From: Trichodelitschia bisporula
Lineage: Eukaryota
NCBI GenBank assembly: GCA_010356995.1
Contig: ML996706.1
Coordinates: forward strand, 625,789 to 676,687
Direction of reading: 5' to 3'
Length of the DNA: 50,899 nt
Shown in pieces: positions 1 through 50,899 of this stretch. The notes under the pieces are model-generated. The model was not told where the DNA came from. It saw only the letters and a list, made by a program, of their open reading frames with translations, and searched no databases. A program made the translations under genes and the position numbers. Within the stretch, counting starts at the first letter, position 1. The number at the start of each line of letters is the position of its first letter.

Positions 1-334
1 CAAGCTCGTAGCTTGCAGGCCTGTTGTCTAGCGTCCTCTCGTGGAACCTCAGTCCCCACGACCTCTCCACGATTAACCCCATAACCCTCGGCAAACAGTG
101 TCCCATCCTCTCCGCCACCGCGGCATTGACTCCTCTGCAGAACGGCATTCCCTCGCCTCGATCTCGCGCGCGCCCCCTCTCCAACCCATCCCCCACTCCG
201 TACCTCCCGATGCCGTTGAAGACGTCCATGCAACCCAACACACAGACATCCTTATCCCCCCGCAGGTCGTATCTCCAAGCCCCACATACGAAGTACAGCC
301 ACGAAGTACCTCCGCGGCGTTTAACCCGCACCAT
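1..334 (-). CDS. Hypothetical or degenerate coding fragment running off the left edge
   Basis: The minus-strand frame is open from ATG 334 (MVRVKRRGGTSWLYFVCGAWRYDLRGDKDVCVLGCMDVF...) to the window edge. Upstream (to ~790) is C-rich like local gene 5' ends but broken by stops. No family recognised. Confidence 0.25.
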   Translation of the reverse strand, partial: MVRVKRRGGTSWLYFVCGAWRYDLRGDKDVCVLGCMDVFNGIGRYGVGDGLERGRARDRGEGMPFCRGVNAAVAERMGHCLPRVMGLIVERSWGLRFHERTLDNRPASYEL

Positions 335-3300
335 TAAGCGCAGGGGTACATGTACCGTACCTCACCAGGGTCTTGCTCACGCATGCCGCGTCAAATCCAG
401 CTGGGCCCATCTCCACGACTGGCAACGCGGTCACACTTTGCAGCGCCTGGCGCCACGCCTGTGATCGCGCCCGCTGCTGCGGAGAAGCAGCTGATCAGAT
501 GCGCATGCGGGCTTCCCTGCTGTTTCTCACATGGATTGATGCTGTGCGCGCATAGGTTGATATGTGGAACTGTCGGCGTGGTGGTCCGCGCTTCCGCGCG
601 AGCCGGAGTGACTCTTTCACTATAGGTGTGCCTGCGTTGGCGACGTGCTGCTGTGCTGTATTGCTGGGGATGGGAGTGAGGGAGTCCGGTGTGAGGGGAT
701 TAAGGGGTTGGGGGCGGGGATTTGGCTGGATGTGTTTGGGGTTCGTGGGGGGGAGGGCGGTTGTTGCGAGGCCTTACTGGTACCCGTAGAGACGGAGTTC
801 ACGGGCTCAGTGCTATTTATGGGGTTGAAGACACGGTACTGGTGCTGTGTTCGCCTTGAGTGGGATGGAGAAGATTAGGGTGGGATGCTGTGGGTTTGTG
901 ATGTGATGAACTGACAATCCCGCGCTCGCGGGAATGAGAGAGGTGAAGGAGCTGATGAAAATGTCTTATGAGGGCCCGGCGCGTTGGGTTTCTGGACGGC
1001 TGAGGGAGAGACGGTTTGTGAGGGAAAGTTGGGCTGCGTTGGGTTGTCGGGCAGCAATCTGGTCTGACAGTCTTTCCGGGTAAGTTGTTCCCTTCGGTTT
1101 TACTGCTCTCCTTCAAACCGTTTCGTACCGTCGGTCTTGTTCTAGTTCTATTCCTCTAGGACATCCTTCTGACAAACGCGTTATCCCGAGTCCAGTCTCG
1201 AGGTATCCGATCCCCTGCCCTTCAGGCTCTTGTTGTTTTCCCGCCCCCTGGCCCGCGAGCGCTCCCATCGCCGGCATCACACAATGGAGCTGTACGAGTG
1301 TTCGTTGCGGGGGAGTATGGCACGGAGCCATCGCTGCTGCGCTCGGCTGAGGCTTGCTTTCAGTCATTTGAACCTGGTCACTGGTGCTTACTGCCGTTTT
1401 CGAGCCCATGGAGTTCCCTCAGTCACAGCGACGCTGGCGGCGATACTCTCAATCCAGTCGAACCTCATACCGTCCGAACAAGCTTTTCGAAGTTGATGCT
1501 TTGTCAAGACTCCTGCCTACGATCCTACTATTACAGACTCATGTTGCTAACGGACCGTTGATATACAGCGGGAGACGGGATGCTGCCGCTTCGCAGCTCC
1601 GTTACCGTCTCTGCATTGGCCTCACATCGCACACACCGTGTAACGGCGTGTAGCACGCTTGCAAAGCGCAGTCACGTCTCTCCGCTCATCGGTTCCCAGC
1701 AATGTGAACGACCGGAGGCTGTTTCCCGCTGGCAGCGAGACGCATTCTCCTCTCCGACGTCTGCAAATCCACCGCAACCCGCCCATCCGCAGCCATGAAG
1801 CTAGCCCCCTCTCCGACAAGCTTCCCCCACGCTGTACGCCGACACAATGGCCTAGACTCCGCACCCCCCCCGCTGCACGCCGGCCCAACAGCCTAGACTC
1901 CGCAGCCGTGGTCCTCAGTCCCGGGTACTCCCCATCGGCGCACCCATCTCTGACCACATGGCCAGCATCAAGTTGCCCGCCGGCACATTCAGCGTACGTC
2001 CACCCGCGGCCCTCGGCTGAGAAAACCTACATATCCATATCTCCCCTCAGGCCCCGTGACCGCATCGGATACCAACCCGCGCCGGCTGAATACCTACTGT
2101 GCAATGGGATGCGGAAGGCGGTTGTTGCTGCGGATGGAGGCCGGCGGCTGGCGAGCTGGCGGGAGGGTGAGGCGGCTGAGGGGATGGATTTGGGCTGGGG
2201 GGTGGAAGGGGAGGTGGAGGGGTGATTTGAGTGTGGAGGGCGCGCGGGTGGGCTGGTAGGGAAGCGGGCAAAGGCCTTGCTGAGCGGCTGTTGGTGGGAG
2301 CGGTTGGGTGCCTGATGTAGAGGGCTGGGGGGTCGGATACTGTGTGTGGGAGAGCGATGGGCGTGGGTTGGGGTCTTGGGACGCTGGGTGGGTTGAGGAG
2401 GGAGGCTGATGCGGAGATGTCTTTGGCTGGAGGGTTAAATACGGGAGACTGTGGGAATACCGGATGGTGTCGTGTTGGATGAATGGGACTTCTGTTGGGA
2501 GGAAATTGTTGGACTGCGTTATGCCGGAGAGGCGGATGTAAGGACGGCACAGGAGTCGCCATGGTGGTCTAACGGAAAAAATCCATAAAATGAAACAAGA
2601 TGGAGGCGAGAAGCGGGGATGCTGGCATAGGGAGCACTTGAGAACGTCCGTTTCGCGCCCAGCATGCTACCATTGATTCGCAAGGACATTATTTCCTAGC
2701 CCAAGTATCGACGGAAGGGGCACCAGGCGTAGAGCTCGAGGTTCTCGGCACTTATCTTTTCCCAAGGACAGAGGATCTACCAGATCCACTACTCAAATTT
2801 GATCACCATCATGTCTCCCTCCGCAGTCCCTCCCAAGACAGTGTACAAAGCCCATCTGCCCTCCCCTCTTGATCACCTCTCGCTGGCGACCTGCCTGTTA
2901 GAAAACCAGACGTCGCATCATGTGACTCAGCCTTGCCGGCGGACGGAGGCAGTGCGTCTCATCACCACTTCAAAATCCCACTCTGATATCGTCGTGCAAA
3001 TACTTGGACTACCTCACCAACCCGGTCACACGCGGTCTACCCGAAGGCCGCTACATCTCTCCACTCCCCTTGTAAGGCAAAGTTCGGCACGAACCAGCAT
3101 CGGTATCAAACTCCGTCAGCGTCCCCTCACGCCTCGCGGGACGTTGGAAAAAGGGTTGGAAATTGATTTAGGTCGAGACAGCGCCTTAAGCTGGAGGTCG
3201 CTGTGGGGTTTGATCATCGATATCTCAAGGCCTTCTCCTCAAGTGGCCTTTGAGAGGTGGGATGCTGCACGGCCAGCCAGGGCCATGCAAAGCGAGGCGG

Positions 3301-3503
3301 GCGCCAAAAGCATCCAGGCACGGCAACGTCGACAGATGCTCAACAACGACACATCGCATCGCATTCATTACACCATCTACACAAACAAAAACAATCCCCC
3401 AAGCGCCCATCTACCCACCCCCTCGTACCCGCCCCGCCCATCAACGCCCCATATCGCGCCATCCACCCCCCCCCAAACCTAGAACCCCACAACCCCACAA
3501 CAC

Positions 3504-5884
3504 CTACCGCACATGCCTCGCCTCCTCAATCGCCGCCCTACTCCCCTCCCCCGGCCACGCCTCCCCATGCAACAGCACACGATAAAGACACGTATGATTA
3601 GCCCCATAATTCCCCGTAACCCTCACCACCGCCCTCGTAGCACGAATATGCTCCGCCCCCTCCACAAACTCAAACGTCTGCGCACCACCCCCAACCCCCG
3701 GCCCAAAAGCATATTCAAACACAGACACACACCACCACCCCGCCTCCCCCCGCTCCCTCTTAGGCACCGCAAATTTACACGGCGCGTCGACGATGCGCAT
3801 GCGGCCCAGAGCGTCCCAGTCCATTTCGCCCTGGAGCCACACCTCAACGGACCGCGGCATGCCCCCGACGTCGAGCACGGCGTCGAAGACAGGCCCGTCG
3901 ATGGAGAGCGCGCGCGCGTGCACCGTGTGCGCCATGTCGACTGCGAGCTGGATGTGCCCGTACTTGTTCAGCGGACTGCACCAGCAGTTCCCGGGCTCGG
4001 TCCAGGGTTCCAGGGCCTGTAGGGGCGGTAACTGGCCGGGGAGCCAGAAGAGCGCTTTGTACCACCATGGATGTCTATGGCCGGATTTCCAGGTGGGCGT
4101 TGTCATTATCCCGTCGACTGTGGCGCCGAGTTGTGGGGAGAAGAAGTTTTTCATATGCGACAGGGGGCGCGGGGGCGCGGCGATGGGCACTTGGGGGGGA
4201 GGAGGGGCGGGGTGCGTGGCGCGCTCGGCGAGGTGCAGGATTTTGGATTCGACGGCTTTGAGGCGCTTTTCGAAGCGATGCAGGTTCGCTTTTAGCGGGT
4301 CGAGGGCGCGGAAGTCGAAGGCGCGGTCGATGGTGCGGTCGATGGTGGTGGAGGGGGGGTAGTTGAAGGAGCGGAGGAGGGCGAGGGTGCTTAGGATGAG
4401 GACGAGGATTTGGAGCCATGATGTTCCGGACAGCATGCGGCGCGGGGAATACCACGGTCTTGAGGGGGTGCCGGAGCGGGCGCGGTCGCGGGGTGGGGGA
4501 CGACGCGGGGTGGAGGTCTTGTCGCCACGGATCGATGCCTCGCGATAGAGGTCGTCGCGATGGGAGCCTGACCGCCGGGCAGCCAGTTCCTCGCGATGGA
4601 AGTCCGACAACTCATGACGAAGCGATCCGCCGTGCGCAGAACCCGGTGCGCCGCGGCGCGCAGGCGATCCCTCAGTCGTGGGAAGCGCGCTCTCGTCCCT
4701 GGCAGGCGATTCCACGATTGTGGGGAGCGAATAGCGGCGCTCTGCATATGACACCTCGGGGTCTGGATAGAACTGCGAAAGACGGGAATTATCCGAAGCG
4801 ACGGAGCCATTCTCACTCTCCGTGATTGAACCTTTCGAGGCAAACCTCCCCCCCTCGCCACGGTTAAGGGGACGCTTCTTGCTCTTCGCCCTAGTGCCCG
4901 CTCCACCGAACAGCGGCGGCAATCTCCAGCGGCCACCGACCACGCCGTAAGTCTCGTCGTCGTCGTCGTCGTCGGATTCGGCGTCCGGCTCCCGCTGCAT
5001 GGAGTCGTGCATCGCGGTTGCGATTTCTTGCTCTGTGAAGGCGGAGGGCACGTGAGGGCCCGGGTCTTCGGTGTATGCGCGCGTGTAGTCCTCGCGCCTG
5101 TAGGAGTTGACGAGGTGGATCATCTCGGCGGACCCAAGAGTCACCATTGGGGATTCCGGGGTGGCGGGCGGGACGGCGGTAGTGGGTTCGCCGCGGGTGC
5201 TGTTGGTGGTGGGCGCGGCGGGTGGGACAGCGGGGGTAGGTTCGCTGCGGGTGCTGTTGATCAAGTGCACGACAGGTGGGACGGTAGCAGTGCCTTCGCT
5301 GTGGGTGGGGCTCTGGGCGTGGCTCTGGGCGTGGCTCTGGGCGTCAACAGTAGAAGCTGAGGGAGGCGGTCCCATATCCTCTGGTAGAACCGGGTACCGC
5401 GGGTCATGCCCCGGCCCCGGCGGCTGCGGGTATATCTTAATCGGCTCATGCCCGCGCGCCGCATATTCCGGCCCCGCGACATGACTCCAACCGATTCCGC
5501 CCTTGAGCGGCGCACGGCGTGGCTGCGCAGACCCCGCGCGCGGCGTCTCGGTCCAGACGTCGCCGGTGCCATCAACAGCGGCCGGCGCAGTGTCTCCTGC
5601 TTGTGTCAGGTCCTCCGCAATCGCGTCCTCCAGGTGCCGCGCTAACGAACTCTTGTTCTTGTAGGTCATGAGCGCGGGCACGGTGTGGGTGTGGCCGGCG
5701 CCGTAGGTGTGCGATGGGCTGCCGGAGGCGGCGAAGGGGAGTTTGCGGGGGGGGCGGTCGCGACGCGTCGCGCGGGGGGGGGTGCCGTTGACTGGGACGG
5801 GCTGCGCGTGGGGTTAGAGACGAAAACTAGACGGTGACGGGAAGGCCACGGAAAACTTACTCCAGAGTTATCGCGAAGTGACAT
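3504..5884 (-). CDS. SUN-domain nuclear envelope / spindle pole body protein (Sad1/Mps3-like), ~773 aa
   Basis: Exons 5884-5861 (MSLRDNSG) and 5801-3504; intron 5860-5802 (GTAAGT..CTAAC..CAG) keeps frame. The protein has a disordered N-terminus, one TM helix (WLQILVLILSTLALL), a coiled coil and a C-terminal SUN domain (NFFSPQLGATVD, WTEPGNCWC, NYGANHTCLYRVLLHG). Confidence 0.88.
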
Positions 5885-6235
5885 TGCTGGTGTTGCGGGC
5901 GCAAAGCGCGTGCTGCGGCGGTGAGAGGGAAAAGTGGGGAGGGAGACGATAGAATGTGGGAGGAGAAGAGATGGAGAGGTTTGCGGGAGACGGTGAGGAC
6001 AGAAGTATGCGACTGAACTGCAGGTGGCCGCATTCGTCGGCGTTGCATTCCTTTTCAGCGCGGATTGTTTTGTTGAGAGTGTTTTCTTTGATGTTGCCGG
6101 GCGTTCTTTTGTGTTGTCAACTTTGCTCCACTGACGCCCGACACCAGACAGATGCGTTGGCAGCCTGAGGTTTGCTGGCCGCAAGCGGACCCACGTCATT
6201 GGGCACTGGTGCGTGTGGGGAAGCAGGGGGGGCGG

Positions 6236-6237
<2 letters not shown>

Positions 6238-6264
<27 letters not shown>
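6238..6264 (+). repeat. G27 homopolymer (G-quadruplex-capable) upstream of the SUN gene
   Basis: 27 consecutive G read directly from the sequence. Confidence 0.95.
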
Positions 6265-6266
<2 letters not shown>

Positions 6267-7261
6267 AGGAGAAGGCTGATCCGCCTGCGGCCTGGGACCG
6301 CTCACTCCTCACCGAACAACCACACGCGCCTCATGCACGACATTTCTTCTGGAGGTCTCTCGTCTCGTCTTCTCAGCGGCCGCCATTGTTTGCTGACTCC
6401 TGCTGGACGAGTCTTGTGCATATCGTACCTCGTACCTTGCAGCCTCGTCTTAAAGCTGTCAATGGTGATTGGACACGCTTCCTTTCACCACGTTGCGGAC
6501 CTGGTGCCTTGCTGTCAAACGAAACAGATGTATATGCACGAGCTTGAGCCTCATCAAAGGGAAGGCCATCCATCATTGACGTCTAAGAGCCAGCATGCGA
6601 AGATCATTTGCGTCCTTGTCGCGAAGCTATTTTCAGGACGATTCTGGTTGTTTGACTCTTATGATGAGTGCTGCTTCACTGTCCCCGAGGTTTGCCGCCA
6701 TCACCACGGCCGAGTCAGGATGTCGGGATGAAAGATTCTCTCAACCACGTTTGTAGGGCCAAGTCTACCTTCGACCGCGACAAACGCTGGCCCGGAATGA
6801 GAGCCATCTACTCGTGCTCGGCATCTGACAAGGACCAAGCAATGAACTCCCAATGTGTTGCCAACAGCAACCTCAGTGGAATGTGATGCTTGACGTGGGC
6901 AAGAGGAAAAGAGATGCTCGTTCAGCATCAGAAAGGTGTCGCGTTCTTGCAACTGATGCGGTATCCGCTCTGCGTCCAGCACACGAAATACCGCAGCTTT
7001 TGCTTCATCTCGCTACGACCCATCCACAGAACCTGCAAAGCCTCAAACAAAACGCTGCCTGGTGCAGTCATGTCCACAACGAGGAAAACAGCACACCCTG
7101 TTGCCCTTCAAGCTTGGAACAGACGCCCATGACATCCTTCATTTTGTACTGCTGGTTCTTCCAGGTGTGGGCACTGGTCCGTTACATGAAAACGGCGTAT
7201 GGACAACTTCCTGAAAGGATTATTCCGCCAAAGTCTTCACCACGAAAGGCACATCAGCTTT

Positions 7262-7357
7262 GTGCTGATTGAGCCGATTCGTGCCGATTGTGTCGATTGT
7301 GCCGATTGTGCCGATTGTGCCGATTGTGCCGATTGTGCCGATTGTGCCGATTGTGTC
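7262..7357. repeat. 9-bp tandem repeat (GTGCCGATT), ~10 copies
   Basis: Eight near-perfect units at 7281-7352 plus degenerate flanking units. Confidence 0.95.
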
Positions 7358-7507
7358 AAAGTTCTTTGTTTGCTGAAAGCGCCCCGTGAGGCAACCCTTT
7401 GATATCTCGCTGGACGAGACCACTCCAAGGGCCACCCGAAAAAGGCATGTCCCCCTCTCTCCACAATTTGGCAGAGGCCATGCTGCCGGGGTGGTCATGA
7501 CTTTCGC

Positions 7508-7585
7508 GATGAGCTTTTGCGCTGAGCTTTTGCGCTGAGCCTTTGCGCTGAGCCTTTGCGCTGAGCTTTTGCGATGAGCTTGTGC
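7508..7585. repeat. 13-bp tandem repeat (GCTGAGCYTTTGC) x6
   Basis: Six consecutive units, ~240 bp upstream of the GAL10 ATG. Confidence 0.95.
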
Positions 7586-7819
7586 TCCCACTCCGGAGCT
7601 CTCCCTCAGCTCCAGCCATGGTTATGTAAGCCAGTTTGGCCCCGCGACTGGTGGCGCATGTCATCCTTGATGTGGCGCTGCTGTGCAATGGTGCCACCCG
7701 ACTTGAGTTGAACAGTTTGCATCTTCTCGCACACCGCTCAGCTTCCTCAGCTGTCGCCTCGACTCTCGTTCGTTTTGTCTCACACCTAGCCCTCCCAACT
7801 GACACCGCCCCTCTTCACC

Positions 7820-9084
<1,265 letters not shown>

Positions 9085-9540
9085 GAGTGATTTCTCCGAT
9101 GATTTTACAGTTTTAAAAAGTAAGTAGTTGGATAGAAGGCATGCCTATTCCAATCGGCAATAGCAATGCATCGGCTTGCTATACATCGGCTATCTCGAGT
9201 TGCACAAGACGCGGGGCAAAACTTGAGTCACCCCATGCTTACGTGACTTTGCTTGCGGTAATGGAGCCCTCTCTAATGGGGCCAGCAACCAATGAGGGTC
9301 AAAACGCTTGTGGGTACATCCGCTCACCGCCCGTTTTGTTACGCCACATCCGCCGGCAGATGGTGGCAACCCCACCAACACCAAATAATGATCATCACCA
9401 AGCCACTCCCTCTCCTCCTCCGCCTCCACGCATCAATCCCACTCCGTCGCGCCCCTTTGCGTGTACTGTGCCCGCCGGTCGTCCTCCGGCTTCGATCAGG
9501 CCATTTCCGAGCTCTCCACTCAAGTCAATCAAGAAACGCG

Positions 9541-9547
9541 TGAGTCA
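9541..9547. promoter_or_regulatory. Gcn4/CpcA-type site TGAGTCA upstream of ARC1 (second copy at 9224-9230)
   Basis: Two exact TGA(C/G)TCA sites within 370 bp of the ARC1 ATG. Aminoacylation genes are typical cross-pathway-control targets; function here is inferred. Confidence 0.5.
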
Positions 9548-9591
9548 AACGCCGCTCTTCCTCACGTCGCTAAATCCGCAGAACCCGCACC

Positions 9592-10887
9592 ATGGCCTCC
9601 TCAACCCCCACCTGGTCCCCCAACGCCCTCTCCCTCATCGCCCAAATCAACCCCGCCGTCGACCCATCCATGGACCCCGCCGTCCTCTCCTCCGCCCTCT
9701 ACCCAATCGTCAAATACACCCCGGACGAAGCCGCGGAAATCGAACGCTGGGCCAGCTTTGCCGCCTCGGACCTCACCCCCGAGAAGCTCGGTGAGCTGAA
9801 CACGCACCTGTCGAGCCGCACCACGGTGCTCGGGTCCAAGCCGTCCGTCGCCGATCTAGCGCTGTACGCGGCGCTCCAGCAGCTGGTTCCGAAGTGGACG
9901 CCGGAGGAGCGCACGGGTGAACATGGGTATCATCATGTTGTCCGCTATGTCGATTTTGTGCAGAATGCGCCCGTCTCCGGGCTGGCGCTGGGGAAGAGGG
10001 TCGCGATTGATGTGGATCAGGTGCTTGTGCCCGTGAAGCCGCTGGATGTGAAGGCGGAGAAGGAGAGGAAGAAGAGGGAGAAGGAGGCTGCGGAGCAGAA
10101 GGCCAAGGGGGCGTCTGGTGAGAAGGGTGCGCCGGCGAAGGAGACTGCTGTCCCCGCTGCTGCTGGCGCGCCTGCTCCGGCCGAGCAGCCGACCCCGGCG
10201 CACGCGAACAAGAAGGAAAAGAAGGAGAAAAAGGAAAAGGCCCCGAAGCCTCCCAAGGCGCCAGCGGCGCCGGAAAAACCCCCCTCCCCCGCCGCCATCG
10301 ATCTCCGCGTCGGACATATCCTGAAGGCAATCCAGCACCCCAACGCCGACAGCCTGTACGTGAGCACCATTGCCGTGGGCGACGCTCCGGGGACTGAAAA
10401 CACGGCTGAATATGAGGGGCGGGTTGTGCGGACTGTGTGCTCGGGGTTGAACGGGTTGGTGCCGCTGGAGGCGATGCAGGGGAGGAAGATTGTTGCGGTG
10501 TGTAACTTGAAGCCGGTTACTATGCGGGGGGTCAAGAGTTGTGCGATGGTGCTTGCGGCGAGTCCCCGCGTGCAGGAGGGGGGGGATGCGCATGCTGGCC
10601 CGGTGGAGCTTGTGGCTCCGCCTGAGGGGGCGGAGGCGGGGGAGAGGGTGTTTTTTGAGGGGTGGGAGGGACAGCCGGAGGGGGTGCTCAATCCGAAGAA
10701 GAAGGTTTGGGAGACTTTTCAACCGGGGTTTACGACTACGGATGGGCTGGAGGTGGCGTTTGAGGCGGGTGCTGTGCCGGTTTGTAAGGAGGTTTGCGAG
10801 AAGGAGGGGAAGAAGGACGTCGCGGTGCTGCGGACGAAGCAGGGGGTTTGCAAGGTGGAGACGTTGAAGGGGGCGACGGTTAGGTAG
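9592..10887 (+). CDS. ARC1: tRNA-aminoacylation cofactor Arc1 (GST-like N-terminus, Lys-rich linker, tRNA-binding OB fold)
   Basis: Single-exon 431 aa ORF; motifs IDLRVGHILKAIQHPNADSLYVSTI, RTVCSGLNG, VCNLKPVTMRGVKSCAMVLAAS, LNPKKKVWETFQPGF. Confidence 0.95.
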   Translation: MASSTPTWSPNALSLIAQINPAVDPSMDPAVLSSALYPIVKYTPDEAAEIERWASFAASDLTPEKLGELNTHLSSRTTVLGSKPSVADLALYAALQQLVPKWTPEERTGEHGYHHVVRYVDFVQNAPVSGLALGKRVAIDVDQVLVPVKPLDVKAEKERKKREKEAAEQKAKGASGEKGAPAKETAVPAAAGAPAPAEQPTPAHANKKEKKEKKEKAPKPPKAPAAPEKPPSPAAIDLRVGHILKAIQHPNADSLYVSTIAVGDAPGTENTAEYEGRVVRTVCSGLNGLVPLEAMQGRKIVAVCNLKPVTMRGVKSCAMVLAASPRVQEGGDAHAGPVELVAPPEGAEAGERVFFEGWEGQPEGVLNPKKKVWETFQPGFTTTDGLEVAFEAGAVPVCKEVCEKEGKKDVAVLRTKQGVCKVETLKGATVR

Positions 10888-11433
10888 GTAGGTGTTAGGA
10901 TGGGGAAAAGCTTGCTGGCTTGTTTATGATGGGCGCGAGGTAGACGTGAAATGGTCTTTGAAGTGGTGAGAATCTGATGCTGAGTCCTTCCACCCCCTTT
11001 TTTCCGAGGGCATAGTCCGCCTGCTTGCGCATACCTTCGTTTGAAAGTCGAGCCCCCGGGAAGTTCTTACGATGAGGCCTGACACTCGCGACCATGGACA
11101 CTGTGCGTGAAACTTTGTTACTCCTATCTTCTCACATTGCTCTGCCGTGGCCTGCTCTCCGCCTTCACCTTCTTCTTATCCCCTTTTGACCTCGGTGAGT
11201 GCTCGGATTAGACTTAACGTCCTACCGATCATGACTTTTACTCGTTGTCCAGGACAGGTGAGGCGCGCGCCTCCCTAAACATTTGACACGAAGTGGCCGT
11301 ACTGCCTCCCATAGACTGATGTGGTTATAGAAGGAGCATTCTCATGTAAGCAAGCTACATGATGTAATGCGAGTATAATAGAAGGAAGGAGCAAAGGAGG
11401 ATCCTAGGTATCGTGTGTTCGAGTCTCGAGAGC

Positions 11434-11652
11434 CTCTTCCTCTCTTCCTCTCTTCCTCTCTTCCTCTCTTCCTCTCTTCCTCTCTTCCTCTCTTCCTCTC
11501 TTCCTCTCTTCCTCTCTTCCNNNNNNNNNNNNNNNNNNNNNNNNNNNNNNNNNNNNNNNNNNNNNCTCTTCCTCTCTTCCTCTCTTCCTCTCTTCCTCTC
11601 TTCCTCTCTTCCTCTCTTCCTCTCTTCCTCTCTTCCTCTCTTCCTCTCTTCC
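11434..11652. repeat. (CCTCTCTT)n microsatellite containing a 45-N assembly gap
   Basis: Perfect 8-bp units on both sides of Ns at 11521-11565; the true length is unknown. Confidence 0.97.
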
Positions 11653-11852
11653 CCTCTTTATCTTCGACTTCAATCTTCAATTTGCACAGATGCCATTGCC
11701 CGTATACGAGCCTTACTCCCATCATGCACTCCGGGTGCTTCACACCCATAAACCATCCACGCAGCCATCCAGCCTCATCCAGTCCGCTCTCAGCCTCGCC
11801 AACAACCTAAAAGTCAAGAAGGGTCCCTTTCCAACCACACCCCAATTCCCAA

Positions 11853-12927
11853 CTACGCGCCAGTCACACACTTGCACTTCTGATACGCCCCCCCACAAAC
11901 ATAGCAAAACTCATACTTGCATTGACACCTGCAGCACGTAAGTCAGCATCCCTCACTTCTACTCCCAGCCTCAAACGTACGTCATGTGATCGCACCCCTC
12001 CGTCTTCTCCACCATCTGCAAGCACTTGGCACATCTCTGCCAACCCCGCTTCTTGCCCAACTTGAGCACGTCCGCCAGGTCCGGGTCCTCGGGACAGCCG
12101 TCGCCTTTCGCATGGGCGGGCCGTTTGCAGCGCGGGCAGGTGCTGTGCCCGCACTTGCACTTCGCTTTGTGCTTGGTGATGCGGAGGGGGGGGATGAATT
12201 TGCTGCAGCGGGGGTTGGAGCAGTAGATTTTGTGAGGCGTGGTGTGTTCCAGTTCGGCGTCTTTGTAGGCTTGTACCTCCGAGGCGGAGAGTTGGGCTGA
12301 TATCATGGACAGCGGGATCGGCTTGCGGCAGCAGTGCGGCGGGAAGAGTGACTGATCGTTCACGGCGCGGAGGAAATGGTCTTTCAAGCAGCCCTTGCAG
12401 AACAGGTGAGCCCCGCAAGGCAAACGCGCAATATCAGCCCTCTTCGTCTCCGTCCCGCACACATTGCACTCCGGCTTCACCTTCGCGAACTGCCGCAGGG
12501 CGGCCGCTTGCTGCTGGACATACGAGGTGGAAGGATCGGTTTTATCTCCCCGCGGACGTGTCTCGGCCTGTGCCTGCACCGTAGCCTTGAACACATTCTC
12601 CGCCTGCGCCGCAGCATGCTTCACCGCGTGCTCCTGGCCCTCGCCACTCCCCGCCGCCATGAGCACGGCGAGGTGGTGATCAGCCTGGGCCTGGGCATCG
12701 GCACGCGTCATCTGCCACACGGCGTCCGCGTCGGTTTCAACGGCGTAGGCGATGCGGTGTGTGAGTTGTTCGTCGCGGATCAGGTCCATTTGCGTCTGGA
12801 TTTCGGTTTGGAGCGCGGTTTTGGCCGGGGCATCGCCGGGGCCTTTGCCGGCATTTTTCCATCTCCGCTTAAGATGGGCGAGCTTGGCGTCTAGCTGCTG
12901 GATGGTGGAGGGGGAGGGGGGAGCCAT
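11853..12927 (-). CDS. RBR (RING-IBR-RING) E3 ubiquitin ligase, Ariadne/IBR-domain-like
   Basis: Exons 12927-11981 and 11928-11853; intron 11980-11929 (GTACGT..GCTGAC..CAG). RING1 CNVC..PCGAHLFCKGC, SLFPPHCC; IBR YCSNPRCSKF..CKCGHSTCPRCK..H; RING2 WQRCAKC..EKTEGCDHMTCQCKYEFCYVCG. Confidence 0.92.
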
Positions 12928-13491
12928 GCTGCCGGTGTGCTTTGGGGGAGGATGGAAGGGTCGTGAGTGTGTATGGGAGATATGCAAAAATGCTTTCGGG
13001 CGGCGCGAGGCTGGCCGGAGAGCTAGGTTGACAAGAGTCGGGTTCGAAGCTCACGGGGAACTATATGTACGTCAGCTTTCGGTCTTCCAGAAGGTTGTGA
13101 GGGCACATCGTCACCCGCCTAGTCATCTATGCCACAGTACAGTCGGAACCAGAAACATCGCGGACATCCAGCCGTCCTCGCAGTGAGGCGGACGTGGGGT
13201 ACACCGACACACGCTCCCCACGTGACATAGATGGATATGATTTGACGAAGTGACGTGGACGGCTAGATGCGGCTCCAACGCTCCACGGCATATGGACGTC
13301 GTGCATGACTGTTCCAGTCTGCTGGCCACGTCAAAGAGGTGGCGGGAGGCCGCGACAGTCGGAAAGACAATGCCAGACGCCTAGATGTGGAGGATCGCTG
13401 CCAGGATCCCTAACGCAGCCTCTTGCAGGAACGCTGATCGAGAAGAAGCTGTAGCGTTCGACATTCCTACACGAGAAGGTCTGCTTCTGAC

Positions 13492-13897
13492 CTCTTGACA
13501 GTGAGTGCAGCATGGTGTCGAGGCACGGCTGGCGAGTCTCCGTCCAGTGCTCGTAGCCTAAACAATCTGTATGTCCGTTCTAATCAAAATTTCGAGTCGT
13601 TTCTTTACTGCTTCCACAGTATCTACCCGTAGCCATTGTGGAGGCAGTAGCGAAGCGACTCGAAATTTTGGTTAAAGCGGACATACACCAGTAAAGATGA
13701 CGACGGGACTCGGATATTTACCTGCCACAGTACCGGCTTCGATGATTGTCATCCAGGGCGCGTTGTTGGACGACCTGACGAACTTGAGCTACGTCAGGTC
13801 GTCCAGCAGCACCCTGGGTTACTCGTGCAATCCTCGAAGCCATCACCATGGAATGCACACGCATCACCCGTGCCTCGACACCATACGCTTGTTAGAG
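13492..13897 (+). ncRNA. Candidate highly structured non-coding RNA (three-arm junction; possible milRNA precursor)
   Basis: Stems: 13512-13528/13868-13884 (17 bp perfect); 13568-13620/13635-13687 (53 bp); 13762-13780/13792-13810 (19 bp), plus basal helices. Imperfect pairs are mostly G-U on the + strand. Expression not shown. Confidence 0.5.
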
Positions 13898-14352
13898 TGT
13901 GGCCTGGGAATAAAACTGGCGAAAACAAAGAGAGGAAACAGGCACGATTAGAAGTCCGGATTTGGGATTAATGTGGTTGGAATTGACTGGTTGGTAGCTT
14001 GACTGGACGTCCTAGGCAGGGTCTTCTCCTGCCAAGTCTGTTTACTAACCTATATATATCGGTTGCCTGACATCAACGGTCGAAGAGATCAACTCCAAAG
14101 GATTTCTCCCTTCACGAGTTCTTCACCCTGCCATATGGATGTGATGTCATTAGCTAGCTAGCAAGTGTATGTACCGTAAGGAGCGGCACCAGACTTTGCT
14201 TGAACTCACAGTAGAATGTACATACGGTGACACAACGTTATTTGGGAATGAAGGCGAGCAAAAACCACTACCAACTCCTCTCAAAACCTCCAAATTAACC
14301 CGAAGCACCTCATCACCATTCGAACCCCGCTCAAACGGTAGACTAAAACTCC

Positions 14353-14814
14353 ATGGCAACCACACAACCTCCCAACACTGCCATACCCTCCCCGCTCCCT
14401 TTCAAAACCTTCCTCATCAAGCCTTGCCCCGGACCCTACCTTAGCCCCTGGGCGAAGACGGACGTCGAGTCCGTCTCACCGCGATCAGTACCATACTCGA
14501 CACCAAAATCCTCGCAAAATCTCGAAAGTTATCTCAGGGCCGAGCGCAAGGCGTGGGACAATCTAGGCAAGTTCGGCAAGGGGCCGTCGGAGGCGGTGCA
14601 GAGCGTCGTTATGAAGTTGAAGGAAGCCGAGGGGGAGGAGAAGGTTGAGTGGTTGCTTGTCGGGGTTGAGGTTGAGTGAGGATGGGGGTGGGTGTGGGAG
14701 GGGGGGACGTTGGAGTGTACTGTTTTTCGGACTGCGGCGGGAGATGGCGGGCTGCTGGACGACGCTATGGAGCACGATATGCTGGATCTTTTTCGCGAAA
14801 GAGCGCGATTTTGA
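14353..14814 (+). pseudogene. Orphan paralog copy A, internal TGA at 14677-14679
   Basis: MATTQPP..FKTFLIKPCPGPYLSPW..AW..VEWLLVGVEVE*GWGWVWEGGTLECTVFRTAAGDGGLLDDAMEHDML; similarity to copy B continues in frame past the stop. Confidence 0.6.
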
Positions 14815-15220
14815 GCTCTAACTATCAGTTAGAGATTAGGGTGCTGGGAACTGCTTTCTGGATAGTGCTCCGCGGATGAGATACCATGGTTGATAGGAAA
14901 GATATCGCGGAGTTGTAGGTGGATCAGAGTTAGGATTTATCCCTTCACGAGTTCTTCACCTTACCATATGGATGTAATATCATTCGCCAGCCAGTAAGTC
15001 TGTATGAATCGTAGGGAACGGCGCCAGCCTTCACTTAAATCTCCTATGGTATGTTCATACGGTTACACAGCGTCATGCGGGAAAGAAAGGCAAGATAACA
15101 AAAGACAACTACCACCCGCCCCTTCCAAATACCTCGCTCACCGTCTCCAAGCCAACCCCAAAGCACCTCAAAAGCATCTCACCACCACCTCCAAACCCCC
15201 AAACCTCCCCCCAACCCGCA

Positions 15221-15808
15221 ATGGCAGCCTCGCACCCCCCGCACCCCGTCCCAAGCCGCCTCCTCCCCTGGCAAACCTTCACCATCCAGCCCATACCCGG
15301 ACCTTATAAAGTGCCCTGGAAACGAACGATCGTCAAGCGCCGCTAGCTACGCCCGCGCCCAAGCTTCGAGACACCCACCAAGCCAGCCTGGGCCAGGGAG
15401 GAATTAAAATGCGGGGTCGCTTAGTGCCGGGCGTGGGAGGGCGTGTGGCAGGCGGATACACTCAGCAGGGGTCCGTACATTGCGCTGGGCTTGGTGGTCA
15501 AAGAATGGAACAGGGCTGAGCGGGAGAGGTGGGCTGAGTGGGTGAGGAAGGCTAAGCGGGGGAGGAGGGTCAAGCGAGGGAAGCCGGTGAGGTGGTTTCT
15601 CGTTGAGGTTAAGTTTGAGAAGGGGGTTTATGGGCTTGTTGAGAAGGTGGAGTTTACTATTATACGGGCTACGGTTGGGGGTGGTGGGCCGCTGGACTTC
15701 GATATGGAGTACGGTTTGCTGCACGCAGATCGGAGCTGGAAAGAGAAGGAAAATACTCGTAAGGGGAATGAGGAGTTTTTGAATTCTCTTCAACGGGAGT
15801 ATGGATGA
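15221..15808 (+). pseudogene. Orphan paralog copy B, internal TAGs at 15344-15346 and 15422-15424
   Basis: MAASHPP..WQTFTIQPIPGPYKVPW..*..*CRAW..VRWFLVEVKFEKGVYGLVEKVEFTIIRATVGGGGPLDFDMEYGLL; 196 codons with no frameshift. Confidence 0.6.
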
Positions 15809-15840
15809 TTGCCAGCAAGAGTTGAGCAGATGACTCGAAA

Positions 15841-16021
15841 AGGGTATACTCGTGCTCAGGTCGCTGAGTTGGCTAGGCTTGCCGGCTTCAGGCCACCATG
15901 AATGAGTGCTAGCACGCGCACCGTAGATGTATCGAGAGGGCTATACTCATGTGCCAGCACGCGCACCGGAGATGTCTCGAGAGGGCTATAGTCGTGCACA
16001 GGTCGCTGAGTTGCTGGGCTT
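15841..16021. repeat. Compound direct repeats (two ~45-bp tandem units flanked by a ~40-bp direct repeat)
   Basis: GTGCYAGCACGCGCACCGKAGATGTMTCGAGAGGGCTATA occurs twice; TCGTGCWCAGGTCGCTGAGTTG occurs at both ends. Confidence 0.85.
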
Positions 16022-16145
16022 AAATCACCTTTTGTGATAGGGGTGGCTTTTCAAGCTGCCTGAGCAAAATTTGTATGGTTTAGCAAAGTCTCTGTATCTT
16101 CGCAAGCCAGCAAAACGAATCATCCATTACCCTGACACGTAATCT

Positions 16146-17507
16146 CTACTTCAGCTTCCAATCCTTGTACGACCACTTCTCCGTCGTCGTCCTCCTCGGC
16201 TTCTTCCGCTGCGTGATAGGCGCACGGCTCTCAATCTTCCCTCTCAGCAGCAAGCTCCTAAACCGATCCGTAAGCAGATTGCCCTCAGGCTTCAGCAGCC
16301 GAAGCGAGTCCTGCAACTCGTCCGCAAGCACCACCTCGAGCGGGCCCTCGGGAATCCTATTCTCATCAGCCATGTCATTCATTAGACGCGAAACCACTCA
16401 CGGAGCTTTCCCCAGCCGGCGCCGCCTCAGCGTCTCGCCCTCCTCTTCACTCTCACTCTCCACAACCGGCGCCTTGACTTTGGCCTTCTCCCTCTTATCA
16501 AGCTGCTTAACCAGCGCCCTCGCCTGCGCAACCTGCTGTTCACGCTTCTTCGCCTTCTCTTCGTGCGTACGACGCCGCTCCTCCTCCTTCCTCCGACGGA
16601 TGCGATTCCGCTCCGCCTGCGTCTTGCGCTGCGGCCGCTTGACCTTGAGATCGACGTCGGCGTCGCTGAGCCCGTCCCACTCCGTCTCCCACTCGCTCTC
16701 CCACTCGCTTTCCATCTTCTTGTCTTCCTCCTCTGCCTGCGCGGCCTCGATGCGCGCGATGCGCTCCGCTTCGAGACGTTCCTCTTCCAGCCGCTTCACT
16801 TCCTCGTCCACCGCCTTGGTGCCTTCCTTCTCCACCAGCGCGGCCCAGTCCGCGAACGCAGGGTTATAACTCTTCCCCGGGTTCGGCGTCTGGACCGCAG
16901 CCACAGGCCGGCCGGACTTCGTCATAGCCAGCGGCGCACGGCGTATCGTCTCCGGCTCGCGCGCCTTACGCGGCGGGTCGAGGAACGTATACGCGCTTTG
17001 CACCGGTTGGGCATCCCACGGGTCATACGTAGCGCTCACATCCGTCTTCAGCACCTCCGCCTTCTTCGCTTCACCCCCGTAGGCAATTTTCCTTAGCCGG
17101 TCCATCTCCCGTGCGGACACGGCGCGCCGCTTCTTGTCTGGCAGGACGCCATCGGTGACGGTGGCGGGGCGCTTACGCCCGTCGAGCGGGGGGACGGCGC
17201 TGCGCTCGGCGAGAATCTCATCGGCTTTGAGGGGCTTGTGGCTTTTGGCGTAGGCACGGGCGGTGGGCACAGAGGGGGCAACATCGATGGTGAAGAGGTC
17301 TTCTGAGGCCTTTTCGGCGACAACGCCGCTGGGAATAGGTTAGGAGGTGTGGGCTTAGTGGGGGTTGTGGAGAGCAAACCCGGTGATGACTTCGTCGCGG
17401 ACGGTCGAAAGGCCGGATTCTACCTGCGTCAAGTCGACGTTTTTGCGCCAGGCCTTTTTGCCTTTGCGTGAGGGCTGGGCATGTTGCTGAGGCGGGAGAG
17501 TGGCCAT
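16146..17507 (-). CDS. NOP53: Ribosome biogenesis protein Nop53 (GLTSCR2 family)
   Basis: Exons 17507-17380, 17328-16402, 16356-16146. Motifs QPSRKGKKAWRKNVD, DLFTID, GKSYNPAFADW, KTQAERNR, LADELQDSLRLLKPEGNLLTDRFRSL, EKWSYKDW. Confidence 0.96.
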
Positions 17508-17771
17508 GGTGATGGTGTTGATGGTGGTGGTGAGTTTGGAGGTTTGGAGTTGAAAAGTGTCGAGGCGAGAAAAATCAATTGGGCGGCGGAAGTTGCCGAG
17601 CCGCCGTCGGCGGTCGGCCAGTTGGCGGAGCTGCCACTCAACACCAACGCCTCCTGATCTCCCAACATCTTGCACGGCCAACTTTCGCAACGTCCAACGA
17701 CTCTGTCAACTCTCCATCCACCGTCTTTCTATCCCCAATCACCGCCACTACCACAGACAACAATCGCAGCC

Positions 17772-18497
<726 letters not shown>

Positions 18498-18681
18498 TCC
18501 CCCGCCCGCTTGGGCCGCTGCATCAACACACGAGCAAGGCGTTCCGGAAACAGGGGTGGGTGTAGAACTATCAATGACATTACTTTCTGGCACCGCACAC
18601 ATCACAACCTTGACCCCCGTCTCTCCCACCACTCCCTCCCCCCTTCCCCCCCCGAAACCTTCCCCCCCCGAAACCTTCCCC

Positions 18682-19521
18682 NNNNNNNNNNNNNNNNNNN
18701 NNNNNNNNNNNNNNNNNNNNNNNNNNNNNNNNNNNNNNNNNNNNNNNNNNNNNNNNNNNNNNNNNNNNNNNNNNNNNNNNNNNNNNNNNNNNNNNNNNNN
18801 NNNNNNNNNNNNNNNNNNNNNNNNNNNNNNNNNNNNNNNNNNNNNNNNNNNNNNNNNNNNNNNNNNNNNNNNNNNNNNNNNNNNNNNNNNNNNNNNNNNN
18901 NNNNNNNNNNNNNNNNNNNNNNNNNNNNNNNNNNNNNNNNNNNNNNNNNNNNNNNNNNNNNNNNNNNNNNNNNNNNNNNNNNNNNNNNNNNNNNNNNNNN
19001 NNNNNNNNNNNNNNNNNNNNNNNNNNNNNNNNNNNNNNNNNNNNNNNNNNNNNNNNNNNNNNNNNNNNNNNNNNNNNNNNNNNNNNNNNNNNNNNNNNNN
19101 NNNNNNNNNNNNNNNNNNNNNNNNNNNNNNNNNNNNNNNNNNNNNNNNNNNNNNNNNNNNNNNNNNNNNNNNNNNNNNNNNNNNNNNNNNNNNNNNNNNN
19201 NNNNNNNNNNNNNNNNNNNNNNNNNNNNNNNNNNNNNNNNNNNNNNNNNNNNNNNNNNNNNNNNNNNNNNNNNNNNNNNNNNNNNNNNNNNNNNNNNNNN
19301 NNNNNNNNNNNNNNNNNNNNNNNNNNNNNNNNNNNNNNNNNNNNNNNNNNNNNNNNNNNNNNNNNNNNNNNNNNNNNNNNNNNNNNNNNNNNNNNNNNNN
19401 NNNNNNNNNNNNNNNNNNNNNNNNNNNNNNNNNNNNNNNNNNNNNNNNNNNNNNNNNNNNNNNNNNNNNNNNNNNNNNNNNNNNNNNNNNNNNNNNNNNN
19501 NNNNNNNNNNNNNNNNNNNNN
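18682..19521. other. Assembly gap (840 N)
   Basis: Run of N; probably hides the 3' half of the GPCR gene. Confidence 0.99.
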
Positions 19522-20234
19522 CTACTCTCATTCTCAAATCCGCGCATGCGCCACACCACAAAGCCATACACCCCCCCCGCACACCCCACCCCCGTCAAAC
19601 AAACAACCCACCTCGGGCCTCACACAAGCGCCAACGTAACACACCTCGGTCTAACCGGCAGCCCGCAAAAAGCATCCGCAGCCACAAACGCCGGTCCCGG
19701 CCTGAAGACCGCGAACGGGAGACCCGCCATTAGGGCTGCGAAAGCGGCGCAGAGGATGTAGGTTGTGTGGGCCCACGGAGCTAATCCCGTGGCGGGGGAC
19801 GCGGTGGGACGGATGATTTGAAGGAGACCGTGGAGGGAGAGCGCGAGGATGGAGGCGTCGGTTAGGGCGTTTGCGGCGGAGAGCAGGTCGCCGGTGGATT
19901 GGCAGAGGGGGGATTTACTGATGAGGGGTTTGTGCGGGGGGAGGGTGAGGAGGGCGGAGAAGAGCAGGCTGAGGGCGCGGAGGAGGGAGGAGAGGATGTT
20001 GAGCATTATTAGTCTGATGGCGGGGTTAGCTTTATGGGGGGTGGGTAGGATTGAGGGGGAGGCGTACTTGTGCCGCGGCCGTTTCCGCATGCGCACGAAC
20101 CAGTGTATGGTTACGATGCTGAGGGCAAGGCTGAGAGACGAAAAGGCTATGGCGCCGATTTGGATCCTGCGCTTCTCCAGCAACGTGTAATACGAAAGGG
20201 AGGGATTGACGCTTGTGGCGGCGGAGGAACGCAT
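19522..20234 (-). CDS. Gpr1/Git3-family G-protein-coupled receptor, partial (runs into the gap), internal TGA at 19620-19622; possible pseudogene
   Basis: Successive TM helices with recalled family motifs: SSLSL..HWFVRMRKRPRHKLIML, LCQ, D..ILALSLH..LQI, AFCGLPVRP..LAL.*.PR. Intron 20067-20014 (GTACGC..GCTAAC..CAG). Confidence 0.7.
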
Positions 20235-20559
20235 CCTGACATTCGGGGAGGGGGAGCTTTGAAAACGGTGGCTGCTTTTTTGTTTGAATTCCGTCTATCT
20301 GCTGTGTTCTGTCTGATTCTGATACCTCGATGTGCTGAACCGAAGGATTGCATTATTCGTTCAATCCGAGCAGGATCGAATCCTGCTTCATATCTGTTTC
20401 TCGCAACCGAGACATGCTCCCTTTCTCGCCCGTCTCCATCTCAGACAAATCGCATACCGCCCGCAACCAGGTCCGTCAACAAAGGGGCGCGCGCATTACA
20501 CCCCACCCACCCCACCTCACCACTCTCTCAACCCCCCCATTTCCCAATCCCCTAATCCC

Positions 20560-21465
20560 CTAGTCCATACTCGGCCCAAGCACAATGAGACTAAACCGCA
20601 AATCCCCCCCCGCCTCGCCCTCCCGCTCAATAAACCGTCTCACCCCCATCCCCAGCGCCCTCTCGCTGAGCACATCCTCATCCGCATCCAACACACCCCG
20701 CTGCAACGGCCCCTTACGCCGCCCGTCCAGCTCCCACATCGCCCCATCCGCGCCCTTGACGAACGTCACAAAGTGCAAGTCCACGCGCTCGTCTGCAGCC
20801 GGGGCACTCGTGTCCCCCCCGGCCGCGGCGTCGGCGTGCGCAGCTTCCAGCGCAGGGGAGTTATACAGCAATTCCGCGCGGTTGGTGGGGTTGAGCGGGA
20901 TGGCCTCGGCGAGGAGATTATCGAGGTCCGAGCCCGGCACTGCGCGTAATTAGTCTCGCCGTCCCCATGCAAACATACCCACCGAGACACGAGATATAAG
21001 ACATCATCACATACCAATCTCCCCTCTCGCCCCCCCATTACAAACCGCATGAAGCAGCCCAATAAGCCCACACGCATTCCCAATCGTCTGCCTGAACCAC
21101 ACCACCGGCTCCCCCTCCCCAGCACCCTCATACTCCCCCTTCGGCCCATCTTCCGCCGCGCGGTGCGCCTCGTACACTGATGAGACGGGAAAGATGAGAA
21201 GCAGGGCGTGCGCCGGGCGCGGAACGATGGCGAGTAGATCTGGCTCGTCGATGGAGAAGACGTCGTGGAAGGAGAGGGTGGGGGAGAGGCCGAGTTTGTG
21301 GATTAGGGAGGTCATTACTTCGGGGTTGTTTTCTGCGGGTTGTTAGTGAGGTTCAAAGATGAAGCCTGTGAGGCATGCGGGGCACCCACCGAGGGGAACG
21401 AAGCGCTTGCGAGCTGCTGGGGGCTTTGCCCCGTGGGGATCAGCGGAGAGCTGCTCGGTAGACAT
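20560..21465 (-). CDS. YUH1: Ubiquitin C-terminal hydrolase (UCH-L3/Yuh1, peptidase C12)
   Basis: Exons 21465-21390, 21332-21015, 20939-20560. Motifs FVPLENNPEVM, QTIGNACGLIGLLHA, LHFVTFV, WELDGRRKGP. Confidence 0.95.
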
Positions 21466-21985
21466 GGTGAGCGTGTGGTTTTGGTGAGAGATTGGGAAAG
21501 GAGGAGGTGGAGATGTGGTGGATTTTATGGGGGAGCTGTTAGGCAAATGCGGGGTGGCCGTTGCTGGTGCCTGCGGGGTTGTGGGAACAGGGGGTGCCGG
21601 CAGCCACAAACGCCTTGACGCCACATCGCGATGGACATGGGTCGGAGTGCCGGGTAAGCAATACGTGCCAGGCTGAGTCGAAGATCGCAGGGTGAGTCGC
21701 CGAGACCAAGCGGTTGCTTGCCTGTGGCATACATAGAACTGTTGCATGTAGGCAAGCACGGCAGGAAAAAAGTACCTTCAAGCCACCACAATGAATTGCC
21801 AGTGATTTAAAGCCGCACAGTATCTTCCTCATGTATCACCAGCGCGCGGCTAGAAGCTCCCACAAGCAGATCACCCTAATGCATCACGCCATTCTCCATC
21901 ATTTCCAGAGCATGAAGTCCAGATTACAGCCCTTCACCAAGTACGGCACAGCAATTCTTTATAAGATACCCCCTTAAGCCCCTCT

Positions 21986-24900
21986 CTAAGCCGCCGTCAC
22001 AACCCTCCCCCCAATCCACTCCTCCACCCCCTCACTCTTCCTCACAACCTCTTCCACTTGCTTTCCCCCCTCAACCCCCCCAAGCCACCCCAAAGCCCCC
22101 GCCCTCGTCACCATAGTTCCCACCCCCCCCACCGCACACGCCCTCAACACAACCCCAACCACCAACGCCCCCGCAAGCGTCTGCAACCCCGCCTCCCCCT
22201 CCCCCCCCATCACCGCAACCGCCCGCTCTACACTCAACCCCCCTGCTTGTCGTACAACCGGATGCGCGGCCAAAGCCATGATACGCTCAAATACCCTCCC
22301 CCTTCTCAGTAATTCCACATCCTGTTCCCCTCTCAAACCGTCCACAACCCACGCAAGGAACCAACATACGCACCGCCACCAATCCCCTTCCCGCCCTGTC
22401 TCCTCCGGCGCAGAGCCGAGTAGTCTAGTACTGAACCACCCCGTCACATTAGGCGGGTGCCAGCTAGGCCCGCGGAGCAGGAATGTATTAACCTCCGGAT
22501 ACACAGGGTGAGTAGGGTCCGTAAGCACGGGTATGCACGCGCGGGCGAAAGCTCCGAGCAAAGGTGGAAGACCGGTGGTAGGTTGCGCTGTTTCGAGGAC
22601 TTCGCCCAGAAGGAGGGAGATGGGGATGCGCTCGGCGTAGGAGCTGGTCGCTAGGGAGGCGGAGAAGGTGCGCAGGGAAAGGAGGGATTCGCGACGGATG
22701 TGTGGGGCGGTACTGGAGAGGCAGCTTATGAGGAGGGAGAGGGAGCCGTCTTCGATGGCGGCGGCGGGGGGTTTAGATTTCCATTTCATGAGGCCGGGGT
22801 GGTTGTCGCTTTCGGGAGGGGGGAGGAGGGCGGTTAGGTCGAAGGGGGGTAGTTGGGTGGGTTCTGGCTGGGAAGGCTGGGAGGGCTGAGAGGGGAGAGT
22901 AACAGTGCGGGCGAGGGCGCTTTTGAATGCTTTTTTCGCGCGTTTGTCGGTCTTGGGGTCTGCCGCTAGACGGGTTGCTACGGCTTCCAATGCGTTGGCG
23001 TCCTCGCCTACGGCTTGGAGCAGAGGGAGTAGTTCGGCTAGCCAGGCCGCGACGGACGGGCCGGCCTCGGTGGATGCTGCGAATTGCCATTGCTCGACGA
23101 GGACAAGCAGGAGCAAACTGATGGGCGTACCACCCAGGGCATCCGCGTCGTCGGCGTATTTGATCGGGCGGCGGGTGAGGCGCTGCAGGCAGCCGTCAAG
23201 GAAGGTGAATACCGACTCTGGCGCAGCCTTGAGCGACAAGACGAGGGCATCAAGAGCCGACTTTTCGGTTTCGGTCTGCAGAACGGCGCAGTCCCGGACG
23301 ACGACGGAGAGCAGCGCGCGGATCTCGGTGTTGGGCTCGGACACCAGGAGTCGCAGCAGGCTGACAAAGGGCGAGAAGCGCAGACTCTCTGGCTTAGACC
23401 ACCAGAGCATATCAGGCGAGCAGGAGGCGATGCGAACGAGATGCCCGAGGGTAATGAGACGCAATTGGCGCTCTTCCCCCTCCACAGATTCTAACTGCTG
23501 AAGGGCGCTAGTCAACGCAACAGACACACCGAACTTCTCATCCAGCGCGAGTTGCGGCGTGACAGTGTAGTAGAGTGCCAACAAGCGCGAGATCGCCTCC
23601 CGCTGCAGCAGCTTCGCATCCGGGATCTTGCGGAAACACTCGATGACCTCCTTCATCCGGGGACAGCGCAGGCAAAACTCGGTGATCAGGCCCTCTCGCG
23701 CACCCACCCACCCGTCATACAGCCTGAGCACGTTGCGTAGTTTCTCAAACGCGGCGACGAGCAGACGCAGAGCGAAGAAGCGCACCAGGTCCGAGCTGTG
23801 GTAAATGCACTTACTCAGGATTTTTTGTGTCAGCGGGCGAGGCAGAATACTCTCGATGGCGACTGATGCCGGAGGGGGAAGGGCAGCCGGCTCCTTGCGG
23901 CCGAAGTGGTGCGGGACGGGCAGCTGGACGGTTGAAAACAGGAGGGCCGCGAAGCCGACCCACGTCGCCGTCAGCTTGGGATCAAAGGCAAACGTAGACT
24001 TGCGCGAGAAGTAGTGCGCAACCAGCTCTGGTACGGCGTCAAAGATTGACACCATCAGTTCGCGCTCCAGATCGTTGGCGTACGGGCGCAGCGTCGGCAG
24101 GAACTCGGCGAGGGCTCGGTTGCGGATGGGCGCTGACTGATACTGGACTTCCTCGTCTTGATCCGCGCCGAGTGGGTACCATCCAGTCGAAGGCCGGATA
24201 ACGCCCGCAGCTGGTGATGTGCATACCAGTAACATGAACTCGTGTACGACATCCTGCAACGGTGGCTCTGAATCATCGGACGCAACACGATAGAGCTGGG
24301 CCAAGCTATGCAGACTGCGCTCGTTGAACAGAAAGCCCTTGGTGCTCCGAGAAACCGCCCCGTCCAACACCACACTCTTAAGCACCGAGAGCACCTCCCG
24401 AATGAGCCCCGGCGTATCCTGATCCAGCCCGTCCAGCAGCGCGCGCACGACGTTGCCCTGCCGCATGATATCCATCTTGGCGCCTTCAGTCTGGAAGCGC
24501 AAATGCGCCAGCACATAGCGGACAGCATTCATCCGGACCGACGGCCTATCCGTCTGCGCACGGCGAAGTCCGAGATTCCGCCCGAGGATACGAGCGTCAA
24601 AAGTCGTGTCCCGCTGCGCATAGCAGTTCCGCGCCAGTGCCCCGCCGTCAAACGAGATCACTTCCGTCAGCAGGCGCAGCGCTGGCGAAATAATATACTC
24701 TTTATGCTTCGGAACACCCATAGCGCGCGCGGCAAGCTTCGCCTGCGCGGGTAGCAGCACGGTGCGGCCGAGCAGCAAGCCATATTCGCGGGCGGCAATT
24801 TCGGTAGACAGCGTCTTAAGAAGGAGGGCTAGCACAGCGGTGACAGCGGAGAAGAGGTTCTCGACATTCGTCTGGTCAGCCCAGGACCATGTCTGCATCA

Positions 24901-25227
24901 GGTCGGGGAGGTAGACGGAGTCGTCGCTGATGGTGCGCGGCTTCTGGGACTCGAGGAACTCGCGGAGAATGGCGCGGCGGCGGGGGACGTCGTCCTTATC
25001 TTCGGGATAGACGATGGACTCGAGGAAGGCCTTGAAGGCGCCGATTGCTGAGCTGTTAGCAGCGTCGATGGAGAGAAAAAGAGCATACCATCGCGCATTT
25101 GGGCAGCATCTTGCTGGAAGGAGAGGAGGGACTGCAGTTGGCGCGCCGTATGAATATCAGTTGCAGCATCCGGCTTGCGGCGCTTCGGATGCCCATCAGC
25201 AGACTCTTCTGCGGGGCGTTTTGACAT
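21986..25227 (-). CDS. URB1: Nucleolar pre-ribosomal-associated protein Urb1/Npa1
   Basis: Exons 25227-25089 and 25047-21986 (41-nt intron). Motifs LMQTWSWADQTN, LRLLTEVISFDGG, VRMNAVRY, IRNRAL, FDPKLTATWVG, IESILPRPLTQK, DPTHPVYPEVNTFLLRGPSW. Confidence 0.9.
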
Positions 25228-25565
25228 TGTGATTGTGGGATGTACTTTGTCCGGATCCCAGTGAACTTTCTTGAAGCAGAATAATTTCTGACAGAAAGCC
25301 CCACACCGCCTTGGCCCATGCGCGGCGGGCGGCGGGGCACACATGTGAAGCATCAGCCTTGGACAACTTTAGCTCACAGCGAACACATATCACATACATC
25401 ACGAAAATCACACCAAGCTGCAAATAACGCGAGCTTCATGATCCTCATCGTTATTAGCTAATGACAGTCGAGCAACACCGCCACATAACACGATCGTCAG
25501 GATACAGTCGTCCACAGATACCATCTAGCAATGCATTCAAGACCGAGTGCACTCCAGAACCCCAG

Positions 25566-27431
25566 TCACCCCATGAACCCGCCGCGGCCGCGCCCCATGT
25601 CGTCTTGGAACCCAAACCCGCGCCCGGCAGCACCGGCGCCGGCTTGCATCATCAAAAACTCACGGGGCCCAAAGCCCGGCGGACCTCCCGGCGGCGGCGG
25701 TCCGAAGTAACCAGGCGGCGGCGGACCCGGCGGACCCGGGTGCGGCATCTGCGGAAACATGCCTTGGCCCGGCGCCATGCCACGCGCCATGCCAGGGTGC
25801 ATCGGGCCCGGTCCGGCACCGGGCATCATCGGCGGCGGCGGCCCACCAAAAGAGGGTGGCGTGCGCCCAAAGCCCGGCGGTGGCGGGATGATGCGATCCT
25901 GAGGCGTCGGCGGCATGCCGGTGCCCTTCATCCACGCAAGATCGACAGGCGCCTGCTGCGACGGGATGCCCATGTTCGAAATAGGCAGACGCGGTGGCTC
26001 GCGGCGCAGATCCTCGTACTCGTAGAAATAACCAGGTGGCGGCGGCGGGCGTACAGACTTGCGCTCCTCAGTCTCCCGACGGTGCATGTCATACAGACCG
26101 GGCGGCGCTGCAGGAGTAGACCGCTGCGACGGCTGTTTGGGCTTCTCGTAGAAGAAGTCGCTCTCGCGAACCGGCTCTTGGTTACGAGAGTTCTGGATCA
26201 GCGTGAGCAAGAAATCACGGTTGCGGTCGAGCAGCTGTCCTCCATTGCCGTTCGGCGGCATTTCTTGATGAGCCGAAAAGGCGTTACGAGGCGTCGCATT
26301 CTCCACACGCTGCGGCTCGGCCGGAAAGTAAGGGTTGTCATCGAAGCTGTTGCGGTTCTTCGCGAGGCCTGCACCCATGTCCCCAAACCCGGGCGGTGCA
26401 CTCGAAGGGTCCTTGGGGTGGACTGAGGTGTTGCCGAGCATCTGCAGGATTCGCTGAAAGCCCTCCTGGTCCTCGTTCCCGCGTGGGCTAGCCGGTGCGG
26501 GTGCGGGTGCGGGCGCCGGTGGCTGCTCCTCCTCTTCTTTGGCAAAAAAGCCGACGAAGCGAGATGACTTGCCCTTGGCGGGCGCAGGGCGCGCGGGCTC
26601 CGGCTTGTCAAACTTCTTCTCCTCCCACGTAGAAAATAGCTTGCCCAACGGGTCGACCGGTGGTGGCGGCTTGGGCTTTTCCTCTTCCGGCGCGGCGGAC
26701 GACGCCTTCATCTTCTCCTTCCACCGTTGAAAGTCCTCCTGCGTGCGGCCCTGATCTGACACCCGCTTATCCTCCTTGGGCGAGTCCATCCATTCAGGTG
26801 TCTCCTCAACGCGCGTGTCCATGCGGCCCTTCCACTCCTTCGTGGTGTTGTCCCTGTTGCGCCAGTCCGAGAAGCGGTCGTCCTCGCGTGACCACGGCTG
26901 CTCCGACTTGACGCGGGGCGCACGCCGTTCCTCGTTGTCACGGTTTTCACGCTTCTCACGGTGTGCCACTAGCCCTCCCCATCGGTCCTCGACCTGTGAG
27001 CTACGGCGCGGCCGTAATGGTTCCTCGTCATCGCGGCGTCGGATGCGGAGCGGGTCCTTGTCGGGCTTGTCTTCGGCTTTGACGCGCATGGCTGACGCAA
27101 AGGGCATTTTGGTGGGTCCCAGCACGACATCTGTTTGTCAGTGACGGTTCGCAGAAGGAAGGCACACCATGTACCTGGGTTCGAGTTGCGCGTCGAGTGG
27201 CGCGTGGGGAACAATGGGCGAGTCACTTCTGGGACTTCATCACGGCCTGGCTTCCGTCGAGGGTCAGGCGGTGCCCTGTAGGTTAGCGAGGAGATCAGGA
27301 TCACAGTGAAAGACATACTCCATCCACTGATCAATGGCTGGGAGGCCCGGCGGCTTCTGAACGAGCGGCGACTCTCGCAGATTTTTGAGCTCATCGATCG
27401 TGTATCGTATTACGGGTCCCGAGTCCGGCAT
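25566..27431 (-). CDS. Eap1/4E-T-like eIF4E-binding translational repressor (disordered, Pro/Gly-rich C-terminus)
   Basis: Exons 27431-27319, 27275-27175, 27130-25566. N-terminal RYTIDELKNLRESPLVQKPPGLP (YxxxxL-type), EETPEWMD, and many PPG(F/Y/L) motifs. The gene structure is solid; the product name is inferred. Confidence 0.7.
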
Positions 27432-27910
27432 TTTGGAATGTGAGGGAAAGAGAAAGACTCGACTAGCGAACGCTCAGTGGTATCACGCTACAACGCTGGG
27501 AGGCTCAGAGCGACGGTGTGTCGGAGCAAGGAGTGGCGGACGCAGGAGGTTGAATGGATGGCAGTTGAGGATGAGAAGGAACCAAACGGGGTTTGAGCAA
27601 CACGACGAGTAAAACGGGAGACTTTGCGGAGGTATTTGGGGGGTTTGGTGAATAGCGGCTTGAAGGTGTATGTAGTGGGGTGGGAGGGGAAGGAGACGTG
27701 GTGGAGTTTGTGTGTTGGGGCAGGTCACGATGCTGTCCATCCACAGTCCGTGCTCACACTCTCTCTCGCACCGCCCAGCACTTATTGCCAAGGCAACTTT
27801 GCAGAACAACAACTGTTGCCTGAGGCATTTTATATTCATATTCGTCCCAACTCCTCGCAAACAAAGGTCTCTCGTAAAGAGGAAATACATCACATCAGGC
27901 TCTAGAGACT

Positions 27911-28910
27911 TTACATCTCCACCATCCCAACAGCCTCCCGCATCGCCCTCGCATCCGGCCGCACGCCCTTAGCGAACTTGGTCACAAACTCCACAAGCCT
28001 CGCGTTAACATCCTCCGGGTTCGTCCAGCTGAGGAAGTGATGTCCATTAACCACAACCATCAGCCGCGCATCCGGGCTGTTAACAAACATCTTGATCTCC
28101 TCCTCAGCGTTCTTAACCGAGTACACCACATCCTGATCTCCATGCAGCCACAGCACCGGACACCGAACGTCAAACAGCCGCCCGTGGAGCCCGTCGCGCT
28201 CACGCAGGTTGATGGCCGCCTGGCGCGCACGCTTACGCCCGTCGTCCCCTTGGTAGTTCTTCTTGATCAGCTGCGTCCAGAGATCGCGCGTCTCGCTGTC
28301 GATGTCCTTGCCGAAGCCAATGTCGATCAGGAAGTTGCAGTACATGTCCGTTGGCTCCCACGATGAGACGGCCTGCGCCGACGTGGCATGCTCTACGAGC
28401 GGAGACACCTCCGCATTGCCGTCCCAGCAGCCCAGCTTGCGCGTGCGCTCGCTCTCGTAGTCCATGCTCGTTCCAAGTGGTATTATGCCCGAGATCTGGG
28501 ACATTAACACGTGTACAGGCGGCGAAAGATAAACAACGTACCACTTCAGGCCCAAGCAGCGCCATCCGCACCGTAATCCACCCGCCCTGGCTAGTCCCCA
28601 GGACAAACGCCTTCTTGATGCCCAACGCCTCGAGCACCTGTAGGTTCATAATCGCGGTGTCCCAGTATGTGAAGGTCTCGCTCTTGGTACGTGTGTCGCC
28701 ATGCCCCAGCAGCTCAATGGCCAGCAGGTTCATAGCAAGCGTCAGCTTCTTGTCGGCGAATTGGGCGCGGTACAGCTCGGCGCTCGTGGTGAAGCTGTTG
28801 ACTAGCACGAGCGTCGGCTTGTTCGGCGAGTAGCTCCGGGACATCCGGTACGAAACGTCAATGCCACCGAGATGCGGCACGCGGACTTTCTTCGGGACAC
28901 CGTCGGCCAT
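27911..28910 (-). CDS. Alpha/beta-fold hydrolase
   Basis: Exons 28910-28542 and 28495-27911 (46-nt intron). Motifs ELLGHG, nucleophile elbow GTSQGG, PVLWLHGDQD (acid), GHH (His). Confidence 0.92.
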
Positions 28911-29517
28911 GGTGGATGATGTTCTGTCTCTGGAGATTCTGTCAAGTAGTGGGGACGTGGTTGGGAGCGTAGTTCAGTCAATAAGCTCTATCAATCAAAG
29001 CGCACGATCAGGTCAATGAGCACAGGGTCCAAACAGTCACAGCGGCCCCCCTCCCCCCTATGTATACGGCGAGGACTCCCCAAAATCCGGCTTGAGTGCG
29101 GGGCGACCATGTGCAAGAAGGCATTGGACATCAGCACCTCACTACATCACGCCGGCCAGGATTCAGCAGGGGGAATAAGCGGGGTAGCTCCCGGTACTTA
29201 CGCCGCCCAGATTAAACCACAGAGTGTGATCCGTCGAGGAGGACAGCGATTTGCCTCTTGCGGTCTGCCGGTAGCCCGGACGTGAGATCACTGGACGGAT
29301 GAACCACCTCGGCTGGCCTTCGTGTTGCTCCTCCTCGTACCCCTCACGAACCATGCCGCTGGGAGCCTGCATAGCGGAGGTGCGCGCGTGGTCCAGACCG
29401 AGGGCTTGGCATACATCATGCAGCGAGCCTTGCAGATACGAAAGATGCGGCTGAACTCAATTATGATATTACACTTTACGCTCTATTAGATCGACTGCCG
29501 CTCCGTAAATCCGCCTG

Positions 29518-32500
29518 CTAATCCCACCCTTCGCCATCCGACCCTGAGCCCGTCCCGGATCGGCTGCGTGGCCGCCCGCGCTTCTTACCCGTGACGCCTG
29601 CTGAGCCCATCTTGCGCCGTTTCGGCGTCCCACCCGCCGCCGGCGCCTTGCGCTTCTTTTTCGGCGTGGCGTTCTCACCATCGCCCTCGCTCGCCGACTC
29701 GAAGCCTACAGCTGGTAGATCTTCTTCATCGACCTTGAGCTCATGATCGACAGCCAGCAGCTCCGCAAATGCGCGACACCGCTCGAGCTGCGCCTCGTCC
29801 GTCGACAGGGAATCCATGATGGATGCTATCTTTTCGAGGAACTTCTCGCTAGACACGAACGGTGCGCGAGTGGGCGCCTTGTTGAGGTCCTTAGTGGTCG
29901 GCTTCGCTTTTGCCAGCTTCTGCAGGCCCCATGCCTGCCGCAGGTGCGTGCGCGTCTCCCACACCATCGACGGTATCATCGCCGCTACAGTGAGCTGGCG
30001 CACGCGTGACGGCTCGACCGGCGCCGGTGCCTCCACTTGGTCGTCGAGCCGCATCTTGAGGACCTCGAGCTCGATGGCGTGTGCGACGGCGGCACCTGTT
30101 CCAGCGATGACCACTTTCTCAAGGCACGCCACCAGCATCAGCAGCTCGTCGACGCGCGAGTAGTCAAAGAAGGCCAGGTTCTCAAGCACGAAACGAGCAA
30201 ATTCCAGCAGTCCGTCGTCCACCTTCGCGAGTTCAAAGTCGATGCGCGATACGATATTGACGAGGAAGCGCTTGCGCACCTTGGCCGTCCCTGACTTGAG
30301 CACCTCGAAAAGGAGGCGCAGCTTGGGTCCGGCAGGCGTGGTACCACGCACGTCCCCAACACTCTTCTGGTAGGTGAAAGCCTGCTGCACCGCCTTGACG
30401 TACTCCTTCTCGAACATAGACTCATGCTTGTGATGGAGCGCCTTGTGCTCGTTGAACGCGATAGACGCGATAGCTTGGTTAGACGACGTCTCAAGCGCCA
30501 CCAGCGCCGGTCCGCACTCCTTCGGGTGCACGAGACCTTGTCGGTTGATGCTCGCGATGACCTGGGTCGCCGCTAACGCGAGATCGTCCGCCGTCGCGAG
30601 CGCGATGCGCAACACATGCTGCAGGAACTTTTGCGCAATCGTTGTGGCCGCACCGTCGTAATCACTGGCAATGAACGACGTGGCGAGCCTCTCTTGCCCG
30701 TGCACCGCACCCTCGCCTACTTTGATCTCCGCGCCAGTCTCGGAGCGCTTTTCTTCCTGGTAGAAAAAGCTGCGGAACCCCAGCAACACGATGCGCTCCA
30801 GCTTGGTATCGCTGTTGAGGAAGGCCAATTCGAACGCTGTGCTGACATCAGAGCGGAGATAGTGCTGCGGCCACGCCTGGCAAATGATGGCAATGGCGTC
30901 CAGGGCCGCCTCACGCAGCGCGTGTGGCTGCTTCTGGCGCGTGAACGGGCAGAACGTGTCGATAGCCAGACCGGAGACAGACTTGCCTTTCCAGTCAGGA
31001 AAGGACTTACGGAACTCCTCAAGATATACGTCAAAGTCGCACACTTTCAGAAACGGTCCCGAAATTTCGGCGTACCGCAGCACGTGGTTGAGGTTGTTCT
31101 GCTGCGACGGGTCTGCGAAATTCAGCTCCTTGCGCGAGTTAACGTTTTTGAGCAGGGACGTCATGAGCCGCGTGAGCCGCTCCGGATTCTTGAGCAGCCC
31201 GTTCAGTATCCACAGACACGTCGCCGTATCAAAGAGCTCCGTCTTGCCGAGCTTCGCGATGGCGCGGAAAAGCGAGTCCTGCACGTTGCGCATGAACCCC
31301 TGCTCCAGCGACGACAGAGACGGCAACACGTGCCTGAAGATGATGACGACGTAGCGGAACATCGGGAGGTTCTCACCGGCAGCTAGGTTGCGGATATATG
31401 GCTCGAGCAGGAGTAGCTGTTGCGAGTTGAACAGCTTCGGCTGCACCTTGGCGAAGACTGTCAGCGTCTGTGCAAGCTGGCGCTGCTCGTCGTTATCGAT
31501 GATCGAGTCGAACATGACGGCCACAATCTCCTTGCACACGTCGAAATTAGCCGGCTTCACCAGTAGGCTGCGGAGCAGCGACTCGAGCGCGAGCAGCCAT
31601 GTCTCGCCGCGCTGGACAGTGTGCACAATGAGCGAGACCTGCGCCTGAAGGGCAAGCTTTTGAGCGGTGTCACGGGTCATGTGCTGATACGGCGCGATCC
31701 ATAGCTCCTCAAAAGTTTGCCGCGCAAGCTCGGCGACGCTCTCCTCAACGTCGGACACGCGCTGCAGGATGGCCGCCGCGATACCCGACTGCACGTCGCG
31801 GTTAGTGTTGCGTTGGTAGATGTCCTTGAGCACCTTGAGCGCGCGCTTGCGGACCGTCGTCGCCTCGTCGTCTGCGAGCTGAACCACCTTGAGATACGCT
31901 TGGGCCTCGAGCCCTGGCTTCAACACGAGGCATTTCGCGAGCAGCGTCAGAGCCGAGTCACGCACAAGCGGAGAGCTGTCCTCGGCGCAGCGGATGATGT
32001 GGCGGATGACTGTATTGCCGCGGTCGAGAATGGTTGGGTCTTTCTCGAGCAGCTGCGGCACAGCCTTGAGGCTTTTGCTCTTGAGTGTTGAATGATTGCT
32101 CGTCATGCAGTTGAGCAAGATGCTGAGGATGCGCGGCTGGCCGCGGCAGAACGGAGACGCGAGAGCGACGAGCGTTGCCGCAAAGCGCGCCTGCGAGGTA
32201 GGGACGGACGTGGGGTTGCTACACGGTTAGTGTACGAGACGGTGAAGAATTTCAGGAAGCCTACTATTCTCTGTGCAGCCAGTCGCAGTCAACGACGGCA
32301 TTGTGCAGCTGAATGCACAGCTCAGGCGCCAGCTCTGGTCCGTTGTCTGCCTCTGACAGGAATATGACGTGCTTCGCCCACTCCGTGATCGTATACCCAC
32401 TCGCGCTGCTCGCTTGCATGTCCTGCCCCTGCGATTGCAGGTACTCGACGACGCTGCGGTACGGTCCCTCGAGCGCGACAATCGCGCCCATCTGGTTGTC

Positions 32501-35383
32501 ATTTACAAACTGCTCCGCTGCGTCGAATAGGTCAGCGGCCAGCTTCGACTCGTTCGTAGCAATGCCGCGTAGGCCGTTGCGAACGAAGAGCTGTAGGTCC
32601 GATATGCTAGATCCCATGAGGCCCATCAAGTCGAGTGCAAGGTTCTTCGCCGGTACCAGGCGCTTGTCGTCCTCGACGATGACGATCATCTGTCCCAGCA
32701 AGCTGCGTAGCAGCAGCTCCGCCGCGGGCCAGTCAGGCGACCCGAGCACGTTAATGAAGTCCTCGGTGAAGATATCGAGCAGGTTGCGGTAGGGTTGGTC
32801 CCCAGATTTTGTAGATGTCAACGCCCGCTGCACAAGGTAGCTAACGACATACGAGGCGTTTTTAAGAGCGCTGTCGTGCAGCGGGTCAGCCACCCTACGG
32901 AGCTCCTTCACAGCGGCGTCAAGGTCGTCGGGGACGTCTTCGAGGCCAATAATGTCGGGTACACCATGCACGGCGTTTCCGGGTATACCGCGCACGGCGA
33001 TCTCATCGGAATCGTCTTCGGAATCGTCTTCCGCGAGAGCGCGCACGGGTTTGCGGCGCTGGGGGCCGCTTCGAGAGCCGCTCGTCTGCACCAGGCGCAT
33101 CAGCAGCGCTGAAACGAGCTGGATCGGCCGGCAGTCAGCGAGCTTGAACTGGCGGGCGCTCTGTCGCGTTACCGGGAGACGCTCCAGCGACGTCAAAATC
33201 TCGTCAAAAATGAACGGCCGCTGGTCCAGGTGGCGGGCAAAAATGGCTGCCAGGACGTCCATGGCGGTGCGACGCAGGGATTCGAAGCGCTGGATGCCGA
33301 GTGCAGACTCCTTTTCGGCGTGGGCATTTTCGACAAAGATGAGGCGCATCGCGAGAAACTCCATTTTGGTGACAGCACTGTCGGCGACGTCGACCTCCGA
33401 GACTAGAGTCTCGAGTAAACGGAACACGCGGCCGCACATATGCAGCAGGCTGGAGAGCGGCTTCTTCTGGCTGGCATAAATTTTGAAGGCCTCTGCATTG
33501 GTGCGCGCCTCGACGACTGGCACGACGCTGTCCACAACATGCTCCAGCGCGCGCATGATGCCGCCGAGAATGTCCTCCGAGTACAGCTGCTTCTCCTCGC
33601 GTCCGGCCGTCAGGATGCGGAGCAAGATCTTCGTCGCTTGAAGCCCACTCTCGGCGTGCCGCAGGCGGACCACCCAATCCGCAATGTTCTCGTCGTTGGA
33701 TGCTTCGTCGACGATGAGGTTGATACACTCCACCGAAGCCACTGTGTTATCGCAAAGTTTCTGCAGCCGCATCACGTCTTCGACAGGGAGGCGATAGAAC
33801 GATTTGGTTGAAACGGCATTACGCACGGCGTTTTCGATGCGAACCTGCAGCGCTTCGGCTAGCAGCGGCGGGTCGTCCTCGTCACCCAGGCCCTGAATGA
33901 AGTACCTGTTATCAATGTCTTGCTCAACATGGTCCTCCGCATGGAAGGTCTCTTGTAAGATCCGATTGAGCGCGTGAACGGCAGCATCAGCCTTTTCGCG
34001 CTGGTCTACAGTCAGCTCCAGCACCTCGTGGCGCTCGGAGTCGCGCTTGCGTTTGCGGAGCGCCTCTGTCGCCACCCTTGCGTCGATGTCGGGGAATTCT
34101 TGGTACCCGGAGCGGTTCACCGCGGTGGGAACAACAACTTTCGGGGCCATGCTGACACGGATAGTGGCATTTTCTTCCTCCGCGGCGGCATTTAGCGCGC
34201 GGGTTTCGGACATATCCCGCGAACTGTGAGCTACATGGGGCTGAGTTGTGGGTTGTGTCCTAGGTTGCGTCCCGGACTGTATTACGGAGGGCGTCATGGA
34301 CTGTACCTGCGCGGGCTTTATATACACGGTTGGCTTGACCGGTATGGCTGGCTCATCGTGTGCCGTTGACTGTGCCGTTGACCGGACCTGGACGATTGGT
34401 TGAACTTGGACGGTTGGTTGAACTTGGACGGTTGACTGAACCTGGACGGTTGGCTGAACTTGAACTACCGGTCGAGCCTGGATGACCGGCTGGACTGAGG
34501 CAGGCTGTACCGTCGGTCGGGCTGGCGATTGAGCGGGAATCGATGTACGCGGCTGAGCGGGCACCACGACTTGGGGCTTCCGAGGCGTCACTTGGATGGT
34601 CTCCAGAATCACTGGCTGCGGTGTTTCCTCAATCTTGGGGCGCCGCTTCGCCTTTGCCTGAACGGTATCCCGCAGTGATACGTCCTGAGACGATCCCTTA
34701 TCGCGCGGCGTCTGCGTCGTCTGCAACGTCTGCGATAGCGACGTCACGCGCCTACCCTGCGGTATCACAACCTGCGCCAACTGCGATGTCTTCCGCTGCG
34801 GCTCCGGAGCGCGCGGCTTCGGCGGTGCCACCGCAGGATAGTGGTGCTCAACATGGGCCTTGTCGAAGACAAGCTTGCTGAAAGGGCTGAGAGCTAGTGG
34901 CTCGCGGGTATTGCTGCTGGCCCGCCGGTTCAGCGACTGGGCAGGCAGGCCCGCGAACTTGTACTCGGTGAGGGCATCGGGGTGCAGGAGCCCGCGGAGC
35001 TTGCGGAGCGACTGTTCGAGCAGCTGAGATGTGCGATTTGGATTGCTTGCTTCGGCGTCGAGCGTGTCTAGTGCTTTACGAGAGAGGCGCCGCTCCACGT
35101 TGGTGCATTTATCGTTGGGATATACAACCGGAGATGCGGAAGGCCCAGCGAAGGGAAAGGGGAGAATGTCTACAGGTCAGCGTTGGACACACACGAGAGA
35201 GACGCGATGAGGTTAGAGCATACCAGCCGCAAATGGGACGATGGATGACAAAGGGGTGAACTGCAGAGCATTGTCCACGGTCGGCGCGCGCAACCGCTTG
35301 TCATGAGCCTGTGAATCGGACGAGACGCGCGAGCCGTTTGTGCCGTTTGGCACGAGAACGTGAGGATGGTGACTGCGATCCAT
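29518..35383 (-). CDS. SCC2: Cohesin loader Scc2/Mis4/NIPBL
   Basis: Exons 35383-35224, 35169-32265, 32218-29518. Motifs PTVDNALQFTPLSS, FIFDEILTSLERLPVTRQSARQFKL, IQLVSALLMRLVQ, DWPAAELLL, DSSPLVRDSAL, VRKRA, RQGLVHPKECGPALVALETS. Confidence 0.96.
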
Positions 35384-35666
35384 GGCGAATACAGTACCAA
35401 CTTCTGCTGACGTCGAGGGTTGAGACGAGGGTCTCGGGGATTATTGTCGTAGGGAAGCGATGCACATTGCGCGCAAGACGGAGATGCTGAGCACTTGATG
35501 CAGCTACGAGGTTGTGGTCTTGGAGACCTGGGAGTCTCCTCTAAGGTCAAGTGGGCGGAGACGCACGGACCAAGCCTCTTCGTTCCGCTCGCGGATTTCT
35601 CACTTTTGCGATCGCCACAAGTCGTCCCGAACCATCCAAACTACATCCGAGTACTGTACGCCCACA

Positions 35667-36117
35667 ATGTCCTGCATCGGCTCACTCGTCTTTTGTCCTG
35701 ACTGCGGGGACCTACTCGATGGTGCTGCCGGCGACGAGAAGGCTGTCCTGACCTGCACCATCTGCGGTGCACAGTGCAAAGGTACGTCTGTCCGCTTGCA
35801 GGTAAGCTCAAGGCTAACCGACAGACACCTCATCCAAAGTCATCGTCACGCAGTCCAAGCCGACCGACTTCCCCTCCTCGCTGCGTGTGAAGCGGTCCGA
35901 TATCCAGATGGTCGACAGCGGCCTCGACGCGAACCCGACTATCATGCACCCGTGCGAGAACTGCGGCGCGGAAGAGGTCCGCTTCTACACCCAGCAGCTG
36001 CGCGGCGCCGACGAGGGCACGACAGTCTTTTACGAGTGCCCGCAATGCCGACACAAGTATGTTGTTCATCTTTGGGACGTGCCCAGCTGACATTTCAGGT
36101 GGAATACAAACAACTAG
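35667..36117 (+). CDS. RPA12: RNA polymerase I subunit A12.2
   Basis: Exons 35667-35781, 35825-36056, 36099-36117. Motifs [55 protein letters not shown]. Confidence 0.95.
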
Positions 36118-36129
36118 ATACCCGACGCC

Positions 36130-37133
36130 CTATGTAGCCGTAACCTCTGGAATCAATGCGTACTGCAATTCGCCCTTCTTCTCAAACTCCGCCATGTCCA
36201 GCGCCACCACCACGCTGTCCCGCACCACCTGCTCGGGGTCGTCCAAAAATCGCCGCAGCACGTCCTCGACACCCTCCTCCTCGCCGAGCGACCCTAGCGC
36301 CTCGGCCGCCTCGTGCCGCACCATGCTCGCCTCGTTCAGGTCGCTCAGCGTCTCTACGAGGCTAGGGATTGATGCAGGATGGGACAGCTGCCCGAAGACG
36401 AAGGCAATCTCGTGACGGAACAGCGCCGACGGGTCCCTGAAGCCCTTGGCGAGTGCCTGGACGGCCGGCAGGGCGGTGGGCGCGTCGGGCGGGGAGGACA
36501 GATCGCGCAGGGCGAACATGGCGCGGTAGCGCTCGAAGAGTGGCCGCGAAGTGTCCAGCAACGTGTTCTCCAACGCTTTGATCGAGGGTGTCTCCTCCGT
36601 CTGGGGCAGCGGCGGGGCGGGGTCTATTGATGCAAAGTCGCTGTCCTGTTAGCCTAGTCGGTAGTCATCGGCATTCCACCCCACCTTTTCTTGAGCTCCT
36701 CTTTGCGTCCGCTGTGCTCCCATTCAATCCGCTCGACCGCAATCTCGCACGTCTCACGCACAACGACCTCTTCCGCAGCGTCATCCCTGCGCTGCTTTAA
36801 TAGCTCCAAGCTGCTCTTATCCCCCAGCGCCCCCAACGCCTCCGCCGCCTCGTGTCTGCACATGGCATCCTCAGCGCGGTCCTCGAGCACGGCGCGCAAC
36901 ACCGGCACGGCAGCCGGGTTGCGCGTCTGGCCGAGGCAGTAGGCGAGCTCGTGCTTGAGCAGCGCCGACGGGGACGTGAACGCGGCAGCGATGGCGTCGA
37001 TTGCGGGGAGTGTGGTTGCGGTGTCGGGCGTGGAGGCTAGGTGCTTGAGTGAGAAGAGGGCGCGGAAGCGGCGGGCGAGAGGGGCGGATTCGGAGGTGAG
37101 CGTCTCGCGGAGGGGGGGGACGGGCGAGGCCAT
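36130..37133 (-). CDS. LIA1: Deoxyhypusine hydroxylase
   Basis: Exons 37133-36685 and 36640-36130. HEAT repeats with four HE motifs (LKHELAYCLGQ, CRHEAAEALG, FRHEIAFVFGQ, VRHEAAEALG) and FASIDPAP. Confidence 0.97.
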
Positions 37134-37918
37134 GCTGGTGGAAGGAGCTGTAAGAGCAGAAGTGTGTGAGGAAGTGAGAAATAAACACTTGGAGGAGAGG
37201 ATCGTAGCCTTGGAGAGGACGCCACTCGCGGATTTGTGGTGGGGTTAACTTTTTTTCAATAATGGGTGCCTGGGCAGCAGGGATGGAGTGCGGGGCAGGT
37301 TGAGGCGGGAAAGAACCGCATGCATGGACCGATGGACTGGCTCTCCTATCGTCATTATCATACCTCCGCGTCGTATTCCATTGCGGTGGTGCTGGATTAA
37401 AGCTGGATTTAGACCTGAGAACGAAATGCAGACGTCGAGGGAGTAACAGAGGGCGAGGACGATTTATGGTAGTCGTATTGATACTGAACTTCGACTTCCA
37501 TCCACGTGAACATCCAAACATTGAGCAACCATGGACCAAGGGGACCAAACCCAATAGAACCAGCTCCCTAACTCAATCCCTCGCAAGATCAGGCTGTTCA
37601 CCAGCACGGCATGAAAGAGGTAAACTATCATCTACACGACGTATAACATGTCGCAGCAACAGCCCAAGATGTCGCTGCATCAGCTTCTCACCAACGGCCT
37701 CGCGTTCTGTGAATTGATAGAGGACCACTACTCGCCTAGGAGTAGTGTAGTATCTTCCACTTGCTGACGATGAAGACTCCAGAATTGCTCGGGATCAGTA
37801 TTATCCTGATGCAACACGCTGCAAATTATCTGCGCCAGGCCGGAGACGACGTGGCAGTACCTCAAGGAGTGCGAAGCAGGGCTGCGCGAGCTGCGGCTAT
37901 GGGAGTTGTTACCATCAA

Positions 37919-37937
37919 AGGGTTAGGGTTAGGGTTA
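37919..37937. repeat. Interstitial telomere-like tract (AGGGTT)3A
   Basis: AGGGTTAGGGTTAGGGTTA read directly; TTAGGG is the usual Pezizomycotina telomere unit. Confidence 0.85.
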
Positions 37938-38206
37938 ATTAAGGTGGATGACATTGGTGAGGAGCTCTGGCAGCATCCGGACACGCGATGAAGGAGCTGA
38001 GGGCAGAGAACGCGCGGAAGCACTGCACAGTGAATGAGATGCGGCACATGGCATGGCGACCGACTGGCGTACCATAGTAGGGCGGCTGGTGGGGAGAGCG
38101 GAGCAGTATCTACGGCCCAATATGACAGCTTCAAGTTTCGACATTGTCATCACAAGCACATCCTCTTCAACCTCCCGCACCAGGCGAAAGCATCAATGAG
38201 GAAAAG

Positions 38207-38334
38207 AAAGGTGTTCAAAAATTCCCAGCCGATCCGAAGACCAACTGGAGAGGTCAGGAATGTAGTTTTCAACTAGCAATAACACGGGCTCAGACGAATC
38301 TTCACTGCCACGCGTAAAGCCCGAGCACTTGGAT
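38207..38334 (-). ncRNA. U4: U4 spliceosomal snRNA
   Basis: Minus strand AUCCAAGUGCUCGGG..UACGC..CAGUGAAGAUUCGUCUGAG..GUGUUAUUGCUAGUUGAAAACUA.. matches the recalled yeast/fission yeast U4 layout (stem II, kink-turn 5' stem-loop, stem I UGCUAGUU). It has a 3' stem-loop with a C(UUCG)G loop and Sm site AAUUUUUG. Ends approximate. Confidence 0.93.
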
Positions 38335-38375
38335 GGAGAAGAAAGAAAGAGGATTCGAAGGGGGGAGCTGGAGGC

Positions 38376-38382
38376 TTTTATA
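38376..38382 (-). promoter_or_regulatory. TATA box of the U4 gene
   Basis: TATAAAA followed by a pyrimidine-rich tract, 42-48 nt upstream of the U4 5' end. Confidence 0.75.
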
Positions 38383-38599
38383 CCCAGGGAAAGCTGGGGC
38401 CACGTCCACTTCTCTGCGGCTTGGCGACGTGTCGGCTGCTGCCTGGTTTGTATGTTGCTGTTGCCTTGCGCAGGTGTTGGTGTTACAACGACACACATCG
38501 TGACCACTCAGACGACAACCTCATCCTGTCCTCCTGCTTAGAGACAATGTAATCTACCTCAAGGACTCAAAACGCCGTATTTTTGCCACCAATTCACCA

Positions 38600-38689
38600 G
38601 CGGCTTTAGCTCAGTTGGGAGAGCGTCAGACTGAAGTGTACTTCGGTCCAGGCATCTGAAGGTCACCCGTTCGATCCGGGTAAGCCGCA
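38600..38689 (+). tRNA. tRNA-Phe(GAA) with a 17-nt intron (38637-38653)
   Basis: Acceptor GCGGCTT/AAGCCGC, D arm GCTC/GAGC, anticodon stem TCAGA/TCTGA with GAA at 38633-38635, T arm ACCCG-TTCGATC-CGGGT, followed by T tracts. Confidence 0.97.
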
Positions 38690-39532
38690 CTTTTATCTTT
38701 TGCTCGGAAGGCCCAAGGGGTCGTCGGTCACCGTTGTGCAGTCACACGCGCCTCTGATTGCGACTTCCCTTTTGCTCTCGTCCCATGTGTGGTTGCTTCG
38801 GCGTAGCTCTTTCCAACCGACGCCGAGACGGGCTGCTTTCGGCTGGGCATGAAAGGTTCGGATTTTACGACCTTCAGTGCGGTCACGACATGACATCCCA
38901 CTGGTCTCCGGGTCCCCGCATACACTGTACGGCTTCGACCATGAGACGTTGCGGGATCGGATACATTTGCAACTGACAATTGCGCGGACTCCGTCCGACC
39001 GAGCGGGAACGGTATCCACGATACACACCACGGGTTCAATCGACTGCGGCTGCGTCTCGCTGGAGGATTTGGGGCTGATATGGGTCGACCACGAGTATGG
39101 GCCGACCTCGAGTCTAAACGGAAATCCGACCCTGGGGTTGAAGTGGAGCTGTACCGTAGTACAACCAACCCTGGCAGTGATCCACAAACACATGGGACGA
39201 AGGTAGGGGGCCGCGAGGCTCGACCTCAGCCTTCCATGGGTGGAGCGGGCTAGCGCGAACCGAAAGTCGGTTGGCGGACCACGGCTCGTTCAATACCGAC
39301 ATCTTTCACACGCTTGCTGCTCCGAACAATTGCTCCAAACCCCTTGGACCGACGACCGGACCGGACTATTCATTGTGTCTCACGGAATCAGCGTGCTACC
39401 CCTATTTCCTATCACAACGTCCAAGCATCGGCTGATCGAACGCAGGAAGCATCATCCAGGGCAGGAATCTGGAGTATTTGAGTTCACGGAATCGGTAGAC
39501 ATGTTCTCCTATTGACCGGCCGGGTGGACCCG

Positions 39533-41595
39533 CTATTCAAAGACGATAGCCTCGAGCTCACCCCGCTGCTTCTGTTTGATCCACCCCCGAATCAGGGCCA
39601 GGCGGTATATGAAGCAAAAGCCCACGCGGCGGAAACGGGGCTCCCCCGGGACAATACGCTCCACCAGCAGCCCCAGGCTCGCAACATCTCGATCCTCCTC
39701 AGGCACACTTTCGTCAGAATCGTCCCGCGCCCACGCCAGCGGGAAAATGTTCCAATCGCGCCCCTCGACCTCACTCAACGGCCGGTACATGCCGCCCGTA
39801 TCCCAGGTGCAGAAGATCCCGTCCTCCGCATCCCACCCCTCCATGCACCACCCCAGCCTTGGATGGGGATACCCAGCGCGCGTCTCCGTCGGCTTGGGGG
39901 TCACCTTGATGAGACACACGCGCAGTTTCGCCACTGCGAAGCCCACCTCGCCGTACGGATTCAGGCCCTTGATCGGGACGTCGATGTCGTCAATCTCAAT
40001 GAGATCGCCCCACGATCCCATATTCGTCGTCCCTATGGGCCCATTGTCAACAGATGCCCAGGACCACGATGGGCCCCGCGGTTCGGGTGGATGGCTACTG
40101 CGCCCGCCAATACCTTGCCACCCCAGCTCTTCGACGAAGTTGTCCCGCCATAGCCCGGCGACGTACTCGCCCTTCACCAACCCGGCCGCCTTAGCCGCCT
40201 GCGCCAGCCCCGAGAGCGCGGGGAGTTTGTCGGACGGGTTCGTCAGCTTGCGCTCCGAGTACTCAGATAGTATGGTCTGCCAGCGCGTCGAGCCGCGCGG
40301 CGCACCTTGGAAGTACGGGCCGTGGCGCTCTTCGAGAGAGTACTCGGTCCCCGTCTGGACCCAGCCATCTTCGGTCCGGAAATGCGCCAGGCACTCGTAG
40401 CACGCTTGCGAGGTGGCGAAGTGCAGCTTGCGCATCGGGAGGTAGCGTTCCTGCAGCGTCCAGGCGCGCACCGAGATCGGCTCGTCGGCCATCTTGGCGT
40501 GGTCGGTGTTGAATGCTGCCAGGCCCTGGGGGACGTAGAAGGCGTACACGGTGCCGGAGACGCCGCTGATGGTGGTCGACAGGGGAATGTTCCGGCGCTC
40601 GCCGCGCGAACCCAGAAAGCCTTCGGTGTCGGAGGCGCCACGTGAGGCAATAATCGTCAGGTATGACTTCGCGTACACGCCGGCCATGCGCGCGGCCTCG
40701 TACTCCCAGTCCGCACGGTCGTCCTGGATGATGCACAGGCTGTCGATCCACAGGTATCTCAAGCCCAGCGTGCGGGTGAGGCGAACAGCGTCCTTGAACG
40801 TCTGCGGCATGGCCGATACTGATATGGCCTTTTTGCGGTCCTGAAGGGTGTCCTTGGTGGTTAGGAGTTCGCGTGTGGGCCCCCAGCAGTGGCTCAGGGC
40901 GACATATGGTGCGGAGCCACCGCCCGGTTCGAGCAGTTTGACGATGCCGTCCGGGCCGTCCAGGTCGAGAATACGAGTGGGGAGGTCATACTGCAGCGGC
41001 GGATGATTGTGGCCGTCACATTCCTTGAGCCATGTTTGAAAGCGGGCGAGTACAGTGGGGTGCATCGGGTCGGGATACACGATACGCCCGCTGAAGCGGG
41101 ATCCGAGGGGTGAGTCTGAAGGTCAGCTGTGGGAATAGACTAGCCTGCAGTTCGGCAAGAGCACAACGCACCATCTTCCACGCAGTATCCCGCCGCGGCG
41201 ATGAGGTACACGTTATGACTATCCCGGGCGGGACTCAACACCATGAAGCCGTCGGCGTCCTCGCGCTTGCACATCCACAGCTGGTAGACTGGCGGGCCGT
41301 CGTTGTCGCGCGCGACGTATCCGGAATCTTTGTTTCCCTCCTCGATCAACGCCTCCACACGGACGATGCCTCTGTCGATCAGCTGGCATATCGGGCAGGC
41401 GGCGGCTGCCGTGCGAAGGGCGGCGAGTGAGGGGTGGTGAGGGACGCCGAGCACGCGGGGCTCTTCGGAGGAGCCTGACGGCATATAGGGAACGAGATCA
41501 TGGTCGTCGAGGGGACGGTGGAAGCTGGGCAGCCATTTGGGGAAGTCGGGGAGGTTGAAGAAGTCAATATTTTTGCAGATGGAGCACAGAGCCAT
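39533..41595 (-). CDS. HET-domain (heterokaryon incompatibility-type) protein
   Basis: Exons 41595-41172 and 41115-39533 (56-nt intron). Motifs LPTRILD, YVALSHCWG, PQTFKDAV, YLWIDSLCIIQDD..DW, RAWTLQER, YSERKLT..SDKLPALSGLA, PSWSWAS. Confidence 0.95.
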
Positions 41596-41633
41596 TGCGG
41601 ATTACTGTAGCTCAGAAGCCTTAATTCAAGATG

Positions 41634-41799
41634 AAGCCCAAGCTCAAGCTCAAGCTCAAGCTTCAAGCTCCAGAAACCTCAGCTGAATGGCGGGGTAGAT
41701 ATGTCCTGTACCCCTGCTGCCTCAGCTGCAATGTGCTTTTGGATATCGCTGGACGCCTAATGCCACAGGACGCCTAATGCCACAGGACGCCTAATGCCA
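41634..41799. repeat. Short tandem repeats upstream of the HET gene: (AAGCTC)~6 at 41634-41670 and 17-bp GGACGCCTAATGCCACA x2.9 at 41751-41799
   Basis: Read directly from the sequence. Confidence 0.9.
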
Positions 41800-41988
41800 T
41801 CAAACGCATAGATGCCGAAAATTAGGAGCTGAGATTCGTTCCAGATCTACAACGTGCATTAGCCTCACTAAAACCATGCGCTCGCCATGCAGTTCGCCCA
41901 ACGCGGCAGCCCCATATGTATCTGCCCCTGCCCTCCCGCCATGCAGCCATGCAGCCATGCATATTACCCCCACCGTGAACCCAAATAT

Positions 41989-43020
41989 TTATTGCCGCCC
42001 CTCTGCCTCGCTCTTCTCCCCGCTCCCATGTACACTCCCCCGCACTGCACTCGACGACCGCTTCCCCTCATCGACCTCCATGCGCACCGCCGGTCTCCCA
42101 ACCGAGTAACTCCCCGCTCCATGCGCGCCATCTCGCACCCAAAACCGACGGTCCACGCGCGAGAACGCGTACCCAAGCGCAACAAGCACCTCAACCGCGA
42201 ACCCAGATCCATAAAACGCCCCTCGACTGAGATATCCCGGCAGCGGCTGCGTGAGCGGCACAGGACCCTTCCACTGCACGCCGGCCTTGTAAGCGGCGCC
42301 GAACGTCACTAACGCGCTGCCAAGCACGAGGACCGCCAGCTTCGCATGCCATGACCCGGAGCCGAAGGGATCGCGCGGCCCGCGGAGGCACAGGAGTATA
42401 ATCGGCACCGGCGCAAACGCCATGGCTGTAAACAGCGTCACGCCGTAGAGCACCACGTCGTGGTCATGGCGGCGGGCGACGGTATCGAGGGTGTAGAAGG
42501 AGTGCACGACGACGGTGATCATGGCGGCGATGGTGGCGGCGATTACGCCATAGGCCACGCGAAAGGCTGCCGTGGTCGTCGGGTGCCAGCCGAAGACTGG
42601 GTGGGCCGAGCGGAGCATGCGCTGCACAAAAATCAGGTTTACGATGTAGAGCAGCACGACACCGGCGGCGGTGAAGACGGTTGCCGCGATGGAGAGGCTG
42701 AGGTCGCGGGGTTCGGCGGTAGAGGCGATGCGAAGGATGCAGGTGACAACGCGAGCCATGGAGAAACCTACCATTTTGAAAATTAGCGGAGCTTCACAGC
42801 ATCGAAACGGCGACAAACCAAACATCAAGAGCGAGAGCCGGAACTTGTGCTTTTCACGCTTGTTGCGCTGGAAAATAATCATATGCAAAGCAGCCGCGGT
42901 GATGAACAGCGCTAGAAAGACAGCAGTTATCGGGACATCAGTATGAACGGAAGGCCGACCGCCCAACGGCCAACCGTCGGGGAGGTATGGCGGTTTGGGT
43001 CGAGGGCTAGGGCTAGCCAT
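41989..43020 (-). CDS. Fungal multi-pass (~7 TM) membrane protein, DUF3112/RTA1-like
   Basis: Motifs LGGRP...DVPITAVF, HMIIFQRN..HKF..S..FGFSMARVVTCILRIA, IAATVFTAAGV.LLYIVNLIF.QR.LR..HP..GWH, RVDRRFWV. Probable in-frame intron 42818-42768. Confidence 0.8.
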   Translation of the reverse strand: MASPSPRPKPPYLPDGWPLGGRPSVHTDVPITAVFLALFITAAALHMIIFQRNKREKHKFRLSLLMFGLSPFRCCEAPLIFKMVGFSMARVVTCILRIASTAEPRDLSLSIAATVFTAAGVVLLYIVNLIFVQRMLRSAHPVFGWHPTTTAAFRVAYGVIAATIAAMITVVVHSFYTLDTVARRHDHDVVLYGVTLFTAMAFAPVPIILLCLRGPRDPFGSGSWHAKLAVLVLGSALVTFGAAYKAGVQWKGPVPLTQPLPGYLSRGAFYGSGFAVEVLVALGYAFSRVDRRFWVRDGAHGAGSYSVGRPAVRMEVDEGKRSSSAVRGSVHGSGEKSEAEGRQ

Positions 43021-43544
43021 TGAAGGAGCAAAAACAACGAGGCGATGATCATGTTATGGGTTTTTTGGGGTCACTTGTATGGTACCCGACCGAGGAAGAC
43101 GGGTAGAGAAATGCCGCGTGGGATGGAGGCGAAGTTGGAACATGCCAGCGGCTTTGCATTCCTAGGTACATGAGCACGCGCGTCGTGTGACGTGCAGAAG
43201 GGGGGGAGCGGGGGTGTTTGTCTGTCCATTGAATGGACCAGCTGAAGAAAACTAGGTAGTCATATTCCGAAGCAGTGACGGAAGAATTTGGCCAACAGAG
43301 GGCGCATCAAGCCTTTTCGGATCCGAGAAGCTTTGGGTGCGGGGCATACCCGTATTTGCGGCAGTCCGGAACCAAACGTGTGAAATCGCCGCCCGTAGCC
43401 CTTAACGCCGATGCATGTGGCGCGTTGCGGCAACTTCTGGGCGATCGCTAAGGTGATGCCACAGTATGAGGAAGCATTACGTGGATGCGGAGCTATCACG
43501 AACAGACTGGCCCAAGGCGGTCCACTACTTCAGGATGCACCGCC

Positions 43545-45995
43545 TCAAAAGCGGGGAACGGGGTGCTCTCGCTGATGGCCCTCATCAGTGCCCTCATCAG
43601 TGCCCTCAGCGGTTTGAGCGTCATTGGGTCCCCCAGTATCTCCAGTGTCCACCGTCTCCATAGACTTCCCAGTCTCCCCAGTCTCCCCAATCCCCGCAGC
43701 CTCAATGCGAGGCTCGTCAACAAATAACCCATCGTCCTCCAGGTCCACCCCGGGGTATTCGCCCTCGTCGTCCGCCAACTCGGGACCAAGTTCATCCGCT
43801 TCTGCGCCAAGTTGCTGCTGTGATAGTGAAGACATGCGCTTACGCAGCTCCTGCCGCATGAGGCGCAGCTTGGCGTACGTCAGGCTCAACTGGTCGAGCG
43901 TTGTCTCGATGGCCTGCTCCACGAGGTTCTTGGTGTGCATGGCGAGCGGGCGAGACGTGAAGACGCCCGGGAAGCGGAAGCTGAGCCACAGGTACAACAC
44001 GATTCCCTTGTGCAGCGTCTCGAGCTTCTTCAGCGCCTCACGGTCCCCCTGGGGCGGATTGTCCAGTACTTCGAGCTTCAGATTCTCAATCTCGAGCAGC
44101 CCGCCGCCTTTCTGCTTGGCGATGCAACTGGCCAGCTCGTGCATCAATACCTTCATGGCGGGGTTGCGCGCGTTCGCTGGAGCCGCAGTCAGCAGAATGC
44201 GGTCAGCAACAGTCAGATTCTTCACAGGGTGGATGGCGTCGGCGATAAGCAGCTGGTCGCGCAGGGAGCACAGATGGAAGCGCGGGCTCATTAGCGCAAT
44301 GTCGTGCAGACGCTGGATGATATAACTGAAGGGCGTGCCAGGCGGAAAGTAGCTGGAAAAACGCTGCACGACGTTCGCTGGTGGAAAGATTCCAGCCGAC
44401 TCGAGCGGCGCTGGCTCCGTCTCGAGCGCCTTCCTGACGATGTGATAGTCGCGCCCCTCGAGTGTCGTCACCAGCCCGACATTGTCCGGCACGCACGCGG
44501 CCGGTGGCGCGGGGAAGAGCTCCTTCGCCTGCGTAGCGGTGCGGTACCTCCCAGCGCGGCCCGCGATCTGGCGGATGTCGCTGATCGGTAACGTGCGCAA
44601 GATGTGGCCGTTGCTCTTGGCTATCGACTCGAAAATCACCCTTTTGATGCTCAGATTGAGTCCCATTCCCACGGCGTCGCTCGCAACTAGGAAGTCGTAA
44701 TCATTGTCTGGGTCGTTGAAGAGGCGCGCCTGTGCGGCCCGCGTTTCGGGCGGCAGGCTGCCGTACACGACGGCCACTTTCCTGCCCGTCATCTTCTGGA
44801 TCTGATTGCGTAGGGAGTGGATGCCGAGCACCGAGAATGAAATTAGGCAGTCACCCTTGCGGAGCTTCGTCAGGTCGCCTTTCAGGCTACGTCCCTCCAT
44901 ACGCAGCGGCGTGAGGCGCTCGTAGGTGTGGACCTCGAGTTTGTCGCCGCAGATGGCCGCAAGCTCCTTCACCAGTGGCACCGCGCGCATCTCACCGCAG
45001 AGATGCAGTTCCCGCGCGCGCAGCCCTAGCACTGCACCCGTCCACGCCCAGCCGCGCTCCTTTGAGCCGAGCATCTGGATCTCATCGACCACCGCCACGT
45101 CGAGCTCTGTTGATAGCGGTACCATCTCGACGGTGCAGCTCGTCATCTTCCAGTCCTTCGGCTGGCCTTCAGGCGCGCGCTGCTCCTCGCCGGTGACCAG
45201 CGCGCATGGCTTGCCGGAGTTATTGAGTCGCGTATAAACCTCGTGGGCAAGCAGCCGCAGCGGGCCCGCGTAACATCCGGTCTCCGCCGCTTCCAGCCGT
45301 TTGAGCGCATGGTACGTTTTGCCTGAGTTGGTCGGTCCGACGTGCAGGTGGATGGTCCGCTGGTACTCGCGTGTCCTGGGGTACCACTCGGCGGGGAAGC
45401 GGAGGTCCGCCAGAGCTTGCTGGGTCTTGATGTCTTGCGCCGTAAAGTTGCGGCCGAGAACATGGCTGTAAAAGGCGTGCCTGAGCTGCGTGTCGAGCGT
45501 CTGCTCGCCGTTCTCGATGAACATGCCAAACAGTGTGCGGAATTCGCCGCTCCGGCTGTGAATTTGGGATTCCATGTTCTTGCGAAAGTTGATAAAAGCC
45601 CGCTTAACGGCCTCCTCGGAAAGATCCTGGCTCTTCCATAGATATGCATTGGGGACATCTTCACCTAGCTTGGCGAGACGTGAGAGAATGACTTCTTGGG
45701 CTTCTGCGGGCGAGGGCGACTCTCGACCACGAGTCCACTTTCGGGTATCCTGGCGGGTCAGTGTCCGCGGGAGAGACAAGAATCGAGCATTTGGACTGAC
45801 CTTGGGTTCGGGGAGCTTGATACGCGAAGAGGACCGGCTGTTCTGTACGCGACCGTGGGCACCGCCATGCTTGCGGCCCAGAGGAGAGCGGCTCAGGCCG
45901 ATTTTCGCGTTTTGAGTCGATCTCGCTCGTCTAGGCTGTAGCTGCGAGAAGGTGCAGAAGATGCAGACGGACGGCCGCCGGTGAAAGACTTGCAT
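43545..45995 (-). CDS. SUV3: Mitochondrial ATP-dependent RNA helicase Suv3
   Basis: 816 aa single ORF with an Arg/Ser-rich presequence; motifs HVGPTNSGKT, GPLRLLAHE, CTVEM, DEIQM, RGWAWT, YGSLPPETR, SDAVGMGLNL, QIAGRAGR. Confidence 0.97.
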   Translation of the reverse strand: MQVFHRRPSVCIFCTFSQLQPRRARSTQNAKIGLSRSPLGRKHGGAHGRVQNSRSSSRIKLPEPKVSPNARFLSLPRTLTRQDTRKWTRGRESPSPAEAQEVILSRLAKLGEDVPNAYLWKSQDLSEEAVKRAFINFRKNMESQIHSRSGEFRTLFGMFIENGEQTLDTQLRHAFYSHVLGRNFTAQDIKTQQALADLRFPAEWYPRTREYQRTIHLHVGPTNSGKTYHALKRLEAAETGCYAGPLRLLAHEVYTRLNNSGKPCALVTGEEQRAPEGQPKDWKMTSCTVEMVPLSTELDVAVVDEIQMLGSKERGWAWTGAVLGLRARELHLCGEMRAVPLVKELAAICGDKLEVHTYERLTPLRMEGRSLKGDLTKLRKGDCLISFSVLGIHSLRNQIQKMTGRKVAVVYGSLPPETRAAQARLFNDPDNDYDFLVASDAVGMGLNLSIKRVIFESIAKSNGHILRTLPISDIRQIAGRAGRYRTATQAKELFPAPPAACVPDNVGLVTTLEGRDYHIVRKALETEPAPLESAGIFPPANVVQRFSSYFPPGTPFSYIIQRLHDIALMSPRFHLCSLRDQLLIADAIHPVKNLTVADRILLTAAPANARNPAMKVLMHELASCIAKQKGGGLLEIENLKLEVLDNPPQGDREALKKLETLHKGIVLYLWLSFRFPGVFTSRPLAMHTKNLVEQAIETTLDQLSLTYAKLRLMRQELRKRMSSLSQQQLGAEADELGPELADDEGEYPGVDLEDDGLFVDEPRIEAAGIGETGETGKSMETVDTGDTGGPNDAQTAEGTDEGTDEGHQREHPVPRF

Positions 45996-46243
45996 GGGAA
46001 GGTGGAGAGTAGTACTGTATTCCGGATGAGAATTATCTTGCGAACTTTCTCACCTCCGCCGTGCCGCCGCATTTATGCCTTGATGCCTGATTGACCAAGA
46101 CCCCCCGCTGTCACCGCGAGACGAGACGGACGTCACTGCATAGGAGCATCACTCCATACTCTTCGCCTTCCCCTCACCGTCAACTTTACGGGCCCTTTTG
46201 CTACATTCGCTGCGATTGGTCTGCCTTTGTCTCAATCGCCCCA

Positions 46244-48563
46244 ATGGGCCTCTCACTTCTCCAGCTCCAGCGCGAGCGTCAGTGCCCCGCCGCACCCAGT
46301 TCGCACACAGTCCACAAGCTAACCCGCCAGTTCTGCTCGATGTCGTGCGCAACACCGGCCGAGGAGACGTACGCCCTTCTCTGCCCCTCATTTTCCTTCC
46401 GCTAACAGCGTAGTGGAAAGTCATGGTGGTCGACGAGACCAGCCGCCGGTTGATCGACAACGTGGTGCGCGAAGACGACATCCTCCACGAAAACATCACA
46501 AGTATGCGTTCACTTCCTGTCTAGAGCCCTGCCAACGTCCAGACATTGAGCAGATCGAGCACCGCCGACCGATGAACCCAGACATGGATGCCATCTACAT
46601 CCTGACACCGCAACCGCACATCGTCGACTGCATCATGGCCGACTTCGAGCGCCGTCGGTATCGCCGAGCACACGTGCTGTGGACGTCGATCCTGCCCCCG
46701 CCGCTGCGTGAGCGCATAGATCGTTCGAACACGGCGCGATCGCAGATTGCGGCGCTGCGAGTCCTGAGCCTCGACTACTACCCCCGCGAGGCGCAGCTCG
46801 TGACGTTCCGCGACCCATGGAGCTTCCCGATCCTCTACCACCCTGCGTGCAGCAACCTCGTACGGAACCACATTGCGGATCTTGCACAAAAGGTGTGTAC
46901 TGTGCCTGCTTTATCGCCACTCTAACCGCTGCAGATCGTTGCCGTCTGCGTCGCCCTCGGCGAATACCCCACGATCCGCTTCTACCAACCCACGAACCCT
47001 CTCCCGACACACGAGTCGAGCGTGCTCTGCTCGTTTGTTGCCAAGGCGGTGCAGGATGAGATTGACGTTTACGCACAGTACCACGAGAACTTTCCACCCC
47101 CCAGCAACCGCCCGCGCGGCGCGCTGTACATCCTCGACCGCTCCATGGACCTGTGCGCGCCGTTCATCCACGAGTTCACATACCAAGCCATGGCGCATGA
47201 CCTGCTCCCCATCCGCGAAGGTGACAAGGTGACGTACAAGACGATCCTCAATGAGGGCAAGCCGGAGGAAGAGGAAAAGGAGATAGAAATTGACGAAAAG
47301 GACACAATCTGGGTTGACAACCGCCACCGCCACATGAAAGACACGATCGAGAAGCTGATGGGCGACTTCCAGCGCTTCATCGATGAGAACCCGCACTTCA
47401 CCAACGCCGACAGCAATGCAAGCGTCAACACGATCAAGGACATGCTCGCTGGGCTCCCACAGTTTCAGGCGATGAAGGAGGCGTACTCGCTGCACCTAAG
47501 CATGGCACAGGACTGCATGAACATCTTCCAGCGCCACAAGCTACCAGACCTCGCGTCGCTGGAGCAGTCGCTTGCCACCGGTTTGGACGAGGAGTACCGC
47601 AAGCCGAAGAACCTTGCGGACCAGGTCGTGCGGATGCTCGACGAGGAGGACATCCAGCCGGGTGACCGCTTGCGCCTCATCGCTCTCTACCTTCTCTACA
47701 AAGACGGGCTGCTCCCGGCTGATATTACCAAGTTGCTCGCGCACGCGCAGCTGCCGCCGCACGACCAAGAGGTGCTGCGCAACCTAGAGTTGCTTGGCGC
47801 CCGTGCGTTCAAGCCGCTCAAGGACACAAAGCCGCCACCACCACCTCTGTTCCCGAAGAAGCCAGCCCCGACGCAGGAAGAATACGGACTCTCCCGCTTC
47901 GAATCTGCGCTCAAGTTGCTGCTTGAGGAGCACGTGCGTGGCACTCTCGACCCGCTGGCGTTCCCGTACACGAAGCCGGACCTTGCCGCCGCCACGATCG
48001 ATCCCGCCGCCGTGGTGTCCAACGCCTCGCTGCGGTCTGCGAAGCCGACGTGGGCCAAGTCCAAACTGTCGTCCATTGAGCCACGGCAGCGTGTCATCGT
48101 CTTCATGTGCGGTGGTGCGACGTACAGCGAGAGCCGCGCGTGTTACGAAATCTCAGCGCAGACGAGCCGCGATGTGGTGCTGGTAACAAGCCACATGCTT
48201 ACGCCGGGGCTGTGGATGCGCCAACTGGGCGACTTGAGCTCGGATCGTCGACGCCTCGGACTGCCGGCCGACCAGCCGGCAAAGAAGGCTCCGGCTCATC
48301 TGTTCGAAGCGGAGGCGCCGAAACCGGTTTCAAAGGGGCCCGGGCCGGGGCCGGGGCCGGTGAAGCAGGGACTCCCAGGCAGGCCGGTGCCGACACAGCA
48401 GATGGCAGCGATGAATCTGAACGGCGGCGCACCAGGGCGAGCTGGGGCATCGTCGGCGCCGCCGGCCGGCACTTCATCGGCATCAGGATCAGCTGGACCG
48501 CCGCCGGTGCTCAAGAAGGACAAGGAAAAGAAGAAGCACCACTTCTTTGGATCGAAGAAGTAG
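46244..48563 (+). CDS. SEC1: Sec1/Munc18 exocytic SM protein
   Basis: Exons 46244-46277, 46331-46368, 46414-46501, 46543-46892, 46935-48563. Motifs WKVMVVD, DAIYILTP, LGEYPTIRF, DRSMDLCAPFIHEFTYQAMAHDLL, SLHLSMA, YGLSRF, IVFMCGGATYSESR. Confidence 0.97.
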
Positions 48564-48647
48564 CGTTCTCCGGCTTGCACTTAACTGTATCTTAGCGTAG
48601 TGGGATTAGCGTTCTGCTAGCAAATACCAGGTATCATCGGCGTTATG

Positions 48648-49320
48648 TCGTGGGAGACCAATGCCGGGCCTTGACCTTATTGGCTCCCCGCGATCTTCCC
48701 CCGCGGCTGCTGCTACGTCACGCCAGCCTTCCCGCACCCCGCCGTGCCTTAGGCAGACGGCAGCGCGATCTGCTCAAGAGTCTGGCGGCTCGCTCTTCAG
48801 ATAGATCTTGGTGGAAGTAACTTGTTCATGCCCGCACCATACCCATCGTGACTTCCACACTTTTGCACGCCCCTGACATCGAGTCTGCCAGCGCCCCCCA
48901 GGGATCCTGCGGAGGCAAGAGAGCCCTGGGTGCTGACCCGGCAACTGGCAACAGCTCCCAGGAGGGAAGCTGGGCCAGGACCGTGACAGTGGCGGGCTTC
49001 GTCGCTGGCGTCTCCATGACTAGCAGACGGATTGGAGAGCAGGGTTAGTTACACAAAAACAGCTATTTCAAACTCACGATCCCTACTTGTGTCAGGAGCG
49101 TGCAAAAGTGTGGAAGTCACGATGGGTATGGTGCAGGCATGAACAAGTTACTTCCACAAAGATCTATCTGAAGAGCGAGCCGCCAGACTCGTGAGCAGAT
49201 CGCGCTGCCGTCTGCCTAAGGCACAGCGGGGTGCGGGAAGGCTGGCGTGACGTGGCAGCAGCCGCGGGGGAAGATCGCGGGGAGCCAATGAGGTTAAGGC
49301 CCGGCATTGGTCTCCCACGA
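48648..49320. repeat. Long inverted repeat: 231-bp arms (48648-48878 / 49090-49320) around a 211-bp spacer
   Basis: Arms compared base by base: 223/231 identical, no indels. Confidence 0.97.
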
Positions 49321-50564
49321 TACTGGGTGGCTTCTGGAGTGCACTCTGTCCGCTTTAGGACTCTTGAACCAACTGTCCCTGCGACCACAGGTATATAAAT
49401 GCTACGCCCCAGTCAAAGTCTGCAGTCATTCATCATAATCCATCACAATCCATCAACCTCAACTACCTTTGGACGAGGGGATAGGTAGGATGAGAACCCA
49501 ATGTGCTTTAGAATCGCGACTAATTCATGGTAGACTGGCTGATGTAAAGACGGGACGTAAGGCACAAAGGCACCAAGCAAGTACTGTTCAGGCACTCATG
49601 AGTATGGAAGGCATCGTTTGTATTCTGGAAGGGACCCATATGTGAGTTTGGCAGGGAGTGACGGTCAACACTAGGCCTAGGGGCAGGTATTGACGAGGAC
49701 AGTGGAAGGCGATATGGGACTACTGTTTGCATACTGCTGAGGGCCCCGCGACGCTGCTGTCTTCTTTGTCCTTTTCCAACCTTTTGAAAAGCTTACTTCC
49801 GCTTTGCCTATGACTGAGCGTTGCCTACATCACCTACCCTCCATCAATGCTTTCGCCCACTCAAGCCGCCATCAACGGTTGCAGGTTCCAGCATTGGGTC
49901 CTAAACTCCAGCGGACCGCGAACCATCCTCCCAATGCCGAGGCATTCAAGCTATGCACAACTAGCCTTAAAGAAGGAAAGCACCGGACGGGTTCGTAGGT
50001 GCTTAGATCTACTCAGCGTCGTCTAACAATGCTGATCGCTGGTGGTGACCAGTCTGGAGTGGTGGGGCAGATGAAAGTGGGGCTCGCGCAAGCGCAGGCG
50101 CAGGCGCGACGCGTCAGACCCCTGCATACCGATCCCATCCTATTCAGTTTTGACATCAAGCTATCAACTGCTAACCTCAGTTTTCAGAGCGATATGATGC
50201 TCCACGTTTACACTCATTTTTGCTTGCCATGTTAGTATCCTCCCTCCGCTTCTCGCCCAGCGAGTTCCCACTGGTCCTCCTCCTGGGTTTGGGGGACAGC
50301 GTGTCCCTCGAGATAGGCTGCAGGTGGTCAGGCTGCGCCCCCCGGTGCTGGTACCAACTGCAGCTGTTACTGGACAGACCGAGAATATCTTGACGCTGTT
50401 GCCACAGCCCCTCCACGGGACGGGGAGCGCCGAGCCCCCCCGCACTGAGTAATCCCACAGCTGAGGGCGAGTCGCTCGCGGACCTGGTTCATTTTCCAAC
50501 AGCTTTTCGCCTCTCCAGCATCTCGAAACTGAGCAACGAAGCGTCTTGACAGCTCTGAACCATT

Positions 50565-50899
50565 ATGGTACGTATTCCCCTTCGCTACAACTGCCCTTGC
50601 TCCTTAAGGCCAATGTATGCCATTTTCCCTCCCATTTGTGGTGCAGTTGTACTCACTGCATCTGAGCTCTTTCCACCATTGCTTTTGGTCCTTACTAACT
50701 GTGTTCAAGAGAAAATTTCGGAACATACTAAGGCCTAAACCTGGCAAGAAACGCGATGAAGCCAGTGACGGGACCGAGTCTGGCGCAGCTGATAATCATG
50801 TTGCACTCCGTCCCTCCGTCGGCCAGCCCTCCACCGAACCCAGCGAGCAGCGCCTGCCACCGCCATCTTCGAGTCTCGGCACCGTAAGCCGTGAGGCCG
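50565..50899 (+). CDS. 5' end of an unidentified gene (ATG-only first coding exon), truncated by the window edge
   Basis: ATG 50565-50567, then GTACGT..TACTAAC..AAG intron 50568-50709, then open frame RKFRNILRPKPGKKRDEASDG... to the edge. Confidence 0.6.

Follow-up and report, generated by a model that had tools for sequence, protein, structure and literature searches.

A transcribed, single-copy foldback with two arms in Trichodelitschia bisporula is a candidate fungal hairpin-RNA locus

MicroRNA-like RNAs (milRNAs) of fungi are unreliably annotated, and those loci that are well supported consist of short single hairpins. The precursors described in Penicillium measure 43-89 nt (PMC4425646), and the primary transcript of Neurospora milR-1 is given as about 170 nt in a study that also reports poly(A) reads from, and Pol II binding at, some Neurospora milR loci (PMC3547838). 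According to a 2022 re-analysis (PMC9757828), conservation of fungal mi/milRNA hairpins is mostly limited to close relatives (section 10), a milRNA annotation should exclude overlap with structural RNA, transposons and coding sequence (sections 9 and 11), and it is still to be clearly demonstrated whether long hairpin RNAs act naturally in fungi. In flies, some hairpin RNAs (hpRNAs) are described as having arisen one gene away from their target (PMC10317233).

Here we describe an intergenic element of about 400 nt (13492-13897) within a window of 50,899 nucleotides, the whole stretch of DNA that was analyzed, which corresponds to positions 625789-676687 of one contig (C20) in a genome assembly of 25.8 Mb and 44 contigs. 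The host, Trichodelitschia bisporula, is a Dothideomycete, and the Nop53 protein encoded in the window has at most 51% identity to its next relatives among the matches listed. Our literature searches returned nothing that joins the species name with "small RNA", and no title on a two-armed fungal precursor of this type. The reading that we tentatively favor, at a probability of roughly 45%, is that the element specifies a lineage-specific hairpin RNA, transcribed by Pol II from the plus strand and cut by Dicer into small silencing RNAs. It is placed between a minus-strand gene for an RBR-type (RING/IBR) E3 ligase and a plus-strand pair of orphan paralogs, and the only open reading frame that overlaps it has 84 codons and no Pfam match. 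The main exon of the RBR gene (11971-12927, minus strand, start at 12927) is transcribed and matches PF01485 with an E value of 7e-8; its protein found one match among 4461 candidates, which is its own record. Its closest fetched paralogs, at 42-47% identity, are two genes of a cluster of three IBR-domain genes within 20 kb on another contig (C23:303886-323667). Farther to the right, the window carries a HET-domain (heterokaryon incompatibility) gene at 39533-41065 on the minus strand (PF06985, E 5e-31).

The two-armed structure is real. Both arms are enclosed by a closing stem, P1, in which 13512-13528 pairs with 13868-13884; read base by base on the plus strand, 17 of its 17 positions are Watson-Crick pairs, and its mean pair probability is 0.97 on the plus and 1.0 on the minus strand. 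Arm 1 opens with a basal helix, P2 (13533-13544/13702-13712), which forms in the fold as 11 Watson-Crick pairs with U13539 bulged, and continues into a long stem (13568-13620/13635-13687) of 53 positions with a 14-nt apex. This stem consists of 45 Watson-Crick pairs, six G-U pairs and two mismatches (C-A at 13580/13675 and U-C at 13604/13651), and would offer room for two duplexes of Dicer size. Arm 2 (13735-13841) is made of three helices and an 11-nt loop: a basal helix (13735-13749/13827-13841) with one U-C mismatch, an inner stem (13762-13780/13792-13810) with 17 Watson-Crick and two G-U pairs in 19 positions, and, joining these two parts in the fold, an 8-bp helix (13751-13758/13812-13819) that is absent from the preliminary description of this locus, which had been made from the sequence without database searches. 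For the rest, that description proved accurate on the perfect closing stem, on the composition of the 53-bp stem, on the basal helix of arm 2 (13 Watson-Crick pairs and one U-C in the 14 positions of 13735-13748/13828-13841), on the 19-bp stem with its two G-U pairs, and on the count of eight G-U pairs among ten deviations in the main stems. It had placed most of the deviations outside a CpA context, and none of the eight G-U sites lies in one. Two of its helices need qualification: P2 does not pair as the ungapped block first described, and the closing stem extends outward only weakly, with seven mismatches in 12 positions when read without gaps and only a part retained in the centroid.

When both strands were folded and compared with shuffled sequences, as had been proposed, each lay 13-15 standard deviations beyond its shuffles. 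The plus strand reaches -214.8 kcal/mol (z -15.0) and the minus strand -210.8 kcal/mol (z -13.5), with 0 of 100 shuffles as good in either case, and the Y shape is common to both: of the 114 core positions, folded within their 929-nt transcribed surroundings, 111 exceed a pairing probability of 0.5 on the plus strand and 103 on the minus strand. The signal is local. Among 200-nt segments across 12,801-16,400, each compared with 12 shuffles, 13501-13700 gives a z of about -10 and 13701-13900 a z of -4 to -5, and all remaining segments are weaker than -3.6. A strand-neutral scan of 891,041 bases from 80 other fungal loci, which are partly redundant, found seven stems with a score of at least 16, all with spacers of at least 72 nt, and none that matches the score of 36 reached by arm 1. 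Such a fold-back is stable enough to hold a small-RNA duplex.

The element is present in a single copy. In blastn searches of the genome, with one candidate scored per search, it retrieved only itself and its own arms; its closing 17-mer, with at most two mismatches, found eight genome matches, two of them its own arms, versus eight for the reversed control. In contrast, a comparable search with a 231-bp inverted pair in the window gave 79 matches. The many dispersed copies that the preliminary description had named as evidence for a MITE are absent, as is a TIR family. Its statement that the element has no target-site duplication stands for duplications of at least 3 nt at eight candidate boundaries; a TA..TA pair does flank arm 1 when this is trimmed to 13572-13683, as is expected of any stem that contains a TA step. 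The closing 17-mer was not found in viral contigs, nor was an ortholog of the element found in plasmids. As to other repeats, the two copies of the 231-bp sequence (48648-49320) stand head to head, 97% complementary and 211 nt apart, and many of its matches genome-wide lie close to contig ends; no strong CpA bias is seen among its copies. Another contig (C14) holds near-perfect long inverted repeats of 324 bp with one mismatch (L032:2328-3233) and 147 bp with two mismatches (L020:1073-1500), which are possible natural sources of double-stranded RNA or possible recent rearrangements. Short tandem repeats occur at 7272-7370 (9-nt unit), 7490-7593 (13 nt), 11436-11650 (8 nt, with an N gap inside), 34377-34484 (18 nt) and 41751-41810 (17 nt).

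To compare the locus with other fungi, a 16-sequence Nop53 alignment was used to fetch the best 80 of 128 metagenome loci, and in these 80 distant loci the element has no match (best blastn E value 0.77; none with nhmmer). Arc1 follows Nop53 in three of the 80 (L044, L045 and L047, the first two nearly identical) and GalE in two. The ends of Nop53 and Arc1 are about 240 and 290 nt apart in the syntenic loci versus 5,267 nt in the window, and the short gap shows no unusual folding. A stretch of about 5.2 kb in which the RBR gene is followed by the element and the orphans is hence missing between the same flanking genes in three of three syntenic loci, so that these features are either special to this lineage or were lost in the others. 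Distant orthologs would be expected to be missing, given that fungal mi/milRNA hairpins are seldom conserved beyond close relatives. The order Rab6 - Nop53 - Arc1 itself is common to the window and to L044, L045 and L047 despite about 47% Nop53 identity, and is continued by GalE and a SUN-domain gene in L044 and L045; Rab6 adjoins Nop53 divergently in many of the 80 loci.

Three observations lead us to favor the plus strand, by roughly three to one: an excess of G-U pairs, the greater stability of arm 1, and an AATAAA that closely follows the element. G-U pairs outnumber A-C pairs by 8:1 (two-sided p 0.039), or by 7:1 (p 0.070) without the loop-terminal pair, compared with 6:9 in the seven best stems of the 80 fungal loci and 3:3 in the 231-bp repeat pair. 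Arm 1 folds at -78.8 kcal/mol on the plus strand versus -63.2 kcal/mol on the minus strand, which makes the plus strand stabler by 15.6 kcal/mol. AATAAA is a polyadenylation signal motif, and the candidate signal at 13909-13914 (plus strand, 11 nt after 13897) is one of three on the plus strand of the 50,899 bases, and the local probability of such a motif within 50 nt is 1-2.4%. Against the preference, arm 2 (-67.0 versus -65.4 kcal/mol) and the element as a whole are nearly equal on both strands, and the earlier claim that selection acts on a plus-strand RNA thus retains modest support, the whole-element difference being only 4 kcal/mol.

The G-U sites also share a context. Seven of the eight read as C>T at CpT (p 1.5e-4; 15 of the 58 cytosines of the rebuilt stems are CpT), and the same seven are equally readable as A>G after A (p 1.1e-3), both p values being uncorrected for the number of contexts tried; at seven of the eight, the U lies in the 5' arm. 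To judge by its letters, this pattern smells of a mutation bias, and such a bias is central to the strongest competing explanation, namely that the element is neutral foldback DNA, a MITE-like remnant or the product of template-switch inversions, which owes its transcription solely to its position between two promoters. The excess of G-U pairs would then reflect strand-biased C>T mutation, either RIP-like or associated with transcription. We regard this as somewhat unlikely, and the evidence divides. The CpT reading of the G-U sites fits it, as does the surrounding stretch, young and rich in repeats, absent from all the syntenic loci, and also containing a microsatellite, tandem duplicates and genes with in-frame stops. 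Against the customary thresholds, the dinucleotide ratios of the element lean to RIP (TpA/ApT 0.90 and (CpA+TpG)/(ApC+GpT) 0.98, versus 0.62 and 1.21 for the window), noisy as they are on 406 nt, and the genome has three cytosine-methyltransferase loci of untyped subfamily. The TA..TA flanks of trimmed arm 1 point the same way, and when folded as DNA the minus strand is slightly better than the plus strand (-114.8 versus -111.7). Yet a neutral foldback would need several separate inversions nested at one place, it exists as one copy only, with a closing 17-mer that matches no more often than its reversed control, and CpT is not the usual bias in this genome, since among 16 distinct copies of the 231-bp repeat CpT accounts for only two of the 24 variable C/T or G/A columns, versus 29 of 140 sites. 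A RIP-mutated repeat fits poorly, the longest arm of 53 bp being far below the required duplication size; RIP is described as acting on duplications above a few hundred bp (10.1101/344036). Transcription-linked C>T change on the non-template strand would produce the same G-U excess without selection and yet would imply transcription of the plus strand. Were the element neutral, it would serve as a caution that a one-strand G-U excess can arise from mutation bias.

The element is transcribed. Four sequence runs contain the stretch and were compared over 11950-17550: X1 and X2 are unspliced (DNA), and X3 and X4, which come from one sample, are judged to be RNA because they skip introns. The RNA contigs are unstranded and merge overlapping transcripts, and their depth is one mean per contig. 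One contig each in X3 and X4 covers 13119-14047 without a break and without other letters; the X3 contig extends through a plus-strand intron to 14662, and that of X4 leads from the RBR exons across the element as far as 14047. The plus-strand intron (GT-AG, 14167-14214), in the 5' leader of orphan gene A, is joined in X3 only. By comparison, the interval 14755-16063 has a mean depth of at most 8.4 in X3 and is mostly missing in X4, the shallower run, and that the element is nevertheless unbroken in X4 suggests more than background. An assembly artefact is rejected, since across the element neither a deviating letter nor a gap or joint appears in the two DNA and two RNA runs, with the proviso that the window may itself derive from the DNA runs. 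To the right lies TATATATAT (14051-14059), a candidate promoter of the downstream orphan gene whose TATATA occurs at three places in the window and which, having a self-complementary core, could also fire leftwards.

From that TATA element the minus strand might be read as a long 5' leader of the RBR mRNA that carries the Y structure, so that translation of the ligase would wait for cleavage of the leader or for use of a shorter start. The sole spliced evidence on the left is a minus-strand intron in the RBR 5' leader (13061-13118), of the non-canonical GC-AG type, whose joint is present in both RNA runs and absent from X1 and X2, and from which a minus-strand transcript must reach past 13119. 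The X4 contig that joins the RBR exons with the element ends, at 14047, beside the TATA element (14051). The same Y forms on the minus strand (z -13.5), and 15 AUGs precede the RBR start on the spliced leader. We nonetheless consider this explanation unlikely. On the minus strand, A-C mismatches replace the G-U pairs of arm 1, at the cost of 15.6 kcal/mol, the AATAAA stands on the plus strand, and unstranded contigs merge overlapping transcripts. Moreover, the eight regions around the other IBR-domain matches of the genome contain no comparable stem, no similar leader and no similar sequence. If true, a structured E3-ligase mRNA leader of 1 kb would be likewise unusual.

Returning to the hairpin-RNA gene that we favor, Pol II would transcribe the plus strand, probably from a promoter region shared divergently with the RBR gene, and the transcript would end near the AATAAA at 13909. 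The RNA would fold into a three-way junction from which two double-stranded arms project; Dicer would cut arm 1, whose 53 positions have room for two duplexes, and would release one duplex from arm 2 (the 19-bp stem plus the 8-bp helix), and the small RNAs would be loaded on Argonaute and silence their targets. It is the strand and ends of this RNA, its polymerase, its cutting by Dicer, its loading and its targets that we infer. The reading is supported by the five nested helices, the single copy, the unbroken RNA cover, the G-U excess, the AATAAA, and two Dicer_dimer loci in the genome. It is weakened by the unstranded RNA contigs, which join the element to the minus-strand RBR transcript; by the G-U excess being borderline and possibly due to strand-biased mutation rather than selection; and by the lack of any target above chance together with described fungal precursors that are shorter and single. 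The earlier interpretation is partly supported, in that neither dispersed copies nor an Rfam family came to light, the locus is transcribed and the genome has two Dicer loci; the polycistronic milRNA precursor that it suggested is still a hypothesis, and a natural long-hairpin RNA would fit the 53-bp stem at least equally well.

The search for antisense targets of the arms, proposed in the preliminary description, was run and gave nothing beyond reversed controls except one local lead of 13 nt. When 44 arm 21-mers were compared with 63 sequences that total 260,254 bases, or about 1% of the genome, no target rose above the reversed control: the best match, in L038, is discounted as circular because that locus had been fetched with the same 17-mer, and the next-best scores 5.0 versus 4.5 for the reversed control. 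The local lead lies in orphan gene A (14353-14817, plus strand), which has a 108-codon reading frame, an in-frame TGA at 14677-14679 and then a frame homologous to its tandem paralog, orphan gene B (15221-15811, plus strand). The two share 29% identity over 171 columns, and their frames are collinear across the stops (one TGA in A and two TAG in B). Gene A belongs to no Pfam family, and gene B, with its stops read through as X, matches none of 61 candidates. Their leaders and first splice donors (14099-14166 and 14932-14999) are 87% identical, far above the coding frames. Either the two are young pseudogenes, or they are candidates for sexual-stage A-to-I correction of stops, a process described in Sordariomycetes and one Pezizomycete (PMC11156358, PMC10776026); the RNA contigs show no changed letters at the in-frame stops.

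The site itself (14751-14763, plus strand) lies within the distal homologous frame of gene A and is complementary to the 3' strand of arm 2 at 13798-13810. It is the longest exact match in the window, its duplex is predicted at -32 kcal/mol, and both wobble G's of that strand face C's in the site; the reversed control reaches 12 nt, and the E value of 0.026 within the 5.2-kb stretch is post hoc. By complementarity the site is thus a weak lead to a cis target of arm 2. One might imagine a young genetic-conflict module of RBR ligase, hairpin RNA and the two orphan paralogs, a fungal counterpart of the Drosophila hpRNA-driver systems, in which a small RNA from the 3' strand of arm 2 would silence gene A through this site and the stops might be read only after sexual-stage editing, and we judge such a module very improbable.

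At gathering score, Rfam matched only U4 and one tRNA in the window and nothing at the element (the U4 snRNA gene at 38204-38334 on the minus strand and the tRNA gene at 38600-38689 on the plus strand are divergent, with 265 nt between them). Two local Rfam searches gave 10 and nine sub-threshold matches to miRNA hairpins, the best at 29.7 bits versus a gathering score of 90, which we read as generic hairpin hits. Motif tests of 13119-14166, which used the standard patterns for the B box, the C box, SRP helix 8 and the hammerhead core, agree with the earlier statement that no SRP or hammerhead motif is present. SRP RNA is rejected, the helix-8 motif being absent here and the SRP RNA of this genome (RF01502, 115.5 bits) lying on another contig (C7), as are a C/D box RNA (no C box), a hammerhead or retrozyme (no core pattern on either strand and no Rfam match), and a Pol III milRNA gene of the milR-1 to -4 type (both strands lack a T5 run and a B-box consensus). 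The Sm-like word AATTTTG is present on both strands, though it falls within the arm-1 stem. In snR30, motifs m1 and m2 are described in the 3' hairpin before the ACA box (PMC7601244); m2 is absent from 13119-14166, by which we reject an snR30/U17 H/ACA RNA, and one m1-like 9-mer with a mismatch, at 13461, is outside the structure. The U17 model (RF00045) matched neither the genome nor the controls and is therefore uninformative.

A diverged housekeeping RNA, above all the variable arm of a telomerase RNA, is the least probable identity that we weighed. Telomerase RNA was not located in this genome, where its Rfam model (RF02462) has no match, and since the controls have none either, the genome-wide search is uninformative; locally, too, there is no match. 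A 7-nt CCCTAAC occurs at 13408 on the plus strand, but over 11,001-19,000 there are only 7-nt words and no 8-nt permuted form of the common fungal telomere repeat, which may not be that of this organism, and four tandem units of telomere repeats were not found in the assembly. Pezizomycotina telomerase RNAs are described as long and as having variable regions that defy alignment from one class to another, and the N. crassa template as 9 nt (PMC3592445). The transcribed space here is about 1 kb versus 2049 nt for the N. crassa RNA, and against any housekeeping RNA stand the SRP RNA on its other contig, the absent m2 and the lineage-specific nature of the stretch.

How, then, does the element compare with known systems? 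MITEs are short, non-coding, bounded by inverted repeats and strongly self-complementary, and the element resembles them and other foldback elements in all four respects; unlike MITEs, it is single-copy, belongs to no TIR family and has no flanking duplication of at least 3 nt. With the telomerase RNAs of Pezizomycotina, long Pol II non-coding RNAs with unalignable variable arms, it shares a three-way junction, but that junction is described as having a short P6 and a 4-bp P6.1 (PMC3592445), whereas the element has stems of 53 and 19 bp and no full template nearby. Like the Drosophila hpRNAs (Nmy/Tmy, hp58), it is an inverted repeat of young, lineage-specific character whose long stem is nearly perfect, and it stands beside young paralogs. 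The arms of fly hpRNAs, however, are copies of target genes, whereas those of the element have no blastn match elsewhere in the genome and a best local match of 13 nt, and the fly systems belong to a different kingdom.

The closest likeness is to Neurospora milR-1 to -10 and to milR-1 and milR-21 of Penicillium chrysogenum, which are likewise intergenic, single-copy stem-loops of Dicer length in genomes with two Dicers. The element is free of overlap with Rfam families, repeat copies and Pfam-matching coding sequence, and may overlap a 5' leader. The structure is seen in one lineage only, which limits its reach; within that reach, a transcribed two-armed substrate that exists in one copy, has a 53-bp stem and was noticed from the sequence alone offers a clean test case for a natural long hairpin RNA. 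Unlike milR-1 to -4, it has no T run of at least five and no B box in 13119-14166, and unlike the fungal milRNA precursors of 43-89 nt and the 170-nt pri-milR-1, it extends over about 400 nt, with two arms and a closing stem. Through this difference in size and its two arms, the element is a candidate for a new variety among fungal hairpin-RNA loci.
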